Origin: an uncultured delta proteobacterium
Lineage (GTDB): Bacteria; Myxococcota; UBA727; VGSZ01
DNA length: 64,000 bases
Direction of reading: 5' to 3'
Assembly: GCA_963775425.1 (NCBI GenBank)
Contig: CAVZJB010000009.1
Span: forward strand, 172,485-236,484
Shown: positions 1 to 64,000 of the stretch, in pieces
How the letters are laid out: the number at the start of each line of letters is the position of its first letter
Numbering within the stretch: the first letter of the stretch is position 1
Program-made: the position numbers and the translations under genes
Notes under the pieces: generated by a model
The model's input: the letters and a program-made list of their open reading frames with translations, nothing else
What the model was told of the DNA's origin: nothing
Database searches by the model: none

Positions 1-62
1 GCTGTCGGAGGTCATCGGGTTCTCTATGGCATCCGAGACGCCGCGGCGCTACCTAGGGTTCC

Positions 63-581
63 ATGCGCACGCCCTTGATCTTCGCCGCCGCCCTCTCCCT
101 CCTCGCCCTCGCCGGCTGCCCCAAGTCCGAAGAGACCGGCGACTTCGGCCCCGCCAAGCCCGTGAAGAACAACGGCACCCTCGGCAACAAGCCCATCACC
201 GATGCCGCGCCGGCGGCGCCGGACTTCGAGCACTCCGTCGACGTCGCGCCCGCCTTCGACAAGGCGAGCAACACGCTCACGGTCACCCTCAAGCTCAAGC
301 CGGGCTTTCACGCCTACGCCCCGGGCGAAGAGGTCGGCAAGCCCGTGGAGCTCGCCGTGGACGCGCCCTGGACCGTCGACGGCGCCGTCAACATCCCCAA
401 GGGCACGCCCAAGGACATGGGCGAGCTCGGCAAGAGCGTCATCCTCGAGGGCGACGTCCCCTTGAGCGCCAAGCTCAAGGGCGGCAGCGGTGAGATCAAG
501 GGCGTCGTGACGGCCCAGGTGTGCACCGACAAGGCCTGCGACCGCCCGAAGAAGCACCCGTTCTCCGTGCCCGCGGCGTGA
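63..581 (+). CDS. Lipoprotein with DsbD N-terminal-like (thiol:disulfide interchange) domain
   Basis: ATG at 63. Signal peptide with lipobox [19 protein letters not shown] and [11 protein letters not shown] resemble the GWHxYW...QaCxDxxC pattern of DsbD N-terminal domains. Track ORF 63..581. Confidence 0.6.
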
Positions 582-588
582 GGTCCCC

Positions 589-2733
589 ATGGCGGCTCGT
601 GACGACGGCGGCGCTCAGGGCGCGGTGCCGCCGAAGAAGCTCTGGCCGCTCGAGAGGGCGGCGGCGGTGACGGAGCAGGCGGCGCGGGAGGACCCGGGCC
701 CTGGTTTGCGCACGCCCGCGCAGTTCAAGCTCGTCTCCGAGTACCAGCCCCAGGGCGATCAGCCCGCGGCCATCGATCAGCTCGTGGACGGCGTGAACCG
801 CGGCCACAAGCACCAGGTGCTCCTCGGCGTCACCGGGTCGGGCAAGACGTTCACGATGGCCAACGTCGTCGCCCGCACCAACCGGCCGACGCTCGTGCTC
901 GCGCACAACAAGACGCTCGCGGCGCAGCTCTATCAGGAGATCAAGGCGTTCTTCCCAGAAAACGCCGTCGAGTACTTCGTCAGCTACTACGACTACTACC
1001 AGCCCGAGGCCTACGTCCCGTCGACGGACACGTACATCGAGAAGGACTCGCTCATCAACGAGACCATCGATCGGATGCGGCACTCGGCCACCAAGAGCCT
1101 GCTCGAGAGAAACGACGTCATCATCGTCGCGTCGGTGAGCTGCATCTACGGCATCGGCTCGCGCGAGAGCTACAAGGAGATGACGGCGTATGTCGAGGTC
1201 GGCCGCCCGCTGAACCGCGACCAGTTCCTGCGCCAGCTCGTCGAGAGCCAATTCGAGAGGAACGACGTCTCGTTCGCCCGCGGCACCTTCCGCGTCCGGG
1301 GCGACACCGTCGAGGTGTTCCCCGCCGACGAAGAGGAGCACGCGCTGCGCATCTCCTTCTTCGGCGACGAGGTGGAGTCCATCGTCGAGACCGATCCGCT
1401 GCGCGGACGCACCTTGCGCGAGCTGCCGTTCGTCACCATCTGGCCCGCCTCGCACTACGCGATGAACAAGGACCGGATGAAGCGCACGCTCGACGCCATC
1501 CGCGACGAGCTGCGCGAGCGCCTCCAGGAGCTGCGCGCCCAGAACCTGCTGCTCGAGGCCCAGCGCCTGGAGCAGCGCACGCTGTACGACCTCGAGATGC
1601 TCGAGGCCACGGGCCAGTGCAAGGGCATCGAGAACTACTCGCGTCACCTCACCGGCCGGAGCCCCGGCGAGCCGCCGCCCACGCTGCTCGACTACTTCCC
1701 GCGCGACTTCCTGCTCGTCGTCGACGAGAGCCACCAGAGCGTCCCGCAGGTGCGCGGCATGTACTTCGGCGATCGCTCGCGCAAGGAGACGCTGGTGCGC
1801 TACGGCTTCCGGCTGCCGAGCGCGCTCGACAACCGCCCGCTCAAGTTCGAGGAGTTCGACGGCCACATCCACCAGGCGGTCTACGTCTCGGCCACCCCCG
1901 CCGAGTACGAGGTCGAGAAGGCCGAGGGCGTCCTCGTCGAGCAGCTCATCCGCCCCACCGGCCTGCTCGATCCGCTCGTGGAGATCCGCCCGGTGGCGTC
2001 GCAGGTGGACGACCTCATCGCGGAGGCCAAGAAGGTGGTGGCGTCCGGCGACCGCGTCCTCGTCACCACGCTCACCAAGCGCATGGCAGAGGACCTCACC
2101 GAGTACCTCGTCGAGGTCGGCGTCAAGGCGCGCTACCTCCACTCGGACATCGACACCCTCGAGCGCATCGAGATCCTCTCCGCGCTCCGCCGCGGGGAGT
2201 ACGACGTCCTCGTCGGCATCAACCTCCTGCGCGAGGGTCTCGACCTGCCCGAGGTCTCGCTCGTCGCCATTCTCGACGCCGACAAGGAGGGCTTCCTCCG
2301 CGCGGCCACGGGCCTCATCCAGACCATCGGGCGCGCGGCGCGCAACGATCACGGCCGCGTCATCCTCTACGCCGACACCATGACCGACTCCATCAACGCC
2401 GCCGTCTCGGAGACCGGGCGCCGTCGCGCGATCCAGGAGGAGTACAACAAGCGGCACGGCATCACGCCCACCACCATCCAGAAGGCCGTTCGCGCAAACC
2501 CCCAGATCGCCTACGCCGAGATGGACTACCTCGACGTCGACGCCGCGCGCGCCACCCCCGGCCGCAAGAAGGGCAGGAAGGCGCGCGCCGAGGAGGTGGA
2601 CCCGGCCGAGCTGCCGGCGCTCCTCGACAAGCTCAGGAAAGAGATGCGCGCCGCCGCCGCCGACATGGAATTCGAGCGCGCCGCGGAGTTGCGCGACCGC
2701 ATCCGCGGCCTCGAGTCACGCGCGCTCCTTTGA
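589..2733 (+). CDS. uvrB: Excinuclease ABC subunit B (UvrB)
   Basis: [18 protein letters not shown], Walker [24 protein letters not shown] and a C-terminal UvrB/UvrC-interaction motif. The roughly 45 aa N-terminal extension is unusual, so the true start may differ. Confidence 0.93.
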
Positions 2734-2779
2734 CGTCGAGGGCCGCTTTTCAGCACGGCGCGCCACGCGCGCGATGCCC

Positions 2780-3256
2780 TCATCGATCGAGCGCGTCGAC
2801 GGCCTGCGCCTGCGCCTGCGTGGCGCGGTCGGCGGCGGCGGCGGCGGCGCGCGCCTGGTGGACGGCGTCCGCCGGGAACGCGACGAGGCCGCCGTCGCCG
2901 AGGCCGGCGCTGCGCATCACCCAGCCGAAGTAGAGCGCGCCGAGGAGGGCGACGCCGGCGGCGAGCCCGGCGGCGCGCAGCAAGAGCCGGCGGCCGCGGC
3001 GGCGGCCGCGCGCGAGGCCGACGGCGGCGACGACGACGAGGGCGGCGCCGGCGCCGACGGCGGCCGAGGGCAGGTGCACGCCGCCCACGACGGCGGGCAC
3101 GTGCACGACCGGAGCGGGCCGCGCGCCGGGATCGAAGAGCGCGGCGTGCTCGCGGTACGCCGGCGGGATGGAGGCGTAGTCGTTGGTGACGACGTCGCGG
3201 CCCCGGTCGTCCTGGTAACGGAAGAAGAACGTCGCGTCGCCGGCGTCGTCGGCCAT
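2780..3256 (-). CDS. DUF4124-like membrane protein
   Basis: ATG (rc of cat 3254-3256). C-terminal FFFRYQDDRGRDVVTNDYASIP matches the DUF4124 F-Y-x-D-x-G motif. Hydrophobic central segment. Confidence 0.55.
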   Translation of the reverse strand: MADDAGDATFFFRYQDDRGRDVVTNDYASIPPAYREHAALFDPGARPAPVVHVPAVVGGVHLPSAAVGAGAALVVVAAVGLARGRRRGRRLLLRAAGLAAGVALLGALYFGWVMRSAGLGDGGLVAFPADAVHQARAAAAAADRATQAQAQAVDALDR

Positions 3257-3268
3257 CGAGGGCGTTCG

Positions 3269-4066
3269 TCAGCCCAACAGCTCGAACCCGCCGGCCGCCC
3301 GGAGCGTGAGGTTCTGCCACGGTGCGAAGTTGTTCTCGCGGAAGCGCAGCCCGAACTCGTCGGCGCCGGGATCGAGCAGCTTGAGCTCGACGAACATGTT
3401 GCCCTTCTTGGTGCCGCGCAGATCGATCTCGGCACCGTCGGGCGCGTGGAGCACCGCGTCCTCCGAAAGGGCGTAGCCCCGCTCCTTCAGCGCCTTCAGC
3501 GTGGTCCCCGTGGTGGTGAGCTGTGTCACCTGACCGTTCAGGAGCGGGTTCTTCACCCGCCACAGCTCCATGTCCCCGACGAGGGTCTTGTCCGCCGGCG
3601 GCACGACGGAGGCGCCGCCGTGCGCCTTGTCCGCCTCGAAGCGCGACGCTTCCGGGACGTGGCCGCCGACGTCGGCGAGGCTCACCGAGGTGATCTCGCC
3701 GATGCCGCGCTCGCCCGACTCGCGCGCGCGGATGTCGACGGTGAACGGCTTGTTCGGCGACACGTCGAGGCTGACCTCCTCGTTCGCCTTGGCGGTCCCG
3801 CGCAGGTCGATGTCGCCCGAAGGGGTGTGCACGACGCCGTCGTCACCGAGGGTCAAGCCGGCCTGGGCGAGCATGCGCTGCGCCGCCGGGCTGACGCTGA
3901 TGGCGGTGTCGCGCGCGCCGCGGAACCCGGGGTGGTCGTTCTTGGCCGCGAGGTGTTGCGCGACGAAGTTGCGCCCGGCGGGAAAGGCGAACGCGCGCTC
4001 GGCCCGGTTGTCGCGCAGCGGCAGACTGGTCTTTTGTTGTGCCTTGTCGAGCGCGCGGAGCTTCAT
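3269..4066 (-). CDS. Hypothetical protein with two internal about 100 aa repeats
   Basis: ATG at 4066 (rc). Two copies of a segment with G(D/A)IDLRGT(A/K)K(A/G)N ... LKxL. No signal peptide. Family not recognised. Confidence 0.55.
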   Translation of the reverse strand: MKLRALDKAQQKTSLPLRDNRAERAFAFPAGRNFVAQHLAAKNDHPGFRGARDTAISVSPAAQRMLAQAGLTLGDDGVVHTPSGDIDLRGTAKANEEVSLDVSPNKPFTVDIRARESGERGIGEITSVSLADVGGHVPEASRFEADKAHGGASVVPPADKTLVGDMELWRVKNPLLNGQVTQLTTTGTTLKALKERGYALSEDAVLHAPDGAEIDLRGTKKGNMFVELKLLDPGADEFGLRFRENNFAPWQNLTLRAAGGFELLG

Positions 4067-4155
4067 CGTCGTTCCCCTGCCGAGAGGCCGAGCCTAGCAG
4101 AGGCGCCCCGGCATGGGGGGAGCGTGTCGCGGGCTTGCCTGGTAGGATGCGCCCC

Positions 4156-5289
4156 ATGAAGTCCCGCATCGACTCGACTGCAGCGCGCCCGCTCCCTGCG
4201 GTCGCAATCGCGCTGCTCGCCGCCCTCGTGAGCGTCCCCGCGCTGGCCGGCCACGTGGACCGCGAGCGCAACAAGAAGGCCCCCGTCGTCGCCGTCTTCC
4301 CGTTCAAGGTGCTGAACAAGGAAGACAAATTCCAGTCCTACGGCGAGGGTGCGGCCGAGGCCATCATCAACAAGATCGTCAACGACAAGTCGTTGCGCAT
4401 CGTCGAGGAGAGCCAGCTCGACAAGGCCATCAACGCCCTCGCGCGCAACCAGACCGGCTTGTTCGAAGAGGAGAGCGCGCTCGCCGTGGGCCAGATGGTG
4501 GACGCCCGCTTCATCATCATCGGCAGCGTGCAGGTGGTGGCCGATCAGGTCGCCGTCACGTCGCGGCTGCTCGAGGTGGAGACGCGGCAACTGCTGGCCA
4601 GCTCGCGCAGCACGCAGCCCATGGCCAACATCTTCGGCGCCTATGACGAGGTGGCGGCGCAGATGCTCTCGCGCATGACCTTCCACCTCTCGCAGCGCAT
4701 CACCGCCGGCGAGAGCGCCGACGAGATCGCGGTGCGCCAGCTCATCGAGGACGCCAAGGCGTTCGACCCGCAGTTCCCGCCGGCCAAGAGCGCCAAGGGC
4801 GGCGACCTGCCCAAGGACCTGGCGCGCGCCCTCGCGCTCTACAACAAGGCGGTGCTGCGCGATCCCAGGAGCGCCGTCGCGCAGCTCGCCCTCGGCGACG
4901 CCGAGGGCCGCATGAGCGCCGCCATCGCCCGCGCCGACGCCACCCGCTCGCGGCAGCTCCTCGAGAGCGCGCGCGATCACCTCTCGACGTCCACCAACCT
5001 CGACAAGAACAACGTGTTCGCCTGGACCCAGCTCGGGCGTGCCGAGGGCCGGCTGCAGAACCACAGCGCCGCCGAGCTCGCCTTCCGCAACGCGCTCGCC
5101 GTCGACGCCAACTTCGTCGCCGCCCGCTACGGCCTCGCCGTGGCCCTGTTGAACGTGGGCAACCTCCAGGAGGCCCGCGAGAACGCCGCCCAGGCCAAGC
5201 AGGGCGGCGATCCCCGCGCCGCCGGCCTCCTCGGGCAGATCAACCAGCGCATCGCCGCCGAGCGCCAGAAGCCCAACCCACCGAAATAG
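4156..5289 (+). CDS. Secreted CsgG/LpoB-like-fold domain protein with C-terminal TPR repeats
   Basis: In-frame ATG at 4147 or 4156. Signal peptide AVAIALLAALVSVPALA. PVVAVFPFKVLN ... FIIIGSV matches the CsgG/FlgO/LpoB-type fold. TPR-like helices in the C-terminal half. Confidence 0.6.
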   Translation: MKSRIDSTAARPLPAVAIALLAALVSVPALAGHVDRERNKKAPVVAVFPFKVLNKEDKFQSYGEGAAEAIINKIVNDKSLRIVEESQLDKAINALARNQTGLFEEESALAVGQMVDARFIIIGSVQVVADQVAVTSRLLEVETRQLLASSRSTQPMANIFGAYDEVAAQMLSRMTFHLSQRITAGESADEIAVRQLIEDAKAFDPQFPPAKSAKGGDLPKDLARALALYNKAVLRDPRSAVAQLALGDAEGRMSAAIARADATRSRQLLESARDHLSTSTNLDKNNVFAWTQLGRAEGRLQNHSAAELAFRNALAVDANFVAARYGLAVALLNVGNLQEARENAAQAKQGGDPRAAGLLGQINQRIAAERQKPNPPK

Positions 5290-5336
5290 TCCCGGCCGGG
5301 CTTGCGACCCCGCGGGCGCTCAGGCATCGAACGCGT

Positions 5337-5810
5337 ATGGCCAAGAGCATCGCCGTCGGCGACCGCGTCGCTTCCTTCGAGCTGCCCGATCAACACGGAA
5401 AGGTCGTCAAGCTCGACGACCTCCTCGGCAAGGGTCCGCTCGTGTTCTTCTTCTATCCGAAGGACGAGACCCCCGTGTGCACGCGCGAGGCGTGCAGCTT
5501 CCGCGACGCCCACGACGAGCTGCAGCAGGCCGGCGCCGCCGTCTTCGGCGTGAGCGGAGACTCCGTCGAGTCGCACGCGAGCTTCGCCGAGCACCACAAG
5601 CTCACCTACCCGCTCCTCGCCGACCCCGGGGACAAGGTGCGGGACGGCGTGTTCGGCGTGCCGCGCGGGCTGCTCGGCCTCACCGCAGGCCGCTCCACCT
5701 ACGTGCTCGACAAGGACGGCGTCGTGCGGCACGTGCACAAGGCCCAGCTCGAAGCCCAGTCCCACGTCGACGAGGCGTTGGCCGTGGTGAAGAAGCTCGC
5801 GAACGGATAA
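5337..5810 (+). CDS. bcp: Peroxiredoxin, Bcp-type thiol peroxidase
   Basis: FFFYPKDETPVCTREAC peroxidatic Cys motif, about 157 aa, ATG at 5337. Confidence 0.9.
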   Translation: MAKSIAVGDRVASFELPDQHGKVVKLDDLLGKGPLVFFFYPKDETPVCTREACSFRDAHDELQQAGAAVFGVSGDSVESHASFAEHHKLTYPLLADPGDKVRDGVFGVPRGLLGLTAGRSTYVLDKDGVVRHVHKAQLEAQSHVDEALAVVKKLANG

Positions 5811-5818
5811 GGAACCTC

Positions 5819-6805
5819 ATGACCGCCCACAACGTCGTCATCATCGGCTCGGGGCCCGCGGGGTGGACCGCGGCGCTCTACACCGCCCGCGCCAACCTCT
5901 CGCCCATCGTGTTCGAGGGCTCCGTGCCCAACCTGCCCGGCGGCCAGCTCATGATCACGAGCGACGTCGAGAATTACCCGGGCTTCCCGGAGGGCATCAA
6001 AGGCCCCGAGATGATGGACCGCTTCAAGAAGCAGGCGGAGCGCTTCGGGACCACCGTGAAGAGCGAGAACATCGCCGCCGTGGACTTCTCCAAGCGGCCG
6101 TTCACGCTCACCACCGAGGAAGGCGAGACCCTCACGGCGCACGCCGTCATCATCGCCACCGGCGCCAACGCCAAGCTCCTCGGCATCGACAAGGAGAAGG
6201 ACCTGATGTCCTCCGGCGCCGGCGTCTCCGCCTGCGCCACCTGCGACGGCGCGCTCTACAAGGGCGAGGAGCTGGCGGTGGTGGGCGGCGGCGACACGGC
6301 CATGGAGGAGGCGCTGTTCCTCACGCGCTACGCGTCCAAGGTCACCCTCGTGCACCGCCGTGAGGAGTTCCGCGCCTCCAAGGTCATGCTCGAGCGCGCG
6401 CGCAGCAACCCGAAGATCGCGTGGGAGCTCAACGCCGTCGTCGACGAGATCCTCACCGAGAAGAAGAAGATGGGCATCTTCGAGCGCGACGCGCTCGTGG
6501 CCTTGCGCCTCAAGAACACCAAGGACGGCGGCACCAAGGACATCGCCGTGGGCGGCCTCTTCGTCGCCATCGGCCACGAGCCCAACGTCTCGCTGTTCAA
6601 GGAGCACCTGAAGCTCGACGACAAGGGGTACCTCGCCGTCACGCCGGGCACCACGCGCGCCACGGCCAGGTCCGGCCAGTGGCTCGACGGGGTGTTCGCC
6701 TGCGGCGACGTGCAGGACAGCTATTACCGCCAGGCCATCACCGCCGCCGGCACAGGCTGCATGGCCGCCATCGACTGCGAGCGCTGGCTCGCCGAGCACC
6801 ACTGA
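5819..6805 (+). CDS. trxB: Thioredoxin-disulfide reductase
   Basis: VIIGSGPAGWTAALY FAD site and redox-active CATCDG. ATG at 5819, 8 nt after the bcp stop. Track ORF 5477..6805 has a spurious N-terminal extension. Confidence 0.92.
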   Translation: MTAHNVVIIGSGPAGWTAALYTARANLSPIVFEGSVPNLPGGQLMITSDVENYPGFPEGIKGPEMMDRFKKQAERFGTTVKSENIAAVDFSKRPFTLTTEEGETLTAHAVIIATGANAKLLGIDKEKDLMSSGAGVSACATCDGALYKGEELAVVGGGDTAMEEALFLTRYASKVTLVHRREEFRASKVMLERARSNPKIAWELNAVVDEILTEKKKMGIFERDALVALRLKNTKDGGTKDIAVGGLFVAIGHEPNVSLFKEHLKLDDKGYLAVTPGTTRATARSGQWLDGVFACGDVQDSYYRQAITAAGTGCMAAIDCERWLAEHH

Positions 6806-7033
6806 AAGGCTGACGAAATAAGGCTCGTGGCAGCACTCGGCGAAGCCGCCCACAAGGTGGCTCGCCGCGCGGAGTACGTGGCGAGGCACGTCGGCGCGGA
6901 CTTGAGGCGGTGAGCTTCGCGAAGGCTAGTAGACAACGTCGCCACCGCCGGAGCTCCTTTCCGCTCCGCCGTGTGGCCGTAGCACCGTCCCCTTCCGGGG
7001 GGCTCGGATCAACGGTCCATCGGGCCAGCCGTC
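6797..7033 (-). mobile_element. MITE-like intergenic repeat, copy A (short variant, inverted orientation)
   Basis: Reverse complement matches both ends of the repeats at 15762..16105 and 28561..29050 (ggaccgttgatccgagcc ... gccgagtgctgc ... gccttatttcgtcagcctttcag). The internal imperfect palindrome of the other copies is missing here. The terminal ctgaa supplies the trxB TGA stop. Confidence 0.7.
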
Positions 7034-7122
7034 GTCGCCACTCCGGCGCTTGAGCGCGCCACCGCGAGGCGCGGGACGCGCCCGCGCCACCGCCTACGAG
7101 GCAGACGGGTCCCCGCCGGGGG

Positions 7123-8343
7123 TCACTCGAGGGGCTTGCCGTCGACGACGGCGTAGCTGCCCGGGGCGAGGTCGGCGGGGACCTTTCGCAGCACGCGGTC
7201 GGCGTTCACGTACAGCCGCACGCCGGCGGGGACGGCGCGGCCGGCCGCGATGACGACGTCGGCACCCACGAAGACCTTGGGTCCGAAGGCGACGCCGCAG
7301 GGGAGCTCGCCCACCTCGCGGAGCCCGCCGTCGTCCTCGACGCGCACCGCGCCGCCTACAGCCAGATCCAGCGGTCGCGCGAACGAGGTCAGCGCGCAGC
7401 CCTGAGCGATGACGCAGGCCTGCACGCCGTTGATGCACGCGTCCGTGTCGCCGAAGGTGACGCACGCCGACAGCGACGAATTCAACGACACGAACGTCCG
7501 CGGTCCGAGCGAGCACCCGCTCACGTGCGCGCGCTGCTCGATGACGCAGCCGTCGCCCAGGACGCTGTTGGTCACGTAGCTGTGCGCGCCCACCGTGACG
7601 TCGTCACCGAGCACGCTCGCCTCCACCGTCGCCGTCGGGTGCACGTACGTCCCCCGGCCGCGGTACGAGAACGCCCGACGCAGCGCGCGCATCCGCCCCG
7701 CCCGCGTCGGCCGCAGCGCCGACAGCCCGCGCAGCGCCGAGCGCACCGGCTGCGACGACGCCCGCTCGAGGAGCGCGACCTGCGGCATCAGGTGACCCGC
7801 GCGCAAGACGTGCAACCAGTGTCGCACGCGCATCACCACCGTCGACGTCACGGGGAACACCATCGTCGACGACTCCCTCCCGAGGATGTGCCGTGGCACC
7901 GGCACCTCGAGGTCGAGCTGCCGGTAGGGCGGCGCCCGCCAGCGCTCGGCACCGAGCGCAAAGACGTCCTTGATGCGCAGGCTCTGGCCCGCGGGGACGA
8001 AGCCGACGTCGTAGCCCGCCTTCCCCTCGTGCGTGTCGACGTCCTGCAGCGGCGAGAACAGCTCGAGCAGGCGGCTGGGCTCCAGGCACAAGCGCGACAG
8101 CTCTCCCGCGGCGGCGGACGCGAACCCCTCGAGCGCGCGCTTGCTCACGAAGACGTCGTCGCTCCACACGATGGCGGGCCCGGTGACGCCGTCGTCGACG
8201 CTCGCCTCCTCGACGGACACCTTCTCGTCGCGCAAGACGCGCTCGCGATACGACGCGAACGTCCCGGCGCCGAGGCCGCACGCGTCCACGTCGCAGCCGA
8301 AGGGCGCGATGGTCCGTCCGCGGCGCACGATGACGACCTTCAT
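7123..8343 (-). CDS. Nucleotidyltransferase-like plus left-handed beta-helix (hexapeptide-repeat) protein, GlmU-like sugar-nucleotide enzyme
   Basis: ATG at 8343 (rc), TGA at 7123. N-terminal MKVVIVRRGRT. C-terminal hexapeptide repeats (VGAHSYVTNSVLGDGCVIEQRAHVSGCSLG...). 41 bp downstream of glmU on the same strand. Track ORF 7123..9708 is a frame artefact upstream. Confidence 0.7.
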   Translation of the reverse strand: MKVVIVRRGRTIAPFGCDVDACGLGAGTFASYRERVLRDEKVSVEEASVDDGVTGPAIVWSDDVFVSKRALEGFASAAAGELSRLCLEPSRLLELFSPLQDVDTHEGKAGYDVGFVPAGQSLRIKDVFALGAERWRAPPYRQLDLEVPVPRHILGRESSTMVFPVTSTVVMRVRHWLHVLRAGHLMPQVALLERASSQPVRSALRGLSALRPTRAGRMRALRRAFSYRGRGTYVHPTATVEASVLGDDVTVGAHSYVTNSVLGDGCVIEQRAHVSGCSLGPRTFVSLNSSLSACVTFGDTDACINGVQACVIAQGCALTSFARPLDLAVGGAVRVEDDGGLREVGELPCGVAFGPKVFVGADVVIAAGRAVPAGVRLYVNADRVLRKVPADLAPGSYAVVDGKPLE

Positions 8344-8387
8344 CGACCGAGCCCCTCCGGGCGGCGAGCGCCCCCCACCGTCGCGCG

Positions 8388-9806
8388 CTACTTCTTGGCG
8401 CGCGCCGCGTTCCTGGCGCGCACCTTCGCCGCTTGGCCTTCCTTGTTCGTCTGCCGCGCGCGCCCGAAGGCCAGGGCGTCGGGCGGCACCTCGTCGGTGA
8501 TGACCGAGCCCGCGGCGACGTACGCGCCGCGCTGGATCTCCACGGGGGCCACCAGGGTCGCGTTGCTGCCGATGAAGACCTCGTCGGCGATGACGGTGGG
8601 GTGCTTGCCGATGCCGTCGTAGTTGCAGGTGATGGTGCCGGCGCCGATGTTGACGCCGCGGCCGATGTCGGCGTCGCCGAGGTACGCGAGGTGGTTGGCC
8701 TTGCTCCCTTTGCCGAGCCGCGTCTTCTTCAGCTCCACGAAGTTGCCGACGTGCGCGCCGTCCTCGAGCACCGCGCCCGGCCTCAGCCGCGCGAACGGCC
8801 CCACGATGCAGCGCGGACCGATGCGAGCGCCGTCGCAGACGCTGTAGGGGTGCACCACCAATCCCTCGTCGACCTGCGTGTCGTGCAGCACGCAGCCCGC
8901 GCCGATCTGCGCTCCCTCGCCGACGGTGGTGTTGCCGGACAACACCGCGTTGGGCCCCACGACGACGTCGTGGTGGAAACGCACGCTGGCGTCGACGTAC
9001 GCGCTCTTCGGGTCCACGAAGGTCACGCCGTCGAGCATGGCGCTGTTGATCACGCGCGCCCGCAAGACCTCGGCGGCCTCGGCGAGCTGGGCGCGGTCGT
9101 TGACGCCGAGGGTCTCGCCCACGGGCACCGCGTACGTCGGCACGCCGCGCCCCTCGGTGCGCGCGAGCGCGACGATGTCCGTGAGGTACAGCTCGCCCTG
9201 CGCGTTGTTCGGCTCGAGCTTGTCGAGCGCGGCGCGGAGGAACGCGGCGTCCACGGCGTAGACGCCCGGGTTGATCTCGTCGACGGCGCGCTCGGCCTCC
9301 GAGGCGTCCCTGTGCTCGACGATGCGTTCGAGGAGGCCGTCGGCGCCGCGCACGATGCGGCCGTAGCCGGTGGGGTCCGGCGCGCGGGCCGTCCACAGCG
9401 CCACCGGAGCGCCCGTTCGCGCGCGCAGGTCCACCAGCCCCGCCAGGTGCTGGCCGGTCAGGAGCGGGCAGTCGCCGTAGACGAGGAGCACCGTGCCGGT
9501 GAAGCCCTCGAGGAGCGGCAGCGCCATCCGCGCCGCGTGCCCGGTGCCCTTGAGCTCGGTCTGGTGCACCGTCTTCACCCGGTTGCCGAAGCGACCGGCC
9601 AGCTCCGCGTCCACGAGGTCGTGCCGGTGGCCGGTGACGACGACGACGGGCGACGCCCCCACGACGAGGACGGACTCCACGGGCCAGGAGACGAGGGGTT
9701 TTCCGCACGCCGGGTGCAGCACCTTGGGGATCGCGCTCTTCATGCGCGTGCCCTTGCCGGCGGCGAGGACGACGGCGGCGACGGGCCCGGACGGGTTGGT
9801 GGCCAT
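8388..9806 (-). CDS. glmU: Bifunctional UDP-N-acetylglucosamine pyrophosphorylase / glucosamine-1-phosphate N-acetyltransferase
   Basis: ATG at 9806 (MATNPSGPVAAVVLAAGKGTRM), LAAGxGTRM nucleotidyltransferase motif, C-terminal hexapeptide acetyltransferase domain, about 472 aa. Track ORF 8388..11018 is over-extended. Confidence 0.93.
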   Translation of the reverse strand: MATNPSGPVAAVVLAAGKGTRMKSAIPKVLHPACGKPLVSWPVESVLVVGASPVVVVTGHRHDLVDAELAGRFGNRVKTVHQTELKGTGHAARMALPLLEGFTGTVLLVYGDCPLLTGQHLAGLVDLRARTGAPVALWTARAPDPTGYGRIVRGADGLLERIVEHRDASEAERAVDEINPGVYAVDAAFLRAALDKLEPNNAQGELYLTDIVALARTEGRGVPTYAVPVGETLGVNDRAQLAEAAEVLRARVINSAMLDGVTFVDPKSAYVDASVRFHHDVVVGPNAVLSGNTTVGEGAQIGAGCVLHDTQVDEGLVVHPYSVCDGARIGPRCIVGPFARLRPGAVLEDGAHVGNFVELKKTRLGKGSKANHLAYLGDADIGRGVNIGAGTITCNYDGIGKHPTVIADEVFIGSNATLVAPVEIQRGAYVAAGSVITDEVPPDALAFGRARQTNKEGQAAKVRARNAARAKK

Positions 9807-9828
9807 GACGCGCAACATAGGCGGTGAT

Positions 9829-9857
9829 TTGACGCGGGGCCAGACACGCGGAATAAC
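9829..9857 (+). promoter_or_regulatory. Candidate sigma70-like promoter in the divergent glmU / DUF4388 intergenic region
   Basis: TTGACG (9829-9834), 17 nt spacer, AATAAC (9852-9857), 10 nt before the ATG at 9867. Weak -10. Sequence-only guess. Confidence 0.2.
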
Positions 9858-9866
9858 TCCGAGGCG

Positions 9867-11168
9867 ATGGCGTCGATAAGCGGCGACGTGTCCCTGATGC
9901 CCATTGGCGATCTGATCATCTGGATCGCCAACCGAGCGTTGAGCGGCACGTTCATGGTGAAGAAGCGTGGGGTCGAGTCGCGGTTCGTGATCCGCGACGG
10001 CAAGCTGTGGCAGGCGGCGTCGTTGGATCCGCGCGAGTACCTCGGCCAGCACCTCATCAACTTCGGCTACATCAGCGAAGAGCAGCTCCAGAAGGCGTTC
10101 GACACGCAGCAGGAGACGCACGTCCCCCTCGGCCGCGTCCTCGTCATGGTCGAGGCGGTGAACCAGGAGCAGCTCGACCGCGTGCTGTTGTTCAAGACGC
10201 GCGAGAGCATGCTCGAGACCATGAGCTGGACCGAGGGCGCCTTCAAGCTCGTCGACGAGGTCCCCGAGACCCGAGAGCTCGACACCACGGTCCCCGTCGA
10301 CCTCCACGAGGCGCACAGCGAGGCGCTCGCCCGGGCCTCGATGTGGAACGAGATCAGGAACGTGTTCCCGTCCGACGCCACGCGCGCCGAGGTGCTCGTC
10401 GACGCCGCGCGGCTCAGCGGCTTCGACAAGAAGCTCGTGATGCTCATGCTGTCCGGCCGCTCCATCGGCGAGGCCAGCCTCGAGCTGCGCTCGATGGACT
10501 TCCAGACCTACGCGCGCCTGTACGACCTCTACAACCGCGGCGCCGTGCGTCCACGGCTGGCGTCGAGCACCGTGCAGACGATGCCCGCGAGCATCCCTGC
10601 GCCGCGGGCGGCCACGCCGATGCCGTTCCGCTCCGACGTCCCGCGCACGAAGACGCCCGAAGGCCAGCGTCCGCCGGCGCAGCCGACGCAGCCGTCGTCG
10701 GCGCACGCCCAGGGCGCGGGGATCGGCGGCTACGTGCTGGTGCGGCCCGAGAAGCCCGAGGAGGCGCCCGGCGTGTTGGTGCCGCCGGAGGCGTCGGACC
10801 CGCAGGCGGCGCTGCGGGTGGCGCTCGCGGGCCGCAGTTGGTCGGATGCCCTGTTGTTGTCCCAGCGCATCCTCGAGCTCGACCCGTTGAACTCCGAGGC
10901 CATCGCGGCCTGGCGGGTCGCCGAGGCGCAGCTCAAGAAGGCGCCCGCCGGCGCCGCGGTGGACATGCGGCAGGTGCCGCGGCTGGCCATGCCGCGCGAG
11001 CAGGTCGCGCTCACCCACCTCACGTCCAAGGAGCGCTACGTCCTGTCGCGCGTGGACGGTCGTCGGTCCCTCCAGCAGATCGCCGCCGTCAGCCCCATCC
11101 AGAAAGACGAGCTCGTGCGCATCGTCAACGCATTCGTGAGCCGCGCCGTGCTCAAATTCGAATCATGA
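9867..11168 (+). CDS. DUF4388 domain-containing protein
   Basis: N-terminal SLMPIGDLIIWIANRALSGTFMVKKRGVESRFVIRDGKL is a classic DUF4388 motif. A second similar segment near the C-terminus (THLTSKERYVLSRVDGRRSLQQIA). ATG at 9867. Confidence 0.7.
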   Translation: MASISGDVSLMPIGDLIIWIANRALSGTFMVKKRGVESRFVIRDGKLWQAASLDPREYLGQHLINFGYISEEQLQKAFDTQQETHVPLGRVLVMVEAVNQEQLDRVLLFKTRESMLETMSWTEGAFKLVDEVPETRELDTTVPVDLHEAHSEALARASMWNEIRNVFPSDATRAEVLVDAARLSGFDKKLVMLMLSGRSIGEASLELRSMDFQTYARLYDLYNRGAVRPRLASSTVQTMPASIPAPRAATPMPFRSDVPRTKTPEGQRPPAQPTQPSSAHAQGAGIGGYVLVRPEKPEEAPGVLVPPEASDPQAALRVALAGRSWSDALLLSQRILELDPLNSEAIAAWRVAEAQLKKAPAGAAVDMRQVPRLAMPREQVALTHLTSKERYVLSRVDGRRSLQQIAAVSPIQKDELVRIVNAFVSRAVLKFES

Positions 11169-11737
11169 GCTCGCGCCTCGCCCTGTCCCTCGCCGTCCTC
11201 GGCTGCGCCGCCGCGGGCTGCGGGATCAACGTGCAGCCCATCGAGGCGTACGACGTCGTCCTCCAGCCCACGCAGGACTGCACGCTCACCGGCTCCACCT
11301 CGCGCGACTGCACCGATGACGCCGACCTCGCCGCGCAGCAGACCAAGGGGCGCTGGGTGTTCGAGGCCGGGCCGGCGGAGAGCTTCACGCTCACCACGGA
11401 GGAGGGCTTCACGCTCCCGGGCATCTACTTCCCCGACGACGCCACGGTGCTGAACGAGGCGCCTTGCATCGGCACCGACGGCTCGTCGCTCTGCTACTTC
11501 GCCCGGCGCAAATTCGAGTCCAGCGACGACCGCAACAACGGCTGCACGACGTTCGGCGAGCTCGTGGCCATCCTGCTGCGCACCGACGCCGAGACCTTCA
11601 GCGGCGTCGTCTCCGACACCGCCGGCACCGACCAGAACTGCGGCACCTCCACGGTGGTCCAACGCATCAACGCCGTGAGCGGCAAGCTGTCGGCGGAGCC
11701 GTCGCTGGCTCGGCAGGAAGCGGCGGCGGCACCATGA
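11165..11737 (+). CDS. Cys-rich lipoprotein, paralog 1 of 3
   Basis: ATG at 11165 overlaps the upstream stop (ATGA). Lipobox LGCAAAGC. 8 Cys. Found by reading the C-terminal part of track ORF 10007..11737. Confidence 0.6.
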   Translation: MSSRLALSLAVLGCAAAGCGINVQPIEAYDVVLQPTQDCTLTGSTSRDCTDDADLAAQQTKGRWVFEAGPAESFTLTTEEGFTLPGIYFPDDATVLNEAPCIGTDGSSLCYFARRKFESSDDRNNGCTTFGELVAILLRTDAETFSGVVSDTAGTDQNCGTSTVVQRINAVSGKLSAEPSLARQEAAAAP

Positions 11738-12243
11738 CGAGCACCGCCGTGGAACGCGCCGTCAAGACGGCCTGCGTCGTCGCGGGGCTCGGCTGCGCGC
11801 TGGGGGCCGCCGGCTGCCGCCTCGACCAGTTCAACTTCTACGACGTCACCCGCACGCCCACCGAGGAGTGCGACATCCTGCCCGAGGGCGAGTTCTGCGA
11901 TCCGGACGCGCTGTCGCCGCCGACGACGGAGACGTGGTCGGTGGAGCGCGTCGACAATGTCGTGCGCGTGTACGTCGACGAAGAGGTCTGGGTGGCGAGC
12001 CCGCCCGGCAACAAGGACGACCCGAACCTCGTGAAAGCCTCCAAGCTCGAGGTCGACACGCGCGATCCGGGGGGCTGCACCAACACCATCACGCGCGACT
12101 TCCAGGTGCTCGCCACCGACGCCGACATCACCGGCCAGCTCCACGAAAAGACGCGCCTCGTCGGCGGGCAGGAGTGCGGCGACACGCCGCGCGGCCTGCG
12201 CACCACCGCGCGCATCGACGGAACCATCGCGGGGGCCCCCTGA
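11734..12243 (+). CDS. Cys-rich lipoprotein, paralog 2 of 3
   Basis: ATG at 11734 (ATGA overlap). Lipobox ALGAAGC. Architecture similar to its neighbours. Confidence 0.6.
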   Translation: MTSTAVERAVKTACVVAGLGCALGAAGCRLDQFNFYDVTRTPTEECDILPEGEFCDPDALSPPTTETWSVERVDNVVRVYVDEEVWVASPPGNKDDPNLVKASKLEVDTRDPGGCTNTITRDFQVLATDADITGQLHEKTRLVGGQECGDTPRGLRTTARIDGTIAGAP

Positions 12244-12788
12244 TGCGTGCCCCCACGTGCGTGCCGGCGCTCGCTGCGCTCCTCGTCGGAGGTGGCCTGG
12301 CGGGGTGTGGGCCCGACAGGATCGACGCCACCTTCACGAGCCGCGTGGTGCAGCACGAGACCTGCAAGACCGTCGGCGACCACCCGCAGGTGTGCACGCG
12401 CGAGGAGTCCGTCACCGACGAGCGCGTCCGCCTCGTCGAGCGCGACGACCAGAACGTCTGGCTGTACGGCATCCCGCGCAACGGGGTCTCCGACCGCGCC
12501 ATCCTCGGCACGCGTGACAGCGCCGGCGGCTACCTCTTCGTGGACCAGGTGGTGCAGGAAAACAGCTCCAGCACCTGCACGCTCACCGACCGCCTCGAGA
12601 TCTCCATCAGCGTCGACCCGGACGCCTCCACCGACAAGATCGGCAGCGACCCGTGCATCTCCCTGCTCGGGCGCGAGAACGAGTCCACGGACAGCTCTCC
12701 CGGTTGCGACAACGTCGACGAGCCCCCGGTGAAGACCGTCCTCGTCGCCAACCGCCGCTGGGAAAAGCCCCTCGACTGCTCCCCGTAG
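12243..12788 (+). CDS. Cys-rich lipoprotein, paralog 3 of 3
   Basis: ATG at 12243 (TGATG overlap). Lipobox GGLAGC. Conserved Cys pattern. Confidence 0.6.
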   Translation: MRAPTCVPALAALLVGGGLAGCGPDRIDATFTSRVVQHETCKTVGDHPQVCTREESVTDERVRLVERDDQNVWLYGIPRNGVSDRAILGTRDSAGGYLFVDQVVQENSSSTCTLTDRLEISISVDPDASTDKIGSDPCISLLGRENESTDSSPGCDNVDEPPVKTVLVANRRWEKPLDCSP

Positions 12789-12822
12789 CAGTGTCCGGGC
12801 GCCCGTGCCGATCGCCCGCTGT

Positions 12823-15678
12823 TCAGTCGCCGGAGGCGTCGAGCACGCTCTGCAGGAACGCCTCGGGCGACGAGAAGATCACGTTCGCGCTGCAGGCGGC
12901 GTCGCCGCTGAAGGCGCCGGCGTCGCGCTCGACGGTGAGCACGCCGCCGTCGTAGGCGATGCGGGAGACGCCCGACTGCGCCGCGGCGCCGGCGTCGACG
13001 TCGAGCTCCAGGGCCCACGGGCCGCCTGCGTCCATCCCGGGGTGATCGAAGGCGTAGCCGGTGTGGATGACGCTCCGGCGCTGGCCGGCGGTGGCGCCGA
13101 GATCGGGCACGTCGTCGAGGAAGTCCACGACCGCGAACGACGTGAACGGCGCGTCGTCGTAGCCGAGGTCCGGCGGCAGGAGCGGATCGGTGAACGCCTC
13201 GGTGACCGTCACCCGCAACGCGCCGGCGTCGCAGGTGCGCTGCTCGACGCGGCGCGAGCGCGAGAGGATGTCCTTGGGGATGGGCATCGAGCGCACGAGG
13301 GCGGGCACGCGCACCGTGGACGGCTCGCTGGTGCGCGCCTGCTTGATCACCACGCGCGAGCCCCACACGTTGCCGTTCGCGAGCTCGGGCCATCCGTCGG
13401 CGACCTCGCGCAGCTCGAAGTTGATGGTGAGCTCCCGGCGCTGCTGCGCGAGCGGCAGCGCGGCGTTCTCGATGCCCTTCCAGTACTCCGCCACCTGCCG
13501 GGTCTCGTCGAAGACGCGCGCGAGCTGATCGTCGGTCAACACCCACGAGCCCTCGGGCAGGAGCGTGGAGCCGCGCACGCGGGTGAGGGCGGTGGTGCCG
13601 TCGTCGTGGAGCACGATGCGATCGACCTCGGGGAGGTTCGGATCGCCGGCCGGCGGGTTGGTGACGCTGAGCGCGCCCTCCTGGGCGTTCACCTCGAGGA
13701 CGGCGGCGCCGTCGGGGTGTCCGGGCGGCAGGATGGTGTAGAGCATCACGCCGTTTCCGATCTCCTTCGAGTCCTGGAAGTTGGCGTGGCACGCGCAGCC
13801 CATGGCGCCCGAGAGGTGGTCGACGTTGGCGAGCTTCCGCTCTTCGAAGCCCTCGACGTCCCAGTACGACGCCCACGTCTCCTTCACGGCGTGCTCGATG
13901 GTCTTTTCGTGCTTGCCGCCGCTCAAGCGGTCCGCGTGGAGGTAGCCGGTGTTGGAGGTGTAGAGCCCGGCGCCGTTGAAGCCCTCGGCGTCCTCGACGT
14001 TCGATGACGAGCGGAAGCGGATGCCCTGCCCGTCGGCGTAGCCGCCGAAGTGATCCTCGACCATGGCGGTGATGGCGGCGAGCGCAACCGGATCCATGGG
14101 CTTGTTGCGGATGAGCCCCATGATGCCGCCCTGCTCGATGACGGTGCGCAGCAGGTCGTCGGGCGCGCGTGAGTCGAGGAGCTGCTGCGGGAAGTCCGGG
14201 CGCTCGGGGTGGCGTGTGTTCCAGCCGTCGACGCCTTCGAGGCCGAGGACGCGCACGTTGGCGTCGGCGGCGAATTGCGGGTCGGCGAGCACGGCCTCGA
14301 TGGTGGGCTTGAGATCGGCGATGTGCTCGACGTAGCCGCGCACGGAGACGGCGAAGGGTCGGTCGGGCGTGTCGATGTCCTCCTGGTCGAGGAGCGCGAG
14401 GAAGCCGCTGGCCTTGCCGCCGAGGATCGGGCGCCAGTGCGCCTCGTCGGCGAAGTCGAGGTCGGTGAGGTCGTAGGCGTAGTCGATGGTGCTGACGTCG
14501 ACGGGCGGCGCGGAGCTCGGCGGCACCACGCTGAGCGCGCGGTATTGGGCGAACTGCGCCTCCGTCATGGCGACGAGCCGCAAGCGATCCGGCGCGAGCG
14601 CCTCGAGGACCACCGGGGCGCGCACGCGCGCGAGCTGGTCGAGCCCCGGGTCGTCGAGGATGCCGGCCTGGAAGGCGTTGGGGATGCCGCGGTTCTTGGC
14701 GAGCAGGTTGATGTGCGACAGCGCCGTCTGCGGGACGGCGGTGACGAGGCCCGTGCACTGCGGCAGGAAGTCGACGAGGTCTTCGCTGACGAGCACGTCG
14801 GTGGAGCGCGCGTCCTGGAAGTTCTCGCCGGCGTGGACCACGCGCAGCCGGCCGGCGACGAGGCCGTCGTTGTAGACCTCCGTCTGCCCGGGGACGGTGA
14901 CGTCGCTGTAGTGGATGAAGCGGGCCGCGAGCGGATCACCGTCGGCGACGAGCTGCTGCAGGAGCTCCTCGTGCTGCGGCGAGCGCACGAGCATCTTGAG
15001 GTTGTCGCCGACCTCGGGCGGGAGCGAGGGCTCGACCATCGCGAACATGTCGACGAGCTCGGCCTTGCTCAAGACGTGCTGGTACTCGAGCTCGATGGCC
15101 CAGGTCTCCGGGACCGTGTCGCGCGCGTCGAAGTGAAGCACGGTGCCGATGCCCATGGTCTTCGGCGTGTCGAACAACGAGAGGTTGTAGAAGTGCGGCG
15201 AGTAGAGCCGGTGGTCGCCGACGAACGCCAGGTCGAGCGGCAGGGGGCGCTGCGCGATGACCTCGCCGTCGGCCCACGACACGATGTCGGCGACGCTCGC
15301 GAAGGAGCGGCCGACGTTCACCGGCGCGATGTCGTCGACGCCGTCGACGACGTGGCCGTTCATGAGGCGAAACCAGTACCACTCGTCGTGCAGGCCGTAC
15401 GCGTCGGAGGCGAGCCAGCGCAGGTTCTCACCGGGCTGCATGAAGCGCGTGATGACGAACTTCACCGCGGTGCTCGACGCCGACGGCGCCGCCACGGCCT
15501 CGAAGTCGTCGAAGGTGGCGAGCGCGCGAACGGTGTGATCGTCGAAGCCGTCGCCCTCGCCTTCCCCCTCGCCCTCGCCCTCGCCTTCGCCCGGGTGCGT
15601 GCCCGGGCAGGCCATGAGACCTGCAGGCAGCAGCAGCAGCAGGGCCAAGCCCCCGATCTTCTTCACGACACCCATCAT
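12823..15678 (-). CDS. Large lipoprotein with PEP-utilising-enzyme mobile (His) domain and a pyruvate-phosphate-dikinase PEP/pyruvate-binding-like domain
   Basis: ATG ATG at 15678 (rc). Lipobox LMAC followed by GEGEGEGEGEGEGDG. TALSHINLLAKNRGIPNAFQAGI matches the PEP-utilisers phospho-His motif. GGKASGFLAL is PPDK_N-like. About 951 aa. Track ORF 12823..15969. Confidence 0.6.
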   Translation of the reverse strand: MMGVVKKIGGLALLLLLPAGLMACPGTHPGEGEGEGEGEGEGDGFDDHTVRALATFDDFEAVAAPSASSTAVKFVITRFMQPGENLRWLASDAYGLHDEWYWFRLMNGHVVDGVDDIAPVNVGRSFASVADIVSWADGEVIAQRPLPLDLAFVGDHRLYSPHFYNLSLFDTPKTMGIGTVLHFDARDTVPETWAIELEYQHVLSKAELVDMFAMVEPSLPPEVGDNLKMLVRSPQHEELLQQLVADGDPLAARFIHYSDVTVPGQTEVYNDGLVAGRLRVVHAGENFQDARSTDVLVSEDLVDFLPQCTGLVTAVPQTALSHINLLAKNRGIPNAFQAGILDDPGLDQLARVRAPVVLEALAPDRLRLVAMTEAQFAQYRALSVVPPSSAPPVDVSTIDYAYDLTDLDFADEAHWRPILGGKASGFLALLDQEDIDTPDRPFAVSVRGYVEHIADLKPTIEAVLADPQFAADANVRVLGLEGVDGWNTRHPERPDFPQQLLDSRAPDDLLRTVIEQGGIMGLIRNKPMDPVALAAITAMVEDHFGGYADGQGIRFRSSSNVEDAEGFNGAGLYTSNTGYLHADRLSGGKHEKTIEHAVKETWASYWDVEGFEERKLANVDHLSGAMGCACHANFQDSKEIGNGVMLYTILPPGHPDGAAVLEVNAQEGALSVTNPPAGDPNLPEVDRIVLHDDGTTALTRVRGSTLLPEGSWVLTDDQLARVFDETRQVAEYWKGIENAALPLAQQRRELTINFELREVADGWPELANGNVWGSRVVIKQARTSEPSTVRVPALVRSMPIPKDILSRSRRVEQRTCDAGALRVTVTEAFTDPLLPPDLGYDDAPFTSFAVVDFLDDVPDLGATAGQRRSVIHTGYAFDHPGMDAGGPWALELDVDAGAAAQSGVSRIAYDGGVLTVERDAGAFSGDAACSANVIFSSPEAFLQSVLDASGD

Positions 15679-15761
15679 GACCCCGCCGGTGTGCAGCCGC
15701 CATGCCCGAGCGATCGGACCGAGCCACGCCGCGTAACGTGATCCATCGGGATCCGCGTCAT

Positions 15762-16105
15762 CGAGTGGACCGTTGATCCGAGCCACCCGGAAGCGGACGG
15801 TGCTACGGCCACACGGCGGAGCGGAAAGGAGCTCCGAGCTCGGCGACGAAGACGCGCGCCGAGTTGAGCGCCGGGGCGCCGAGCTCTCCGCTCCTTTCCG
15901 CTCGCCTGAAGTCCGCGCCGACGTCGCATCGAGGCACGAACCCTGTACGTGCGCTGATAGCGGGATCACAACACCGCTCGGACCCGCCGTTTCCTCACAA
16001 CCTGCAGCGGTTCTTGCGCGCCGACGTGCCTCGCCACGTACTCCGCGCGGCGAGCCACCCTTCGCCGAGTGCTGCTGCGAGCCTTATTTTTCGTCAGCCT
16101 TCAGT
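15762..16105 (+). mobile_element. MITE-like intergenic repeat, copy B
   Basis: Shares a 5-prime block of about 120 bp (including the imperfect palindrome ggagcggaaaggagctccgagctcggcg ... cgccgagctctccgctcctttccgctc) and a 3-prime block of about 105 bp with copy C. The terminal tcag overlaps the TGA stop of the minus gene 16101..17144. Confidence 0.75.
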
Positions 16106-17144
16106 TCGCGGCGCCGGGCGTCGGCGGATCGCGCGGACCCGCGGTGCCGGCGGCGCCGTCGGGGGAGAGGCCGGCGGACACGTCGGCGCCGGCGCCGTCG
16201 AGCGGCAGGTCGTCGGTGACGCTGCCGCAGTCGTCGACGAGGACGACGTCGTCGTCGGCGGCGCTCAGGAGGAAGCTCGCGTGCAGCGCTCCCTCGCCGG
16301 GCTCCTCGTCGGCGAAGATGACCAGGAAGCCGCCGGGGTCGAGCGCCTGCGCGGGGAGCGGCCACGCGCCGAGGCCGGCGGCGTTGTCCGCGAGGCGCAT
16401 CCCGCCGAGCGAGACCGCGGCGGCGCCCGCGTTGAACAGCTCGATCCAGGGCGCGTGCTCGCCGCCCTCGTCGGTGATGCCGGCGACGTTGTCGACGAGG
16501 GCCTCGTTGACGACCACGCCGTCGGGCGTCGTCGGCACGCAGTCGCCCTCGCCTTCTCCCTCGCCTTCGCCTTCTCCTTCGCCTTCGCCCGCGCCGTCGT
16601 TGGGCGCGCCGGGCGTGGGATGTGCGAGCACGGCGAAGGCTCCGTCGACGTCGGGGATGCGCCCGAAGCTCACGTCCGCGCCGAGCGCCGGCAGCGCGAC
16701 GTCGTCGACGATCTCGCCGGCGCTCCTCAACGTGACGTGATCGCCCGAGGCCGACAGCTTGAACGCGAAGTGCGGCTCGGCGGCGCTGCCCTGGCCGGGC
16801 TCGTCGTCGCAGAACACCACGAGGAAGCCGTGGGCCGGCACCACCGCGCCGAGGCTGAAGGGCTGCGGCCCGGAGCCGCTGTCCTCGAGGCTGAACGTCC
16901 CGAGCGCGATGTCCGCGTCGGTGCCGTTGGCGAGCTCGAGCCAATCGTCGAAGTCACCCGCGGCGTCGGCGACGGTCACATCGTTCTTGGACATCAGCTC
17001 ATTGACGGAGAGCGTCGCCGCCGTTCCCCCGTCGACGGGGCCGGGTCCGCCGTCCCCGACCGCGCCCGCGTCGGGACCCGTCGACGTTCTACCGACACAA
17101 CTGACGGCAAGCGCCAGCACCGAAAATGTGATGACGGAGCGCAC
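16101..17144 (-). CDS. Secreted protein with two lamin-tail domains (LTD) joined by a (GE)n linker
   Basis: Two LTD signatures (SVNELMSKND...DWLELANG and VVNEALVDN...WIELFNAG...LGGMRL) separated by GEGEGEGEGEGEGEGD. Probable GTG start at 17144 (MRSVITFSVLALAVSC lipobox). Start is uncertain because there is no in-frame ATG. Confidence 0.6.
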   Translation of the reverse strand: MRSVITFSVLALAVSCVGRTSTGPDAGAVGDGGPGPVDGGTAATLSVNELMSKNDVTVADAAGDFDDWLELANGTDADIALGTFSLEDSGSGPQPFSLGAVVPAHGFLVVFCDDEPGQGSAAEPHFAFKLSASGDHVTLRSAGEIVDDVALPALGADVSFGRIPDVDGAFAVLAHPTPGAPNDGAGEGEGEGEGEGEGEGDCVPTTPDGVVVNEALVDNVAGITDEGGEHAPWIELFNAGAAAVSLGGMRLADNAAGLGAWPLPAQALDPGGFLVIFADEEPGEGALHASFLLSAADDDVVLVDDCGSVTDDLPLDGAGADVSAGLSPDGAAGTAGPRDPPTPGAAN

Positions 17145-17228
17145 ACCGAAGATTAGCCCGCCGAGGAGGATCCCGCTCGTCGGTTGAAATTCGGCGGGAT
17201 ACAAGCGCGCGTCCCCTCGAGGTGTTTC

Positions 17229-18044
17229 ATGGGTTGGGCCGAATCCACGCTGTTCGAAGAGCGGTTGCCGGATCGGTTCCCCAAGCTCGTGAACCTCTAC
17301 GAGAAGGCCAAGCGGGACTTCTGGAACGAGTCCACGGCCATCGACTGGGACCAGCCCCTCACGCTGTCCACCGACGAGCGGCGCGCGCTCGCGCGCATCC
17401 TGAGCATCACCTACTACGGGGAGCGCGCGGCCATGACCATCGCCGGGCAGCTCGTCGCCAGCGTGCCCGACGAGGAGGCCCGGCAGGTGCTCGCCTGCCA
17501 GGTGATCGAGGAGGCCAAGCACGTCGGGGCGTTCCAGAAGCTGCTCAAGCGCCTCGACAAGATCTCGCCGCCCTCGTTCTTTGCCAAGAAGCTGCTCGTC
17601 GACCTCATCGAGACCGACGAGCCCGCGGCCAAGATGGTCGGCATGCACATGTTCGTCGAGAACATCGCCAACCACAGCTTCCATGCGCTCCACGACGCCA
17701 TCGAGGACCCCCTCGTGCGGCAGGTGCTCGACTACGTGGCCCGCGACGAGAAGAAGCACACCGCCATCGGCGTCCTCTATCTCCCCGCGCTCCTCAAGGC
17801 GCTGCCACGCCACAAGCTCGTGTGGCTGGAGATGAAGCAGGTGAAGTGGCTCGGCCTCGGCCTCGGCATGGTGAAGGACGGCTACGAGGACGCCCGCGTC
17901 CTCCAGATCGACCTCGCCTCCGCCGGCCAACGGGCGCTGCGCCAGCACTACCGGCTGCGGGAGCAGCTCGCGACCACCCGGGGCCTCATCGACGTCCCCG
18001 GCTTCGATCGCGTGATCGACCTGATCGGGCGTTGGGCCTCATAG
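17229..18044 (+). CDS. Ferritin-like diiron-carboxylate protein
   Basis: Two ExxH motifs (VIEEAKHV, ARDEKKHT) in helical context. Alternative ATG at 17184. Confidence 0.55.
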   Translation: MGWAESTLFEERLPDRFPKLVNLYEKAKRDFWNESTAIDWDQPLTLSTDERRALARILSITYYGERAAMTIAGQLVASVPDEEARQVLACQVIEEAKHVGAFQKLLKRLDKISPPSFFAKKLLVDLIETDEPAAKMVGMHMFVENIANHSFHALHDAIEDPLVRQVLDYVARDEKKHTAIGVLYLPALLKALPRHKLVWLEMKQVKWLGLGLGMVKDGYEDARVLQIDLASAGQRALRQHYRLREQLATTRGLIDVPGFDRVIDLIGRWAS

Positions 18045-18285
18045 CCGCGTGGCTGGAGCCCTCGGATCTGTGGTGAACATGCCGCAACCGTGGCGTTCTT
18101 ACCGCGGACCGAATTGTCCCGAATCTGGCGCGTTCGGCGCAAACCGTCGGGGTAAATTGACCGCACCCCCGCCTCCGCGATCGCGTCAACATGCAGTCTC
18201 GGGGTTGGCATGGAGGATGCTGTTGGCTGGCTCCACAGACAGCCGGCTGCGTTGACTTCCCCCCAGGTCGATCGGTTGTCTGTGG

Positions 18286-18342
18286 AAGGCCATCTGAAGC
18301 GGCGTCCCCCCCGTGCCGCAAAGATGGCCTTCGTTTTTTTTC
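18286..18342 (+). terminator. Rho-independent terminator-like hairpin with T9 tract
   Basis: aaggccatc (18286-18294) pairs with gatggcctt (18323-18331), with an inner gcggc/gccgc stem, followed by cg + TTTTTTTTT (18334-18342). 44 bp upstream of rph. Confidence 0.5.
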
Positions 18343-18385
18343 CGCGCCGGCGGCGTCCTGCTGTATCCGCGCCCTCGAGGTGACC

Positions 18386-19129
18386 ATGGCTCGCAAGGAC
18401 GGGCGCGCGGCGACGGAGCTGCGGCCGGTGAAATTCGACGTCGGGTTCGTGAAGCACCACGCAGGGAGCGTCCTGGTGAGCTTCGGGGACACGCGGGTGC
18501 TCTGCGTCGCCACCGCCGAGGATCGGGTGCCGCCCTTCCGCCTGGCCTCGGGCGGCGGCTGGGTCACGGCCGAGTACTCCATGCTCCCCGCCTCCACGCA
18601 TGAGCGAAAGCATCGGGAGATCTCCCGCGGCAAGGCCGACGCCCGCTCCGTCGAGATCCAGCGGCTCGTGGCGCGCGCGCTCAGGAACATCGTCGACATC
18701 GACGCCATCGGGCAGCGCTCCATCACCGTCGACTGCGACGTCCTTCAGGCCGACGGCGGCACGCGCACCGCCTCCATCACCGGCGGCTTCGTCGCCCTCG
18801 CGCTGTGCTTGAACGACCTGCAAAAGCGCGGCGTGTCCATGAAGGGCAAGAAGCTCAAGGACGTCCTGCGCGCGCAGGTGGCGGCGGTGTCGCTCGGCAT
18901 CCTCGGCGACGAGATCTTCACGGACCTCAACTACGGCGAAGACTCCAAGGCGGAGACCGACCTCAACCTCGTCGCCCGCAACGACGGCACCATCGTCGAG
19001 ATCCAGGGCACCGCCGAGGGCCACCCGATGAAGCGCGAGCAGCTCTTCGCCGTGGTCGACCAGGGCCTCGCCGCCGTGCGCGAGCTGTGCGCCAAGCAGA
19101 ACGAGGCCCTCGGGGGGATCCTCGGGTGA
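18386..19129 (+). CDS. rph: Ribonuclease PH
   Basis: MARKDGRAATELRPVKFDVGF ... full-length RNase PH homology, ATG at 18386. Confidence 0.93.
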   Translation: MARKDGRAATELRPVKFDVGFVKHHAGSVLVSFGDTRVLCVATAEDRVPPFRLASGGGWVTAEYSMLPASTHERKHREISRGKADARSVEIQRLVARALRNIVDIDAIGQRSITVDCDVLQADGGTRTASITGGFVALALCLNDLQKRGVSMKGKKLKDVLRAQVAAVSLGILGDEIFTDLNYGEDSKAETDLNLVARNDGTIVEIQGTAEGHPMKREQLFAVVDQGLAAVRELCAKQNEALGGILG

Positions 19130-19899
19130 GCGCCGTCCTCGTCCTCGCCACGCAGAACGCGAAGAAGCGGCGCGAGCTCGAGGACCTCGTCGCGGGCGGG
19201 CCGTGGCTCGTGCGCACGCTCGACGACGTCGGCCTCGGCGGCCTCGCGATCGAAGAGACCGGCGCCACCTTCGCCGAAAACGCCCGCATCAAGGCCGACG
19301 CCGTGCTCGCGGCGCTGCCCGAGGGCGAGCGCCGCGAGACCTTCGCCGTCGTCGCCGACGACTCGGGCATCATCGTCGACGCGCTGTCTCCCCCCGCGCG
19401 GCGCGACGCCCCCGAGCTCCCCGGCGCGCCCGCCGGCAGCCGCCACGACGGCCCGGACGCAAAGCCCGGCGTGCGCTCGGCCCGCTTCGCTGCCGACCAC
19501 GGCGTCGAGATGCTCGGGCCCACCGTCGATGACGCCAACAACGCGCTGCTGCTCTTGTTGCTCGAGGCCGTTCCGGACGAGATGCGCGGGGCGCGCTTCG
19601 CCTCCGCCGTGTGCGCCGTCGTCGTCCAGACCGGCGAGCACCTCGAGGCCTTCGGCACCGTCGAGGGCCGCATCGCCCGTGACCTCGAAGGCGACGGCGG
19701 CTTCGGCTACGACCCGCTGTTTCTCCCCGACGAGGCCCCGGGCCGCCGCATGGCCGAGCTCACGCCCGACGGCAAGCACGCCATCTCCCACCGCGGCCGC
19801 GCCATGCGCGCGCTCCTGGCGCAGCTCACGGGCCGCGCGGAGGCCTCCCGCGGGCCCGCCGCGGAGGCGTTCGTCTTCAAGCGCGCGCGGCCCCGCTGA
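19126..19899 (+). CDS. rdgB: Non-canonical purine NTP pyrophosphatase (RdgB/HAM1 family)
   Basis: GTG at 19126 overlaps the rph stop (GTGA). LVLATQNAKKRRE...FGYDPLF...HAISHRGRA motifs. Carries an insertion of about 40 aa relative to typical roughly 200 aa RdgB. Confidence 0.85.
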   Translation: MSAVLVLATQNAKKRRELEDLVAGGPWLVRTLDDVGLGGLAIEETGATFAENARIKADAVLAALPEGERRETFAVVADDSGIIVDALSPPARRDAPELPGAPAGSRHDGPDAKPGVRSARFAADHGVEMLGPTVDDANNALLLLLLEAVPDEMRGARFASAVCAVVVQTGEHLEAFGTVEGRIARDLEGDGGFGYDPLFLPDEAPGRRMAELTPDGKHAISHRGRAMRALLAQLTGRAEASRGPAAEAFVFKRARPR

Positions 19900-19937
19900 C
19901 GCGGCGGCCGGACGGCTGCAAAAGCGCGGCGGCGCGG

Positions 19938-20657
19938 CTACGAGCGGCCGCGGGAGACGGCTTTGGGGTCCAGGCCCTCGCGGACGAGGAGGCCCTTGCC
20001 GCGCTGCTCGATGAAGCCGCGACGCTGGAACTCCGAGAGGGCGCGCGACACCGTCTCGCGCGAGGTGCCGATGCGCGAGGCGATGTGCTGCTGCGTGGGC
20101 ATCTTCTTGATGAGGTGCCCCTCGGGGACGGGGTCGCCCTCTTCTTCACAGCGCTCGAGGAGGAACCGGGCCACGCGACCGTAGACGTCGAGGAGCGCGA
20201 GGTTGCCGATGCTCTCGTCGGCGCGCCGCAGGCGGACGCAGACCTCGGTCATGACGTTGATGGCGATGGTGGGATAGCCGCGCAGCGCCTGGAGGAACTC
20301 GCGGCGCCCGAGGCGCAGCACCAGGGCGTCGGTGAGGCAGGCGACGTTGGCGGAGCGGGGCTCGCCGTCGACCAGCGACATCTCGCCGAAGAAGCTGCCC
20401 GGCCCGAGCGTGGACAGGATGATCTCGCGCCCGTTGTCGCTCCACAACGAGACCTTCACCTCGCCCTCGGCCACGATGTAGAGCGCGTCGCCCGGGTCCG
20501 TGGCGGACACGATCACCGTGTCTTTGGGGTAGTGCTTCTCGGTGATGATCAGCGACAGACGCGCGAGATCGTCGTGGTCGAGCCCCGCGAAGAGCGGGAC
20601 GTCCTTGAGGAGGTCCACGATCTGGCGCGCCCTCGTGTTGGTCGACGTCGATGTCAT
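19938..20657 (-). CDS. Crp/Fnr family transcriptional regulator
   Basis: ATG at 20657 (MTSTSTNTRARQ). cNMP-binding domain (FFGEMSLVDGEPRSANVACL) plus C-terminal HTH (QQHIASRIGTSRETVSRAL). Track ORF 19938..20831 is over-extended. Confidence 0.85.
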   Translation of the reverse strand: MTSTSTNTRARQIVDLLKDVPLFAGLDHDDLARLSLIITEKHYPKDTVIVSATDPGDALYIVAEGEVKVSLWSDNGREIILSTLGPGSFFGEMSLVDGEPRSANVACLTDALVLRLGRREFLQALRGYPTIAINVMTEVCVRLRRADESIGNLALLDVYGRVARFLLERCEEEGDPVPEGHLIKKMPTQQHIASRIGTSRETVSRALSEFQRRGFIEQRGKGLLVREGLDPKAVSRGRS

Positions 20658-20700
20658 GGAACCCTCCGTGCGCGACGCTAACCGTGCGCCGACGGCGCGG

Positions 20701-21039
20701 TCAAGAAGCAGGGCCGTTCCTGGCAAGGGCCTCCCGGACCAGCTCCTCGAGCGCGGCGCGCGCCTCGTCGTCGAACCCCACCAGCTCGATGCCGTACCCG
20801 CCGTCGGCGTTGCGCACCACGCGGCCCTCACCCTGCAAAAAGTGGCGTCCGTCCCTCGTCGTGAGCTGGACGAAGACCCGGGTCCCCACGGGCTTCGCCT
20901 CGGTGGTCGAGATGAACATCCCCGAAACCGACACGTTCAGCGCGTACTCGGTGCGCAGCTCCTCGAGGGCCCCGAAACGGTACTGCACGAGGAGGGGCAC
21001 GTCGACGCGCGGGTGCCGCCGGCGGTTTTGCTCGGTCAC
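20701..21039 (-). CDS. PilZ domain protein
   Basis: GTG at 21039 overlaps the EVE stop (GTGA). RRHPRVDV ... DxSxxGxF-type PilZ motifs. 112 aa. Confidence 0.7.
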   Translation of the reverse strand: MTEQNRRRHPRVDVPLLVQYRFGALEELRTEYALNVSVSGMFISTTEAKPVGTRVFVQLTTRDGRHFLQGEGRVVRNADGGYGIELVGFDDEARAALEELVREALARNGPAS

Positions 21040-21452
21040 CGGGCAAGCTCGAGGATGGCGGCCGCCTCCTCCGGCGTCACCGGGCACACCGAGAGCCGGG
21101 ACTGCTTGACCAGGGCCATGCCCTTCAGGAGCTCGTGCGCCTTGAGCGCGTCGAGGCCGACGGGCCTTTTCAGGGCCCGCTTGGGCACGAGGTCCACGAC
21201 GACCCAGGGCTGCTTCGGGTCGTCGTCGTTGGGGTCCGGGTAGGCCGCCTTCTTCACCTCCGCGATGCCCACGATCTCCCGCGGACCTACCGAGTGGTAG
21301 ATGAAGCAGCCGTCGCCGACCTTCATCGCGCGCAGGTTGTTGCGGGCGGTGTAGTTGCGGACGCCGTCCCAGGCGGTCCCGCCGTCCTTCACGAGGTCGT
21401 CCCAGGAGTACGTCCCCGGCTCGGTCTTCAAGATGAAGCGCGGCGCCGCCAC
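21036..21452 (-). CDS. EVE (PUA-like) domain protein
   Basis: MAAPRFILKTEPGTYSWDDLVKDGGTAWDGVRNYTARNNLRAMKVGDGCFIYHS is a typical EVE domain. 138 aa. Confidence 0.8.
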   Translation of the reverse strand: MAAPRFILKTEPGTYSWDDLVKDGGTAWDGVRNYTARNNLRAMKVGDGCFIYHSVGPREIVGIAEVKKAAYPDPNDDDPKQPWVVVDLVPKRALKRPVGLDALKAHELLKGMALVKQSRLSVCPVTPEEAAAILELAR

Positions 21453-21890
21453 TCAGGGCCTCCCCACCGGCGGCCCGTCGACGAGGAGCGCGCTCCGGGC
21501 CGCGACCACGCGAGCGCGCAGATCGCCGCCGTCCTCGAGGATCTCGACCTCGGTGCCGAAGGCGTCCTCGAGGTACGGCAGGCGCGTGGCGAGCTTGCCC
21601 CAGACCTTCGCGGGGGCCTTGTCGGCGAAGGCGCGCTTGAGGGCGGCGTAGGCGGCGCGATCGACCTCGACGAAGACGCCGTACACCGATCCCTTCGGGT
21701 GCCCGAGCGGCACGGTGAGGACGGCGCGGACGAAGCCGCGGGTGGCGCCGGGCTCGTGGAGCACCACCGTGTCGCTGCCGGCCCGCACGCGGCGCGCGCG
21801 CTCGTCGTCGGAGAGCGACAACACGGCCTCCGGCCAGCGCGCCGACAGCGCCGTCCGCTCACGCTCCTGCACCACGGGCAAGCGTTTCAT
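21453..21890 (-). CDS. Hypothetical protein
   Basis: ATG at 21890. Stop overlaps the EVE start (ATGA). No recognisable family. Confidence 0.5.
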   Translation of the reverse strand: MKRLPVVQERERTALSARWPEAVLSLSDDERARRVRAGSDTVVLHEPGATRGFVRAVLTVPLGHPKGSVYGVFVEVDRAAYAALKRAFADKAPAKVWGKLATRLPYLEDAFGTEVEILEDGGDLRARVVAARSALLVDGPPVGRP

Positions 21891-21937
21891 GCCGGGGACC
21901 CTACGGAGTTGCCACGCGAGGCGTTAGCCTCGTGTCG

Positions 21938-22729
21938 ATGAAGTTTACGCCGAAGCTGCCCCACACGGTGCCCGAGTCGTTGAAGATCGTGAAGCCGGAC
22001 CCGGGGCCGCTCGTCAAGGCGCGGACGCACGAGAAGAAGGCCGAGGTCCTGCGCAAGGACGAGGAGCAAAAGCCGCACCTCGAGTACCTGGAGCGCTGGA
22101 AAGCCCTGGAATTCACGGTGACGCCCATCGAGGGCCGCGCCCGGCACGAGTGGCGCAACAAGCTCGGGGCCGAGCCGCGCGAGCACCAGATCATCGGACA
22201 CCTGATCGCGAGCCTGCCCCGCCCGCGCATGGACGCGCTGTTCCGCCACGAGAACATCGGGAAGCTGAACGTGGCCTTCGGACATCGGGACCTCAGAAAG
22301 ATCGTCGATGACAACGAGCTCCTCCAGGATCTCGGCATCGATTGGCCGACCTTCCTCGACGCGAAGCGCGACTTCAAGTTTCAGCTCGGGATCCAGACCT
22401 ACAAGAGCGCGCAGGCGCTGGCGGTTTACTTGACCGTCGTGCGCGCCGCCTGTGATCCCAAGGTGCGAAAGACGAAGAACTTCGTCACCGACGTCGAGGT
22501 GCTGAAGCTCGCCGGCGACCTGCTGCGCGACGTCACCACGCACATCATCGAGGAGATGCAGGCGGCACACGACTCGTTCTTCGCCGTCGGCGACCGAAAG
22601 CAGGTCGGCGAGGCCTTCCGCGTCGACCGCGCCAGGAAGAGCGGCCGGCCCGTCCCCGCTGCCGACGCCCAAAAGGGCCGCCCGGCGCCCAAGGGCGACC
22701 TCCGCCCCAAAGGCGGCGTCAAGGCGTGA
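21938..22729 (+). CDS. Hypothetical protein
   Basis: ATG at 21938 (GTG at 21932 also in frame). Basic C-terminal tail. No recognisable family. Confidence 0.5.
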   Translation: MKFTPKLPHTVPESLKIVKPDPGPLVKARTHEKKAEVLRKDEEQKPHLEYLERWKALEFTVTPIEGRARHEWRNKLGAEPREHQIIGHLIASLPRPRMDALFRHENIGKLNVAFGHRDLRKIVDDNELLQDLGIDWPTFLDAKRDFKFQLGIQTYKSAQALAVYLTVVRAACDPKVRKTKNFVTDVEVLKLAGDLLRDVTTHIIEEMQAAHDSFFAVGDRKQVGEAFRVDRARKSGRPVPAADAQKGRPAPKGDLRPKGGVKA

Positions 22730-22787
22730 CCGCGGCGGCGGGCAAGCCGCGCCACACGTACGAGCTCCGGCCTGACGCGCGCGCCAC

Positions 22788-22828
22788 GAAAAAAGCGAAG
22801 CGCGCCCCCGAAAGGAGGCGCGCTTCGC
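22788..22828 (-). terminator. Rho-independent terminator for the minus-strand cytochrome c peroxidase gene
   Basis: 12 bp perfect stem gcgaagcgcgcc / ggcgcgcttcgc with an A6 run on the plus strand (T6 on minus) immediately 3-prime of the stop at 22850. Confidence 0.55.
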
Positions 22829-22849
22829 GTTCGGCTCGACGTCAGAGCG

Positions 22850-24859
22850 TCAGAGCGTCTTCAGGTAGGCCACGAGGTCGCTGGCCTCGTCGTCGGTGAG
22901 CTGGCTGCCATGGCCCATCTTGTCGGTGCGCACGACGTTGTTCACGAGGTCGCGCAGGGTGGGCTCCGAGCCGTCGTGGAGGTACGGCGCCGAGCGGTTG
23001 AGGCCGTGGAGCACCGGGGTCTGGAACAGGCGGATGTCGCTCGCCGAGGCCTGCGTGCCGACGTCGTGGCTGAGGTTGTCGGTGAAGTGACCGCCGCCGT
23101 GGCAGCTCGCGCACTGGGTCGCGTCGCTGTAGAAGAGCTGCTCGCCGCGCTGCTCCTGCTCGGTGAGGTCACGCTGGCTGGTGGCCGACGGCGCCGGACG
23201 AAGCTGGTCGATGTACGCGGCGATGTACTGGAAGCTGCCCGCGTCGAGGCCGGTGCCGCCCATGAAGGGGAGCACGGTCATGTCGTTGAGCGCCGGCACC
23301 GTGGGCACGTCGCCCGGCCAGTGGAAGGGCGCGGTGTCGAGGATGCCGCCGCCGAGCTGCGGGGTGTTGCGGGGGCCGAACACGAACTGCCAGGTGCGGC
23401 CGTCGTTGCGGCCGTCGGGGTGGCAGGTGGCGCAGCTCACCGCGGCGTTGGCCGAGATGCGCGAGTCGGTGGCGTCGTGGAAGAGCTTGCGGCCGATGGA
23501 GGCCTCGGGCGACAGCGCGTCCTCGATGCCGAGGTCGATGGTCTTGGCCGCGAGCTCCGGCACGAGCCCGAGCTCGGGCGCCGCCACGGGCTGGCCGTTT
23601 TGGTCGGGGACGAACTTGGACGCGGTGTCCACCTCGTCATCGACCTTGGGCAGCGCGATGACCGACACGGTGCGATCGAACTGGTTCCACACGTAGGCGG
23701 TGGTGCCGTCGTCGGAGACGGTCACGGACTGCGCGCCGTTGCCGAGGCTCACGGTGGCGATGACGTCCTTGGCCACGCCGTGCAGGTCACGGCGGAGGAG
23801 CAGCGCGTTCTTGGAGCCGAGGTTCACGACCATCATGCCGCGGCCGCCGTCGAAGAGCGCGAGCGCGGTGGGGTTTTGCACGTGGGTGCCGGCGAGGCGG
23901 CTCTCGTGCGGGTTGAGCACGTTCGGCGGGTTGGGCGTGACGCCGAAGAAGCCGCCGCCGCCGCAGTCGAAGCAGTCGTCGACGGGCGCGCCCTCGAAGG
24001 CGCCGTTGGTGGCTTGCTGCTGCTGCTGCGAGGTGGGGATGACCACGGTGTCGTCGGTGGGGTTCACCTCGGTGATGCTCGGCGTCACCGCGGGGAGCTC
24101 CTGCTGGCAGCCGCTGTAGCCGCAGTTGGCGCCCTGGTCCGGCGCTCCGGGATCGTCGATGGGGGCGCGGACGGTGTCCACGTTGGCCTGCGTGTTCACC
24201 GACAGCACCGTGGCGGTGTTGTCGTCGACGGTGAGGGTGCGCAGGTGCTCGGCCACGATGCGCGGGCCGAAGTCGTTGCGGGTGGTGACGTCGACGCGGG
24301 TGGCCACGCCGGTGTCGAGGCGCACGTGCGAGAACGAGCCGGTGGCCATGTGCGAGACGTACAGCGAGCCGTCGGGGAGCAGGGCCACGCCGCGCGGGTC
24401 GCGGTCGCCGAGCTGGACCTTCTGGCGGACGCTGCCGTCCTTCACGTCGACGACGGCGAGGGCCGCCTCGCCGGCGAGCGCCACGGCGATGTCGCCGTTT
24501 TGGAGCTCGACCATGCCGAACGGCTCGATGCCGACGTCGATGCTCTGGACCACGGCGCCGCGGTTCACGTCGACGATGACGACGCTGTTGCCGTAGCGGG
24601 TGCTGACGGCGGCGTTGCCGTTTCTGAGCTGGATGACGTGGGCGGGGGAGTCCCCGACGTCGACGCGGTGCTCGAGCTTCATCGTCGCGCGGTTGACGAT
24701 GAGGAGCTGGCCGTGGTCCTCGGCCGCGATGAGCAGCTTGTCGTGGGTGGCGGCGATGGCGCTCGACACGGGGCCGTGCCCGGGGTCGATGGTGCGCGCG
24801 GGCGGCTCGCAGGCGAGCGCTGCGGCGACCAGGCAAACAAGAGCGAGTACTTTCTTCAT
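22850..24859 (-). CDS. Lipoprotein: N-terminal beta-propeller fused to di-haem cytochrome c peroxidase (CCP/MauG family)
   Basis: ATG at 24859 (MKKVLALVCLVAAALAC lipobox). YVTN-like propeller repeats. Two CxxCH haem sites (CATCH, CASCH) in the C-terminal CCP domain. Confidence 0.8.
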   Translation of the reverse strand: MKKVLALVCLVAAALACEPPARTIDPGHGPVSSAIAATHDKLLIAAEDHGQLLIVNRATMKLEHRVDVGDSPAHVIQLRNGNAAVSTRYGNSVVIVDVNRGAVVQSIDVGIEPFGMVELQNGDIAVALAGEAALAVVDVKDGSVRQKVQLGDRDPRGVALLPDGSLYVSHMATGSFSHVRLDTGVATRVDVTTRNDFGPRIVAEHLRTLTVDDNTATVLSVNTQANVDTVRAPIDDPGAPDQGANCGYSGCQQELPAVTPSITEVNPTDDTVVIPTSQQQQQATNGAFEGAPVDDCFDCGGGGFFGVTPNPPNVLNPHESRLAGTHVQNPTALALFDGGRGMMVVNLGSKNALLLRRDLHGVAKDVIATVSLGNGAQSVTVSDDGTTAYVWNQFDRTVSVIALPKVDDEVDTASKFVPDQNGQPVAAPELGLVPELAAKTIDLGIEDALSPEASIGRKLFHDATDSRISANAAVSCATCHPDGRNDGRTWQFVFGPRNTPQLGGGILDTAPFHWPGDVPTVPALNDMTVLPFMGGTGLDAGSFQYIAAYIDQLRPAPSATSQRDLTEQEQRGEQLFYSDATQCASCHGGGHFTDNLSHDVGTQASASDIRLFQTPVLHGLNRSAPYLHDGSEPTLRDLVNNVVRTDKMGHGSQLTDDEASDLVAYLKTL

Positions 24860-25010
24860 CTGGGCTCCCCTGGGGCTCCTGTGTGGAGCGATCGAAACCG
24901 CCGGCCAGGCTGCGCGATCCATGCCAGCCTAGCAGACCCTCCCGCGCCCTATGGCACGGCATCCAGCTGCGGTCGGTGACGGCGGCACACCGGAGCGCTT
25001 GGCGGCGGCC

Positions 25011-26393
25011 TCAGTTTTTCGTGTGGGATCTGCGGGTGTCAGGCAGCGGGGCGCGGCCTGACGGCGCCGGCAGGGCCCGCGCCTCGGGCCCCGCGATCAG
25101 CCGGGCGCCGCGGTTGCGGGTCACGTACGAGTAGGCCCATTGCACCGCGACCAGCACGCGGTTTTCGAAGTCCACGAGGTACAGGATGTGGACGAAGAGC
25201 CAGGCGAGCCACGCCAGCACCCCCGTCAGGCGGAGGTCGAGGCCGAACCCCACGCGAGCGACCGCCCGGTTTCTGCCGATCACCGCCATCGTGCCCTTGT
25301 CGAAGAAGCGGAAGGCGCCCGGGTCTCGCCCCGCGAGCCGCGCGCGGATGGCGCGGGCGACCCAGGCGCCCATCTGCATCGCCACCGGCGCCACCCCCGG
25401 CAGCGGCGCGGGCTTGTCCGCCGTCTCCGCCGCCCCCGGCGGCGACGCGGGGTGGGCGAAGTGGGCGAGGTCGCCGGCGACGAAGATGTCGGGGCGACCG
25501 CTCAGCGTGCAGTCGGGCTCGACGACGACGCGGCCCGCGCGATCGAGGGTGGCGCCGACCCGATCGTGCAGGATGCGGCCGAGAGGCGAGCCGGCGACGC
25601 CCGCGGCCCACAGCACGGTGCGTGCGGCGACGCGCTCGCGGCCCGTCTTGACCTCGACGTCGACGCCGCCGTCGTCGACGCCGACCACGCGCGCCTCGAG
25701 CTCGACGCGGACGCCGAGGCGCTCGAGCGCGCGCAGCGCGTAGCTGGCCTGCCGCTCGCTGTACATCGAGAGGATGCGGTCCAAGCCCTCGACGAGGATG
25801 ATGCGCGCCGACGCTGGATCGATGCGGCGAAACTCTCCGCGCAGGGTCTGTCGCGCGAGCTCGCCCAGGGCGCCGGCAAGCTCGACGCCGGTGGGCCCGC
25901 CGCCGACGATGACGAAGGTGAGCCACGCCCGCCGCGCCTGCTCGTCGTCCTCGAGCTCGGCGTTTTCGAACGCGGCGAGCACGCGGCCGCGGATCTCGGT
26001 GGCGTCCTCGACGGTCTTGAGCCCCGGCGCGGGCGCCGCCCACTCGTCGTGGCCGAAGTAGCTGTGGGTGGCGCCGGTGGCGACGACGAGGCTGTCCCAG
26101 GGGACGCGCTCTCCCGAGGACAGGAGCACCGCGCGCGCGTCGGTGTCGAGGTCCTCGACGTCGCCGAGGATCACGCGCGCGTTCTTGACGCGCTTGAGCA
26201 CGGAGCGCAGCGGCGCGGCGATGTCCCCGGGCGACAGGCCGCCGGTGGCGACCTGATACAGGAGGGGCTGGAACAGGTGGAAGTTGCGCCGGTCGATGAC
26301 GGTGACGTCGACGGCGGCCTTTCTCAGCTCCTGGCAGCAGCGCACGCCGGCGAACCCGCCCCCGATGACAACGACCCGGTGCGCCGCGCTCAT
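25011..26393 (-). CDS. ndh: Type II NADH:quinone oxidoreductase (NDH-2)
   Basis: VVVIGGGFAG and second dinucleotide fold IVGGGPTGVELAG. C-terminal amphipathic/membrane segment. Confidence 0.88.
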   Translation of the reverse strand: MSAAHRVVVIGGGFAGVRCCQELRKAAVDVTVIDRRNFHLFQPLLYQVATGGLSPGDIAAPLRSVLKRVKNARVILGDVEDLDTDARAVLLSSGERVPWDSLVVATGATHSYFGHDEWAAPAPGLKTVEDATEIRGRVLAAFENAELEDDEQARRAWLTFVIVGGGPTGVELAGALGELARQTLRGEFRRIDPASARIILVEGLDRILSMYSERQASYALRALERLGVRVELEARVVGVDDGGVDVEVKTGRERVAARTVLWAAGVAGSPLGRILHDRVGATLDRAGRVVVEPDCTLSGRPDIFVAGDLAHFAHPASPPGAAETADKPAPLPGVAPVAMQMGAWVARAIRARLAGRDPGAFRFFDKGTMAVIGRNRAVARVGFGLDLRLTGVLAWLAWLFVHILYLVDFENRVLVAVQWAYSYVTRNRGARLIAGPEARALPAPSGRAPLPDTRRSHTKN

Positions 26394-26435
26394 GTGCGGA
26401 GCGATACCACGGCGCCTTCCCTTGTCACCGGCGGC

Positions 26436-26768
26436 TCACTCGTCGTCGGGCTTTGGGACGAGCGGCTTGGGCTCGGGCGGAGGCGCGTCGTCGAGCAGCT
26501 CGTGAAAGACCGTCTCGCCGGTCACGAGCATGCGCCGCACGTACGGGTTGCACAGCCGGCACGAGATGCCGAACTCGACGTGCTCCTGCAGCTCCTCGAG
26601 CGTGGTCGCCCCCGTGCGCTCGGCCGCGGCCTTCAGCTCGGTGAACGTCTTGTGGAAGCACTCGCAGCGCACGATGCGGACCGTCACCGCCTCGAGCTTA
26701 TCCGCGCGCGCGCCGCGCGCGCGCCGCCGGTGCGCTTTGCCCCGGCTGCGTGAGCCAGGAGGCCGCAT
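26436..26768 (-). CDS. BFD-like [2Fe-2S]-binding domain protein
   Basis: ATG at 26768. VRCECFHKTFTELKAAAE...ISCRLCNPYV Cys pattern typical of bacterioferritin-associated ferredoxin-like domains. 42 bp upstream of ndh on the same strand. Confidence 0.6.
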   Translation of the reverse strand: MRPPGSRSRGKAHRRRARGARADKLEAVTVRIVRCECFHKTFTELKAAAERTGATTLEELQEHVEFGISCRLCNPYVRRMLVTGETVFHELLDDAPPPEPKPLVPKPDDE

Positions 26769-26894
26769 CGCGACGCTCAGGAAACGAACGACCGCGTCCG
26801 AACGCGACGGGCGTGTTGGATCGCTGCTTGCGTCCTCTTGGCGGACCGGCGGCAACGCCGCCGCCGGTGGCCACCGCGGAACGCAGGAGGTCCC

Positions 26895-27998
26895 ATGCTC
26901 CGCATCATCCCCATCGCCATCTTCGCCGCGGGCCTGGCCGCCTGCGGCGCTTCACCGCCGCTACAACCCATCACGCCTTCGACGAGCTGCAACGCCACCG
27001 CGCTGCAGGTCGCGCCCGGCGACGGGGCCGGCCCGCTGCACCGCATGACGCCGATCGCCGCGACCTGGACAGGCACCGCGACCAACGTCTTCTTCGACGT
27101 GCACGCCGGCGCCAAGGCCGTCGCCGGGGAGACCTTCGTCGACGACAACCGCGCCGTCTTCCTGCCCACGGAGCCGCTGCCCGCGTCGAGCACGATCACC
27201 GCCCGCGTCAGCGTCTGCGGCTTCGTCGACACGAGCACGTTCACCACCGGCGCCATCCTGCACCCGCTACAGGAGCTCGACACCTGCGTGGGCCAGCCCT
27301 ACGGCATGGACCTGCGCACGGCGCACTGGGCGGCGCCGAAGCCCGCGAGCGCCATCGCCGAGGTCATGCTCAAGTGGCGCCTCGCGCCGACCCTGCTCGT
27401 GATGCTCGAGGCCGTCGACGGCAACACAGGCACCTTCGCGCTCATCCCCGGGAAGCTCGACAAGGACGGCAACACCGTGCCCGATCCGTCGCGGAGCGCG
27501 CAGTTCCTGACGGCGGACCTCTCCGGCAACCCGTACGTGTCGCTCACGCCGGACAACTTCCCCGTCGCCGTGGGTGACGGCGCCGTCTCCCTGCGCAGCG
27601 TCGATCTCGTGCTCGGCCTCGGCGAAAACGGGCTCGAGGACGGACGCCTGTCCGCCGAGGTCGATGTCCACGGCATGCGCGGCGTCGACAATCCGTGCGC
27701 GGTGCTCCACGACCTCACCGGCCAGGGCTGCTATCCGTGCGACGAGACCGACTCCCTCGGCAGTTGCTTCCTGCTCGAGATGAACGACGTGACGGCGCTC
27801 CCCACCGACGTCGCGCTCGGCGTCATCGGCACGCCGCCGTTCCTCGGCGGAGACCCGCTGGCCCCGCGGCCCGCGAGCACGGCGCCGGCCGTCGACCTGC
27901 CGCAGATCCCCGACCTGCGCATCGGCTGCCCCGACGGCTTCTGCCCGCCGTACCCGGTGGCGGCGCCCCCGCCGTCTCCGTGGCCCCCCGTTGACTGA
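26895..27998 (+). CDS. Hypothetical lipoprotein
   Basis: ATG at 26895. MLRIIPIAIFAAGLAACG lipobox. Cys-rich. No recognisable family. Confidence 0.6.
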   Translation: MLRIIPIAIFAAGLAACGASPPLQPITPSTSCNATALQVAPGDGAGPLHRMTPIAATWTGTATNVFFDVHAGAKAVAGETFVDDNRAVFLPTEPLPASSTITARVSVCGFVDTSTFTTGAILHPLQELDTCVGQPYGMDLRTAHWAAPKPASAIAEVMLKWRLAPTLLVMLEAVDGNTGTFALIPGKLDKDGNTVPDPSRSAQFLTADLSGNPYVSLTPDNFPVAVGDGAVSLRSVDLVLGLGENGLEDGRLSAEVDVHGMRGVDNPCAVLHDLTGQGCYPCDETDSLGSCFLLEMNDVTALPTDVALGVIGTPPFLGGDPLAPRPASTAPAVDLPQIPDLRIGCPDGFCPPYPVAAPPPSPWPPVD

Positions 27999-28004
27999 CG
28001 GCCG

Positions 28005-28472
<468 letters not shown>

Positions 28473-28560
28473 CGACCCGTTCTGTCACGCCCTGGAGAGT
28501 CCCGCCAATTCACGATGCCGTGAGACGGGCGCCGGCACGAGCGCGAGGCTGACGCATCAC

Positions 28561-29050
28561 GTGTTGATCCGAGCCACCCGGAAGGGGCCGGTGCTACGGC
28601 CACACGGCGGAGCGGAGAGGAGCTCCGAGCTCGGCGACGAAGACGCGCGCCGAGTTGAGCGCCGGGGCGCCGAGCTCTCCGCTGCTTTCCGCTCCGGCGG
28701 TGGCGACGTTGTCTAGCCTCCGCTGATTCCGAGCGCCCAAGCACTCGCAACTCACCGAGATTTGCGCGCCAAGATGCGGCTCGAGCGATCCACCTTGCAC
28801 GGTGAAGGGCTGACGACGAACGACGACGCCTGCCGTTTTATCGTCGGCGATCTGCGCCCGAGTCACGACGTCATCGCCAGGTTCCGCGTCGATCACGGCG
28901 CCGCGTTCGACAAGCTCCTCACCCGCCGTTTCCTCACAACCTGCAGCGGTTCTTGCGCGCCGACGTGCCTCGCCACGTACTCCGCGCGGCGAGCCACCGT
29001 GTGGCGGCTTCGCCGAGTGCTGCTACGAGCCTTGTTTTTCGTCAGCCTTC
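28561..29050 (+). mobile_element. MITE-like intergenic repeat, copy C (longest; contains a transposase-fragment insertion)
   Basis: Same 5-prime and 3-prime blocks as copy B, plus an extra internal segment of about 245 bp. The terminal tcag supplies the TGA stop of the minus gene 29049..30260. Confidence 0.75.
28831..28935 (+). pseudogene. Remnant of an IS5/IS1182-type transposase N-terminus (DUF772 / InsH_N-like)
   Basis: Translation CRFIVGDLRPSHDVIARFRVDHGAAFDKLL matches the conserved LRPDHxTIxRFR motif. Only about 35 codons remain. Confidence 0.5.
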
Positions 29051-30260
29051 AGCCCTGCGGCGGGATCTCGGCGCCCCCGCCGCTCCCGTCGCCGGCCGGG
29101 GGGTCGGCGCCGGTGGCGGGGGTGCAGGCGCCGGGGTCGCCGGCGACGAGCCCGCCCGCGAAGCCGATGTCGATGACGCCGGCGGCGGCGAGGTCGCGCG
29201 CGACGACGGCGCCGGCGACGCGCAGGTCGCCCGCCGACGCGAGCGTGCCGTGGGGGAGGTAGAGGGCGCCGGAGACGACCTCGTCGCCCGCGAGCGCGAC
29301 GCCGCGGCTGCCGTCGACGTAGAGCCGCACGGCGTCCGGCGTCGCGCCGTCGCCGAGGTGGAGCACGCCGGCGGCGGCGAGGTCTCCGCCGATGAAGAGG
29401 TCGAGCGTGGCGCCGTCGTCGAGGTCGACGTCGACGTCGCCTGCGGAGGCCACGTCGCCGGCGACGAAGAGCTCCACGGCGCCGCTCGCGTGGATCTCGA
29501 TGACGCCCGCGTGCGCGATGTCCTCGACGAAGTAGCGGCCGGCCGGCAGGTCGAGCGCCACCGCGCCCGCGCTCTCGAAGCCGGCGGGGTCGATGCCGGC
29601 GGCCGCGTCGTCGTTTTCGCTGCGCGCCTGCGCGATGAAGCCCTGCACGTCGACGTGCGTGGACGCGTCGCCGCCGCAGTCGCACGGGGGCGGGACGTCG
29701 ACGTCGCCGCGCACGACGCCGCCGGCCTGGATGCCGAGGACCCGCGCGCCCTCGGGCACGGTGAGCGTCCCGTCGATGCCGACGACGCCCGCGCCCACGG
29801 CGTCGCCGCCGATGCGCGCGTCGCCGCCGACGTCGACGACGCCGGCCTGGGCGAAGCCGGCGCCGACGTCGAGGTCCCCCTCGATGTCGTCGTCGCCGGC
29901 GCCGCTCATCCGCGCGCCGACGACGAGATCGCCCTCGATGACGGAGACCCCGGCGCGGCTCCAGTCGCCGTTGGCGGCTGCCGACGCCGGCGTCTGCGCG
30001 TCGAGGCCGTGCACGCTCAGGTCGCCGGCGAAGGCGGCGTCGCCGCACAGGCACAGGCCGAAGCCGAACGCGTCGGCGGCGAGGCCGTCGCTGCACACGG
30101 GAGCGCCGTTCGAGAGCGCGCCGACGAAGCGGTTGCCGTTCGGGGCCGCGGTGGCGCGGCCGGGGGCGCCACCGCCGGGGGGGCGCGCGCCGGGGGCGAG
30201 GTCGGCGCCGGCACAGCCGGCGAGCGGGGCGAGGACGAGGGCGACGAGGAGCAAGCGCAT
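29049..30260 (-). CDS. Lipoprotein with Gly/Asp/Ala-rich beta-helix-like repeats
   Basis: ATG at 30260 (MRLLLVALVLAPLAGC). Repeated GDL/GDV-x-V-x-G units. Cys cluster near the N-terminus. Track ORF 29049..30359 starts at a GTG further upstream. Confidence 0.6.
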   Translation of the reverse strand: MRLLLVALVLAPLAGCAGADLAPGARPPGGGAPGRATAAPNGNRFVGALSNGAPVCSDGLAADAFGFGLCLCGDAAFAGDLSVHGLDAQTPASAAANGDWSRAGVSVIEGDLVVGARMSGAGDDDIEGDLDVGAGFAQAGVVDVGGDARIGGDAVGAGVVGIDGTLTVPEGARVLGIQAGGVVRGDVDVPPPCDCGGDASTHVDVQGFIAQARSENDDAAAGIDPAGFESAGAVALDLPAGRYFVEDIAHAGVIEIHASGAVELFVAGDVASAGDVDVDLDDGATLDLFIGGDLAAAGVLHLGDGATPDAVRLYVDGSRGVALAGDEVVSGALYLPHGTLASAGDLRVAGAVVARDLAAAGVIDIGFAGGLVAGDPGACTPATGADPPAGDGSGGGAEIPPQG

Positions 30261-30448
30261 GGAGCCTCCGTGCGCCTGGCGTCGCAAGGGCGGTGCCACG
30301 TGCCCGGCGGCGCGCGGACGCCACGGGTGGAGCCGCGATTGTCCTGTATTGGTGGACACTTGTGACCAGGATGGGACAGATGGGTCGGAAGGCGGGTGGG
30401 GCCGATGACGGGCGGCACGCGGCGCCGCGGATCGAGGAAGATGTGGCG

Positions 30449-32140
30449 ATGGCGGAGCGGCAGGTCGGGCGATACCGGCTCCTCGAGCGCGTCGGCGCGG
30501 GCGGGATGGGGGAGGTGTATCTCGCCGAGCTCGTCGGCGTCGCGGGCTTTCGCCGCCGCTGCGCCGTGAAGCTCGTCCTGCCCCACCGCGTCGCTCGCGA
30601 CGACGTCGTGGCGATGTTCGAGCGCGAAGCCGTGCTGGCCGCGCGCATCGCGCACGAAAACGTCGTGCAGGTGTTCGACTTCGGCCGCGACGGCGACGCC
30701 CTCTATCTGGTCATGGAGTACGTCGACGGGCTCACCCTGCGCGCCCTCGCCGAGCGGCGCTGGAAGAAGCAGCCGCTGTCGGTCCCCGAGGTCTGCTCGT
30801 TCATCGCCGACGCAGCGCGCGGCCTCCAGGCCATCCACGCGCTCAAGGAGCGGGTGGTCCATCGAGACGTCACGCCCGACAACATCCTGGTCACGCGCGA
30901 GGGCGTCGCCAAGATCGGCGACTTCGGGATCGCGATGGCCGCGGACATGGCGCGGTTGACGACGACGGGAGAGCTCAAGGGCAAGATCCCCTACATGGCG
31001 CCGGAGCAGCTCGACGGCGGCGACATCACGAGCGCCGCCGACGTCTTCTCCCTCGGCGTGACGCTCCACACCCTGCTGAGCGGCAAGCGTCCCTTCGACC
31101 GTGGCACCGAGCTCGGCACCATGAACGCGATCGTCAACGAGGCGCCGCCGCGGTTGCGCGACCTGCGCGGCGACGTCCCTGCGGCGGTGGAGGACCTGTC
31201 GCGCCGCATGCTGGCCAAGGTGAGCTTCGAGCGCCCGACGGCCGCCGAGGTCGCCGACGTCCTCGCCTTCGCGGGGGATCGGCCGAAGGACCTCGTGACG
31301 CTCGTCCTCGGTCCGCCGACGCGCGCGCTGGCGCCGCCGCTCGAGACGCAGGTGGTGGAGGTGCTCCACAGCACCACCGCGGAGAACGAGCCGGCGACCG
31401 AGCTGGTCACGGCGGAGACGAGCGCGGGCTTCAACCGCCGCCGCCGCCGCCGCGCGCCCCCGGCCGCCGTCGTCGCCGCGGCCTCGCTCGTCCTCGTGCT
31501 CGTGGCGGCGGCGGGCGCCTGGGTGTGGGCCGCGCGCGGGGGGCCGGAGCCCCCCGTGGCGCTGGGGGCCGTCGCGCAGGGCGCCGTCGGGGAGGGCGCC
31601 GTCGGGGAGGGTGCCGTCGGGGAGGGTGCTGGGGCCGCACGCGACGCCGGCGTCCTCGTCGTCGTCGAAGATGCCGCCGCGGCGACGGTCGCCGACGCGC
31701 CGGACGAGCCCGAGGCGCGGCCGGGGCGACGCCACGTCGTGGTGCCGGAGGTGTCGCTCGTGGGACCGCCGTCGGTGTCGTGGTCGACGCTCGACGGAAA
31801 AAAGCTCGGCGTCGGCGAGCTCCACGTGCGCCTGCGTTCCCACGCGGTGGCCGCGTTCGACGGCGCGACCGGCGCGCGCTGCATGGTGCCGATCGCCTCC
31901 GGCGTCGCGCGCTTCGACGCGCTGCCCACCGGCGCCGTCGACGTGCGCGCCAACCCCTACGCGGCGGTCTCCGTGGGCGGGCGCGCGCTCGGCACCACGC
32001 CCATCAGCCCGCCGCCCGAGCTCAAGGCGTGCAGCTACCGCATGCGCTTCGTCTACGAAAAAAAGACGCGCACCGAGACGGTGCGCGTCGTCGCAGGCAA
32101 GACCACGCCGGTGCGCGTGGACATGGACGGGTCGCGTTAG
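30449..32140 (+). CDS. Ser/Thr protein kinase with TM segment and C-terminal PEGA-like domain
   Basis: GAGGMGEVY, AVK, HRDVTPDN, DFG, APE motifs. GAGGAAG Shine-Dalgarno 9 nt before the ATG at 30449 (alternatives 30371 and 30380). AVGEGAVGEGAVGEG repeat after the TM segment. Confidence 0.85.
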   Translation: MAERQVGRYRLLERVGAGGMGEVYLAELVGVAGFRRRCAVKLVLPHRVARDDVVAMFEREAVLAARIAHENVVQVFDFGRDGDALYLVMEYVDGLTLRALAERRWKKQPLSVPEVCSFIADAARGLQAIHALKERVVHRDVTPDNILVTREGVAKIGDFGIAMAADMARLTTTGELKGKIPYMAPEQLDGGDITSAADVFSLGVTLHTLLSGKRPFDRGTELGTMNAIVNEAPPRLRDLRGDVPAAVEDLSRRMLAKVSFERPTAAEVADVLAFAGDRPKDLVTLVLGPPTRALAPPLETQVVEVLHSTTAENEPATELVTAETSAGFNRRRRRRAPPAAVVAAASLVLVLVAAAGAWVWAARGGPEPPVALGAVAQGAVGEGAVGEGAVGEGAGAARDAGVLVVVEDAAAATVADAPDEPEARPGRRHVVVPEVSLVGPPSVSWSTLDGKKLGVGELHVRLRSHAVAAFDGATGARCMVPIASGVARFDALPTGAVDVRANPYAAVSVGGRALGTTPISPPPELKACSYRMRFVYEKKTRTETVRVVAGKTTPVRVDMDGSR

Positions 32141-32158
32141 AGAGCCGTAACGAGCTCG

Positions 32159-33223
32159 CTAGGCGCCGAGGCCGCACGCCGCTTCGGCGGTCGCGAGCGC
32201 GGCGTCGACAGCGTCGTTGTAGCTGTGGGTGGCGGCGTCGCAGGTGCCCGGATCTGCGAGGCACGCGTCCTGAAGCTGCGCGCTCAGGTCGGCGATGGTC
32301 GCCTGCGCGTCGGCGTATGCCTGCGTGCACGCGTCGGCGGAGTCGCCCGCGCCGGCGAAGGGGTTGTCGCAGCCGTCGCCTGCGCCGTCGGCCGGATCGG
32401 CCGGATCGCCGGCGGGATCACCGGCATCGTCGTCACCCGTGCCGGCGTCGGCGGGGTCGCCTGCGCCGTCGGCGGGCTCGCCTGCGTCGTCGGCGGGGTC
32501 GCCTGCGTCGTCGGCGGGGGCGCCTGCGTCGTCGGCGGGGTCGCCTGCGGCGCCGGCGAGGGCGTCGTCGCAGGCGGCCTGCGCGGCCGCGTAGACGGCG
32601 TCGAGGCTGGCGCTGAAGGTGTCGGGGTCGCAGGTGTCGGGGCCGGCGGCGCAGCCGTCTTCGAAGCTCGCGCGCAGCGCGTCCGCCTGGGCGTCGGCGT
32701 CGTCGAACGCGGCCTGGCAGGCGGCGAAGGCGGCGTCGTAGGCGTCGGCGCTGTCCTGAAGGCGGGCGAGCTGATCGGCGAGGTCGCCGATGGCGTGGGC
32801 GACCTCCTCGCACGCGCCGGCCTGGGCGTCGGCGGCCGCGGCGAGGGCGTCGGCGTCGGCGGCGCTGCACCCGTCGAGGATCGGCTGCAGGTCGGCGTCG
32901 CCCGCGTCGACCGCGCTCTGCAGCGCGTCGACGTCGCAGGTGCACGCGCCCTCGCTCGCGGCCTGCTCGAGGGCGGCCCGCGCCTGATCGAGCGCCGCGC
33001 CGGCGGCGCCGAGCGCGTCGTCGGCGGCGCCGGCGCCGTCGGCGAGCGCGGAAGCGGCGTCGTCGAGCGCCCCCGCGCAATCGCTCGCGTCGTCGCCGGC
33101 GTTGTCGAGTGCCTGCTGTCCCCCGGCGGCGCGGCTCCCGGGAGCGGCGCGATCGACGATGGTGTTCGAGCAGGCGGTCGCGGCCAGGAGCACCGTGGAA
33201 ATCAGGATGGGCAAAGACCTCAT
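32159..33223 (-). CDS. Ala/Asp-rich lipoprotein with DDAGDPA repeats
   Basis: ATG at 33223 (MRSLPILISTVLLAATAC). Many paired Cys. 21 bp DNA tandem repeats encode (P)ADDAGDPA units. Confidence 0.6.
   Translation of the reverse strand: MRSLPILISTVLLAATACSNTIVDRAAPGSRAAGGQQALDNAGDDASDCAGALDDAASALADGAGAADDALGAAGAALDQARAALEQAASEGACTCDVDALQSAVDAGDADLQPILDGCSAADADALAAAADAQAGACEEVAHAIGDLADQLARLQDSADAYDAAFAACQAAFDDADAQADALRASFEDGCAAGPDTCDPDTFSASLDAVYAAAQAACDDALAGAAGDPADDAGAPADDAGDPADDAGEPADGAGDPADAGTGDDDAGDPAGDPADPADGAGDGCDNPFAGAGDSADACTQAYADAQATIADLSAQLQDACLADPGTCDAATHSYNDAVDAALATAEAACGLGA
32390..32580. repeat. 21 bp tandem repeat array inside the lipoprotein CDS
   Basis: About 7 units of gtcgcctgcgtcgtcggcggg visible on the plus strand. 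Confidence 0.7.
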
Positions 33224-33423
33224 GAGCACCTCCGGCGTGGGACCTTTCAAGACCGATGCCGGCGCCCTTCCCCCGCGGCGCGCCGCGGCCGCGCCGGTGT
33301 GCTCACTATTGGTAGACAGGTATGTACACTTATGATGGACATGCGACTGTCCTCGCGGAAGGACATGCGCTCGTGGCTGGCCCGCCAGGTGGAGCGGCCG
33401 GTGCGCGGATCCCGAGCGCCCGA

Positions 33424-34272
33424 TCAGTTCCCAAACACCAGGATCGGGCCGAGGCGCCCGACCTCGGACTCGCGCAGCAGATAGGAGCCGTCGCTCCGCC
33501 GGCAGCCGATGTACCTGTGCGCGCCGGCGAGCTCACCGCCGCCGATGGCGTTCAGCGTGTCGTTCGTGGCGCCGTCGACGACGACGCCGGTGCAGACGCA
33601 GGCGTCGCCCTCGCTGCCGCAGGTCCCGCTGCCCCCTGAGTCGAGGCAGATGCCGCCGGGCACGCATTGATCGGGCACGGTCACGTCGTATGTGACCTCG
33701 CCGGTGAGCGAGAGGGACGCGCCGCCGCCCGCGGAGTCGAGCGTCCCGGCGAGCGTCGAGGACGCGATCGTCGCCGTGTCCGGCGGCCCCACGCACGTCC
33801 CTCCGCCGGCGCCGAGCTCCTCGACGAGGTCGACGGGGAAGGTGTCTCCGTCGTCGCAGACGCGCGCGAGCGCCGCGTGCAGCGGGAGGTCGCCGCTGCA
33901 GCTTGTGGTGAACGAGTCGGGGCAGCCGGCGACGCCCGCGTCTTGCGGGTCGCCGTTGCCCGCGTCCTGCGCCGCGCCGGCGTCGCGCGCGCCCCCGTCC
34001 GCGGGGCCGTCGTCGGCGGGGCCGGCGTCGGGCCCGGGGCGCACGCAGACGTCGTCGACGCAGACGAAGCCGTCGAGGCACGGGCACGGCCTGCCCTCGA
34101 GGTCGACGCTCAGGCACGCCGCCCACACCGAGAGGCCGGCGAGCGCGGCGAGGGGCAGGGCGACGGTCGAGGCGCGCACGAGACCTGCGCCGCATTCAAG
34201 TCGCGCGCCATCGGCGCCGCAGGCCCGCCGTGCGCCGGGTTCGTTGTGAGCTTCGACGCCTCTCGCGCGCAT
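33424..34272 (-). CDS. Cys-rich secreted hypothetical protein
   Basis: ATG at 34272. Hydrophobic signal-like segment ALPLAALAGLSVWAAC. More than 20 Cys. Confidence 0.5.
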   Translation of the reverse strand: MRARGVEAHNEPGARRACGADGARLECGAGLVRASTVALPLAALAGLSVWAACLSVDLEGRPCPCLDGFVCVDDVCVRPGPDAGPADDGPADGGARDAGAAQDAGNGDPQDAGVAGCPDSFTTSCSGDLPLHAALARVCDDGDTFPVDLVEELGAGGGTCVGPPDTATIASSTLAGTLDSAGGGASLSLTGEVTYDVTVPDQCVPGGICLDSGGSGTCGSEGDACVCTGVVVDGATNDTLNAIGGGELAGAHRYIGCRRSDGSYLLRESEVGRLGPILVFGN

Positions 34273-34292
34273 GGAGGGTCTAGAGTGCCGGA

Positions 34293-35051
34293 ATGCCGTG
34301 GCTGTTGTCACTGCTGCTCGCCGCGTCGCTCGCCGAGGACCCGCGCTTCGCCGACGCCGCGGAGCGCATGCGCAAGCTCGACTACGAAGGCGCCGTCACC
34401 GCGTTCGACGCCTTGCTCGAGGAGGCCCGTCCCGACGGCGAGCGCGTGACGCTGTTGCTCTACTCCGGCGCCGCCCGCGCCCTCCTCGGCGACGACGGCG
34501 CCGCGCGCCTCGCGTTCGAGAGCGCCCTGCGGATCGATCCGGACACGTCGTTCGACCTCAACACCTCGCCCAAGGTCGTCGCCCTCTTCGACGACGTGAA
34601 GCACACCGTCTCCGCGCGCGCGGGCCCACCGCCCCCCGCCGACGGACGCGCGGGCCCCGCGCTCGTGCCGTCGAGCGCGGCCGCTCCCCCCAGCCCCCGA
34701 AGCTCGACCGCCGCCGCGCCGCGCGCGCACGCGCCGGCCGCCGAGGAGCAAGCCAGTCCCGACCTCGCCGCCGTCGCCGGCATCGGCGCCGCCGTCGTCG
34801 GCGCCGCCGCGGGGATGGCGAGCGTGGCCTTCGGCCTCGACGTCGCCGGCAAGATGCAGACCGCGAGCGACAAGGGCACCTCGCAGCAGGACGCCCAGGC
34901 CCTCGTCGACGACGCCAACGCATCGCTCCTGTGGGCGTCCGTGCTCGGCGGCGCCTGCGTCGCCGGCGCCGGCACGGCGGTCGCAATGTTCGTCTTCGGC
35001 GACGCGCCGGAGCCTGCGGCGGCCGCGGCCGCGAAACCGACGGGGGAGTGA
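34293..35051 (+). CDS. TPR-like secreted protein with C-terminal TM
   Basis: ATG at 34293. Signal peptide. TPR-like helices. Ala/Pro linker. C-terminal hydrophobic segment. Confidence 0.55.
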   Translation: MPWLLSLLLAASLAEDPRFADAAERMRKLDYEGAVTAFDALLEEARPDGERVTLLLYSGAARALLGDDGAARLAFESALRIDPDTSFDLNTSPKVVALFDDVKHTVSARAGPPPPADGRAGPALVPSSAAAPPSPRSSTAAAPRAHAPAAEEQASPDLAAVAGIGAAVVGAAAGMASVAFGLDVAGKMQTASDKGTSQQDAQALVDDANASLLWASVLGGACVAGAGTAVAMFVFGDAPEPAAAAAAKPTGE

Positions 35052-35109
35052 GATCGCGCGCGCCGCCCACACCCTGATCACCGACCTCGCCACGGGCGAG
35101 ACGCTCGCG

Positions 35110-36489
35110 ATGACGCTGTGGCTGCGCGTCATCGCCGGGCCCGACCGCGGCAAGCGCATCCCGCTGCGCGCCGGCGCCATCGTCCTCGGCGCCGGCGACG
35201 TCGACGTCCCCCTCAGGGACCCGCGCGTGTCCCGCAGCCACGCGAGCTTCGAGCTCGTCGCCGACGGCGTGCGCGTGCGCGATCTGCGCTCGAAGAACGG
35301 TACGCGGGTGAACGGCGCCCCCACCGCCGAGGCCGTGGTCCGGCCGGGCGCCGTCGTCGAGATCGGCGACACCGCGCTCGTCGTCGACGGCGACGGCGAC
35401 GTCGTCGACGTCCCCCGCACTTCGGGCGCGCGCGGTGCCGGCGCGCCGGCGTTCGGCGCGTCGATGCGGCGCATCGTCGCCGTGCTCGATCGCGCGGCCA
35501 GGAGCGACGTGACGGTGCTCCTGCAAGGAGAGAGCGGCACCGGCAAGGACGTCATGGCGCGCGCGCTTCACGGCAAGAGCTCGCGCGCCAAGGCGCCGTT
35601 CGTCGTCGTCGATTGCGGCGCCATCGCGCCTGGCCTCGTGGCGAGTGAGCTGTTCGGGCACAAGCGGGGCGCCTTCACGTCGGCGCACGAAGACCGCGTC
35701 GGCGCGTTCGAGGCCGCGCGCGGCGGGACGCTCTTCCTCGACGAGATCGGCGAGCTGCCGCTCGAGCTCCAGCCCGCGCTCTTGCGCGTGCTCGAGATGC
35801 GGCAGGTGACACGCGTCGGCGAGAGCCACGCGCGCCACGTCGACGTGCGCGTGGTGGCGGCCACCAACCGCAAGCTGAAGAGCGAGGTGGACGGGGGCCG
35901 CTTCCGCGCCGACTTGTTCTTCCGGTTGGCGGTGGTGAGCGTGGCGTTGCCGCCGTTGCGCGAGCGCAAGGACGAGATCCTCGCGTTCGCCGGTGAGTTC
36001 CTGCGTGAGCAGGGCCGCAGCCTCGACGACGTCGCCGCCGCGGACCGCCGCCGGCTCCTCGAATATCCGTGGCCCGGCAACGTGCGCGAGCTGAAGAACG
36101 TGGTGCTGCGCGCTTGTGCGCTCACGGGCCTCGACGAACCCGTGCGGCTCACCTTCGACGACGACGCCGTCCGCGGCCGCGCGAGCGTCGCCGCCCCGGG
36201 CGCCGCCGGCGAAAGCGCCCGTGTCGAGCGCGGCGCCGCCGCCGTCGACGCGCGCCTCGCGCCGCTCGCAGACGGCGCTTTGCTCGAGCGCACGCTCCCC
36301 GAGGCGCGCCGCGCGATGCTCGACGACCTCGACGCGCGCTACCTCGCGGCGGTGCTCGAGGCGTGCGGCGGCAACGTCAGCGCCGCCGCGCGCAAGGCCG
36401 GCGTGGCCCGCAGCTACTTCCACCGCCTGTTGCAGCGGCACCGCCCGTCCGGCGGGCGCGGGGCGGGCCGCCGCGGGCCGGCGAGGTGA
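35110..36489 (+). CDS. Sigma-54-dependent transcriptional activator with N-terminal FHA domain
   Basis: FHA (GRxxxxDVxLxDPRVSRSHA). AAA+ sigma54-interaction domain with GESGTGKD, GAFTSA-like and ESELFGH motifs. C-terminal HTH. Confidence 0.9.
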   Translation: MTLWLRVIAGPDRGKRIPLRAGAIVLGAGDVDVPLRDPRVSRSHASFELVADGVRVRDLRSKNGTRVNGAPTAEAVVRPGAVVEIGDTALVVDGDGDVVDVPRTSGARGAGAPAFGASMRRIVAVLDRAARSDVTVLLQGESGTGKDVMARALHGKSSRAKAPFVVVDCGAIAPGLVASELFGHKRGAFTSAHEDRVGAFEAARGGTLFLDEIGELPLELQPALLRVLEMRQVTRVGESHARHVDVRVVAATNRKLKSEVDGGRFRADLFFRLAVVSVALPPLRERKDEILAFAGEFLREQGRSLDDVAAADRRRLLEYPWPGNVRELKNVVLRACALTGLDEPVRLTFDDDAVRGRASVAAPGAAGESARVERGAAAVDARLAPLADGALLERTLPEARRAMLDDLDARYLAAVLEACGGNVSAAARKAGVARSYFHRLLQRHRPSGGRGAGRRGPAR

Positions 36490-37388
36490 CGCGCGGCGGC
36501 CACGCCGTCGACGTCGATGCGCTCGTGCTCGTGCGCGGGCTCGGGCGCGGGACGCTGTGCGAGGTGCTCCTCGTCGAGGACGCCGCCGGGCGGCGCTACG
36601 CCATGAAGCGCGCGCTCGCCGAGCACCGCGCGAACGCCGGCGTGCTCCGCCTGCTGCGCGACGAGGCGCGCGTGGCGGGGCAGCTCGCGCACTCGGCCAT
36701 CCCGCGTTTGTGCGCGGTGGCGGAGAGCGACGTCGACGGCGTCGTGATGGTCTTCGAGCTGCTCGACGGCGCCACGCTCGACGAGGTGCTGCCGAAGAAG
36801 GCGACGTTGTCGTCGAACGCGGCGCTGTTCGTCGTGGACACGCTGCTCGACGCGCTCGGCTACGTCCACGGCCTCGCGGTCGTGCACAGAGACGTCGGCC
36901 CGCACAACGTCGTCGTCACGCGCAGCGGTGACGTCGCTCTCATCGACTTCGGCATCGCCGTCGACGACGACCGCGAGCGCTGGACCGCGGCGGGCGCGCT
37001 CCGCGGGACGCTCGGGTACCTCGCGCCCGAGGCCGTGCGCGGCGAGCCCGTCGACGCGCGCGCCGATCTCTTCGCCGCCGGCGCCCTGCTCTATCGCCTC
37101 GCCGCCGGCCAGGGCGCGTTTCGCGGCAAGGGGCCGCGCCGGGTGCTCGACGCCGTCGCCCGCGGCGCGTTCGCCCCCGCCGCCGAGCTCGACGCCGCGC
37201 TCGCCCCCCTCGACGCGGTGTTTTCGCGCGCGCTCACGGCAGATCCGGAGCGACGCTTCGCCGACGCCCGTGAGATGCGCCGCGCCCTCCCGCGCTTCGA
37301 TCCGGCGTCCGCCCGGCGCGAGCTCGCGGAGAAGGTCGCGCCGCTGCTGGCGCCGCCGTCGTCCCTGCGCGGCCCCACGCTCAGCTGA
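36486..37388 (+). CDS. Ser/Thr protein kinase (divergent catalytic loop HRDVGPHN)
   Basis: GTG at 36486 overlaps the activator stop (GTGA). GLGRGTLCEV, AMK, HRD, DFG, APE. 300 aa. Track ORF 36069..37388 is over-extended. Confidence 0.8.
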   Translation: MTRGGHAVDVDALVLVRGLGRGTLCEVLLVEDAAGRRYAMKRALAEHRANAGVLRLLRDEARVAGQLAHSAIPRLCAVAESDVDGVVMVFELLDGATLDEVLPKKATLSSNAALFVVDTLLDALGYVHGLAVVHRDVGPHNVVVTRSGDVALIDFGIAVDDDRERWTAAGALRGTLGYLAPEAVRGEPVDARADLFAAGALLYRLAAGQGAFRGKGPRRVLDAVARGAFAPAAELDAALAPLDAVFSRALTADPERRFADAREMRRALPRFDPASARRELAEKVAPLLAPPSSLRGPTLS

Positions 37389-37446
37389 AGGCGTCGCGAG
37401 CTTAGCGGCGTTCGCTGACGATGACGTCGTGCCCCGCCGCGAATGT

Positions 37447-38100
37447 CTACGCCGCGCGCCTTCGACGCCTTTGTCGCATCGGGGCGACGGCCGGCACCGT
37501 CGTCGCCGCACGCGTCGACACGGCACGTCCGCGCCCTCTCCGTGGGGAACGCGGCTCAACGCGGGCCCGGGCGCGAACGCGCCGCATCGACGGCGCGGCT
37601 CCTCCCGGCGCCGCCCGCCGCCCCACACGTCGACACGACACGCACGGCATCGAGACGTAGGGCGCCCCCTCGTGCGGCGCGTCGGCGACACCGGCAACGT
37701 CCGCGTGCCCGTGCCAGCACGCGTAGCCGACGGCGTTGTCGAGCGGGGTGCCGATCGAGCCGGGGAGGGCTTCGATGTCGGCGCCGCCGTCGATAAGCGC
37801 CGCGGCGACGTCGACGTCGTCGCTGCTGGCCGCCCAGGGCAGCGGCGTCTCGTCGCGGGGGCCGCGGCTCATCGGATCGGCCCCGGCGGCCAGGAGGAGC
37901 CGCGCGATCTCGGGCCCGTTCGGGAAGTAGCCCGGCCAATCGGCGACGACGTGCAGCGGGGTGCGGCGCCCGAACGGGCCCTCGAGGGGCCCGGCGACGA
38001 TCTCCGGCGCGTCGGCGACGATGCGCCGGACGGCAGCGACGTCACCGGAGCGGATGGCGGCGACCAACGCGGCCGCGCTGTCAGGGCTCGGAGCGACCAC
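37447..38100 (-). CDS. Ankyrin-repeat protein
   Basis: TPLHVVADW...ARLLLAAGADP and ETPLPWAAS...AALIDGGADIEA repeats. GTG start at 38100. C-terminal 60 aa are low-complexity, so the true end is uncertain. Confidence 0.6.
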   Translation of the reverse strand: MVAPSPDSAAALVAAIRSGDVAAVRRIVADAPEIVAGPLEGPFGRRTPLHVVADWPGYFPNGPEIARLLLAAGADPMSRGPRDETPLPWAASSDDVDVAAALIDGGADIEALPGSIGTPLDNAVGYACWHGHADVAGVADAPHEGAPYVSMPCVSCRRVGRRAAPGGAAPSMRRVRARARVEPRSPRRGRGRAVSTRAATTVPAVAPMRQRRRRRAA

Positions 38101-38139
38101 GGCGCTTCCTGTGGGTTGGCCTCCGCGCGCCGGACCGGC

Positions 38140-38841
38140 TCACGGCGAGCCCCCGACGGGGTCGAAGCGGTACCCCGTGCCGCGCACCGTGATGAGGTGC
38201 CGTGGGCTCTCGGGGTCGACCTCGAGCTTCTTGCGCAGCGACACCACGAAGTTGTCGATCGTTCGCTCGGTGCCTTCGTAGTCGAGGCCCCAGGCGCCCT
38301 CGAGGAGCGCGTTCCTCGTCAGGGCGCGGCCGGGGTGATCGAGGAAGAACATCAGCAGCGCCATCTCCCGCGGCGACAGCACCACGGCCGCGCCTGCGCG
38401 GCTCACCGTGCGCGCGCGGCGGTCGACGGTGACCTCGCCGAAGATGGTCATCGACGGCGCGTGCGCCTCCCGACGACGCAGCACCGCGTGGATGCGCGCG
38501 ATGAGCTCGTGCAGACCGAAGGGCTTTTGCACGTAGTCGTCGGCGCCGAGGTCGAGCCCGAGCACCTTGTCCTCCTCGAGGCCCTTGGCGGTGAGCATGA
38601 TGACGCCGCTCTGGCTGCCGCGGCGGCGCAGCTCGCGGAGCACCTCGAAGCCGTTCATCACGGGCAGCATGACGTCGAGGAGGATGAGGTCGTACGGGTT
38701 GTCCATGGCCTCGCGCAGCCCGCTCTCGCCCTCCGAGCGCGTGACCACGTCGAAGCCCTCGTGGCGCAGGTTGAGGCGGAGCCCCGCCGTGATGGAGGCG
38801 TCGTCTTCGATGATCAGGATGCGGGGCTTGGTCTGGGCCAT
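38140..38841 (-). CDS. OmpR/PhoB-family response regulator
   Basis: Receiver domain (ILIIEDD...DLILLDVMLP...MLTAK) plus winged-helix (LITVRGTGYRF). Confidence 0.9.
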   Translation of the reverse strand: MAQTKPRILIIEDDASITAGLRLNLRHEGFDVVTRSEGESGLREAMDNPYDLILLDVMLPVMNGFEVLRELRRRGSQSGVIMLTAKGLEEDKVLGLDLGADDYVQKPFGLHELIARIHAVLRRREAHAPSMTIFGEVTVDRRARTVSRAGAAVVLSPREMALLMFFLDHPGRALTRNALLEGAWGLDYEGTERTIDNFVVSLRKKLEVDPESPRHLITVRGTGYRFDPVGGSP

Positions 38842-38844
38842 GCT

Positions 38845-39966
38845 CTACTCGAAGAGCTGGAAGTGCACGGCGTCGGCGGCGGCCACGACGGGCAACGGTT
38901 GGGGAAGCGGGGTGGTCCACAGCGCGTCGACGTCGACGGAGCACGCGCCGTGCACCTGGATCGCGGCGAACATGGGCGCGTCGGAGAACGGCGGGCGCAG
39001 GTCGCTCTCCTGGTACGCCACCGTGTCGTCGGACCCGACGAACACGCCGCCGCCGTCGACGGCGACGGTGACGCGGGCGAAGCTGTTGGTGGCGACGAAG
39101 CTGTCGCCCAAGGGGGTCGGCGTGGAATTCTCGTCGGGTGCGACCTGCGCCGCCGCCGCGAGCTGGTCGCTCACGAAGACGCCCGCCGACGGGCCCACGT
39201 TGAAGAGCGACTGATCGTCGCCGATGAGCCCCACGAACACCTGCCCGCAGTCGCGCCCGTTGATGCGGACGAGGGCCGTCATCAACACGGGCGGCGTGAG
39301 CTGGCGGCGCAAGACGACGGCCTGCTCGTCGCCGACGTTGACGATGCCGCCGTCGACGTTGGGCGTGCCGGTCACGCGCCAGCGGGTGTCGTCGAGGCCG
39401 TCGTCGAAGCCGTCGAAGTCCGCGAAGGTGGTGCTCGGGTCCTCGACGACGGTGGGCACCTTGTCGAAGGTGTCGGCCTCGATGTACGCGAGCACCCCGG
39501 TGCGCCCCTGCGCAATCTCGCGCTGCGTGGGGATCCACGCGGTGAAGCGGTCGGCCAGGCGATCGAGGAACACCGGCACCACGTGCCACGCGCCCGTCTG
39601 CTCGTCGAAGTCCACGATGCGGAAGTCGGGCCCGACCTCGTCGAGCGGCAGGTCGGCGCCGTCGCCCCCCACCGACACGGGCACCGCCGTCCCCTTGGGC
39701 AGGGGCTTGTCGTCGCCGTTGTTCACCGTGAGCAAGCGCCGCGAGCCGAACTGCTCGTCGTCCCACGGCGGCGGCGCGCACACGTGCTCCTCGCACGAGC
39801 GCCCCGGGTCGCAGTCCTTGTCGGCGGCGCAGGAGACGTAGCCGTCGGGCGCGATGTTGGGCGCCCAGATGCATCCGCCGACGCTCGCGACGACGAGCAC
39901 GGCGCCGGCGGGGCACAAGCCCGCGCGCCACTGCGGCCGTCGTCCGACGTGGGGCGCGCGGGTCAT
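38845..39966 (-). CDS. Secreted lipoprotein, hypothetical
   Basis: ATG at 39966 overlaps the upstream stop (ATGA). Lipobox ASVGGC. Cys pairs near the N-terminus. 3 nt spacer to the response regulator start. Confidence 0.6.
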   Translation of the reverse strand: MTRAPHVGRRPQWRAGLCPAGAVLVVASVGGCIWAPNIAPDGYVSCAADKDCDPGRSCEEHVCAPPPWDDEQFGSRRLLTVNNGDDKPLPKGTAVPVSVGGDGADLPLDEVGPDFRIVDFDEQTGAWHVVPVFLDRLADRFTAWIPTQREIAQGRTGVLAYIEADTFDKVPTVVEDPSTTFADFDGFDDGLDDTRWRVTGTPNVDGGIVNVGDEQAVVLRRQLTPPVLMTALVRINGRDCGQVFVGLIGDDQSLFNVGPSAGVFVSDQLAAAAQVAPDENSTPTPLGDSFVATNSFARVTVAVDGGGVFVGSDDTVAYQESDLRPPFSDAPMFAAIQVHGACSVDVDALWTTPLPQPLPVVAAADAVHFQLFE

Positions 39967-40925
39967 GGCGCGGCCTCGGCGTCGTCGTCGCCGGACAAGA
40001 ACCACAGCGCGGCGGCTGCGCCGGCGGCGACGAGGCCGGCGGCGTAGAGGCCGTCGGCGGTGTACGCGTAGACCTGGCCGCGCAGGGTGAGGTCGCTGTC
40101 CTGGGGGAACGCGAGGAGCTGGGCCTTGGCGCGATTTTCGACGTCGAGCGAGTCCTTCAAGGAGAGCGCGCCGGCGACGCCGCCGAGAACGAACAGGCCC
40201 GCGCCGATGGAGCCGAGGACGATGGCCTCGGTGTGGTCGGCGCCGCCGCCCTCCCCGGAAGCAGCCGGCGCCGCGGGCCCGTCGACGCCGGCGAGCAGCA
40301 CCGCCTTCACCTCGGTGGTGGTGCCGTGCAAGACGCTCACGCGTCGCCGCAGCGCGCGGTAGCCGTCCTTGGCGACGACGAGGATGTGGTCCCCCTCGGG
40401 CACGCCCTCGATCGGATCGAGCGGAAGCGCGCCGAGCGGTCTGCCGTCGAGAGACGCCGCCGCGCCTTCGTCGCCGGTGATGACGATCGTGCCCTTGAGC
40501 GAGCTCGGGTCGAGGGCCACGCGGACGAGGCAATCGATGCGGCCGTCGTCGCCGTCCTTGCCCTGCAGCGTGGCCTCGGCGTGCCGGAAGACGGCGGCGG
40601 CGCCGGCCTTCACGACGACGAGCGAGATGCGCAGGCCGTCGGGCGCGACGGTGACGGCGCCCGCGACCATGAGATCGGCGCCGCGCACCGACGCGAGCGC
40701 GCCGAGGCACTTGGGCTCGCGTTGGCAACGCTGCGCGTCGCCGTTGTCGCCCTTGGTCTCGGAGAGGAGCTTGGCGACATGCCCGTCGTCGATGGCCTTG
40801 CGGACCAGGGCCGTGACGCCGTGCGCCTGCTTCTCGCTGACACCCTCGCCGGCGAGGAGCGGCAGGATGGAGGCCGCGTCGGCCTGCGCACCGCCGAGGG
40901 AGAGAGCGACGACGAGCGCGAGCAT
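39963..40925 (-). CDS. PEGA domain protein with C-terminal TM
   Basis: Signal peptide MLALVVALSLGGAQA. PEGA motif GRPLGALPLDPIEGVPEGDHILVVAKDGY. C-terminal hydrophobic segment. Confidence 0.7.
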   Translation of the reverse strand: MLALVVALSLGGAQADAASILPLLAGEGVSEKQAHGVTALVRKAIDDGHVAKLLSETKGDNGDAQRCQREPKCLGALASVRGADLMVAGAVTVAPDGLRISLVVVKAGAAAVFRHAEATLQGKDGDDGRIDCLVRVALDPSSLKGTIVITGDEGAAASLDGRPLGALPLDPIEGVPEGDHILVVAKDGYRALRRRVSVLHGTTTEVKAVLLAGVDGPAAPAASGEGGGADHTEAIVLGSIGAGLFVLGGVAGALSLKDSLDVENRAKAQLLAFPQDSDLTLRGQVYAYTADGLYAAGLVAAGAAAALWFLSGDDDAEAAP

Positions 40926-41340
40926 CAGTCGCTCCCGGCGAACAGCGGCTTCAGCCGGAACCCACCGGTGGAAGGGTCGAACAGCGCGAGCGCGGCGGCG
41001 CTGGCGCCGACCAGACCCGACCACACGAGCAGGCCCGCGCCGCCAATCTGCGCCACGGACTGCACGTGATCGTCGACGTCGTTGCGCGGCGTATTTGCGT
41101 ACGACGCCGCGAGCACGCCGGCGCCGCCGAGGGCGAGGCCGACGCTCAAAAACGCGAGCTCGCCGGGGAGGATGCTCGGGCTCACGGCGGGCCTGTCCTC
41201 GGCAGGCTTCTTGTCGGCGGCGACGGGCGGCGCGGCGTCGGCGGGCGCCGCGCACGCCGGCGTGCGGTCGACGACGCCGGCGCAAGGCGCGGGACCGGCG
41301 CCGAGGGCGAGGGCGAGGGCGACGGGGACGGCGGCGATCA
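40925..41340 (-). CDS. Small secreted/membrane hypothetical protein
   Basis: ATG at 41340 overlaps the lgt stop. 138 aa. Ala-rich hydrophobic segments. Confidence 0.45.
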
Positions 41341-42195
41341 TGCAGGGTCCGTGGCGGGCAGGGGCTCGCGCGGGTCGCGGAGCTTCCCGGCGCGGGCGAG
41401 GCGGAGGTTTCGCCGCCACACATAGATCGTGACGGGGAGGGATGCGAGGGCGACGAGCTGCGACGTCGAGACGAGCCCGTGAAACCACAGCCCGCGGTCG
41501 GTGTCGGCGCGGACCGTCTCGGTGCAAAAGCGCCACACGGCGTAGCAGACGATGTAGGCGCAGAGGGCTTCGCCGGCGAAGCGCCGCTTCTTGTACAGGA
41601 GCGCGAGCGCGACGAGGCCGACGAGACCGAACGCGGAGTCGTACAGCTCGACGGGGTGCACCGGCACCGAGCCCGACGGGTGCCCGGGCGGGAACGTCAC
41701 CGCCCAGGGCAAGGACGTGGGCACGCCGTAGCAGCAGCCGCCGAGGAAACACCCGATGCGGCCGACAAACGTCCCGAACAAGAGCCCGGGGACGCCGTAG
41801 TCGCCGAGGCCGCCCGGCTCGGGGATGCCGCGGCGGACGGTGAAGAGCCACCCCATGGCGACGGCGCCGACGACGCCGCCGTAGAAGACGTAGCCGGCTT
41901 CGAACAGCCGCGCCCAGTGCCAGGGGTCGTCCTTGAGGAGGTCGATGATGCCGCGCGCGGTGCTGCCGTCGCTGAGCACGTGGCCGCGCGCCTCGAACAG
42001 CGTGTGGAAGAGCTTGGACCCGAGGAGCGCGGAGATGACGACGACGATGGCGAGGTCAATCATGTCCCGCAGGGGCCGTCCGTCCTTGAGCCCGAGCCAG
42101 ACGCCGCAGCCGACGCCGGCGAGGTAGCCGAGCACCGTCGCCGCCACGTAGGAATGCACGGTCTGGCCGAAGGCCGAAAACAGCACCGGGTGCAC
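41338..42195 (-). CDS. lgt: Prolipoprotein diacylglyceryl transferase
   Basis: Lgt signature GRIGCFLGGCCYG and conserved HP..LY...G. Start taken as GTG at 42195 (VHPVLFSAFG). The track ORF extends further upstream into repeat sequence. Confidence 0.8.
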   Translation of the reverse strand: MHPVLFSAFGQTVHSYVAATVLGYLAGVGCGVWLGLKDGRPLRDMIDLAIVVVISALLGSKLFHTLFEARGHVLSDGSTARGIIDLLKDDPWHWARLFEAGYVFYGGVVGAVAMGWLFTVRRGIPEPGGLGDYGVPGLLFGTFVGRIGCFLGGCCYGVPTSLPWAVTFPPGHPSGSVPVHPVELYDSAFGLVGLVALALLYKKRRFAGEALCAYIVCYAVWRFCTETVRADTDRGLWFHGLVSTSQLVALASLPVTIYVWRRNLRLARAGKLRDPREPLPATDPA

Positions 42196-42210
42196 CCCGT
42201 GTCTGTAGCA

Positions 42211-42453
42211 GTTTCTTGGCGCGCTGCGCGCGCCGCGCGCTTCGCGCGGGGCCCTCCGGGCCCCCCACGCGCTTCGCGCGCGGGCCCCCCCCTTCTTCAG
42301 CTTGCGCATCGATGGGCCCGCTCGCGGAGCTCGCGCTTCCGCGAGACATGCAGCGCGCTCCTCAAAGACGCGGGACCAAGCTCGCGGCGGAGCCGCCCTC
42401 GCAGCGGACTGCGGCGGCCGGCTCCGCCGCGCTCCTTTTCGACGGCTTGACCT
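42211..42453. repeat. Inverted repeat, left arm (about 240 bp), upstream of lgt
   Basis: About 88% identical to the reverse complement of 44259..44490. Examples: cgggaccaagctcgcggcggagccgccctcgcagcggactgcggcggccggctccgccgcgctcc versus cgggacgaagctcgcggcggagccggcctcgcagcggactgcggcggccggctccgccgcgctcc. Confidence 0.8.
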
Positions 42454-42516
42454 CGTCACCCCCCCGAACGGCTCCGCCGCTACGACTGGGACGTGCCCTC
42501 GGCGTCCTCATCGGGC

Positions 42517-42658
42517 CGCGCGCCTCCTTGGCGCGCCTCCTTGGCGCGCCTCCTTGGCGCGCCTCCTTGGCGCGCCTCCTTGGCGCGCCTCCTCGGCGCG
42601 CCTCCTCGGCGCGCCTCCTTGGCGCGCCTCCTTGGTGCGCCTCCTCGGCGCGCCTCCA
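42517..42658. repeat. 13 bp tandem repeat, about 11 copies (ggcgcgcctcctt)
   Basis: Near-perfect head-to-tail copies directly downstream of the stop (42661) of the minus-strand FG-GAP gene. Confidence 0.85.
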
Positions 42659-42660
42659 CG

Positions 42661-44025
42661 TCAGCGACGCGGCGCTCTGCCTCGGTGCGGCGATCGCGCC
42701 GTGGTGATGATGGCCACGGCGGTCTTGCCCTGGTGCGGCTCGCCGACCAGGACGACGCCGGGGAGCGCCGGCATCGCCACCACATGCACAAACGCAGGGA
42801 CCTCCCACGTCGCCGTCGCATCCAGGGCGAAGCCGGCCGCAGTGCCCTTGTGGAGCGCCGCTCTCCCAGGCTCGCCCAGGTCCAGCAGGTCCGGCACGCC
42901 GTCGCCGTCGAAGTCGACGCTCACCACCGGCAGCGCGCCGTCCATGTGCCCGCCGCGCACGTCGGCCTTCGCCTGCATCGCCAGCGGTTCGCCCCCCTGG
43001 AGCCCCACCTTCACCGGGATCCGCCCGGTGACGACGACGGCCGACAGCGAGACCAGCGACGTGTCCACCTCCGCCACCACCAGCGCGCGGCCGCGTTCAC
43101 CGATGGGCGCCACGAGCCCGTCCCGCCGCCACAGCAAGCGCGGCGACGAAAACGGCCGCGCCGACGTCGACGACACCAGCCACGCCTCCGAGCGCTCGGG
43201 CACCGCGCCGCGCGTCACGCCGATCACGGCGTCGGCGCGGCCGTCCGCGTCGGCGTCGACGATGCGCACACGCAGGTCGGCGTCGCCCGCGCCGACGGTG
43301 CGCCCGAGGTCGCCGGACAGCCACGGACTCGCCTCGAGATCGCCGGCGGTGCGGCGCCACACGACCACCTCCCCCTCGTGCACGGCGATCAGGTCCGTGT
43401 CGCCGTCGGCGTCCACGTCGGCGTCGATGAGGCGCGGCCCATACAGCGACAGCGCCTCCGCGTAGCCCCGATCGGGCCGCAGCCCGCGATGCGCCCGTCC
43501 CGAGTACGCGCGCGCCTCGTGGCGCATGTGCACCAAGCGCGGCGCCTTCGCCGCCTCCCCGCCGCGCGGCGGACGCGGCACGACAAGGAGGCCGTCCACC
43601 ACAGGCAAGCGGAGCTCGCCGTCGCCGTCGCCGCGCTGGCCGCAAAGGTCCGCCACCAGCAGCGCGTCCGCGTCCGGCACCGTGAACAGCGCGTGCCCCT
43701 CGACGAGCACCTTGCCGTCGACGTCCTCGAGGCCCCGCGGTCCCGCGAACACGACGCGGCCGTCAGGGCACGCGTCCACGAAGATCGCGTCGGCCGGGAC
43801 CCGGCTGTCCGCGGCCGCCCGCCGGCCCTCCGCGTCGACGCGGACCAGGCGACGACCCCGCGCGTCCGCGCTCGTGAGCACGATGGTCCGCGGCTTCGCG
43901 AAGAAGGCATCGGAGACCGCGCCGTCGATCGCCACCACCGGCGCAGCAGCGGCGACCACGGCAGCGACGACGGCAATGACGGCGGACAGCACGCCGTCCT
44001 CTATCGCCCCGGCGCGCCCATGCAT
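42661..44025 (-). CDS. Secreted FG-GAP/VCBS-repeat protein
   Basis: ATG at 44025 (MHGRAGAIEDGVLSAVIAVVAAVVAAAAP signal-like). Repeated DxDGDGxxDL motifs (DADVDADGDTDLIAV, DADADGRADAVIGV, DFDGDGVPDLLDLG). Track ORF 42661..44346 is over-extended into non-coding repeats. Confidence 0.65.
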   Translation of the reverse strand: MHGRAGAIEDGVLSAVIAVVAAVVAAAAPVVAIDGAVSDAFFAKPRTIVLTSADARGRRLVRVDAEGRRAAADSRVPADAIFVDACPDGRVVFAGPRGLEDVDGKVLVEGHALFTVPDADALLVADLCGQRGDGDGELRLPVVDGLLVVPRPPRGGEAAKAPRLVHMRHEARAYSGRAHRGLRPDRGYAEALSLYGPRLIDADVDADGDTDLIAVHEGEVVVWRRTAGDLEASPWLSGDLGRTVGAGDADLRVRIVDADADGRADAVIGVTRGAVPERSEAWLVSSTSARPFSSPRLLWRRDGLVAPIGERGRALVVAEVDTSLVSLSAVVVTGRIPVKVGLQGGEPLAMQAKADVRGGHMDGALPVVSVDFDGDGVPDLLDLGEPGRAALHKGTAAGFALDATATWEVPAFVHVVAMPALPGVVLVGEPHQGKTAVAIITTARSPHRGRAPRR

Positions 44026-44040
44026 ACCCACGGACCAAGG

Positions 44041-44230
44041 CAAGAAAGCAGAAGGGGGAAGGGGAGAAGGCAGAAGGCAAGAAGGCAAGAAAGGCAAGAA
44101 GGCAAGAAGGCAAGAAGGCAAGAAGGCAAGAAGGCAAGAAGGCAAGAAGGCAAGAAGGCAAGAAGGCAAGAAGGCAAGAAGGCAAGAAGGCAAGAAGGCA
44201 AGAAGGCAAGAAGGCAAGAAGGCAAGAAGG
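44041..44230. repeat. 8 bp tandem repeat, about 19 perfect copies (ggcaagaa) plus about 4 degenerate copies
   Basis: Perfect octamer array at 44081-44230, starting 16 nt upstream of the FG-GAP start codon. Reads ttcttgcc on the coding strand. Confidence 0.9.
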
Positions 44231-44258
44231 TGGAGGAGCGCTGACGACGAGGCGGGGC

Positions 44259-44490
44259 GGTCAAGCCCCCCAACAGGAGCGCGGCGGAGCCGGCCGCCGC
44301 AGTCCGCTGCGAGGCCGGCTCCGCCGCGAGCTTCGTCCCGCGTCATTGAGGAGGGCGCTGCGCCTCTCGCGAAAGCGCGAGCTCCGCGAGCGGGCCGTTC
44401 GAAGGCACACCCTCAAGCGGGGGGGACCCGCGCGGAGCGCGGGGGGGCCCGGAGGGCCCGGCTGTTCGCGCGCGAAGCGCGCAAAAAAGC
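44259..44490. repeat. Inverted repeat, right arm (about 230 bp)
   Basis: Reverse complement aligns with 42211..42453 along the whole length. Confidence 0.8.
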
Positions 44491-44515
44491 AGCCCGTCGT
44501 GGGGACGACGGGCTG
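44484..44515 (-). terminator. Rho-independent terminator for the minus-strand membrane-protein gene
   Basis: Perfect 11 bp stem cagcccgtcgt / acgacgggctg with a gggg loop. Preceded by A6 on the plus strand (T6 on minus). 40 nt 3-prime of the stop at 44557. Confidence 0.6.
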
Positions 44516-44556
44516 CCACGGTCGATCGGCTGCGGGGTCGATCGGCTGCGGGGGTC

Positions 44557-45465
44557 TTAGTCGCGCGGCGGCTGGGCCAGGCCCGCGGAGGCGCCGAGGA
44601 CGGCGCCGATGCCGATGCCGAGGGGCAGGGCGTAGCTCGCGGTCTCGCTGATGAACCAGCGGGCGGCGGCGACGAGGTTGGTGTCGACCATCCACGAGGT
44701 CTCGACGGCCGAGGCCGCGCCCGCCGCCGCGAGGACCACGAGGGCGCCGACCGCGCCCATGGCGCTGCCGAGCATCGTGGAGAGCGGAACGACGCGGAAG
44801 CGCGCCGCCACGGGGTGCCCGCCGCCCAGGGCGTGGCTGGCCTCGAGGAGGCGGATGGCCATGCGCTCGGCCACGATGCGGCTGGTCAGGCCGATGACGA
44901 GGACGTCGAGGCCGAAGACAAAGGGAGCCGTCCAGTCGTCGCCCCAGGTGTAGGTCTCGGGGTGAAGGAGCGGGAGCGCGTTGCCGGCGACGAGGGCGAG
45001 CACCGTGCCGAGCACCGCCAGGCGCCGGACGTGGTGCAGGCGCAGCGGATCCGACGCCACGATGCCGGCGAGGCGGCCGCCACCCATGGCGAAGTCATGG
45101 GAGGAGTACGCGTTCTCGACGCGGATGCGCTGGCGCTGGAGCACCGAACGCGCGTCCGCGCCGCGGCCGACCAGGGTGCACAGCACCGCCAGGCCGGACG
45201 CCTCGAGCCCGCGCAAGAGCAGGCCGATCTCCCGGAACAAGCCCAGGCGGGACGGCGCCGCCACCGCGAAGGTCATCACGGGGATGCCCACGACGACGAA
45301 CATCGTCACCATCGGCACTCTCGCGGCCGGGGAGGCCATGAGGCCGAACAGCGCCCCCAACATCATCACCGACGTGAACAAACACCGTTCGCGCCCGCAG
45401 GCGAATCCGGTGGAGCACGGGGTGTCTTGTGGCGTGAAGCCCGAGTAGCGCATCGCTGACCTCAT
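44557..45465 (-). CDS. Polytopic membrane protein, hypothetical
   Basis: Multiple hydrophobic helices. ATG at 45465 or 45453. No recognisable family. Confidence 0.5.
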   Translation of the reverse strand: MRSAMRYSGFTPQDTPCSTGFACGRERCLFTSVMMLGALFGLMASPAARVPMVTMFVVVGIPVMTFAVAAPSRLGLFREIGLLLRGLEASGLAVLCTLVGRGADARSVLQRQRIRVENAYSSHDFAMGGGRLAGIVASDPLRLHHVRRLAVLGTVLALVAGNALPLLHPETYTWGDDWTAPFVFGLDVLVIGLTSRIVAERMAIRLLEASHALGGGHPVAARFRVVPLSTMLGSAMGAVGALVVLAAAGAASAVETSWMVDTNLVAAARWFISETASYALPLGIGIGAVLGASAGLAQPPRD

Positions 45466-45642
45466 CGTGGTGAACCTGATCTCATCGACCGACAACAAGT
45501 GTATCGGCCCGGTTCATCCCCGGCAAAAGCGGGCCGGAGTGTCTCACGCCGGCAGCGTGAGCCCGGTCAACGCCCTCGGTCGACGGGAGGAGGGGGCCGG
45601 AGGCTCGACTTTTCGAGGCCGGATGGCCGAGACTCCCGCTCC

Positions 45643-46521
45643 ATGCGCGCCCCCCTCGTCGCCGTTGCCCTCCTCGCCGCCGCCGCCTGCGGGGGCAGCG
45701 CAGAAGTGGTCCACGGGCTCAGCGAGCTCGAGGCCAACGAGATCATGGTCGTGCTCGAGGCCAAGGGGATCGACTCCGAGAAGCAGGCGGAGCCCGGCCG
45801 CGTGACGACGTGGAAGATCGTCGTGTCCGGCGTGGACGCCAAAGACGCGCGCCGCTACCTGGTGGCCAACCACCTGCCCCGGGCACACAGCCAGGGCCTC
45901 CCCGAGGTCTATCCCGCCGGCGGCGGCGGCCTCATCCCCACCAAGTCCGAGGAGAAGGCCAAGTTCATGATGGCCCTCCAGGGAGAGATCGAAAAGAAGC
46001 TCAAGACCCTCCCCGGCATCGTGTCGGCGCAGGTGACCGTGGTGCAGCCGGAGAAGGACATCGTGCGCGACCTGGACGCGCCGCCGCCCCTGTCCACGGC
46101 GTCGGTGGCCATCGTCTACAACGCCGTCGATCCCCGCGGCAGCGCCGCCGTCAGCCGGGACGAGGTGAAGGACCTGGTGGCGTCGTCGGTGGAGGATCTG
46201 AAGCCGGGCAACGTCACCGTGGTCATGAAGCCCAACGAGCCGGCGGTGATCGTCAGCGAATACGCCGACTCCGGCACCATCGAGGCCCCCATCACTGCGT
46301 CGAGCTGGCTCGGGCTCAAGTTCGCCGACAAGGCCTCGCGCAACAAGCTCGTCGGCTACTTCGCCGTCGGCGGCATCATCGGTGTCCTCTGCCTCGGCGT
46401 CGGCGTCGGCGGCATCGTGCGCTCCATGAGCCTGCGCCGGGCCAAGGCGCGGGCGGAGGCCGAGCTGACCTCGATGCGCAAGGCCGGTCGCGCCACCCAG
46501 ACGGGCCTGCAGCAGGGCTGA
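45643..46521 (+). CDS. YscJ/PrgK/FliF-family inner-membrane ring lipoprotein (SctJ-like)
   Basis: ATG at 45643. Lipobox LLAAAACGG. LSELEANEIMVVLEAKGIDSEK and VSAQVTVVQPEKD match the YscJ family. Single C-terminal TM (LVGYFAVGGIIGVLCLGVGV). 292 aa. Confidence 0.7.
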   Translation: MRAPLVAVALLAAAACGGSAEVVHGLSELEANEIMVVLEAKGIDSEKQAEPGRVTTWKIVVSGVDAKDARRYLVANHLPRAHSQGLPEVYPAGGGGLIPTKSEEKAKFMMALQGEIEKKLKTLPGIVSAQVTVVQPEKDIVRDLDAPPPLSTASVAIVYNAVDPRGSAAVSRDEVKDLVASSVEDLKPGNVTVVMKPNEPAVIVSEYADSGTIEAPITASSWLGLKFADKASRNKLVGYFAVGGIIGVLCLGVGVGGIVRSMSLRRAKARAEAELTSMRKAGRATQTGLQQG

Positions 46522-46544
46522 GGCCGAGGCGCCGCGGAGGGTAG

Positions 46545-47558
46545 GTGCTCGGACGTCTGCTCCATCCGCTGGATCGGCGTCAGCAGACGCTGCTGTTGAC
46601 CATGCTGAGCTTCGGCGGCTCGCAGGGCAAGGAGCTGCTGTCGCTGCTGCCCGACGACGAAGCCGGGATGATGGCCGAGAAGGCGCGGAAGCTCGACGAG
46701 ATCCCGCGCGATCGCCGCATCCCGCTCATGGTGCGCGAGCTCAAGCAGATGATGACGTTTCGCGCCATCAAGGGGCTCGAGGGCGTCGAGCCGTCCTGGT
46801 TGTCGGCGGGGTTCAAGGGCGAGAGCCCGCGGGTCATCGCCATCGCGCTCATGCACATGCCGTCGTCGATCGCGCGGCAGATCGTGGCGCGGCTGCCGGA
46901 TCCCGTGCGCGACGCGCTGCCGCCGCGGGAGGAGCTGCGGCAGGTGCCGCTGTCGGTGGTCAAGCTCGTGCGCGCGCGCTTCGACGCCAAGTTCGCCTCG
47001 ATGCCGCTCGAGCGCGACCTGGCCGAGCTGCAGTTCCGCGACCTCGTGCTGCTCACCGCCAAGGAGCTCGTCACGGTGGTGCGCCACGTCGGCGCCGACG
47101 AGATCGCCTGTGCGTTCCTCGCCGTCGGCAAGCGCGCCCTCGCCGAGTTCCTCTCCAAGCTCAGCCCCGAGGACGCCGAGGAGCTCATCGCCGCCGTCAA
47201 GCGAACCGACATCAAGGACCAGATGGAGCAGAAGGCGGCGCGCGGCTTCCTCGGCAAGGTGCTCCAGGGCTTCAACAACACCGACGAGCTGTTCCAGAAG
47301 GCGGGCCTCTATCGCCTCGCCCGCGCCATCTCCATCGAAGACCCCACCTACGTGCGTCAGATTTCGCAGCGCTTCCCGCGCCCGCACGGCCGGCTGCTCG
47401 GCGAATACCTCGCGCGCGTGCGCGACGAGGAGCTCGACGACGGCCAGGTGCGGCGGCTGCGCGATCAGGTGCTCGACGTCCTCGTCAACCTCTCGCGGCG
47501 CGGAAAGATCGAGGCGCGCTACGGGCAGCGGCCCGTGAAGTACGAGGGGCGCTCGTGA
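46545..47558 (+). CDS. FliG-like protein (rotor/switch-protein fold)
   Basis: GTG at 46545 with GGAGGG 4 nt upstream. N-terminal LDRRQQTLLLTMLSFGGSQGKELLSLL resembles FliG-N. VIAIALMHMPSSIARQIVARLPDPVRDAL and FRDLVLLTAKELVTVVRHVGADEIACAFLAVGKRALAEFLSKLSPEDAEEL resemble FliG middle and C-terminal motifs. Confidence 0.6.
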   Translation: MLGRLLHPLDRRQQTLLLTMLSFGGSQGKELLSLLPDDEAGMMAEKARKLDEIPRDRRIPLMVRELKQMMTFRAIKGLEGVEPSWLSAGFKGESPRVIAIALMHMPSSIARQIVARLPDPVRDALPPREELRQVPLSVVKLVRARFDAKFASMPLERDLAELQFRDLVLLTAKELVTVVRHVGADEIACAFLAVGKRALAEFLSKLSPEDAEELIAAVKRTDIKDQMEQKAARGFLGKVLQGFNNTDELFQKAGLYRLARAISIEDPTYVRQISQRFPRPHGRLLGEYLARVRDEELDDGQVRRLRDQVLDVLVNLSRRGKIEARYGQRPVKYEGRS

Positions 47559-48574
47559 AGATCGACCTGCGCGTCGATCCCACGGCTCGCCGCATCGCCT
47601 TTGCCGCCGCGACGCCGTTCGTGCTCGTCGCCATCGGCAGCGAGGGCTACCACGTCATCGAGGGTTGGAGCTGGCTCGACGCCCTCTACATGACGGTGAC
47701 CACGCTCTCCACGGTGGGCTTCGGCGAGGTGCATCCCCTCTCGGCCGCGGGGCGCATGTTCACCGTCGGTCTCGTGCTCGGCGGCGTCTTCACCATGGCC
47801 GCCGCGGTGACGTCGGTGATCAGCTCTCTGGTTTCAGGCGAGGTGCAAAAGCTCCTCGGGAGGCAGCGCATGGAGCGCAGCTTGGCGTCGATGAAGGACC
47901 ACGTGATCGTCTGCGGCTACGGGCGCATGGGACACATCGTTTGTGACGAGCTGGCGGTCATCAACCAGCCGTTCGTCGCCATCGACCGCGACCACAACCT
48001 CATCGAGCACTTCCCCGGCCACATCGGGGTCGCGCTCGAGGGGGACGCCACGGCCGACGAGGTGCTGCGCAAGGCCGGCATCGACCGCGCCCGCGCCGTC
48101 GTCAGCGCGCTGCCGCACGACGCCGACAACCTCTTCGTCACCATGAGCGCCAAGCTCTTGAACGAGAAGGTCTTCGTCGTCGCGCGCGCCGAAGACCCCG
48201 CCAGCGAGGCCAAGCTCACGCGCGCCGGCGCCAACCGCGTCGTCGCCCCCTACGTCCTCGGCGGCGGCCGCGTGGTGCAGGCGGTGCTCAGGCCGACGGT
48301 GCTCGACTTCATCGACCTCGCCACCAAGACGCACCACATCGAGCTGCAGATGGAGGAGACGTTGGTGCACCACAGCTCCGGCCTCATCGGCAAGAAGCTG
48401 AGCGAGTCCATGAACCGCGAGCACCGCATCATCATCGTGGCCATCAAGCGCAAGAACGGGAAGATGGAATTCAACCCGGGCGGCGAGACCAAGCTCGACG
48501 AGGGCGACACGCTGATCTCCCTCGGGCACCGCCATGACCTCGATCGCCTCGAGCGGCTCGCGGCCGGATCGTAG
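47555..48574 (+). CDS. 2-TM K+ channel with RCK (TrkA-N/TrkA-C) gating domains, MthK/Kch-like
   Basis: GTG at 47555 overlaps the FliG-like stop (GTGA). Pore TLSTVGFGEV. Rossmann VIVCGYGRMG. C-terminal RCK_C. Confidence 0.85.
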   Translation: MKIDLRVDPTARRIAFAAATPFVLVAIGSEGYHVIEGWSWLDALYMTVTTLSTVGFGEVHPLSAAGRMFTVGLVLGGVFTMAAAVTSVISSLVSGEVQKLLGRQRMERSLASMKDHVIVCGYGRMGHIVCDELAVINQPFVAIDRDHNLIEHFPGHIGVALEGDATADEVLRKAGIDRARAVVSALPHDADNLFVTMSAKLLNEKVFVVARAEDPASEAKLTRAGANRVVAPYVLGGGRVVQAVLRPTVLDFIDLATKTHHIELQMEETLVHHSSGLIGKKLSESMNREHRIIIVAIKRKNGKMEFNPGGETKLDEGDTLISLGHRHDLDRLERLAAGS

Positions 48575-49486
48575 TCACCGCTCGACGAGGGGCAGCCGGC
48601 GCTGGCGGCGCTCATCGTCGATGCGCTTGTGCGCGATGGTGCAGTAGTCGCCGTCGCGCTCAACCCCCACCCAGTGACGGTCGAGGCGGTCGGAGGCGAG
48701 CAAGGTCGAACCGGACCCGGCGAAGCAGTCGAGGATGCGGTCCCCCCGGTTCGTCCCCGCGAGGACGATCCGCTCCATCACGCGCAGCGGCTTCTGCGAC
48801 GGGTGCTTGCCGTGCACCCTCTCGCGCGCCGGCGTCACCGGGATCTCCCAGAAGTTGCGCATCTGCTTGCCGCCGTTGAGCGCCTTCATCGAGTCGTAGT
48901 TGAAGGTCCAGTTCTTCGCCTTCTTGTTGGTGTTGTTGCACAGCCACAGGATCTGCTCCGTGCTCTCGGTGAGCATGCGACAGGTGATGTTGGGCTGGGC
49001 GTTCGGCTTCGCCCAGATGATGCTGTTCACGATGCGCAGATCCAGGCGAGCGGCAATGGCACCAATCGTATAGATATTGTGATAGCTCCCGAAGATGAAG
49101 ATGTTGCCGTTCTCCTTGGTGGTGCGGCACACCTCCTTGAGCCATGCGGCGGTGAACTCCTCGTACTCGTCGTGGGTAAACCGATCCCACTCGCTGTCGA
49201 TGGTCACGTGCGAGGAGAACGCCCACGACAGACCCTTTCTGTCGCGAGCAATATTGTATGGTGGATCGGTGATACATGCATGGAAATACCGGTTGCTCCA
49301 TTGCGACAAGGTCTCCAGGCAATTGCCATGGTAGAGCTGGTTGGGCAGCGGACTGACCTTGTCGCTCCCTCGCTTCGGCAGCGTCGAGATCGATCCCGTC
49401 GAAAGCGGACGGGCCACGGGCTCGTACGGCCGCTCGAGATCGAGCGGCTCCACTTCGCCGGCCTGGAACTTCGCCATCGCCACCAT
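48575..49486 (-). CDS. Site-specific DNA methyltransferase, beta-class (motif IV DPPY before motif I FAGSGS), probably N6-adenine
   Basis: ITDPPYNI and LDCFAGSGSTLLA. ATG at 49486. GC content visibly lower than flanks. Stop directly abuts the K+ channel stop, so there is zero intergenic space. Confidence 0.85.
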   Translation of the reverse strand: MVAMAKFQAGEVEPLDLERPYEPVARPLSTGSISTLPKRGSDKVSPLPNQLYHGNCLETLSQWSNRYFHACITDPPYNIARDRKGLSWAFSSHVTIDSEWDRFTHDEYEEFTAAWLKEVCRTTKENGNIFIFGSYHNIYTIGAIAARLDLRIVNSIIWAKPNAQPNITCRMLTESTEQILWLCNNTNKKAKNWTFNYDSMKALNGGKQMRNFWEIPVTPARERVHGKHPSQKPLRVMERIVLAGTNRGDRILDCFAGSGSTLLASDRLDRHWVGVERDGDYCTIAHKRIDDERRQRRLPLVER

Positions 49487-49648
49487 CCTTCACCCTCCGA
49501 TCGCACGCACACATCCGCCGCGAGCGCAAGCTCGCGAGGATCCTTGGGTTCACGTCGTCGTCACGAAGGCGACCTCGTCGCCTCTTGTCCTCTGCTGCCG
49601 ACTATGGAGCCAACGTGCGACCGCTCCAAGTTTTCCGCCGAACGAATT

Positions 49649-51088
49649 TCAGCGGGCCCCGAACACGCCGAGCTCTTCGCGCGTCCAGACGTGCCCGCTG
49701 CCGAGCGGAGCGACGTGGTAGCGCCAGAGCGTGGCGCGCACGTCGAGGGGGCGCGCGCCGTGGAAGGGGTCGCCGGCGAGGAGCGCGAGCACCGACGGCT
49801 CGGCGTCGCGGAGCCGCTCGAGGAACCGGAAGAACCACGGGCTCCGGCGCGGCGAGCCGAGCGCGGCGAACCACATCTGCCAGTCGAGCCGTGGCTGGTG
49901 CGGCGCGACGAAGCCGGGGAGCGCGTCGACGTCGCCGGGCTTGTCCTTGAACGCGTACGGCAGCCAGGTCTCTCCGTCGAGCGTGCCCTCGACGACGATC
50001 TCGTCGCGCTCGGTGGTCATGCTGGCGAACAGCCCATAGCCGCCGGCGACGAGGAACGGCTCCACGCGCATCATGACGTCGTCGAACGGCAGCGGCGCGC
50101 GCACCAGCCGCTCGGTCTCGGCGAGCAGGCCGAGGACGATGAGCACGCACGAGAGGACGGCGACGGCGGCGCGTCCGGCCCCCGCGCGCGCCACGGGGGC
50201 CCGCGCGGCCGCGGCCGGCGGCGACGACGATCCGCTCGAAGCCGAGGCCGGCAGGAGGGCGCGGGCGAGAGAGCGCCAGGCGTCGTCGTCGACGGCGGCG
50301 AGGGCGAGGACGGTGGTGAGCGCGTTGAAGAACGCGAAGTTGCCGGTGAGCGCGATGACCGCTTGCAGGAGCGTCATCCCCGCGACGGCGGCGTGGCGCA
50401 CCTTGCGCAGCGGCACGAAGAGGAGAGGGGGGAGGCCGAGCTGGATGACGAACATCAGGAGGCACGACAGATCGAGCAGCGGCGCCGGCAGGTGGTGCGC
50501 GAGCCAGCCCACGGGCGTCGGCAGCGGCTGCGTCTCGAAGTGGAAGTGGAGCGCGGTGAGGGAGCGCCAGCTCTCGTCGCCCGAGAGGAGCTTCGACAGG
50601 CCCGAGCCCATCTCGAGCCGCGCCGCCAGCGCCCACACGAGGACCAACGAAAACGGCGAGGGCCGCCGCGGCGACATCAGCGCCGCGACGATGAGCGACT
50701 CGCACAGGAGCATGTCCCACTGGTAGCCGAGGAAGATCTGCCCGGCGCCGCACAGCGACAGGTAGAGCGCGTACGCGACCAAAAGCGCGGGGCCGGCGAA
50801 GACGTCGGCGACGGCGAGGGCCGACGCGATCATGCCGGCGGCGCAGAAGGCGAGCAGCCAGCCGTCGCTCGCGCCGGTGAGCCAGAACAGCGAAGGCAGC
50901 CGCGTCACGCGCTCGACGAGGTCGAGGCGGTCGGCGACGCGCTCGAAGAACGCTTGCGCGGGGAGGATGCCGTGCGCCCCCACGAGCCCGCGGAGCTGCG
51001 CGGCGAGCGAGGCGAACGCGACGAGCGCGCAGCCGCCGACGCCGCGAACGACGACGGCGCGGGCGACGCGGAAGCGCTCAGCCCACAT
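49649..51088 (-). CDS. Lipase maturation factor (LMF)-family membrane protein
   Basis: Polytopic. Conserved LMF-like C-terminal segment (DxxWxxYxF..., WQMWFAAL). 479 aa. Confidence 0.65.
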   Translation of the reverse strand: MWAERFRVARAVVVRGVGGCALVAFASLAAQLRGLVGAHGILPAQAFFERVADRLDLVERVTRLPSLFWLTGASDGWLLAFCAAGMIASALAVADVFAGPALLVAYALYLSLCGAGQIFLGYQWDMLLCESLIVAALMSPRRPSPFSLVLVWALAARLEMGSGLSKLLSGDESWRSLTALHFHFETQPLPTPVGWLAHHLPAPLLDLSCLLMFVIQLGLPPLLFVPLRKVRHAAVAGMTLLQAVIALTGNFAFFNALTTVLALAAVDDDAWRSLARALLPASASSGSSSPPAAAARAPVARAGAGRAAVAVLSCVLIVLGLLAETERLVRAPLPFDDVMMRVEPFLVAGGYGLFASMTTERDEIVVEGTLDGETWLPYAFKDKPGDVDALPGFVAPHQPRLDWQMWFAALGSPRRSPWFFRFLERLRDAEPSVLALLAGDPFHGARPLDVRATLWRYHVAPLGSGHVWTREELGVFGAR

Positions 51089-51869
51089 GGCCTTCGGCGA
51101 CGCGCGCCGCGAGCTCCGGCAGGACCTCCTCGGCCGGGCCGATGAGGTTTTCGAAGCCGAACGCTTTGTCGACGTTGACGTTCACGAGCATGGAGCGCGC
51201 GTAGCGCCCTGCGCGGACCGCGTAGTCGGTGATGCCGACGGAGAAGGACGTGCCGACGAAGACGATGACGCCGGCGTCGTTCAACGCGCGACGCGCCTCG
51301 CGCATCTTGTAGGCCGGGTGCGACTCGTACATCTCGTCGAAGAGCAGGACCAAGGGCCGCAGCGGCGCGCCGCAGAGATCGCAGCGGGGGAGGTCGGCGG
51401 CGTCGTCGTCGGCGAGGGCAGAGAGGAAAACATGAAAGACGGGCTCGAGCACGCGGCGGCAGCCGTCGCGGGTGCACACGAAGCGGTCGTGCCGGCCGTG
51501 GATCTCGACGAGCTGGTCCTCGGGGACGCCGGCCTTTCTGTGGAGCCCGTCGATGTTCTGCGTGACCACGAGCGCGCCGGGCTTGTGCGCGAGCATCTCC
51601 GTAATGGCGAGGTGCCCCGCGTTCGGCGACGGCGGCGTCCCCGTCACGAGCGACGCGTGGGCCTTGAGCCAGAACTCGCGCCACCACGCGCGCGGGTCCT
51701 CGTGGAACTTCGCGATGGTCCCCCAGTCCGTGACGAAGCTCTCCCAGACCGCGTCCTTGCTCTTTCGGTAGGGCGCGATGCCGCTCGCCACGGACAAGCC
51801 GGCGCCGGTGAGGAACACGACCTCGTCGCTGTTCCTGATCGCGCGCGCGACGTCGTCGACGGCGCTCAC
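51078..51869 (-). CDS. cobB: NAD-dependent protein deacylase (Sir2/CobB family)
   Basis: GAGLSVASGIAPYR, QNIDGLH and the Zn ribbon CxxC...CxxC. GTG at 51869 overlaps the fmt stop (GTGA). Overlaps the LMF start by 11 nt. Confidence 0.8.
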   Translation of the reverse strand: MSAVDDVARAIRNSDEVVFLTGAGLSVASGIAPYRKSKDAVWESFVTDWGTIAKFHEDPRAWWREFWLKAHASLVTGTPPSPNAGHLAITEMLAHKPGALVVTQNIDGLHRKAGVPEDQLVEIHGRHDRFVCTRDGCRRVLEPVFHVFLSALADDDAADLPRCDLCGAPLRPLVLLFDEMYESHPAYKMREARRALNDAGVIVFVGTSFSVGITDYAVRAGRYARSMLVNVNVDKAFGFENLIGPAEEVLPELAARVAEGHVG

Positions 51870-52807
51870 CCGAGCACCGTGCCGGCAGCGATGGGGCGCC
51901 CGCGCACGAGGTCGGCGACGGGCATGCGCCTCTTGTTCGGCAACTGCGCCTCGAGGAAGGCGACCGCGCCGTCGCCGGTGCCGACGACGAGGCTGCCGTC
52001 GCCGGTGCCGACGACGACGCCGGCGGCGGCCGCGCCGACGGCGTCGCGTGGCGAGAACAGCTTGAGCGTCTCGCCGTCGAGCGTGGTGAACGCGCCCGGC
52101 CACGGGTGCATCGCGCGCGCGTGGTTCTTCACGGCGGCTGCGCCGCGCGTCCAGTCGATGCGGCCGTCTTCCTTGGTGAGCTGTGACGCGTAGGTGACGC
52201 CCTCGCTCGGCTGCGGTGTGCGCGTGAGCGCTCCGTCGACGAGCGCGTCGATGTGCTCGGAGAGGAGGCCCGCGCCGAGGTCGGCGATCTTCCGGGTCAG
52301 GGTCTCGCCGTCGTCGTCGGGCGCGACGAGGATCTCGGCGGAGGCGTAGACGTCGCCGGCGTCGAGCTCGGGGACCATGTGCATGAGGCACACGCCGGTC
52401 TCTTCGTCGCCGGCCTCGATGCAGCGCTGGATGGGCGCGGCGCCGCGCCAGCGCGGCAGGAGGGAGGCGTGCACGTTGACGAAGCCGCGCGCGGGGACGT
52501 CGAGGACGCGCCGGGGGATGATGCGTCCGTACGCGGCGACGACGGCGAGCTCGGGGGCGAGCGCCCTGAAGCGCTCGAAGAAGGCGTCGCCCGAGGGCGT
52601 GCCCTTCTTGAGCGTCTCGGGTTGCGCGACCTCGACGTGGTGCTCGAGGGCGAGCGCCTTGGTGGGCGGCGGCTCGAGCTTGTGGCCGCGGCCGCGCGGC
52701 TTGTCCGGCTGCGCGACGACGAGGGCGACCTGGTGCTTGCTCGCGAGGAGCGCCCGCAGTTGCGCGGCGGCGAGCTCGGGCGTGCCGAAGAATGCGAGGC
52801 GGGCCAT
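51866..52807 (-). CDS. fmt: Methionyl-tRNA formyltransferase
   Basis: MARLAFFGTPELAA...VVAQPDKPRGRG...NVHASLLPRWRGAAPI. GGAGG Shine-Dalgarno 5 nt upstream. Confidence 0.9.
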   Translation of the reverse strand: MARLAFFGTPELAAAQLRALLASKHQVALVVAQPDKPRGRGHKLEPPPTKALALEHHVEVAQPETLKKGTPSGDAFFERFRALAPELAVVAAYGRIIPRRVLDVPARGFVNVHASLLPRWRGAAPIQRCIEAGDEETGVCLMHMVPELDAGDVYASAEILVAPDDDGETLTRKIADLGAGLLSEHIDALVDGALTRTPQPSEGVTYASQLTKEDGRIDWTRGAAAVKNHARAMHPWPGAFTTLDGETLKLFSPRDAVGAAAAGVVVGTGDGSLVVGTGDGAVAFLEAQLPNKRRMPVADLVRGRPIAAGTVLG

Positions 52808-53760
52808 CAGCTCCCTCCTCGCGCGCGGGCGACAGGCAGCGCGACGGCGATGAGCGCGCCGCTGTCGTCGAGGATGACGCGGGGAGGGCCGACACCGTCC
52901 TTGGTGGAGCGAACGAGCGCGGCGGCGTCGTCGACGAGGTTGGCGGTGATGCGCTTGATGCGCCAGCGGGCGGCGGGCTCGTGCATGTGGAGCAGCGGGG
53001 CCTTCATGGTGTCGGGGTCGCTCGCGATGGTGCGGCAGAGGTGCGGCGGCGGATCGGTGACGGAGCGCGCCGGGTCGCGCTCGAGGACGACGAAGGAGAA
53101 GCTGCTCGCGGTGACGCCGAGCTTCCTGGCGGTCTCGTCGAAGCGGGCGCGCGCCCTCTGGGGCGTGGTGAGCGCGTCGGGGGCCGCCATGCACGCGAGG
53201 TCGAGCGCGGGGACGTCGACGAGCTCGCCGTCGTCGACGCTCATCCCTTCGACGAGGATGGTGCCGTCCGCGTCGACCGGCGCGGTGGCGATCGGCTCCG
53301 GCGCGGCTGCCGGCTTCGGGGGGGGCACGCTCGCGGCGCCCTTGTCGTCGTTGCCGCCGTTGCCGTCGCGCGCGGCCGTGGGGGCCGGCGCCGGCGCCGC
53401 GGGCGTCGTCGTCGGGGACGCGGGCGTTGGCGTCGCGGGCGCCGTCGTCGCCGTCGTCGCGGGCGCCGTCGTCGCCGTCGTCGCTGTCGTCGTCGCCGCC
53501 GTCGTCGCCGCCGCCGTCATCGGGGCCGTCGTCGCCGTCGTCGTCGCCGCCGTCGTCGCCGCCGCCGTCGCCGTCGTCGTCGTCGGCGCCGGCGGCGCGG
53601 GTGCAGCCGTCGGCGGCGCGTCCCCCCTCGAAGCCGGCGCAGCGTTCGAGGCCTGTCCGGGAGGGTCGATGTCCTCCCAGCGGACGAGGCCGTAGCGGGC
53701 GGTGCAGGCGCACAGCGTCGTCAACGCGAGGGTGGCGCCGGCGAGGCGCGCGGCGCTCAC
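52807..53760 (-). CDS. Lipoprotein with Thr/Ala/Pro-rich linker, hypothetical
   Basis: GTG at 53760 (VSAARLAGATLALTTLCAC lipobox) overlaps the aminotransferase stop. TTTATAAATTAATTTATTAP low-complexity run. Stop overlaps the fmt start (TGATG). Confidence 0.55.
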   Translation of the reverse strand: MSAARLAGATLALTTLCACTARYGLVRWEDIDPPGQASNAAPASRGDAPPTAAPAPPAPTTTTATAAATTAATTTATTAPMTAAATTAATTTATTATTAPATTATTAPATPTPASPTTTPAAPAPAPTAARDGNGGNDDKGAASVPPPKPAAAPEPIATAPVDADGTILVEGMSVDDGELVDVPALDLACMAAPDALTTPQRARARFDETARKLGVTASSFSFVVLERDPARSVTDPPPHLCRTIASDPDTMKAPLLHMHEPAARWRIKRITANLVDDAAALVRSTKDGVGPPRVILDDSGALIAVALPVARARGGS

Positions 53761-55007
53761 GCGGCGCCCTTCACGACGTCGGCGATGCGGTCCACCGCGG
53801 TGCGCAGCGTCTCCATCGAGGGGCCGAAGGAGAAGCGCAGGTGCCGCTCGAAGCGGGTGCTGCTGCGGCGGCGGCCCGGGTTGATGTCGAAGAACGCCCC
53901 GGGGACCGTGATCACCTGCTGCTCGAGCATCTTCTTGAAGAACGACATGCCGTCGTCGAGGCCGGGCGGCAGGTTCTCCACCGAGCCCCACACGTAGAAC
54001 CCGCCCTCCGGCGGCAGGTCCACGCGCACGCCGAGCGCCTGCAACCGATCGACGAGGAAGTCGCGCTTGGGCAGGAACGCGCGGCGAATGGCGCCGGTCT
54101 CCTTGTCGATGACGTCGTCCTCGAGCAGCGCCACCGCCGCCTGCTGCGCCGGCCGTGAGCCGCCGCCGTCGAGGAACGAGCCCGCCGACGCCACCGCGTC
54201 GATGACCTTCTTCGGTCCCACGGTCCACGAGATGCGAAAGCCCGGGTAGCGCCAGTTCTTCGTCAGCCCGTCGAACACCACCACCGGATCCTTGTCGACG
54301 TCCTCGACGTATTCACACGCGCTCACCACGGGCTTGTGCACGCCGTCGGCCGTCTTCCAGATGTAGTGCGAGTAGAACTCGTCGACGAGGAGCGCGCAGT
54401 CGAGCGAGCGGCACGTGGCCACCCACGCCGCCAGCTCCGCCCCGAGGAGCGTCTTGCCCGTCGGGTTGCACGGGTTCGACAGCAGCAGCGCGCTCAAGCC
54501 GCGCCCGAGGATCTCCTTCCTCAGCTCGTCGACGCCGAAGTGGTAGCGGCGCTCCGCCTCCAGCAGGATCGGGATGGCCGAAAACAGGCGGAACACGCTC
54601 AGCAGCTCTTCGTACGCCGTGTAGTCCGGCAGGAAGTGGCCGAGGTTCACCTCGCCGAGCGCCGTCGCCGCCCGGGCGAGCGCGAGGCGGCCGCCGCCGC
54701 AGATGGCGACGTTCTCCGCGCTGTACTGCGAGGCGAGCCCGCGGCGGAACCTGCGGTTGTACGCGTCGGCCACCGCCGCGCGCAGGTCGCCGAGCCCGGC
54801 GACGGGCGCGTACTCGTACGCGTCGTCGGACACCGCCAGCGACGGCAGCCGCGGCGGCGCGCCCGGGAGCGCGCCCGTCTCGGGTTGTCCCTGGCCGAGG
54901 TTGCACCACGCGGGATCTCCGGGCGCGTAACCGCGGCGCTCCGCCTCCGTGGTCACGAAGATCACACCGGTCTTGGGCACGGGACGAAAAGCGGCGACGT
55001 CGGACAT
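53757..55007 (-). CDS. PLP-dependent aminotransferase (class I/II fold)
   Basis: LSNPCNPTGK and a TKNW(R) PLP-lysine region. 416 aa. Confidence 0.8.
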   Translation of the reverse strand: MSDVAAFRPVPKTGVIFVTTEAERRGYAPGDPAWCNLGQGQPETGALPGAPPRLPSLAVSDDAYEYAPVAGLGDLRAAVADAYNRRFRRGLASQYSAENVAICGGGRLALARAATALGEVNLGHFLPDYTAYEELLSVFRLFSAIPILLEAERRYHFGVDELRKEILGRGLSALLLSNPCNPTGKTLLGAELAAWVATCRSLDCALLVDEFYSHYIWKTADGVHKPVVSACEYVEDVDKDPVVVFDGLTKNWRYPGFRISWTVGPKKVIDAVASAGSFLDGGGSRPAQQAAVALLEDDVIDKETGAIRRAFLPKRDFLVDRLQALGVRVDLPPEGGFYVWGSVENLPPGLDDGMSFFKKMLEQQVITVPGAFFDINPGRRRSSTRFERHLRFSFGPSMETLRTAVDRIADVVKGAA

Positions 55008-55140
55008 GGCGGGAGAACTTCACGGATGGGAGGCGCCGGCGCAAGAGGCCGGTGGGACTTCGTCCTACATGCGGCGCGGAAGCCTTGCAGGGACGCTGGG
55101 ACTCGATGAGAGTGCGGGCGTGTTCCCCTCCAGCACGCCC

Positions 55141-57345
55141 ATGAGAGTCATGCCCCTCCTCCTCGCGGCCGTCCTCGCGCTGTCCTGCGCCACCACCACC
55201 GCCGCCGCCTCCACCCGCACCGTCACGGTGGGCGGCCAACAGGTCCTCGCCGAGGACGTGGCCAAGGGCCTCCTCGACGACGGCAACGCGGCCGCCCGCG
55301 GCGGCGACGCCGGCAAGGCGCGCGCCTCGTTCGAGCGCGTGACCAACGAGTTCTCGGACACCTCGTCGTTCGGCCCCGCCACGGTCGGCCTCGCGCACAT
55401 CCTGCTCGACCAGGGCGACGCCAAGGGCGCGCAGGCCGCGCTCGAGAAGCTCCTCATGCAGGACCCGACCACGCCGGTGTCCGACGACGCGCGCTACCTG
55501 CTCGCGCTCGCGCAGCTCCAACAGGGCGACAGCAGGAGCGCGGCCCCCACGCTCAAGACCATCGTCGACAAGCTCCCCGCGGACCAGAAGGCCGACGCCC
55601 TCGCTCAGCTCGGCCGCCAGCTCCTCGCGCAGGGGCAGGGGACCGAGGGAGCGCGCTACGTCGCCCGCGCCCTCGCCGCCGGCGCCGCCGACAAGAGCGG
55701 GCTCGAAAAGGAGCTGTTCACGGCCGTCGACGGCGGCATCCCCTTCTCCGACCTGCGCGTGCTCCTCGAGACCGAGGCCAAGCCCAACACGCTCTTCGAC
55801 GAGCTTTTGACCATGAAGCTCGCGCGCGTGCACCTGCACCTGCGCGACTACGCCTCCGCCAACGACATGGTGCAGCGCTACCTGTCGCGCTACCCGAGCG
55901 GCCGCTTCGCGCAGCAGGCGAGCGCGCTGCGCGATCAGCTCGCGGCGCGCGTCGTCGTCGATCCCAAGGTGGTCGGCGTCATCCTGCCGCTCACGGGCGA
56001 CTACTCGCCCTACGGCAAGCGCTCCCTCGCCGCCATCAAGCTCGCCTTCGGCATCCCGGTGAAGCCGCACGTGACGCGCGCGCCCGAGCCCGTGCTCGAT
56101 CCAAAGACCGGCGAGCCCGTCGAGCCGCCCGCCGACGCAGCGCCGGCGCCGCGCGCGCGGGGCGACAAGGAGAGCCTCGAAGGCACGCTGACCGCGCCGA
56201 GCGGCCTGCGCATCGTCGTGAAGGACAGCGGCGGCGACGCCGACAAGGCGGTGGCGGCGGTGCACGCGCTCGTCGAGCAGGACCACGTCATCGCCATCCT
56301 CGGCGACATCCTCCTCGACACCTCGCTGCCGGCGGCGCTCGCCGCGGAGGACGCGGGCGTGCCCATCCTGTCCCTGTCGCGCCGCGAGGACGTCCCCAAG
56401 GCGGGGCCGTGGACGTTCCGGCTCGGGCTCACCGCCGAGAAGCAGGCGGAGGCGCTGGTGTCGCTCGCCGTCGACGGCATCGGGCTCAAGCGCTTCGCCA
56501 TCATGTACCCCAAGCACCAGTTCGGCGTGGAGCTGATGAACGCCATCTGGGACGAGCTGGAGAAGCGCAAGGCCGAGGTCACCGCCGTCGAGAGCTACGC
56601 GCATGACCAGACCACGTTCACGTCGGAGGCCAAGTCTCTCGTCGGGCGCGGCATGCAGGCCAACAAGGAGATGATCGAGTGCCGTCGCGAGGCGCGCGAA
56701 ATCACCAACTCCTATCGCCGCAAGAAGAAGTACGAGTCTTGCAACGATCTCGCCAAGCCCATCGTCGACTTCGAGGCGCTGTTCATCCCCGACAGCTACA
56801 AGACGGTCAGCTACGTGATCCCCGCGCTCGTCGCCGAGGACATGCTCCTCACCAACGACCGGCGCATCGTCGAGAACTACAAAAAGACGTTGCCGAACAA
56901 CAAGAACGTCAGGCCGGTGCAGCTCTTCGGCGTCAACATGTGGAACGACCCGGAGCTCACGCGTCGGCTCGGCCGGCAGATCGACGGCGCCATCTTCGTC
57001 GACGGCTTCGACGCCCGCTCGGGAGAGCCGCGCGTCCAGAAGTTCGTCAAGGCGTTCGCGGACGCGCACTACGGCAAGCCGCAGCTCGTCGAGGCGCAGG
57101 CGTACGACGGCGCCGCGTTGCTCTCGGCGCTGCTCAACGGATCGGGCGGTGCGTCGCCCAGGACCCGCGCGCAGATGCGCGGCGCGCTCGCCGGCGTGAA
57201 GGACTTCCCCGGCGTCACCGGCCTCATCCGGTTCGACGACGACGGGGACAGCGCCACGCCGCCGCGCTACTTCCAGGTCGACGGTGATAGGCTCGAAGCG
57301 CGGGATCCCGCCGCGCTCGCCAAGAGCGGCGAAAGCGGGGAGTGA
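55141..57345 (+). CDS. LpoA-like lipoprotein: TPR N-domain plus type I periplasmic-binding-protein C-domain
   Basis: ATG at 55141 (MRVMPLLLAAVLALSCA). TPR-like N half. C half VVGVILPLTGDYSPYGK...IVVKDSGGDADKAV resembles a Leu/Ile/Val-binding fold, as in PBP activator LpoA. Confidence 0.65.
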   Translation: MRVMPLLLAAVLALSCATTTAAASTRTVTVGGQQVLAEDVAKGLLDDGNAAARGGDAGKARASFERVTNEFSDTSSFGPATVGLAHILLDQGDAKGAQAALEKLLMQDPTTPVSDDARYLLALAQLQQGDSRSAAPTLKTIVDKLPADQKADALAQLGRQLLAQGQGTEGARYVARALAAGAADKSGLEKELFTAVDGGIPFSDLRVLLETEAKPNTLFDELLTMKLARVHLHLRDYASANDMVQRYLSRYPSGRFAQQASALRDQLAARVVVDPKVVGVILPLTGDYSPYGKRSLAAIKLAFGIPVKPHVTRAPEPVLDPKTGEPVEPPADAAPAPRARGDKESLEGTLTAPSGLRIVVKDSGGDADKAVAAVHALVEQDHVIAILGDILLDTSLPAALAAEDAGVPILSLSRREDVPKAGPWTFRLGLTAEKQAEALVSLAVDGIGLKRFAIMYPKHQFGVELMNAIWDELEKRKAEVTAVESYAHDQTTFTSEAKSLVGRGMQANKEMIECRREAREITNSYRRKKKYESCNDLAKPIVDFEALFIPDSYKTVSYVIPALVAEDMLLTNDRRIVENYKKTLPNNKNVRPVQLFGVNMWNDPELTRRLGRQIDGAIFVDGFDARSGEPRVQKFVKAFADAHYGKPQLVEAQAYDGAALLSALLNGSGGASPRTRAQMRGALAGVKDFPGVTGLIRFDDDGDSATPPRYFQVDGDRLEARDPAALAKSGESGE

Positions 57346-57399
57346 GCGCCCCACCCTGCACGACGACGGCGACGAACGAGGGCGCACCGGAGGCACGGA

Positions 57400-58092
57400 G
57401 TGAACGGCGTCATCTTCCAGTGCGCGGCATGCCGCGCGCTCGCCGTCGCGGACTCCATCCGCGTCGACGGTGACCGCGCCGGCCTCGCGTGCACGGCGTG
57501 CGGCGCCATCACCATGCTCCCCGTCGCCCACCGCGGCGGCGCCCGCGTCGTCGTCGACGCGGAGTCGCCTCGCCCCGCGCCCCCGCCCAAGGAGCTGCCC
57601 GCGCCGTCGTCGCTCGCGCCCGCCGGCCAGGTCGCGGTGCGTGACGGTGGGCTCGACGGGGCCGCGCGCGAGCGCGTCGCCGCCCGCGTCGCCAGGCTGC
57701 CGCCGGTCGCCGAGCAACAGGAGACGCTGGCGGCCGGCTTCGACAAGCTCCTCGCGCGTTGGGACGACGCCGCCGAGCACAAGCGCCTGTTGAAGAGCGC
57801 GGCCATCGCGGGCGAGCTCGCGTTCATGGGGCAGCGCTACCGGGCGGTGCTCGAAGAGGTCCCCGGCGACGCCGCGGCCAAGACCGCGCAAAACGAGATC
57901 ATGACGCTCGCCATGGCGTCGCTGACGGCCCGCAAGGACCTCGGCGCACCGGAGAAGAGCGCGGGCCAGAGGACACAGTGGATCGCCGCCGCGGTCCTCG
58001 CCGTCGTCTTCGCGGCGGTCACGCTCTGGCTTTTGCCCAAGCTTTTGCCTCCGGACCAGGACGGGGCGACAATCGAGAGAACCCACCGATGA
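57400..58092 (+). CDS. Zinc-ribbon protein with C-terminal TM, hypothetical
   Basis: GTG at 57400. CAAC...CTAC ribbon. C-terminal hydrophobic segment. Stop overlaps the next start (ATGA). Confidence 0.5.
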   Translation: MNGVIFQCAACRALAVADSIRVDGDRAGLACTACGAITMLPVAHRGGARVVVDAESPRPAPPPKELPAPSSLAPAGQVAVRDGGLDGAARERVAARVARLPPVAEQQETLAAGFDKLLARWDDAAEHKRLLKSAAIAGELAFMGQRYRAVLEEVPGDAAAKTAQNEIMTLAMASLTARKDLGAPEKSAGQRTQWIAAAVLAVVFAAVTLWLLPKLLPPDQDGATIERTHR

Positions 58093-58646
58093 CCGACGCT
58101 GACGCCCTGATCGAGGAAGCCGAGCGCAACGCGCAGTCGCTCGTCGAAGAGGCGCGCGCGCAGGTGAAGGAGATGATCGCGGCGGCCGCCGAAGAGGGCG
58201 AGCGCGAGGGGGCGGCGCAGGCTGAGCACATGCGCGACGAGATCCAGCATCTGCTCGAGCGCATGCTCAAGGAGGTCGACGGGGAGGTGGTGCGCACCGC
58301 GATGCGGGTCGCGCGCGCGCTGCTCGCCGCGGAGACGCAGATGCGCGAGGACGCCGTCGTCGACGTCGCCGCCACCGCGCTGCAGGCGGCCAAGACCGCG
58401 CGCGACATCAACCTGCGCGCGAGCCCCCGCGACGCGCCTGTGCTGCGGCGCGACAAGGCGCGCCTCGTCAGCGTGCTCACCCGCGCCAAGGACCTGGAGA
58501 TCCGCGAGGACCGGCGCGTGAACCCCGGCGGAGTCCTCATCGAGACGGAGTCCGGCGTCGTCGACGCGCAACTCGACACCCAGCTCGAGGAGCTCGAGCA
58601 GGTGCTCGAGCGCAAGGGCGCGCGTGGTGCGCAGGAGCAGGCGTAG
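58089..58646 (+). CDS. FliH/SctL-like protein (type III export stator-family fold)
   Basis: Coiled-coil N half. C-terminal RVNPGGVLIETESGVVDAQLDTQLEEL matches the FliH/YscL C-terminal consensus. 185 aa. Confidence 0.5.
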   Translation: MTDADALIEEAERNAQSLVEEARAQVKEMIAAAAEEGEREGAAQAEHMRDEIQHLLERMLKEVDGEVVRTAMRVARALLAAETQMREDAVVDVAATALQAAKTARDINLRASPRDAPVLRRDKARLVSVLTRAKDLEIREDRRVNPGGVLIETESGVVDAQLDTQLEELEQVLERKGARGAQEQA

Positions 58647-59794
58647 TGGCGCGCGTCATCAAAGCGGGCCAAGGAGGACAGAAGCCCGCGCGCCCCGCGA
58701 CGCGCATGATCGTCGACGCCGGCGACAAGAAGATCATCGATCGCGCGCTCTATCAGGCGAAGCAGGACGCCGAGCACATCCTGATGCGCGCCGAGCACGA
58801 GCGGCAAGCCATCATCGCGGACGGCAAGAAGCAGTCGGCGCGCACCCGCGAGGAGGCCATGGTGCGCGGAGCGTCCGAGGCGTTCGCGGCGGCGGCGGCG
58901 GAGGCGCTGGCGGCGTTTCGCGCGCGCGCCGATCGCTACGGCGAGGCCGCCGACGACATCCGCGCCCTCGCGCTGGAGGTGGTGAGGAAGGTGCTCGGCA
59001 ACGAGCCCGATCTCGGACCCAAGGACGTCGAGCGCATCCTGCAGCGCGGCATGACGCAGTTGCGGGCGCGCCGCCGGCTGCGGCTGCAGGTGGCCAACGG
59101 GCGGCTCGGCCAGCTTCACACCGAGCGGCCCAACCTGATGAAGGCGCTGCAAAACGAGCCCGACCTCGTCATCGAGGACGTCGACGACGTCAGCGAGGGG
59201 TTCGCGCGCGTCGTCACGGAGATCGGCGGCGCCTTGTGCGCCGAAGAGACCGCCCTCGACGCGCTCAGCGTGAGCGTCAACGTGCACGAGCAGCCACGCT
59301 CGCAGCGGGCGAGCACCGGCGAGACCAACGTCAACACCGCGCCCAAGGGCTTGCAGGCGCTGCAGCGGCCATCCACCGACGAGAGCCTCCCCGACGCGGC
59401 CGTCGTCGAGGACGAGATCCCCGACGACGGCGACGACACCATGAACATGGCGGCCTCGAGCGAGCGTACCCGCCCGCGGCGCGCGTACACCCGCGGCGAC
59501 GACGTCGAGGAGATCGAGGCCGAGGAGGACAGCATCGGCGACGAGCCCACCTCCACGCGGCGCGCGGGGCGCGGCGCGGGCGAGCGCGTGCAGATCTCGC
59601 CCGGAACACGCGCGGCGACGCGCGTCGTCCCCATCGACGCCCGCAAGGACGCGCGCGCGCTCCCCGCGGGCGACAGCGACGAGACGTTGCGCCACGCGCC
59701 GATGATCGTCGACGAGGACGCGAGCAGTGAAGAGGACGAAGACCTCGACCTGTTCACCGACGACGCCGTGAAGACCCCGAGGAAGAAGCGCTGA
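58646..59794 (+). CDS. Second FliH/SctL-like protein with long acidic C-terminal tail
   Basis: GTG at 58646 overlaps the previous stop (TAGTG). Coiled-coil, ALALEVVRKVL, IEDVDDVSEGFARVVTEIGGALCAEETALDAL. C-terminal 120 aa are acidic and disordered. Confidence 0.45.
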   Translation: MARVIKAGQGGQKPARPATRMIVDAGDKKIIDRALYQAKQDAEHILMRAEHERQAIIADGKKQSARTREEAMVRGASEAFAAAAAEALAAFRARADRYGEAADDIRALALEVVRKVLGNEPDLGPKDVERILQRGMTQLRARRRLRLQVANGRLGQLHTERPNLMKALQNEPDLVIEDVDDVSEGFARVVTEIGGALCAEETALDALSVSVNVHEQPRSQRASTGETNVNTAPKGLQALQRPSTDESLPDAAVVEDEIPDDGDDTMNMAASSERTRPRRAYTRGDDVEEIEAEEDSIGDEPTSTRRAGRGAGERVQISPGTRAATRVVPIDARKDARALPAGDSDETLRHAPMIVDEDASSEEDEDLDLFTDDAVKTPRKKR

Positions 59795-60519
59795 TGGCCG
59801 TTCCCCGCCACGTCGCCATCATCATGGACGGCAACGGCCGCTGGGCCGAAGACCGCGGCCTGCCTCGCATCGAGGGGCACCGCGCGGGGGCCAAGACCGT
59901 ACGTGAGGTGACCACGCATTGCCGCGAACGCGGCGTTCGCTACCTCACCCTCTACGCGTTCTCGTCGGAGAACTGGGGGCGCCCCGAGACGGAGGTCGGC
60001 GGCCTGATGCAGCTCCTCCACGAGTACCTGGTGGAGGAGCGCGCCACGCTTTTGAAGAACCAGATCGAGCTGCGCACCATCGGCGCCACCGACAAGCTGC
60101 CGCTGTTCGTCCGCACCGTGCTGAAGGCGGCGAAGGAGGCGAGCCGCGGCCTCGGCGGGATGCGCCTGACGTTGGCGTTGTCGTACGGCTCCCGCGACGA
60201 GATCGTGCGCGCCGCGCGCGCCCTCGCCGGCGACGTTCGGCGCGGCACGCTCAAGCCCGACGAGATCGACGAAAAGGCCGTCAGCGCGCGGCTCGACACC
60301 GCGGACATGCCGGACCCGGACCTCCTCATCCGCACGAGCGGAGAGATGCGCCTGTCGAACTTCCTCCTGTGGCAGCTCGCCTACACCGAGCTGTACGTCA
60401 CCGACGTCACTTGGCCGGAATTTTCACGCGCGCACGTCGACGAGGCCTTCGCTTCCTTCGGCTCCCGCCAGCGCCGCTTCGGTCTGACCGGCGCGCAGGC
60501 GCGGAAGGGCTCTTCGTGA
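59794..60519 (+). CDS. uppS: Isoprenyl transferase (undecaprenyl diphosphate synthase)
   Basis: HVAIIMDGNGRWA and TSGEMRLSNFLLWQ. ATG overlaps the upstream stop (TGATG). Confidence 0.93.
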   Translation: MAVPRHVAIIMDGNGRWAEDRGLPRIEGHRAGAKTVREVTTHCRERGVRYLTLYAFSSENWGRPETEVGGLMQLLHEYLVEERATLLKNQIELRTIGATDKLPLFVRTVLKAAKEASRGLGGMRLTLALSYGSRDEIVRAARALAGDVRRGTLKPDEIDEKAVSARLDTADMPDPDLLIRTSGEMRLSNFLLWQLAYTELYVTDVTWPEFSRAHVDEAFASFGSRQRRFGLTGAQARKGSS

Positions 60520-61364
60520 ACAACCTCCTGCTCCGCGTCCTCTCGGCGGCCGTGCTGTTGCCGCCCGTGATCGCCGCGTTCATCGCCGGCGGCTGGTGGC
60601 TGCGCGGCCTCGTCCTTACGGCCACGGCCATCGGCCTGTTCGAGTACGGCCGCATCGTCGCCCGCGACTCGCTGCGCGACCGCATCGCGTTGCTGATCGT
60701 CGGCAGCGGCGCCACCGCGCTCGGCCTCGTCCTCGACAACGCCATCGCCGCGTTGCTCGTGCTTCAGGTGGCCACCATGGCGATCGCCTCCATGGTGGTG
60801 CTGGCGCCGGGCGACCTGATCACGGCGTGGAAGCGCCTGTGCGTCCTGGCGTTCGGCGTGTGGTACGTCGGCCTGAGCCTGCTCGCGGTGGCGCGGCTGC
60901 GCGACCTCGGCGACGCGTACACCGGCGCCGCCCGCGGCGGGCACATCCTGGTCGCGTTCACCGCCACCTGGGCCAACGACACCTGCGCCTACTTCGCCGG
61001 CCGCGCCTTCGGGAAGCACAAGATGTCGGCGAAGGTCTCGCCCAAGAAGACCTGGGAGGGCTTCGCCGGCGGCGCCGTCGGAACGCTCGCGTTCCTCCTC
61101 GCGGGGCGGGCGCTGTTCCCGTCGGTGTTCCTCGACATCACGTACCTCGACATGGTCATCGTGGGGCTGCCCGTGAGCTTCCTCGGCCCCATGGGCGACC
61201 TCGCCGAGTCCATGCTCAAGCGTGCCTACGACGTCAAAGACTCCGGCAACATCATCCCCGGCCACGGCGGCATCCTCGACCGCGTCGACGCCGTCTTCTT
61301 CGTGGCGCCGTGGACCCTCGCGTACTTCATGGCCGTGAAGCCGCTCGTCGACAAGCTCGTCTGA
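60516..61364 (+). CDS. cdsA: Phosphatidate cytidylyltransferase
   Basis: GTG overlaps the uppS stop (GTGA). KKTWEGFAGG and GHGGILDRVD CTP-transferase motifs. Confidence 0.9.
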   Translation: MNNLLLRVLSAAVLLPPVIAAFIAGGWWLRGLVLTATAIGLFEYGRIVARDSLRDRIALLIVGSGATALGLVLDNAIAALLVLQVATMAIASMVVLAPGDLITAWKRLCVLAFGVWYVGLSLLAVARLRDLGDAYTGAARGGHILVAFTATWANDTCAYFAGRAFGKHKMSAKVSPKKTWEGFAGGAVGTLAFLLAGRALFPSVFLDITYLDMVIVGLPVSFLGPMGDLAESMLKRAYDVKDSGNIIPGHGGILDRVDAVFFVAPWTLAYFMAVKPLVDKLV

Positions 61365-61397
61365 CTCGAGCGGCGCCACGCCGCGCCGTGTGAGCCG

Positions 61398-63074
61398 TCA
61401 CCGGCGGAAGAGGCGGCGCAGCAGGCTCTGCTTGGCCGCTGTCCCCTGGGGGCCGGTGGGACGAGCGGGTGAGTGGCTCGGGGCGATGGCCATCTGGCTC
61501 GCGGTGGCGTCGGTGAGGTCGGCGGGGTCCATGCTGAGCGTGGGCGTGCCGGCGATGAGCGTGAGCTTCCTGGTGGCGCCGGCGTAGCTGCCCTTGACGT
61601 CGACGATGCCTTCGGGGTCGATGTGGATGGCGAGCGAGAGGTGCGCCTTGCCCGCAGGCGCGGGCGCGAGGCCGTCGAAGCGCACGGTACCCAGGTAGTC
61701 GGCGTTGTTGATCTCGCGCGATTGCCCCTGGAAGAGGTCCACCTCGATGGACGTCTGCCCGTCGTGGAGCGTGGCCACGTCCGTGCGCGCCTCCACCGGC
61801 AGCGTGGCGTTGCGCGGCACCACGGGCTCGAAGTGCACCGTGGTCTGCGTGCGGCGGCCGACGCCGATGGGCAACGAGATGACGTCGAGCAGGCGCAGGT
61901 CGCCCCCGCTCTGCAGCGAGCGGCCGAGCAGCGCCGCTCCCTGCGCGACCACCTCGTCGGGGTTCACGCCCTTCTTGGGCGGCCGGCCGAATTGCTTCTC
62001 GAGCCGCGCCTGGATGGCGGGCATGCGCGTCTGGCCGCCCGCGAGCAGCACCTCGTTGATCTCGTCGTGCTGGAGCCCGGCGTGCGCGAGCACCTCGTCG
62101 ACGGTGTGGGCGCAGCGCTCGATGAGGTCGTCGGTGAGCTGGTTCAACATCTGTCGGCTGACGTGCAGCACCATGTCCACGGGCTTTCCGCGCCGCGCGG
62201 CCACGAACGGCAGCCGCACCTCCGCGTGCTGCAACAGGGACAGGTCGATCTTGGCGAGCTCCGCCGCGTTGAGCACGCGTTGGACGACGACGGCGTCGTC
62301 GCGGATGTCGATGCCCTCTTCGGTCTCGAAGCGATCGATGAGGTAGTCGGTGAGGCGGATGTCGAAGTCGACGCCGCCGAGGAAGCCGTCCCCGCCGGTG
62401 GCGAGGACCTGGAACGTTCCGCCGCCGATCTCGAGGATGGAGACGTCGAACGTGCCGCCGCCGAGGTCGAACACCAGGATGCGCTGGTCGACGTTGCGGT
62501 TCATGCCGTACGCGAGCGCCGCCGCGGTGGGCTCGTTCACCAGGCGCCACACGTCGAGGCCCGCCTCCTTGCCCGCTTTGCGCACGGCCTCGCGCTGCGA
62601 CAGCGGGTAGTACGCCGGGACCGAGATGACGACGCCGTCGAGCGGACCGCCGCCGCCGAGCTGCGACAGGTGCGCCGCCGAGTAGCGCGCGATCTGCGAC
62701 AGCAGGATGGAGGAGATTTCGGTGAGCTCGTGGACGCGGCCGCCGGCGTGCACGGCGCAAAAGCCGTCCTTCCCCTCGGTGATCTCGTACGCGAAGCGCT
62801 TCTGCAGCGCCTGCACCTGGCGCGAGTGGTAGGGGCGGCCCACGAGGCGCTTGCTGCCGTAGATGGTGTCGGACGGGTTGATGAGGAGCTGCTCTTTCGC
62901 CGGCTGCCCGATCAACACGCGCTCACCCGCGAACGCCACCACCGACGGCAACAAGGTGTAGCCGCGCTCCGTGGGGATCACCCGCGGCACGCGCCCGTCG
63001 GTCCAGGCGGCGAGCGTGTTGGTGGTCCCGAGGTCGATCCCGACGACCCGAGGCGTTTTCCCGGCGGAGACCAT
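61398..63074 (-). CDS. Hsp70-family protein, non-canonical (HscC-like)
   Basis: [20 protein letters not shown] and NEPTAAA actin-like ATPase motifs. Divergent short substrate-binding domain. 558 aa. Confidence 0.85.
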
Positions 63075-63135
63075 GTACGGCGGACACTACCAGAGCTTGA
63101 CGTCGACGTTGGGAAAGAACGATCGTCGACACAAC

Positions 63136-64000
63136 GGTGACTGACCCACCCCCTCCCCCGTCGTCGAGCCCGCCCGCGCCGGCGCCATCGTCGTCGCCCG
63201 CGCCGAACGCAACCGAGCGCAAGTCGACGGCGCGGCGGATGCGCGACGTGTTCGTCTCGGCGATGCAGGCGGTGGGCGAGCCGGCGGTGAAATTCCTCGA
63301 GGAGACGGGAAAGCTCGGCGCGTTCTGTTTGCAGGTGGCCTTCTGGCTCCCGCGCCGCCCGTTCCGCTGGTCGCAACTGTTCCGGCACATGCGCGACATC
63401 GGCTTCGGCTCGCTGTTCATCGTGGTGCTCACCGGGTTCTTCACCGGGCTGGTCTTCGGTTTTCAAACGTTGCAGGGCTTCCGCCGCTTCGGCGCCGAAG
63501 CGCTGGTCGGACCCGCAACGCTCCTCACGCTTGCGCGCGAGCTGGGCGCGGTGCTCACGGGCTTGATGGTCGCCGGCCGCTCGGGCTCGGGCATGGCCAC
63601 CGAGCTCGGCACCATGCGCGTGACGGAGCAGATCGACGCGCTGTCGACGCTGGCGGTGGAGCCGGTTCAATACCTGGTCGTGCCGCGCACCATCGCGGCC
63701 ACCATGATGATGCCCCTGCTCACGGCGATCTTCGCCGCCACGGGCTTTTTGGGCTGCTACCTGATCGGCGTCGTGCGCGAGGGCGTGGATCCCGGCGTGT
63801 TCTTCCACGAGACGTGGCAGTCGCTCGACCCCGACGACTTCTACGAAGGCTGGATCAAGGCCGCCTTCTTCGGTCTGCAGATAGCGCTCATCTCCTGTTA
63901 CCAGGGGTTCCACGCCGCCGGCGGCGCCCGCGGCGTCGGCGAGGCGGCGACGCGCGCCGTGGTGTTGTCGTCGGTGAGCATCCTCGTCGGCACCTACCTG
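63136..64000 (+). CDS. mlaE: MlaE/YrbE-family ABC transporter permease (3-prime partial, runs off window)
   Basis: Conserved MlaE motifs (GFQTLQGF, VGPATLLTLARELGAVLTGLMVAGR, MRVTEQIDAL). Start is GTG at 63136 or ATG at 63238. No stop within the window. Confidence 0.7.

What the first reader, a model, noticed from the sequence alone, without database searches (positions are those of the whole stretch)
42211..44515. Inverted-repeat-flanked cassette holding an FG-GAP gene between two tandem-repeat arrays
Two imperfect inverted repeats of about 230 bp (42211-42453 and 44259-44490, roughly 88% identical by eye) bracket 1.8 kb. That interval contains only a minus-strand secreted FG-GAP/VCBS-repeat gene. 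A perfect 8 bp array of about 19 copies starts 16 nt 5-prime of its start codon. A 13 bp array of about 11 copies lies immediately 3-prime of its stop. The left arm lies just upstream of lgt. The right arm ends in the terminator of the next gene. No recombinase or transposase is present. Candidate explanations are an invertible segment recombining between the long arms, a foldback-type mobile cassette carrying cargo, or a phase-variable contingency locus. All are inference.
Basis: partly seen in the sequence, partly recalled or inferred. Interest (0 to 1): 0.75.

Follow-up and report, generated by a model that had tools for sequence, protein, structure and literature searches.

The report
Conserved gene flipped between inverted repeats
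A conserved secreted-protein gene, together with its own promoter, has been turned around in place in this bacterium compared with ten related lineages, and mirror-image repeats mark both ends of the flipped piece; it looks like the scar of a past rearrangement, with no evidence that it is a working genetic switch.

Summary
The described anatomy is real: two ~235-bp inverted arms (42208-42452 and 44259-44493; 85% identical overall, 90% in a 144-nt core), a 13-bp array (x10.8) and an 8-bp array (x24.5) bracket one minus-strand FG-GAP gene. New here: in ten related lineages (39-67% protein identity) with the same flanking gene order, the FG-GAP gene is divergent from lgt. Only in the window is it co-directional. 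The block from its -35 box to its last conserved codon (~42694-44025) is therefore inverted in place, and the window's protein branches among relatives that have the standard orientation, so the flip is derived. The block carries its own conserved near-leaderless promoter, so flipping does not disconnect gene from promoter. The gene is a resident ortholog, not cargo. The arms have no terminal inverted repeats, no target duplications, no coding signal and no other copy in the window or in two public collections. No recombinase was found in the window. The arrays lie outside both the coding sequence and the -35/-10 spacer. The perfect 8-bp run is exactly 140 nt (k-1 for k=141), so copy number is probably a lower bound. 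Most likely this is a one-off inversion bounded by a locus-specific inverted duplication. An active switch is unproven and needs read data.

The parts
41338..42195 (-). lgt (prolipoprotein diacylglyceryl transferase), GTG start at 42195; first gene of a conserved lgt-small-PEGA-hyp-response regulator row
   Evidence: Pfam LGT E=4e-43; same gene row in relatives
42202..42207 (-). Putative lgt -10 box TACAGA, 6 nt before the GTG start. The -35 position is occupied by arm sequence (CGCGCA).
   Evidence: Layout matches L010 (TTGGCA-N17-TATGCA-N6-GTG) and L012 (TCGACG-N17-TAACAC-N6-GTG); inference
42208..42452 (+). Left arm of the inverted repeat: non-coding and rich in short GC hairpins. Its outer end (GCAGTTTCTTGG) is homologous to the T-tail of gene X's terminator in the right arm.
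42453..42517 (.). 65-nt spacer between the left arm and the 13-bp array
42518..42657 (.). 13-bp tandem array GCGCGCCTCCTTG x10.8 (7 units ...CCTCCTTG, 3 units ...CCTCCTCG, 1 unit ...CCTCCACG). On the gene's sense strand each unit reads CAAGGAGGCGCGC, which contains a Shine-Dalgarno-like AAGGAGG.
42661..43992 (-). FG-GAP_3 repeat protein gene, intact. The probable true start is the GTG at 43992 (443 aa); the ATG at 44025 would give 454 aa. N-terminal hydrophobic signal-like segment. About 10 extra C-terminal residues compared with orthologs.
43998..44025 (-). The gene's own core promoter inside the inverted block: -35-like ATGCAT (44025-44020), 16-nt spacer, -10 TAGAGG (44003-43998), then ACGGC and the GTG start (near-leaderless)
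   Evidence: Conserved TTGCAC-N16/17-TAGCAC-N5-10-GTGCTC in L006, L010, L011, L012 and L014, aligned with the window
44037..44230 (.). 8-bp tandem array AAGGCAAG x24.5 (sense strand CTTGCCTT), beginning 12 nt upstream of the -35. The perfect run 44091-44230 is exactly 140 nt. The unit matches 7 of 8 positions of the 13-mer core in mirror orientation.
44231..44258 (.). 28-nt spacer between the 8-bp array and the right arm
44259..44493 (-). Right arm of the inverted repeat (reverse complement of the left arm). Its outer end is the T-tail of gene X's terminator.
44488..44517 (-). Intrinsic terminator of gene X (13-bp stem, 9 G-C pairs, TTTTTT tail)
44557..45498 (-). Gene X: conserved ~295-313 aa membrane protein with no Pfam family; conserved neighbour in all relatives that have this flank

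Best explanation
This is the product of a past structural rearrangement, not a demonstrated switch. In the ancestor, lgt and the FG-GAP gene were transcribed divergently from back-to-back, near-leaderless promoters, and the FG-GAP gene converged on gene X. In the lineage of this window, the self-contained unit 'FG-GAP core promoter + coding sequence' (~42694-44025) was turned around in place. The flipped unit is bounded by a lineage-specific composite inverted repeat (a ~235-bp hairpin-rich arm, a short spacer and a tandem array on each side). The repeat most likely arose as an inverted duplication of the sequence just downstream of gene X's terminator. The copy landed directly against the lgt -10 box, either in the same event as the inversion or before a recombination between the two copies. 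SHOWN: the inverted repeat; the arrays; the inversion relative to ten lineages and its position on the window's own branch; the integrity of the gene; the promoter motif inside the block; the lack of other arm copies in the accessible sequence. INFERRED: the direction of duplication (right to left); that the two arrays descend from one mirrored proto-array and then expanded by replication slippage; that lgt, having lost its -35, may now be helped by read-through from the co-directional FG-GAP gene. The arrays are slippage-prone tracts, so their length probably varies, but their positions give no frameshift or promoter-spacing mechanism. At most, the 5' tract could tune the promoter from just upstream of the -35.
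For: (1) Ten lineages (P0009, P0011/L006-7, P0018/L008-9, P0002/L010, P0005/L011, P0004/L012, P0003/L014, P0021/L015-17, P0035/L018-20, P0042/L021-22; 39-67% identity) all show lgt(-) with FG-GAP(+). Eight of them also carry the X(-)/YscJ(+) flank. The window shows lgt(-) FG-GAP(-) X(-) YscJ(+). (2) By blastn, window 42704-43879 aligns in reverse while lgt (up to 42198) and X/YscJ (from 44549) align forward, in all 7 loci tested. Both breakpoints therefore fall in the arm+array intervals. (3) In the NJ tree the window's protein sits beside P0002 and P0004, which have the standard orientation. It keeps 91 of 96 columns that are >=90% conserved and aligns full length. (4) A conserved -35/-10/GTG layout in five relatives is present in the window inside the flipped block. 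(5) The inverted symmetry continues from the arms into the arrays: GCCTCCTT+GGCGC against GCCTTCTT, p~0.06-0.08. (6) The left arm's outer 23 nt match the terminator T-tail region of the right arm at 18 of 23 positions and abut the lgt -10. (7) No further arm copy was found in the window or in 22 loci by blastn or nhmmer. Arm modules are not enriched in the window. A 22-mer in 596 Gb of genomes gave only single chance hits, and a 25-mer in the metagenome collection gave none. (8) There are no TIRs or TSDs and no coding signal. No recombinase or transposase family was hit by the 38 ORFs scanned across the window.
Against: Only 64 kb of the source genome could be read, so a low-copy dispersed family elsewhere in the genome is not excluded. 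The nearest relative is only 67% identical in protein, so intergenic DNA is not comparable; neither the age of the arms nor the intermediate states can be seen. The array-unit similarity and the terminator-tail homology are individually weak. A single assembly says nothing about orientation heterogeneity in the population. Two perfectly identical blocks of 40 and 24 nt in the arms would still allow occasional homologous recombination.
Confidence: 0.55

Rival explanations
1. Active whole-gene inversion switch. The arms are recombination sites, for RecA or for a recombinase encoded elsewhere, and the population toggles the FG-GAP unit between divergent and co-directional orientation. This would change read-through into lgt, or transcriptional collision with gene X, but would not turn the gene on or off.
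For: Inverted repeats bracket a segment that is demonstrably inverted relative to relatives. Identical blocks of 40 and 24 nt exist in the arms. Some programmed inversions lack a nearby recombinase (PMC9881135). The target is a secreted or surface-type protein gene.
Against: The arms are 85-90% identical with indels, whereas frequent exchange would be expected to homogenise them (established knowledge of gene conversion; inference). No recombinase was found in the 64 kb window. The promoter and intact coding sequence lie inside the block, so inversion changes neither. No second orientation was seen in any dataset, and no conspecific sequence exists in the collections.
Confidence: 0.13
2. The arms are two copies of a dispersed non-autonomous repeat (MITE-, REP- or terminator-like element) that inserted independently on either side of the gene. 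Homologous recombination between them later flipped the gene.
For: The arms are small, non-coding and hairpin-rich, and they sit in intergenic positions. One end looks like a terminator tail, as in terminator-like MITEs such as SPRITE, which is named in PMC10969869. The lgt-to-X interval is a gene gain/loss hotspot in relatives.
Against: There are no TIRs (P=0.55 and 0.78) and no TSDs above chance, in direct or inversion-swapped patterns. No third copy exists in 64 kb. No hits were found in the genome or metagenome collections.
Confidence: 0.2
3. Contingency locus. Slippage in the 8-bp tract just upstream of the -35 (and possibly in the 13-bp tract in the 3' region) changes expression of the FG-GAP gene stochastically, in the manner of upstream-tract promoters such as Neisseria nadA (own knowledge). 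The inverted repeat would be incidental.
For: The tracts are long and near-perfect, and they are exceptional for the window (scores 323 and 252 against 191 or less elsewhere). Tandem arrays with unrelated units abut the same -35 in two relatives: L010 (CATCGA)x6.2 and L011 (GTCCTGCG)x3.9. The perfect run of exactly 140 nt suggests the assembler could not resolve the true, possibly heterogeneous, length.
Against: The tracts are neither in the coding sequence nor between -35 and -10. No length polymorphism data exist. No regulator site is known. The 13-bp tract lies after the stop codon.
Confidence: 0.2
4. Assembly artefact: the orientation of the segment between the repeats was mis-resolved by the assembler.
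For: Inverted repeats can confuse assemblers. The 140-nt perfect run shows the assembly is limited by k-mer size at this locus.
Against: The longest identical stretch between the arms is 40 nt, far below a terminal k of 141, so the two junctions are distinguishable. The locus is internal to a 394 kb contig.
Confidence: 0.03

Closest known systems
Chromosomal inversions between inverted repeats (homologous recombination between inverted copies, or inverted duplication by template switching or replicative transposition)
   Same: A DNA segment is reversed relative to the ancestral order and is bounded by inverted copies of one sequence. No dedicated enzyme needs to be encoded nearby.
   Different: The segment is a single promoter+gene unit of 1.3 kb. 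The repeats are not an IS, rRNA or other known multi-copy sequence. Each repeat carries a tandem array at its inner end in mirror arrangement.
Programmed DNA inversions / invertons (fim, hin, Bacteroides invertible promoters, gene-altering shufflons; PMC9881135)
   Same: Inverted repeats flank a short segment next to or containing a surface or secreted protein gene.
   Different: Those systems use short, well conserved repeats and a site-specific recombinase that is usually adjacent, and the flip changes promoter-gene linkage or the coding sequence. Here the repeats are ~235 bp and 85-90% identical, no recombinase was found in 64 kb, promoter and gene flip together, and no within-population heterogeneity is documented.
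MITE-bounded composite structures (e.g. TIME-COMPs; PMC10969869, PMC13367494)
   Same: Two small non-coding repeats in inverted orientation bracket a gene.
   Different: The arms lack TIRs, TSDs and other copies. The enclosed gene is the resident syntenic ortholog, not imported cargo.
Simple-sequence-repeat contingency loci; upstream-tract promoters such as Neisseria meningitidis nadA (own knowledge)
   Same: A long perfect short-unit tandem tract lies immediately upstream of a promoter for a secreted or surface protein gene.
   Different: The units are 8 and 13 bp (usually 1-7 bp). The host is an environmental high-GC lineage. No evidence exists of length variation or of an effect on expression. 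A second tract lies after the stop codon.
Eukaryotic foldback (FB) transposons (own knowledge)
   Same: Long inverted arms contain tandem short repeats and may enclose a gene.
   Different: There is no evidence of mobility or of other copies. The enclosed gene is ancestral to the locus. This is a bacterial chromosome.

Membership tests
Programmed inversion / inverton | Inverted repeats flank the invertible segment | tested here: met
   144-nt core at 90%, 229 nt at 84.7%
Programmed inversion / inverton | Both orientations coexist within a strain, population or species | not testable with these tools
   No reads are available and no conspecific sequence exists in the collections. Orientation differs only between distant lineages.
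Programmed inversion / inverton | Site-specific recombinase encoded in or near the element | tested here: not met
   No integrase, resolvase or transposase family was hit by the 38 ORFs scanned across the 64 kb window. Some known systems also lack one nearby.
Programmed inversion / inverton | Inversion changes promoter-gene linkage or the coding sequence | tested here: not met
   The conserved -35/-10/GTG lies inside the flipped block and the protein is full length
MITE | Terminal inverted repeats at the ends of each copy | tested here: not met
   End-to-end local alignment is no better than shuffles (P=0.55 and 0.78)
MITE | Target-site duplications | tested here: not met
   Only 5-mers are shared in the direct or inversion-swapped configurations; chance of this is 0.31
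MITE | Multiple dispersed copies in the genome | tested here: inconclusive
   No third copy in 64 kb or in related loci, and none in public collections. The rest of the source genome could not be read.
Simple-sequence contingency locus | Long, near-perfect short-unit tandem tract | tested here: met
   8 bp x24.5 (140 nt perfect) and 13 bp x10.8
Simple-sequence contingency locus | Tract within the reading frame or between -35 and -10, so that unit changes switch expression | tested here: not met
   The 8-bp tract starts 12 nt upstream of the -35. The 13-bp tract starts 3 nt after the stop codon.
Simple-sequence contingency locus | Tract length varies between cells or isolates | not testable with these tools
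   Single assembly only. The perfect run equals k-1 for k=141, so even the assembled length is unreliable.
Foldback-type mobile cassette | Element with its cargo occurs at different loci, or the cargo is foreign to the locus | tested here: not met
   The FG-GAP gene is the syntenic ortholog, next to lgt in ten lineages (next to gene X too in eight of them)

The most novel reading that the evidence does not exclude
The arms and their mirrored tandem tracts form a working whole-gene inverton in an uncultured high-GC 'Deltaproteobacteria'/Myxococcota-like lineage. A resident promoter+gene unit would be flipped reversibly by RecA or by a distant recombinase. The output would be rewired read-through into the essential lgt operon (whose -35 the arm has replaced) and altered collision with gene X, not an ON/OFF switch of the gene. 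The slippage tracts would act as a second, tunable layer.
Probability: 0.12. Interest if true: 0.7.

Novelty: new member of a known kind. Interest (0 to 1): 0.45.

Why it matters
This is a clean, small example of how one resident gene can be turned around in place while it, and probably its essential neighbour lgt, stay functional. The flipped block runs exactly from the gene's -35 box to its last codon, and the outer junction sits exactly at the lgt -10 box. If read data showed both orientations or variable tract lengths, it would be a rare candidate for phase variation in an environmental, uncultured lineage, and an inverton that moves a whole gene together with its promoter. If not, it is a well documented rearrangement scar. 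It would also be a warning that inverted repeats plus tandem repeats around a surface-protein gene do not by themselves indicate a switch.

Tried and rejected
(1) Dispersed-repeat search. A 22-mer from the arm in genome contigs gave five single chance hits in unrelated phyla. A 25-mer in metagenome contigs gave none. blastn, nhmmer and motif counts in the window and in 22 loci found no third copy.
(2) Source contig. The exact protein is in the protein collection on a 394 kb contig, but the DNA look-up returned nothing, so the rest of the genome could not be examined.
(3) The metagenome census by protein pattern returned only one distant locus.
(4) Rfam found nothing meaningful in 40-47 kb.
(5) Sigma-70 consensus scan: no strict promoter match. 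Promoters were instead inferred from conservation.
(6) MITE features (TIRs, TSDs) were tested and not found.
(7) Coding potential of the arms was rejected: non-synonymous differences far outnumber synonymous ones in all six frames.
(8) Diversity-generating retroelement was rejected: the arm mismatches are not adenine-specific (3 of 14 start from A) and no reverse transcriptase family was hit.
(9) The long ORF 42661-44346 reading through the 8-bp array was rejected as the real gene. Orthologs and the conserved promoter place the start at 43992 (or 44025).
(10) Precursors in relatives: none has flanking inverted repeats, and their arrays are short with unrelated units.
(11) The literature search for an identical architecture found nothing specific.
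Full report
OBSERVATION.
The window is 71.6% G+C. Between lgt (41338-42195, minus strand; Pfam LGT E=4e-43) and a conserved membrane-protein gene X (44557-45498, minus strand) lies one minus-strand gene with an FG-GAP_3 repeat (E=2.3e-9). It is bracketed by an inverted repeat. The repeat finder reports a 144-nt core (42309-42452 / 44259-44402) that is 90% complementary, plus outer pieces. Gapped blastn gives 229 nt at 84.7% (E=1e-66), and this is the only such pair in the 64 kb window. A global alignment and the lgt promoter analysis put the homology limits at 42208-42452 and 44259-44493.

Inside the arms lie two tandem arrays. The first is GCGCGCCTCCTTG x10.8 (42518-42657), which ends 3 nt after the stop codon. 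The second is AAGGCAAG x24.5 (44037-44230). These are by far the highest-scoring arrays in the window. A strong intrinsic terminator for gene X (44517-44488, minus strand) abuts the right arm.

THE KEY NEW RESULT: THE SEGMENT IS INVERTED RELATIVE TO ALL RELATIVES.
The protein has 47 homologs besides itself, the closest at 67% identity. The named ones come from MAGs labelled 'Deltaproteobacteria bacterium'. I recovered genomic context for ten lineages:
- P0009
- P0011 (L006-7)
- P0018 (L008-9)
- P0002 (L010)
- P0005 (L011)
- P0004 (L012)
- P0003 (L014)
- P0021 (L015-17; 21 contigs)
- P0035 (L018-20)
- P0042 (L021-22; 39% identity)

All ten have lgt on one strand and the FG-GAP gene on the other, that is, divergent. 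Where the other flank is present, it reads gene X(-), YscJ/FliF(+), FliG-like(+), TrkA-type channel(+). The window has the same flanks, but its FG-GAP gene is on the same strand as lgt and X.

At the nucleotide level, window 42704-43879 aligns in reverse to all seven loci tested, while lgt (up to 42198) and X/YscJ (from 44549) align forward. Both breakpoints therefore fall inside the arm+array intervals. In a neighbour-joining tree the window's protein sits beside P0002 and P0004, both with the standard orientation, so the inversion is derived on the window's own branch. The gene is not decaying: it aligns over its full length and keeps 91 of 96 columns that are >=90% conserved, within the range of the other members.

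WHAT EXACTLY WAS FLIPPED.
Five close relatives share a promoter-like layout directly upstream of the gene: TTGC(A/G)(C/G), N16-17, TA(G/C)NA(C/A/G), N5-10, then GTGCTC, where GTG is the start codon. The window has ATGCAT (44025-44020), N16, TAGAGG (44003-43998), ACGGC, then GTGCTG (GTG at 43992). In the alignment the TGC of the -35, the TA of the -10 and the GTG are invariant. The real start is therefore probably 43992, the mRNA is near-leaderless, and the core promoter travelled with the gene. At the other end, homology to orthologs stops at the last conserved arginine (about 42694), followed by ten lineage-specific codons. The flipped ancestral unit thus runs from the -35 to the last codon.

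On the lgt side, the sister lineages L010 and L012 show -35, N17, TA..CA, N6, GTGCA(T/C)CCG. The window keeps TACAGA (42202-42207), N6 and GTGCACCCG. However, arm sequence begins at 42208, and the -35 position holds CGCGCA. The outer junction of the left arm is therefore exactly at the edge of the lgt -10. It is inference, not demonstration, that lgt now has a weakened promoter and may benefit from read-through from the co-directional FG-GAP gene.

NATURE OF THE ARMS.
Each arm folds into a string of short GC-rich hairpins (z about -2.3 to -3.2). The arms are not coding: non-synonymous differences far outnumber synonymous ones in all six frames. They match no Rfam family. They have no terminal inverted repeats (P=0.55 and 0.78) and no target-site duplications above chance, in direct or inversion-swapped configurations.

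No third copy was found by any route:
- none in the window or in 22 fetched loci, by blastn or by an nhmmer profile;
- the hairpin modules are not enriched elsewhere in the window;
- a 22-mer from the best-conserved block gave only five single chance hits in 596 Gb of species-representative genomes;
- a 25-mer gave no hit in the metagenome collection.

None of the relatives has the arms, flanking inverted repeats or comparable arrays. The outer 23 nt of the left arm (GCAGTTTCTTGGCGCGCTGCGCG) match the right arm's GCTGCTTTTTTGCGCGCTTCGCG at 18 of 23 positions. In the right arm that stretch is the T-tail of gene X's terminator, which is an ancestral feature (X terminators are visible in relatives). 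This suggests that the right copy is the original and the left copy is derived. The evidence is weak and is marked as inference.

THE ARRAYS.
The inverted symmetry continues into the arrays. The reverse complement of the 8-mer (GCCTTCTT) aligns unit by unit with the 13-mer (GCCTCCTT+GGCGC). A 7-of-8 match in the mirror orientation has p of about 0.06-0.08 against shuffled or random units. This is suggestive only, but it fits a single mirrored proto-array that later expanded separately.

The 8-bp array begins 12 nt upstream of the -35, so it is neither in the coding sequence nor in the -35/-10 spacer. The 13-bp array lies after the stop codon. On the sense strand its unit reads CAAGGAGGCGCGC, so seven perfect AAGGAGG and three GAGGAGG motifs sit in the 3' region. 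Their significance is unknown.

The longest exactly periodic run of the 8-bp array is exactly 140 nt (44091-44230). That equals k-1 for a terminal k of 141, the k seen in the names of several related metagenome contigs ('k141_...'). A de Bruijn assembler cannot resolve a longer perfect tract, so the assembled copy number is probably a lower bound.

Tandem arrays with unrelated units abut the same -35 in two relatives: L010 has (CATCGA)x6.2 between the two divergent -35 boxes, and L011 has (GTCCTGCG)x3.9 ending 2 nt before the -35. The upstream edge of this promoter may therefore be recurrently slippage-prone, or under selection for variability. This keeps a nadA-like tuning role alive as a minority hypothesis (the comparison is from my own knowledge).

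CONTEXT.
The 38 ORFs scanned across the window encode ordinary chromosomal functions: UvrB, RNase PH, DnaK, Fmt, NDH-2, kinases, regulators and others. None hit a recombinase, integrase or transposase family. The survey of programmed inversions defines them as frequent inversions of regions flanked by inverted repeats, catalysed by recombinases that are usually, but not always, encoded nearby (PMC9881135). The MITE review gives TIRs, TSDs and multiple copies as MITE features (PMC10969869).

INTERPRETATION.
What is shown: a derived, in-place inversion of a self-contained promoter+gene unit, bounded by a lineage-specific composite inverted repeat.

Most likely (0.55), this is a one-off rearrangement. 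It could be an inverted duplication of the region downstream of gene X's terminator, made together with the flip (template switching or a similar replication-based event). Alternatively, the duplication came first and recombination between the copies followed. In either case the tracts would then have expanded by slippage.

Rivals:
- two copies of a rare dispersed repeat plus homologous recombination (0.2);
- a tract-length contingency function that is independent of the inversion and not mutually exclusive with it (0.2);
- an active reversible switch (0.13);
- an assembly artefact (0.03; the longest identical stretch between the arms is 40 nt).

The foldback-cassette idea is rejected because the gene is the resident ortholog.

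VERDICT.
There is no evidence for ongoing switching, mobility or classical phase variation. The finding is an additional, unusually tidy example of an inversion bounded by inverted repeats. It would rise in interest only if read data show orientation or tract-length heterogeneity.

Noticed in passing
window 44091-44230: The perfect 8-bp periodic run is exactly 140 nt, which is k-1 for a k=141 de Bruijn assembly. The tract was probably collapsed by the assembler, so its true (possibly heterogeneous) length is unknown.
   Followed up: partly
L010:333-369 and L011:7769-7799: Two relatives carry short tandem arrays with unrelated units, (CATCGA)x6.2 and (GTCCTGCG)x3.9, directly abutting the upstream side of the FG-GAP -35 box. 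This is the same position as the window's 8-bp array. In L010 the array sits between the two back-to-back divergent promoters.
   Followed up: partly
window 43990-44025 and 42193-42207; L006, L010, L011, L012, L014: Both lgt and the FG-GAP gene appear to use near-leaderless promoters (-10 box 5-10 nt before a GTG start) that are conserved across lineages whose intergenic DNA is otherwise unalignable. The annotated starts of the FG-GAP gene in L011 and of lgt in L012 look misplaced by this criterion.
   Followed up: partly
loci L006, L008, L010, L011, L012, L015, L018 and the P0009 locus, between lgt and gene X: The lgt-to-X interval is a gene gain/loss hotspot. Different lineages carry an extra NAD kinase, acyltransferase, Ig-like proteins, a 143-aa or 450-aa protein, a cytosine/purine permease, or a Dus/thioesterase block on either side of the FG-GAP gene. 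The window and L014 carry none.
   Followed up: no
window 44511-44553: A 16-bp direct repeat (GGTCGATCGGCTGCGG, 2.1-2.4 copies) lies between the stop codon of gene X and its terminator. It is a third tandem repeat within 2 kb.
   Followed up: no
window 45643-48574 and 34600-36489: A YscJ/FliF-family lipoprotein, a FliG-like protein and a TrkA-type K+ channel are conserved neighbours of the locus; the YscJ/FliF gene is present wherever that flank was recovered (eight of ten lineages). A sigma-54 activator with a YscD-like FHA domain lies 8 kb away. This could be a non-flagellar use of FliF/FliG-like parts.
   Followed up: no
window 48575-49489: An apparently solitary N6/N4 DNA methyltransferase gene (no adjacent restriction gene seen) is conserved near this gene cluster in several relatives (L006, L018, P0009 locus).
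   Followed up: no
L014:1453-1708: The 256-nt 'intergenic' region between the FG-GAP gene and gene X appears, by eye, to contain an unannotated small ORF with a lipoprotein-type signal (MRPLRLALASAASVALAGC...).
   Followed up: no
window 53387-53612 and 32446-32558: Long in-frame tandem repeats (periods 9/12/24 and 21/63 nt) lie inside ORFs: the N-terminal extension of the formyltransferase-containing ORF, and an ORF with no Pfam family. These would encode low-complexity protein regions.
   Followed up: no

What the first reader, a model, noticed from the sequence alone, without database searches (positions are those of the whole stretch)
44041..44230. Perfect 8-mer (ggcaagaa) tandem array in the 5-prime leader of the FG-GAP gene
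About 19 identical octamers in a 70% GC genome cannot occur by chance and mark a slipped-strand hotspot. The unit length is not a multiple of 3 and the array lies outside the CDS. Copy-number change would therefore alter promoter-to-start spacing or leader structure rather than reading frame. The track ORF that translates it (LLAFLPSC repeats) is almost certainly not real.
Basis: seen in the sequence. Interest (0 to 1): 0.6.

Follow-up and report, generated by a model that had tools for sequence, protein, structure and literature searches.

The report
Octamer repeat upstream of flipped gene
A real, near-perfect 8-base tandem repeat sits just upstream of the promoter (not in the leader) of a secreted FG-GAP protein gene that, unlike in all eight relatives, has been flipped and is bracketed by a 230-base inverted duplication with a second repeat array at the mirror position; it is a plausible but untested expression "dial".

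Summary
The array is real: period 8 at 44037-44230, 24.5 units, with a perfect 140-nt run (17.5 units) and 20 exact GGCAAGAA copies. It is non-coding. GC3 is 0.60 in the ORF extension that would translate it, against 0.92 in the CDS, and homologues are 412-458 aa.

The "5-prime leader" reading is probably wrong. Eight relatives share a TTGCAC-N16/17-TAGNAC promoter ending 5-6 nt before the GTG start. The window keeps a weaker copy (ATGCAT-N16-TAGAGG-N5-GTG 43992). The array then lies at about -45 to -238, upstream of the core promoter.

- The gene is inverted relative to lgt and yscJ in 8 of 8 relatives.
- It is bracketed by a ~230-nt inverted duplication (42225-42452 / 44259-44483, 85-90% identical).
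- A second array (13-mer x10.8, 42518-42657) lies at the mirror position.

Two relatives carry unrelated arrays abutting the same -35.

Best reading: slippage-grown VNTRs at the inner edges of an old inversion-plus-duplication scar, possibly tuning promoter geometry as the nadA tract does. Copy-number variation and any effect on expression could not be tested, because no second genome of this species is available.

The parts
44037..44230 (-). Octamer tandem array. It reads GGCAAGAA on the + strand and CTTCTTGC on the gene's sense strand. There are 24.5 units: a perfect run at 44091-44230 (17.5 units) and degenerate units at 44037-44090 on the promoter side. It spans about -45 to -238 relative to GTG 43992.
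   Evidence: the strand has no self-structure
43998..44025 (-). Inferred core promoter of the FG-GAP gene: -35 ATGCAT (44025-44020), 16-nt spacer, -10 TAGAGG (44003-43998), then 5 nt to GTG 43992. The annotated ATG at 44025 lies inside the -35.
   Evidence: footprint TTGCAC-N16/17-TAGNAC-N5/6-GTGCTC in the relatives; PWM rank 1257 of 127910; no better sigma-70 consensus site upstream
42661..43992 (-). FG-GAP_3 repeat protein CDS with an N-terminal signal peptide. The probable start is GTG 43992 (the gene callers' start is ATG 44025); the stop is 42661-42663. It is inverted relative to its orientation in all eight relatives.
   Evidence: Pfam PF13517, 2.3e-09; homologues; N-terminal alignment; GC3 0.92; synteny
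42518..42657 (-). Second tandem array: a 13-mer x10.8. It reads GCGCGCCTCCTTG on the + strand and CAAGGAGGCGCGC on the sense strand, which contains AAGGAGG. It begins 4 nt after the FG-GAP stop, at the mirror-image position to the octamer array at the inner edge of the other repeat arm.
42225..42452 (-). Arm A of the inverted duplication. It is a hairpin-rich, GC-rich element ending about 30 nt upstream of the lgt start (GTG 42195).
   Evidence: 144-nt core 90% complementary to arm B, 229 nt at 85%
44259..44483 (+). Arm B of the inverted duplication. It lies between the octamer array and the terminator of the upstream membrane-protein gene. It contains a 16-bp GC hairpin (DNA fold z = -4.4).
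44230..44241 (+). GTGGAGGAGCGC, a single copy of the 13-mer-like motif directly beside the octamer array on its element side. It matches the first 13-mer unit (GTGGAGGCGCGC, 11 of 12) that directly follows the FG-GAP stop in arm A.
   Evidence: read from the sequence; suggestive only
44488..44517 (-). Intrinsic terminator (13-bp stem followed by TTTTTT) of the upstream 313-aa membrane-protein gene (44557-45498). It makes read-through into the FG-GAP gene unlikely.
41338..42195 (-). lgt (prolipoprotein diacylglyceryl transferase). It is now downstream of FG-GAP and points the same way; in all relatives the two genes are divergent.
   Evidence: Pfam PF01790, 4.3e-43; start inferred from homologues

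Best explanation
[quoted passage not shown] It is one half of a larger rearrangement scar.

Proposed history: in the ancestor, as in all eight relatives, lgt and the FG-GAP gene were divergent. In this lineage the FG-GAP CDS and its core promoter were inverted, and the spacer between the two promoters was duplicated in inverted orientation. The order lgt-B-C-E became lgt-B-C'-B'-E, so both genes kept their upstream region. Each copy of the spacer carried a purine-rich motif (CAAGRAGG / GTGGAGGMGCGC) at its inner edge, and slipped-strand mispairing later expanded it independently. It became (CAAGGAGGCGCGC)x10.8 next to the gene's stop and (CAAGAAGG)x24.5 next to its -35.

Likely effect (inferred, not shown): the tract begins about 11 nt upstream of the -35. 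Gaining or losing units would therefore change the distance and helical phase between the core promoter and whatever binds the hairpin-rich element upstream (8 bp is about 274 degrees of rotation, so roughly a 4-unit period). It also places an unusually AT-rich, unstructured tract at the UP-element position. This is the nadA-type mode of expression tuning, not a frame or leader switch.

Shown: the anatomy, the non-coding status, the inversion relative to relatives and the inverted duplication. Inferred: the promoter position, the order of events, hypermutability and any effect on expression.
For: - Array anatomy and perfection.
- Non-coding status: GC3 0.60 against 0.92, homologue lengths, N-terminal alignment.
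- Inversion: in 8 of 8 independent relatives FG-GAP is on the opposite strand to lgt and the same strand as yscJ, while the window has it flipped.
- Inverted duplication exactly bracketing the flipped gene: the longest inverted repeat in the window, 144 nt at 90% and 229 nt at 85%.
- Not a dispersed repeat: no further copy in the window, only 6 isolated hits in unrelated taxa (the number chance predicts for a 20-mer) in 185,579 species genomes, 0 in JGI metagenomes, none in phages and one 45-nt marginal hit in plasmids.
- Promoter footprint between array and start. No better promoter candidate upstream.
- Same position, unrelated units in relatives: L009 (CATCGA)x6.2 ends 1-3 nt before its -35, and L010 (GTCCTGCG)x3.9 ends 2 nt before its -35. 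Three of the four non-triplet arrays in 129 kb flank this gene.
- Array units related in the orientation the inverted repeat predicts: 8 of 9 matches against 4 of 9, p about 0.02-0.08.
- Arms are 10-15% diverged but the array is perfect, so the expansion is much younger than the duplication.
- Precedents: the nadA TAAA tract upstream of the core promoter acts through spacing of distal elements and UP-like contacts (PMC2791445). Inversions with an inverted duplication at one breakpoint have a median duplicate length of 321 bp and about 88% identity (PMC1885836).
Against: - The window's -35 is degraded (ATGCAT). Its PWM score is only -0.8 bits (top 1%, not top 0.01%), so the real promoter could lie elsewhere and the array could be transcribed.
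- There is no TSS, read or strain data, so hypermutability and any effect on expression are untested.
- The relatives' upstream arrays are short (4-6 units) and occur in only 2 of 8, and the enrichment is only about p = 0.05 after correcting for how the window was chosen.
- The relatives' intergenic DNA cannot be aligned to the element, so it is not shown that the duplicated spacer was ancestrally single-copy at this place.
- The similarity between the two array units is marginal.
- Only 64 kb of a 394-kb contig could be searched for further copies of the element.
Confidence: 0.55

Rival explanations
1. Neutral scar. The two arrays are selectively irrelevant microsatellites that happened to expand in slippage-prone, purine-rich DNA left at the junctions of an old inversion and duplication. 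Copy number may drift but does not affect expression.
For: (GGCAAGAA)n is a generic microsatellite motif: it occurs at 4 or more copies in 51 unrelated metagenome contigs with flank GC of 35-71%. The same intergenic region also has a 16-nt tandem duplication at 44520-44553, so the locus is simply slippage-prone. No regulator site, structure or known RNA family is associated with the array.
Against: Unrelated arrays abut the same -35 in two other lineages, and arrays are concentrated around this one gene. The window's array, at 17.5 perfect units, is longer than any of the 51 metagenome examples (at most 14).
Confidence: 0.3
2. The array lies in the transcribed 5' leader, with a promoter in or beyond element B. 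Unit number would then alter leader length or structure, or the binding of a factor to a CU-rich (CUUCUUGC)n RNA. This would resemble the 5'-UTR AGAT repeat of Moraxella uspA2 or the 5'-UTR SSRs of Haemophilus.
For: The window's copy of the conserved promoter has a poor -35, so transcription might start further upstream. An AGAGGA Shine-Dalgarno-like sequence precedes GTG 43992, which a leaderless mRNA would not need. 5'-UTR SSR phase variation is documented (PMC12721329 abstract; uspA2 from my own knowledge).
Against: The conserved promoter footprint lies between the array and the start in all 8 relatives and is recognisable in the window at the exact homologous distance. No sigma-70-like site reaching 7 of 12 occurs anywhere on the sense strand at 43990-44530. 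A strong terminator at 44517-44488 blocks read-through from the upstream gene. The AGAGGA overlaps the -10 TAGAGG.
Confidence: 0.15
3. Active invertible gene switch. The 1.8-kb segment between the two arms flips back and forth in the population by recombination between the arms, toggling FG-GAP between being co-directional with lgt and divergent from it.
For: Inverted repeats bracket exactly the segment that is flipped relative to 8 of 8 relatives. The arms share a perfectly identical 40-nt block.
Against: No recombinase or invertase gene lies within about 12 kb on either side. The arms are only 85-90% identical, which argues against frequent recombination or gene conversion between them. Because the arms are mirror copies, the gene sees the same upstream sequence in either orientation, so flipping would not give an obvious on/off switch.
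Confidence: 0.08
4. Mobile-element origin. The 230-nt arms are terminal repeats or MITE copies of a transposable element that carries or has trapped the FG-GAP gene, and the arrays are part of the element.
For: The layout resembles a composite element: inverted terminal copies flanking a single gene.
Against: No transposase is present. No other copy was found in the window, in the genome, metagenome or phage collections, or (apart from one 45-nt marginal hit) in plasmids. The gene is a syntenic orthologue at its ancestral chromosomal position in all relatives, not an insertion.
Confidence: 0.04
5. Assembly artefact. The array, its copy number or the gene orientation was produced by the assembler.
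For: The perfect run is 140 nt, near common k-mer and read limits. Several (GGCAAGAA)n arrays in metagenome contigs lie at contig ends, which shows that such arrays trouble assemblers.
Against: The array has a degenerate, unique promoter-proximal part and unique flanks on both sides. The arms share at most 40 identical bases, far too few to make the orientation ambiguous. The second array is internally polymorphic (TTG and TCG units).
Confidence: 0.04

Closest known systems
Neisseria meningitidis nadA promoter TAAA tract (Metruccio et al. 2009, PMC2791445)
   Same: [quoted passage not shown] The tract overlaps the position of UP-like alpha-subunit contacts. The unit number changes the spacing between distal elements and the promoter, and so tunes transcription rather than shifting a reading frame.
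   Different: The unit here is 8 nt, not 4, and the tract is far longer (194 nt). No repressor, operators or IHF site are identified. The organism is a high-GC, free-living, Myxococcota-like bacterium (my inference), not a small-genome host-adapted pathogen. Variation is not demonstrated.
5'-UTR simple-sequence repeats (Moraxella catarrhalis uspA2 AGAT repeat, from my own knowledge; Haemophilus influenzae 5'-UTR SSR, PMC12721329)
   Same: These are non-coding repeats close to the start codon of a surface-protein gene, and the unit number affects expression.
   Different: Those tracts are transcribed. Here the conserved promoter footprint lies between the tract and the start codon, so the tract is probably not in the mRNA.
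Inversions with inverted duplication of breakpoint sequence (staggered-break model, Ranz et al. 2007, PMC1885836). Bacterial tandem-inversion duplications formed by template switching at quasi-palindromes are a possible alternative route (my own knowledge).
   Same: A segment is inverted relative to outgroups and flanked by inverted copies of non-repetitive flanking DNA. The duplicate size (about 230-290 nt against a median of 321 bp) and divergence (85-90% against about 88%) are comparable, and duplication at only one breakpoint is common.
   Different: That system is described in Drosophila chromosomes, not bacteria. Here the inverted unit is a single gene with its core promoter, and both junctions have since grown tandem arrays.
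Programmed invertible segments (Hin/Gin/Cin-type segments, gut-bacterial invertons)
   Same: Inverted repeats flank a segment whose orientation differs between genomes.
   Different: No invertase is nearby, the arms are long and diverged rather than short and conserved, and the symmetry gives no obvious on/off logic.
VNTR/MLVA loci of high-GC bacteria (for example mycobacterial MIRU and Burkholderia VNTRs; my own knowledge)
   Same: These are intergenic tandem arrays with units of about 6-50 nt and strain-variable copy number, mostly without a proven function.
   Different: This locus is defined by its position abutting a promoter and by a mirror array across an inverted gene. Strain variability is unknown here.

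Membership tests
SSR-driven phase-variable (contingency) locus | An uninterrupted tract of identical short units, long enough to slip | tested here: met
   17.5 perfect octamers over 140 nt
SSR-driven phase-variable (contingency) locus | The tract is placed within a CDS or promoter, so that a length change alters expression | tested here: inconclusive
   It is outside the CDS. It lies 11 nt upstream of the inferred -35, a position where an effect is possible (nadA) but not obligatory.
SSR-driven phase-variable (contingency) locus | Tract length is polymorphic among cells or strains, with reversible expression states | not testable with these tools
   The only genome of this species is the source contig. 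The nearest relative is 67% identical at the protein level, and no reads are available.
nadA-type distal-promoter repeat | The repeat tract lies upstream of the core promoter | tested here: met
   Shown by phylogenetic footprint only: the promoter at 44025-43998 lies between the tract and GTG 43992. No TSS mapping.
nadA-type distal-promoter repeat | Regulator operators or UP-like contacts flank the tract, and their spacing matters | not testable with these tools
   A structured element lies upstream, but no binding protein or site could be identified.
5'-UTR (leader) repeat | The tract lies between the transcription start and the start codon | tested here: inconclusive
   The evidence leans against it: a conserved promoter lies downstream of the tract, no promoter-like site lies upstream, and a terminator lies upstream. 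The TSS is not mapped.
Programmed invertible segment / inverton | Inverted repeats flank the segment | tested here: met
   42225-42452 / 44259-44483
Programmed invertible segment / inverton | A site-specific recombinase is encoded nearby | tested here: not met
   Pfam scans of 14 neighbouring proteins within about 12 kb found none
Programmed invertible segment / inverton | Both orientations are present in one population | not testable with these tools
   No reads available
Inversion with breakpoint inverted duplication | The segment is inverted relative to outgroups | tested here: met
   8 of 8 relatives
Inversion with breakpoint inverted duplication | The flanking inverted copies derive from ancestrally single-copy local sequence, not a dispersed repeat | tested here: inconclusive
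   No other copies were found anywhere searched. The relatives have one short spacer there, but it cannot be aligned to the element.
MITE / IS / composite transposon | Multiple dispersed copies and/or a transposase | tested here: not met
   Only the two copies exist and there is no transposase. The rest of the 394-kb contig was not available.
CRISPR array | Repeats are separated by unique spacers | tested here: not met
   The units are head-to-tail with no spacers

The most novel reading that the evidence does not exclude
The FG-GAP/lgt locus is a true contingency locus in a free-living, high-GC, Myxococcota-like bacterium. In this reading, hypermutable arrays of unrelated sequence are repeatedly recruited to the same position abutting the -35 of this secreted-protein gene in different lineages (window, L009, L010). 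In this lineage, the octamer array upstream and the Shine-Dalgarno-like 13-mer array between FG-GAP and lgt would jointly set the expression of FG-GAP and its coupling to lgt, possibly together with occasional re-inversion between the arms.
Probability: 0.12. Interest if true: 0.7.

Novelty: new member of a known kind. Interest (0 to 1): 0.42.

Why it matters
SSR-driven expression switching is regarded as a trait of small-genome, host-adapted pathogens (abstract of PMC11475388). A long, perfect octamer tract abutting the promoter of a secreted FG-GAP protein gene, in an uncultured, large-genome, 73%-GC environmental bacterium, would extend that strategy to a very different biology if it proved variable. 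The unrelated arrays at the same promoter position in two related lineages add to that possibility.

Independently of function, the locus is a clean bacterial example of a single-gene inversion that duplicated the shared divergent-promoter spacer, so that both genes kept their upstream DNA. That pattern has been documented mainly in Drosophila.

Practically, the work corrects two things: the annotated start codon (the ATG at 44025 is part of the -35, and GTG 43992 is the probable start) and the spurious repeat-translating ORF.

Tried and rejected
- Known RNA families: an Rfam E-value scan of 41800-44800 and a gathering-threshold scan of the whole window found nothing. There was one sub-threshold Acido-Lenti-1 hit on the terminator. 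No tRNAs were found.
- Generic sigma-70 scans: no site at the tool's threshold, and nothing reaching 7 of 12 on the sense strand.
- Looking for the element elsewhere: a 20-mer in 185,579 species genomes gave 6 isolated hits in unrelated taxa, the number chance predicts. A 24-mer in JGI metagenomes gave 0. Low-stringency blastn against the window and all relatives gave only the two arms. Phages gave none and plasmids one marginal 45-nt hit.
- Retrieving the source contig: exact-protein look-ups failed for the window protein, a neighbour and P0001. The cluster look-up gave no accession. No same-species sequence exists in the protein collection (best non-self hit 67%), so strain comparison of copy number was impossible.
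- Octamer array in metagenomes: 51 contigs, all unrelated in flanks and GC, so it is a generic motif and not a family.
- Recombinase search within about 12 kb: none.
- MAFFT alignment of the promoter regions was uninformative. It was replaced by an explicit motif scan and a PWM.
- Hairpin-driven slippage: rejected, because the array strand is unstructured.
- Coding potential of the array on either strand: rejected on GC3 and homologue lengths.

Full report
OBSERVATION

The array exists as described. TRF reports a period-8 array at 44037-44230 with 24.5 copies, 93% matches and the highest score in the window. A direct count gives a perfect period-8 run at 44091-44230 (140 nt, 17.5 units). There are 20 exact GGCAAGAA copies inside the array, against three on the + strand and none on the - strand in the remaining 64 kb. 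The units nearest the gene (44037-44090) are degenerate and the distal ones are identical. Local GC drops to 0.55 in a ~0.74 background. This cannot be chance. One caveat is that a 140-nt perfect run is close to the resolving limit of short-read assemblers (my own knowledge, not tested). The assembled copy number may therefore be inexact, although the unique flanks and the degenerate proximal part show that the array itself is real.

CODING STATUS AND START CODON

The gene on the - strand is an FG-GAP_3 repeat protein (PF13517, 2.3e-09). The long ORF that would translate the array (42661-44346) is not real. GC3 is 0.92 in the CDS but 0.60 in the 5' extension. An identical database protein is called at 454 aa, and the near-full-length homologues are 412-458 aa. 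The homologues start with a short signal peptide that aligns to residues ~12-20 of the 454-aa call.

PROMOTER POSITION: NOT A LEADER

The upstream regions of eight independent relatives cannot be aligned overall, but they share one footprint: TTGCAC, 16-17 nt, TAG(N)AC, 5-6 nt, GTGCTC. L011 has 10 nt between the -10 and the start, and L066 reads TTGGTG-N17-TACGCG-N6-GTGATC (sequences; scan). A -10 ending 5-6 nt before the start codon implies a leaderless or near-leaderless mRNA.

At exactly the homologous distance, the window reads ATGCAT (44025-44020), 16 nt, TAGAGG (44003-43998), 5 nt, GTG (43992). The annotated ATG at 44025 is therefore part of the -35, and GTG 43992 is the likely start. 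On a weight matrix built only from the relatives, this pre-specified site ranks 1257th of 127,910 positions (top 1%). The -10 is good and the -35 is degraded. Two relatives (L007, L066) score lower in leave-one-out.

Three further observations fit this placement:
- No sigma-70-like site is found by the tool scan.
- Nothing reaches 7 of 12 matches on the sense strand between 43990 and 44530.
- A strong intrinsic terminator (44517-44488) ends the upstream gene.

I conclude, with roughly two-thirds confidence, that the array lies at about -45 to -238, upstream of the core promoter. Unit changes would then alter upstream-element-to-promoter geometry, not promoter-to-start spacing or leader structure.

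THE LARGER STRUCTURE

- Second array. A 13-mer x10.8 (GCGCGCCTCCTTG on the + strand, CAAGGAGGCGCGC on the sense strand) lies at 42518-42657 and starts 4 nt after the FG-GAP stop.
- Inverted duplication. Outside both arrays lie inverted copies of a ~230-nt GC-rich element, at 42225-42452 and 44259-44483. The core is 144 nt at 90% identity, or 229 nt at 85%. This is the longest inverted repeat in the window.
- Element structure. The element folds strongly (DNA MFE -94.5 kcal/mol, z = -4.4, with a 16-bp GC hairpin). The array strand has no self-structure.
- Order on the - strand. Membrane-protein gene, terminator, arm B, octamer array, core promoter, FG-GAP CDS, 13-mer array, arm A, lgt.

THE GENE IS INVERTED

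Eight independent relatives were examined: L007, L008, L009, L010, L011, L063, L064/L065 and L066, at 58-67% protein identity. In all of them the neighbourhood is conserved: response regulator, PEGA protein, lgt, then FG-GAP, a ~295-aa membrane protein, YscJ/FliF, a 337-aa FliG-like protein and TrkA. In all of them FG-GAP lies on the strand opposite to lgt and the same strand as yscJ. In the window, lgt, the membrane-protein gene and yscJ keep their orientations, but FG-GAP is flipped. The flipped segment is exactly the one bounded by the inverted arms. The arms share at most 40 identical bases, so the assembled orientation is not ambiguous.

ORIGIN

The element is not a dispersed or mobile repeat as far as can be tested:
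- There is no further copy in the window.
- A 20-mer search of 185,579 species genomes gave only six isolated hits in unrelated taxa, the number chance predicts.
- There were none in the JGI metagenomes or phages, and one marginal 45-nt hit in plasmids.
- No transposase or recombinase lies within about 12 kb.

The simplest history is lgt-B-C-E becoming lgt-B-C'-B'-E. That is an inversion of C (the core promoter plus CDS) accompanied by an inverted duplication of the inter-promoter spacer B. Both divergent genes thereby retained their upstream DNA.

This pattern is documented for Drosophila inversions and attributed there to staggered breaks. Those duplicates have a median length of 321 bp and about 88% identity, and are often present at one breakpoint only (PMC1885836). 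Template switching at the element's long palindromes, the tandem-inversion-duplication route, is an alternative that I cannot distinguish (my own knowledge).

The arms are 10-15% diverged, so the event is old and the arms are not being homogenised. That argues against frequent flipping.

ORIGIN OF THE ARRAYS

Read in the arm's own orientation, both arrays are purine-rich and their units are related. CAAGAAGG(C) and CAAGGAGG(C) match at 8 of 9 positions, against 4 of 9 in the opposite orientation (p about 0.02-0.08).

The octamer array is directly followed on its element side by GTGGAGGAGCGC (44230-44241). This matches the first 13-mer unit (GTGGAGGCGCGC) next to the stop codon at 11 of 12 positions (read).

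This is suggestive but not conclusive. It points to the inner edge of the duplicated spacer carrying a purine-rich motif that slipped-strand mispairing then expanded independently in the two copies. The octamer units are perfect while the arms are diverged, which shows the expansion is recent.

RECURRENCE IN RELATIVES

In L009, (CATCGA)x6.2 ends 1-3 nt before the -35. In L010, (GTCCTGCG)x3.9 ends 2 nt before the -35. The other six relatives have no comparable array.

A census of 129 kb (the window plus eight loci) found only four arrays whose unit is not a multiple of three. Three of them flank this gene. After allowing for the way the window was chosen, this enrichment is only about p = 0.05 by my rough estimate. 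It is a hint of contingency-locus behaviour, not proof.

The octamer motif itself is generic. (GGCAAGAA) at 4 or more copies occurs in 51 unrelated metagenome contigs, at 4-14 perfect units and flank GC of 35-71%.

MECHANISM

Shown: a perfect, unstructured, non-coding octamer tract abutting the region homologous to a conserved promoter, inside an inversion-duplication scar.

Inferred: the tract gains and loses units by slipped-strand mispairing. Each 8-bp step moves and rotates (by about 274 degrees) the structured upstream element relative to the core promoter. The tract also supplies the most AT-rich DNA of the region at the UP-element position.

The closest worked example is meningococcal nadA. 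[quoted passage not shown] Membership in that class cannot be established, because no regulator, operator, TSS or length polymorphism is available.

VERDICT

The array is non-coding, the ORF is spurious and the tract is a plausible slippage substrate. The array is probably upstream of the promoter rather than in a leader, and it is best understood as part of an inverted, duplication-flanked single-gene rearrangement.

As a kind of feature, a promoter-associated VNTR, it is a new member of a known kind. Its setting in a free-living, high-GC, Myxococcota-like MAG (my inference from the sigma-54 activator with FHA domain, Ser/Thr kinase and PEGA genes and the 'Deltaproteobacteria bacterium' names) is moderately interesting, as are the mirror arrays and the recurrence in relatives. 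Function and variability remain untested.

Noticed in passing
window 6801-7019, 15766-16113, 28563-29062: A second, unrelated dispersed repeat family has three copies in the window. The blocks are 65-142 nt at 85-97% identity, and one copy is inverted relative to the other two. There is no Rfam match and no tRNA. It may be a shared 5' region of paralogous genes or a regulatory element.
   Followed up: partly
window 44520-44553: A perfect 16-nt tandem duplication (GGTCGATCGGCTGCGG x2.1) lies between the terminator hairpin and the stop codon of the 313-aa membrane-protein gene. It is a third tandem repeat in the same intergenic region.
   Followed up: no
window 43990-44025: The database start codon of the FG-GAP protein (ATG 44025, 454 aa) is probably wrong. 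That ATG lies inside the inferred -35 hexamer, and GTG 43992 matches the homologues' start and signal peptide.
   Followed up: yes
L007-L011, L063-L066 (upstream of the FG-GAP orthologues); window 42196-42215 (upstream of lgt): The clade seems to use leaderless or near-leaderless transcripts. The FG-GAP promoter's -10 ends 5-6 nt before the GTG start in most relatives. lgt also shows a TA-containing hexamer 6-8 nt before its GTG in the window, L009 and L011.
   Followed up: partly
window 42518-42657 (- strand): Each unit of the 13-mer array contains a perfect Shine-Dalgarno sequence (AAGGAGG) on the sense strand. Any FG-GAP transcript reading through towards lgt would therefore carry about ten tandem ribosome-binding-like sites with no start codon after them. 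The octamer array's sense strand (CCUUCUUG) is nearly complementary to it.
   Followed up: no
L066 7491-7553; L063 1452-1475: Relatives carry other short-unit arrays. L066 has an 11-mer x5.7 (GTGATGAGCAC) running into the end of the contig. L063 has an 8-mer x3 (ACGTCGTC) starting at the FG-GAP stop codon, the same position as the window's 13-mer array.
   Followed up: no
L012, L025, L036, L046, L052, L058 (metagenome contigs): Several of the 51 unrelated (GGCAAGAA)n arrays sit at the very end of their contigs. This shows that such arrays often break short-read assemblies and that assembled copy numbers are lower bounds.
   Followed up: no
window 48578-49489 (- strand); L064 10059-10994: An N6/N4 DNA methyltransferase gene (PF01555), with no obvious restriction partner seen in the scanned neighbours, lies in the same neighbourhood in the window (after TrkA) and in relative L064 (after the FliG-like gene). 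Its first-codon-position GC (0.55) is low for this genome.
   Followed up: no

What the first reader, a model, noticed from the sequence alone, without database searches (positions are those of the whole stretch)
45643..48574. Orphan operon: YscJ/FliF-like ring lipoprotein, FliG-like protein and RCK-gated K+ channel, all translationally coupled
A lipoprotein with YscJ/PrgK-family hallmarks is followed 23 nt later by a protein with FliG-like N-terminal, middle and C-terminal motifs. That protein's stop overlaps (GTGA) the start of an MthK-like K+ channel. No other flagellar or injectisome genes are adjacent, and the organism type is not expected to be flagellated. Coupling an MS-ring-like plus rotor-like pair to an ion channel is, to my knowledge, not a described arrangement. 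It could be a minimal membrane-ring scaffold that uses or senses a K+ flux.
Basis: partly seen in the sequence, partly recalled or inferred. Interest (0 to 1): 0.8.

Follow-up and report, generated by a model that had tools for sequence, protein, structure and literature searches.

The report
Detached piece of myxobacterial type III secretion
The ring lipoprotein and FliG-like protein are real, but they are a split-off module of the needle-less type III secretion system of myxobacteria, and the potassium channel is a recent neighbour in one small sub-lineage.

Summary
The three + strand genes exist as described. They are an SctJ/YscJ-type lipoprotein (45643-46521), a FliG-like protein (46545-47558, 23 nt gap with a GGAGG site) and a 2TM K+ channel with an RCK domain (47555-48574, GTGA overlap). 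HMM and fold searches confirm all three identities. The conserved unit is the SctJ-like/FliG-like pair, present in about 19 related loci. The channel follows only in the closest sub-clade: 6 loci, all with a FliG-like protein about 75% or more identical. Elsewhere a convergent methylase follows directly. More distant members of the same FliG-like family sit inside Myxococcota type III secretion clusters, always directly upstream of sctL-sctN-sctO-sctP-sctQ-sctRST. This is the slot held by fliG in flagellar operons and by sctK in injectisome operons. The window is not free of such genes: two tandem SctL/FliH paralogs lie 9.5 kb downstream. Relatives carry SctN, SctO and an FHA protein within 9 kb of the pair. 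The best reading is a scattered Myxo-type T3SS in which the FliG-like protein links the SctJ ring to the cytoplasmic platform. The side result worth following up is that Myxo-type T3SSs keep a FliG homologue, and that its model also resembles SctK.

The parts
45643..46521 (+). SctJ/YscJ-type inner-membrane ring lipoprotein (292 aa). It has a lipobox, two ring-building domains, a C-terminal TM helix and a conserved cytoplasmic helical tail.
   Evidence: Pfam YscJ_FliF 1.8e-20. TIGR02544 SctJ 7e-36, but 123.8 bits is below the equivalog cut-off of 161.95. The alignment of 15 homologues shows a conserved lipobox Cys, a TM segment and the tail motif LxKAEAExxALRKAR. It is 39% identical to the SctJ of a Myxococcaceae T3SS cluster.
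46522..46544 (+). 23-nt intergenic spacer with a GGAGGG ribosome-binding site 6 nt before the GTG start.
   Evidence: Sequence read directly.
46545..47558 (+). FliG-like protein (337 aa) with N, M and C domains. It belongs to a distinct family that occupies the fliG/sctK slot of Myxococcota T3SS clusters.
47555..48574 (+). 2TM K+ channel with a C-terminal RCK/KTN domain. It is co-transcribed (4-nt GTGA overlap) but is a neighbour acquired in one lineage, not a conserved part of the system.
   Evidence: Pfam Ion_trans_2 1.3e-17, TrkA_N 6.4e-32, TrkA_C 5.3e-13. It is present after the FliG-like gene only in W, L006, L007, L008, L030 and L031. In L009, L010, L014 and L021 the convergent methylase follows the pair, directly or nearly so (L014 has one gene between).
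58089..58646 (+). SctL/FliH-family paralog 1 (185 aa; lacks the N-terminal segment).
   Evidence: Pfam FliH 3.4e-18. tblastn with the Myxococcaceae SctL gives 7e-14. It is 51% identical to the syntenic gene in L014. Its ATG overlaps the stop of the upstream gene.
58646..59794 (+). SctL/FliH-family paralog 2 (382 aa). It has a full-length SctL-like N-terminal part, including an MARVIKAG start motif, followed by a long acidic disordered tail.
   Evidence: No Pfam hit. hhalign against an SctL/FliH alignment gives probability 98.2%, E 5e-14 over 203 columns. Homologues lie 2-9.5 kb upstream of FliG-like genes in L013, L015, L023, L035 and L045.
57400..58092 (+). Protein with a zinc ribbon and a C-terminal TM helix. 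It is translationally coupled to SctL paralog 1. Its role is unknown, but it is conserved in synteny.
   Evidence: Translation shows CxxC...CxxC and a TM helix. Homologues occupy the same position in L010 and L014. No Pfam hit.
44557..45498 (-). Multi-pass membrane protein (313 aa) transcribed divergently from the SctJ-like gene. A possible accessory, conserved only in the nearer relatives.
   Evidence: No Pfam hit. It is 55-71% identical in L006-L010 and L031, and 50% in L018, always just upstream of the SctJ-like gene on the opposite strand.

Best explanation
The SctJ-like and FliG-like genes are the inner-membrane ring and ring-adaptor module of a Myxococcota-type, needle-less type III secretion system. 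In this uncultured Myxococcota lineage the genes of that system are scattered among housekeeping genes.

Shown: both proteins are homologues of components that sit side by side in intact Myxococcaceae T3SS clusters, in the order sctJ, fliG-like, sctL, sctN, sctO, sctP, sctQ, fliO, sctRST. The window also encodes two SctL/FliH paralogs 9.5 kb downstream.

Inferred: the lipoprotein forms a periplasmic ring through its two ring-building domains. Its conserved cytoplasmic helix docks into the FliG_N-like domain, as FliF_C does with FliG_N. The FliG_M-like domain, with its invariant E-S-P-R motif (the EHPQR equivalent), binds a FliM/SctQ-like protein. The SctL paralogs tether an SctN ATPase encoded elsewhere in the genome.

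The residues that would align with the stator-contacting charges of FliG do not look conserved, so this is a static adaptor rather than a rotor. This point rests on a weak alignment.

The K+ channel was inserted at the 3' end of the operon in one sub-clade. It is co-expressed, but there is no evidence that it is part of the machine.
For: Family identity.

The pair is conserved in about 19 loci from genomes and metagenomes.

The FliG-like protein is as conserved as housekeeping enzymes between the same genome pairs. For W vs L010 it is 71% identical, against aminotransferase 74% and Lgt 57%. There are 57 invariant columns across 22 sequences.

Two other subfamilies of the FliG-like family lie directly upstream of sctL inside full T3SS clusters (L025-L027; L028-L029).

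T3SS genes lie near the detached pair: SctL paralogs in the window and L014; SctN (66% identical to the Myxococcaceae SctN), SctO and an FHA/Yop-YscD_cpl protein in L020; and SctO in L017.

FliH2 homologues recur near FliG-like genes in a clade with a different gene order.

The channel is restricted to the sub-clade with about 75% or more identity.
Against: No sctN, sctQ or sctRSTUV gene is present in the 64-kb window. The rest of the genome could not be read, so a complete secretion apparatus is not demonstrated for this organism.

None of the roughly 39 loci of the window-type subfamily shows an export-gate gene within 10 kb.

One clade lacks an SctJ-like gene next to the FliG-like gene.

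All protein-protein contacts are inferred from homology.

The channel start overlaps the FliG-like stop in W, L007 and L008, which is at least compatible with selection for co-expression.
Confidence: 0.68

Rival explanations
1. Repurposed remnant. The lineage has lost the export gate and ATPase. It keeps only the SctJ ring, the FliG-like adaptor and the SctL paralogs as a membrane-anchored scaffold with a new, non-secretory role, such as a positional landmark or a platform for other proteins.
For: No export-gate, sctQ or sctN gene lies within 10 kb of any window-type locus except L020 and L017. The window-type SctJ has gained a conserved cytoplasmic helix that the cluster-embedded Myxococcaceae SctJ lacks. 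The FliG-like protein is strongly conserved. Partners vary between clades: a Zn-ribbon protein replaces SctJ in one clade, and a PMT_2-like protein lies upstream in another.
Against: L020 keeps a well-conserved SctN (66% identical to the Myxococcaceae SctN), SctO and an FHA protein 5-9 kb from the pair. Retaining SctL paralogs makes most sense if an ATPase is present. T3SS genes scattered over several loci are known from other bacteria (Chlamydiales; PMC3459982).
Confidence: 0.2
2. A minimal MS-ring-like and rotor-like pair is functionally coupled to the RCK-gated K+ channel, using or sensing a K+ flux.
For: The 4-nt GTGA start/stop overlap is kept in W, L007 and L008. The channel is about as conserved as the FliG-like protein within that sub-clade (75-78% identity).
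Against: The channel is absent from all loci whose FliG-like protein is 71% identical or less, while the pair persists down to 48% identity. In L009, L010 and L021 the convergent methylase directly follows the pair (in L014 one gene lies between), which marks the channel as an insertion. The family's ancestral context is a T3SS cluster without any channel. The stretch that aligns with the FliG torque helix does not keep the Arg and Asp-Asp charges (low-confidence alignment).
Confidence: 0.07
3. True flagellar genes (fliF/fliG) of a flagellated or formerly flagellated Myxococcota lineage.
For: JGI annotation calls many family members 'flagellar motor switch protein FliG'. There are Pfam FliG_M and FliG_C hits.
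Against: The ring protein is a 292-aa lipoprotein of the SctJ type (TIGR02544 123.8 bits against TIGR00206 fliF 29.7 bits). The FliG equivalog model scores 18.5 bits against a cut-off of 226.7. A profile of the family finds only 491 representatives among 1.84 billion proteins, so it does not merge with canonical FliG. No rod, hook, MotAB or flagellin genes occur in the window or in the cluster-embedded loci.
Confidence: 0.03

Closest known systems
Myxococcales 'Myxo' non-flagellar T3SS, also called the needle-less T3SS* of Myxococcus xanthus (mxan_2434-2464). Described by Abby & Rocha 2012 (PMC3459982); function in prey lysis described in PMC12075869.
   Same: SctJ, SctL, SctN and SctO homologues share 30-66% identity. 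The FliG-like protein belongs to the same family as the gene found between sctJ and sctL in Myxococcaceae/Archangiaceae clusters. The phylum is the same.
   Different: Here the genes are not in one cluster. The sctJ/fliG-like pair and the sctL paralogs are 9.5 kb apart among housekeeping genes, and the export gate is not in view. The FliG-like protein lacks the long Pro-rich tail of the Myxococcaceae proteins. The SctJ has a conserved cytoplasmic helix instead of a short Gly-rich tail. SctL is duplicated. The 2012 description states that Myxo systems lack FliG.
Flagellar FliF-FliG (MS ring and C-ring adaptor; fliF-fliG-fliH-fliI-fliJ operon order, from general knowledge).
   Same: The gene order is ring protein, then FliG-type protein, then FliH-type protein. 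The architecture is three domains, N, M and C. The EHPQ(R) motif position is kept as E-S-P-R. The ring protein has a cytoplasmic C-terminal helix available to bind the N domain.
   Different: The ring protein is a short SctJ-type lipoprotein, not the 550-aa FliF. The FliG equivalog score is far below its cut-off. The stator-contact charges appear not to be conserved (weak alignment). There are no MotAB, rod or hook genes.
SctK (PscK/YscK/OrgA), the injectisome adaptor between the SctD/SctJ rings and the SctQ pods. Operon order sctJ-sctK-sctL, from general knowledge.
   Different: No sequence similarity is detectable: the profile finds only FliG in the PDB. SctK is about 200 aa and a single domain, whereas this protein is 337 aa and still recognisably FliG.
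Chlamydial FliF with a fused FliG-like domain (Bergeron 2016, PMC4768692).
   Same: A FliF/SctJ-type ring protein is associated with a FliG-like module in a non-flagellated organism that has scattered T3SS genes.
   Different: That case is a single fused polypeptide of the FliF type. Here there are two separate genes, the ring protein is of the SctJ type, and the phylum is different.
MthK/Kch-type prokaryotic K+ channels with an RCK (KTN) domain.
   Same: Ion_trans_2, TrkA_N and TrkA_C domains, a TVGFG filter and 2 TM helices.
   Different: Nothing unusual in the protein itself. Only its operon position is unusual.

Membership tests
SctJ/YscJ/PrgK inner-membrane ring lipoprotein (PF01514; TIGR02544) | Match to the YscJ_FliF domain covering both ring-building motifs | tested here: met
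   PF01514 1.8e-20, 74 bits vs cut-off 24.4, profile positions 9-172 of 179.
SctJ/YscJ/PrgK inner-membrane ring lipoprotein (PF01514; TIGR02544) | N-terminal lipoprotein signal with a lipobox cysteine | tested here: met
   MRAPLVAVALLAAAAC in the window. The Cys is conserved in all 15 aligned homologues.
SctJ/YscJ/PrgK inner-membrane ring lipoprotein (PF01514; TIGR02544) | Equivalog-level score for SctJ (TIGR02544) | tested here: not met
   123.8 bits against a cut-off of 161.95. It is the best-scoring NCBIfam family (fliF scores only 29.7 bits), so the protein is SctJ-like but divergent.
SctJ/YscJ/PrgK inner-membrane ring lipoprotein (PF01514; TIGR02544) | Forms an oligomeric ring in the inner membrane | not testable with these tools
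   No multimer prediction is available.
FliG flagellar rotor/switch protein (TIGR00207; PF14842/14841/01706) | Three-domain N-M-C fold | tested here: met
   [not shown]
FliG flagellar rotor/switch protein (TIGR00207; PF14842/14841/01706) | Equivalog-level sequence score | tested here: not met
   TIGR00207 scores 18.5 bits against a cut-off of 226.7. The family profile retrieves 491 representatives, not the canonical FliG universe.
FliG flagellar rotor/switch protein (TIGR00207; PF14842/14841/01706) | EHPQR motif of FliG_M (the FliM-binding site) | tested here: inconclusive
   It aligns as G-E-S-P-R. E93 and R96 are invariant and P95 is nearly invariant. The Glu and Pro are kept, but the His is not.
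FliG flagellar rotor/switch protein (TIGR00207; PF14842/14841/01706) | Charged torque-helix residues that contact MotA | tested here: inconclusive
   In the HMMER alignment to T. maritima FliG, KRAAALLKDELE aligns with PEDAEELIAAVK, so the charges are not matched. That segment scores only 6 bits.
FliG flagellar rotor/switch protein (TIGR00207; PF14842/14841/01706) | Genomic association with flagellar rod, hook and stator genes | tested here: not met
   None are present in the 64-kb window or in loci L025-L029.
Myxococcota-type NF-T3SS (T3SS*) | Homologues of its SctJ and of the gene between sctJ and sctL | tested here: met
   tblastn with L025 proteins against the window: SctJ 39% identity at 2e-25, FliG-like 28% identity at 4e-21. 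A profile search links the families at 1e-39 or better.
Myxococcota-type NF-T3SS (T3SS*) | SctL present | tested here: met
   Two paralogs at 58089-59794.
Myxococcota-type NF-T3SS (T3SS*) | Core export apparatus and ATPase (sctN, sctQ, sctRSTUV) in the same genome | not testable with these tools
   They are absent from the 64-kb window. The 394-kb source contig could not be fetched. SctN and SctO are seen next to the pair in the relative L020.
SctK (injectisome sorting-platform adaptor) | Operon position between sctJ and sctL | tested here: met
   This holds for the cluster-embedded relatives L025-L029. In the window the sctL genes are displaced by 9.5 kb.
SctK (injectisome sorting-platform adaptor) | Fold or sequence similarity to solved SctK | tested here: inconclusive
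   [not shown]
RCK-gated 2TM K+ channel (MthK-like) | Pore domain with a K+ selectivity filter plus a C-terminal RCK domain | tested here: met
   Ion_trans_2, TrkA_N and TrkA_C are all far above their cut-offs. TVGFG and GYGRMG are visible in the translation.

The most novel reading that the evidence does not exclude
The FliG-like family is the surviving intermediate between flagellar FliG and injectisome SctK. The earliest-branching non-flagellar T3SSs still use a recognisable FliG homologue to join the SctJ ring to the FliM/SctQ platform. In the window's lineage this ring-adaptor module, with a duplicated SctL, has been uncoupled from the export-gate cluster and may act as an independent membrane scaffold.
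Probability: 0.25. Interest if true: 0.7.

Novelty: new variant of a known kind. Interest (0 to 1): 0.42.

Why it matters
Taken as a K+-driven mini-rotor, the finding would have been remarkable, but the evidence does not support that reading.

What remains is smaller but useful for the evolution of type III secretion. The published description of the basal 'Myxo' T3SS says it lacks FliG (PMC3459982). Here a conserved FliG homologue is found in the fliG/sctK slot of those clusters across at least three subfamilies, and its model also resembles SctK. This gives a concrete, testable candidate for how the flagellar MS-ring/C-ring junction turned into the injectisome basal-body/sorting-platform junction. 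It also gives a candidate structural gene to delete in the M. xanthus predation T3SS*.

The window further shows that uncultured Myxococcota carry this system in a scattered form that cluster-based detection tools would miss.

Tried and rejected
1. dN/dS (Nei-Gojobori) for the three genes gave 0.24-1.08. I rejected it as uninformative: GC3 of about 95% compresses synonymous differences. I used amino-acid identity relative to housekeeping neighbours instead.

2. I tried an AF2 prediction of the SctJ tail fused by a linker to the FliG-like protein, with a paired alignment (A3), to test the FliF_C:FliG_N-like contact.

3. The Foldseek afdb50 library was unavailable.

4. I tried to fetch the 394-kb source contig in order to look for the remaining T3SS genes. 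Only a 3.4-kb Logan contig was returned. The cluster look-up gave no names.

5. Literature searches for a FliG homologue in Myxococcus T3SS, or for an SctK-FliG relationship, found no statement of either. That library is incomplete.

6. The promoter and terminator scan of 45300-48800 found nothing above chance.

7. I considered that the 382-aa ORF after FliH1 might be a degenerate SctN. This was rejected: there is no ATPase similarity, and hhalign shows it is a second SctL/FliH.

Full report
**What is in the sequence**

The window is high-GC DNA (72%). Three consecutive + strand ORFs at 45643-48574 carry the strong third-position GC bias of real genes (GC3 0.91-0.95).

- The first ORF is annotated from ATG 45643, the same start called on an independent contig. 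It begins with a lipoprotein signal, MRAPLVAVALLAAAAC.
- It matches Pfam YscJ_FliF at 1.8e-20 over nearly the whole profile.
- It scores best against the SctJ model TIGR02544 (7e-36), although its 123.8 bits fall below the equivalog cut-off of 161.95. The FliF model scores only 29.7 bits.
- The second ORF (46545-47558) passes the Pfam gathering thresholds for FliG_M and FliG_C, though narrowly.
- The third ORF (47555-48574) is a 2TM K+ channel with TrkA_N and TrkA_C domains, a TVGFG filter and a GYGRMG dinucleotide-binding motif.
- The 23-nt spacer carries a GGAGGG site before the GTG of the second gene. The GTGA overlap between the second and third genes is present as described.

**Is the middle protein really FliG-like?**

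Yes.

- A profile of 22 family members finds only FliG chains in the PDB. It aligns the invariant GESPR stretch with the EHPQ motif of the FliG middle domain.
- The AlphaFold2 model has a mean pLDDT of 82.
- The 13 best Foldseek matches in the PDB are all FliG, aligned over their full length.

It is nevertheless not a canonical FliG. The FliG equivalog model gives 18.5 bits against a cut-off of 226.7. An exhaustive profile search of 1.84 billion representative proteins returns only 491 hits, so this is a separate family. The segment that aligns with the FliG torque helix does not keep the stator-contacting Arg and Asp-Asp. That alignment is weak, so I treat this point as a hint only.

**What is conserved**

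I collected 19 loci from species-representative genomes and 20 from metagenomes. All come from uncultured Myxococcota or 'Deltaproteobacteria'.

- The SctJ-like gene lies directly upstream of the FliG-like gene in about 19 loci, spanning 77% down to 48% FliG-like identity.
- The channel follows the FliG-like gene only in W, L006, L007, L008, L030 and L031, all with about 75% or more identity. It is missing from every more distant locus that has downstream sequence.
- In L009, L010 and L021 the convergent N6/N4 DNA methylase abuts the pair directly. In L014 it follows after one intervening gene. In the window the same methylase lies after the channel. The channel is therefore an insertion in one sub-clade.
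- The pair is clearly under constraint. Between the same genome pairs the FliG-like protein is as conserved as an aminotransferase and more conserved than Lgt.

**Where the pair comes from**

The representative search showed more distant subfamilies, some with long Pro-rich tails. I searched two of them and looked up their genomic context.

- In Myxococcaceae-type contigs the order is T3SS_needle_F-like, YscJ_FliF, FliG-like, FliH, T3SS ATPase, YscO, Flg_hook-like, FliM+FliMN_C, FliO, FliP, FliQ, FliR, FlhB (L025-L027).
- In a lower-GC subfamily the FliG-like gene again sits directly upstream of FliH, the ATPase, YscO, FliM, FliN, FliO, FliP, FliQ and FliR, with the YscJ gene a few genes further upstream (L028, L029).
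- These are the 'Myxo' non-flagellar T3SS loci of Abby and Rocha (PMC3459982). In M. xanthus this is the needle-less T3SS* (mxan_2434-2464), which is needed for prey lysis and is recruited by the Kil Tad pilus (PMC12075869).
- From general knowledge, flagellar operons run fliF-fliG-fliH-fliI-fliJ and injectisome operons run sctJ-sctK-sctL-sctN-sctO. The FliG-like gene therefore occupies the fliG/sctK slot.

**The window is not free of T3SS genes**

- tblastn with the proteins of L025 hit the window at 58098-58607 with SctL.
- Pfam confirms a FliH domain there at 3.4e-18.
- The next ORF (58646-59794) has no Pfam hit. It is nevertheless a second SctL/FliH paralog by profile-profile comparison: probability 98.2%, E 5e-14 over 203 columns, including the N-terminal RVIK-type motif.
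- These two genes, together with an upstream gene for a Zn-ribbon/TM protein, overlap start to stop.
- The arrangement is syntenic in L010 and L014.
- Homologues of the second paralog lie 2-9.5 kb upstream of the FliG-like gene in a differently organised clade: L013, L015, L023, L035 and L045. This argues for a functional link rather than chance proximity.
- In L020 an SctN (66% identical to the Myxococcaceae SctN, with a T3SS_ATPase_C domain), an SctO and an FHA/Yop-YscD_cpl-TPR protein lie 5-9 kb upstream of the pair. L017 has an SctO at the edge of the fetched region.
- The remaining genes of the 64-kb window are housekeeping or regulatory. None encodes SctN, SctQ or the export gate.

**Most likely mechanism**

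Shown by homology and synteny: the two genes encode the ring (SctJ) component and the fliG/sctK-slot component of a Myxococcota-type T3SS whose genes are dispersed in this lineage.

Inferred:
- The lipoprotein forms the periplasmic inner-membrane ring.
- Its C-terminal TM helix leads to a conserved amphipathic cytoplasmic helix (LxKAEAExxALRKAR). This helix docks into the FliG_N-like domain in the way FliF_C binds FliG_N.
- The middle domain, through the conserved E-S-P-R site, binds a FliM-domain SctQ.
- The two SctL paralogs, possibly as a heterodimer, hold the ATPase.

I also could not establish that the organism has the export gate, because the source contig beyond the window was not retrievable.

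The main rival is that the lineage keeps only this scaffold and uses it for something else.

The coupled-channel idea retains a small probability. The start/stop overlap is kept within the sub-clade, but nothing else supports it.

**Comparison with what is known, and novelty**

The system is a variant of the known Myxo-type T3SS. The channel is an ordinary MthK/Kch-like protein.

Two points seem not to be in the literature I could search.

- Myxo-type T3SS clusters contain a genuine FliG homologue. The 2012 analysis lists FliG among the proteins these systems lack. Annotation pipelines, however, already label some members as FliG or 'FliG C-terminal domain-containing'.

Together with the operon position, this suggests that SctK descends from FliG through proteins of this kind. 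The structural match is moderate for an all-helical fold and needs a proper baseline.

**Verdict**

- The headline interpretation, an orphan ring-rotor-channel unit, is not supported.
- The pair is a detached module of a known kind of system.
- Interest is moderate. It rests on the FliG/SctK evolutionary link and on the scattered organisation, not on the K+ channel.

Noticed in passing
window 44037-44230 and 42518-42657: Two tandem arrays flank or enter the FG-GAP repeat gene 42661-44346(-). An 8-nt unit AAGGCAAG x24.5 lies inside its 5' part and is read in frame as repeated LLAFLPSC. A 13-nt unit x10.8 lies just 3' of the gene. An 8-nt period inside a coding region could cause frame-shifting length variation.
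   Followed up: partly
window 48575-49486 (-): An N6/N4 DNA methyltransferase sits in a local GC dip (0.63 against 0.70-0.75). It is nevertheless the best conserved gene of the neighbourhood (71-79% amino-acid identity in L006, L008, L010, L014 and L021), with no restriction enzyme beside it. It looks like a conserved orphan, CcrM-like methylase.
   Followed up: partly
L011, L013, L015 (e.g. L015:8477-9946), L035:6052-7305: One clade of FliG-like genes, carrying an insertion of about 25 aa, has no SctJ-like gene upstream. In its place is a protein of about 490 aa with two zinc ribbons, a TM segment and an uncharacterised C-terminal domain. An SctL-paralog-2 homologue lies 3-9 kb upstream. This may be a replacement membrane anchor.
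   Followed up: partly
L017:6880-9051, L020:6764-9016, L019:1-1791, L039:4432-6501, L047:59-733: A 720-750 aa PMT_2-like (glycosyltransferase family 39-type) membrane protein lies directly upstream of the SctJ-like gene in the more distant half of the family.
   Followed up: no
window 57400-58092 (+): A protein with an N-terminal zinc ribbon, a Pro-rich linker and a C-terminal TM helix is translationally coupled to the first SctL/FliH paralog. It is conserved in L010 and L014 and has no Pfam match.
   Followed up: partly
[not shown]
   Followed up: partly
window 49649-51088 (-) and 35110-36489 (+): There is a homologue of the eukaryote-typical lipase maturation factor (LMF1 and LMF1_C domains) and an FHA-domain sigma-54 activator. 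Both are unrelated to the finding.
   Followed up: no
window 4039-5289 (+): A lipoprotein-like protein has weak FlgO/LpoB/CsgG-type N-terminal matches plus TPR repeats. The FlgO hit is marginal (26.5 bits) and I did not pursue it.
   Followed up: no
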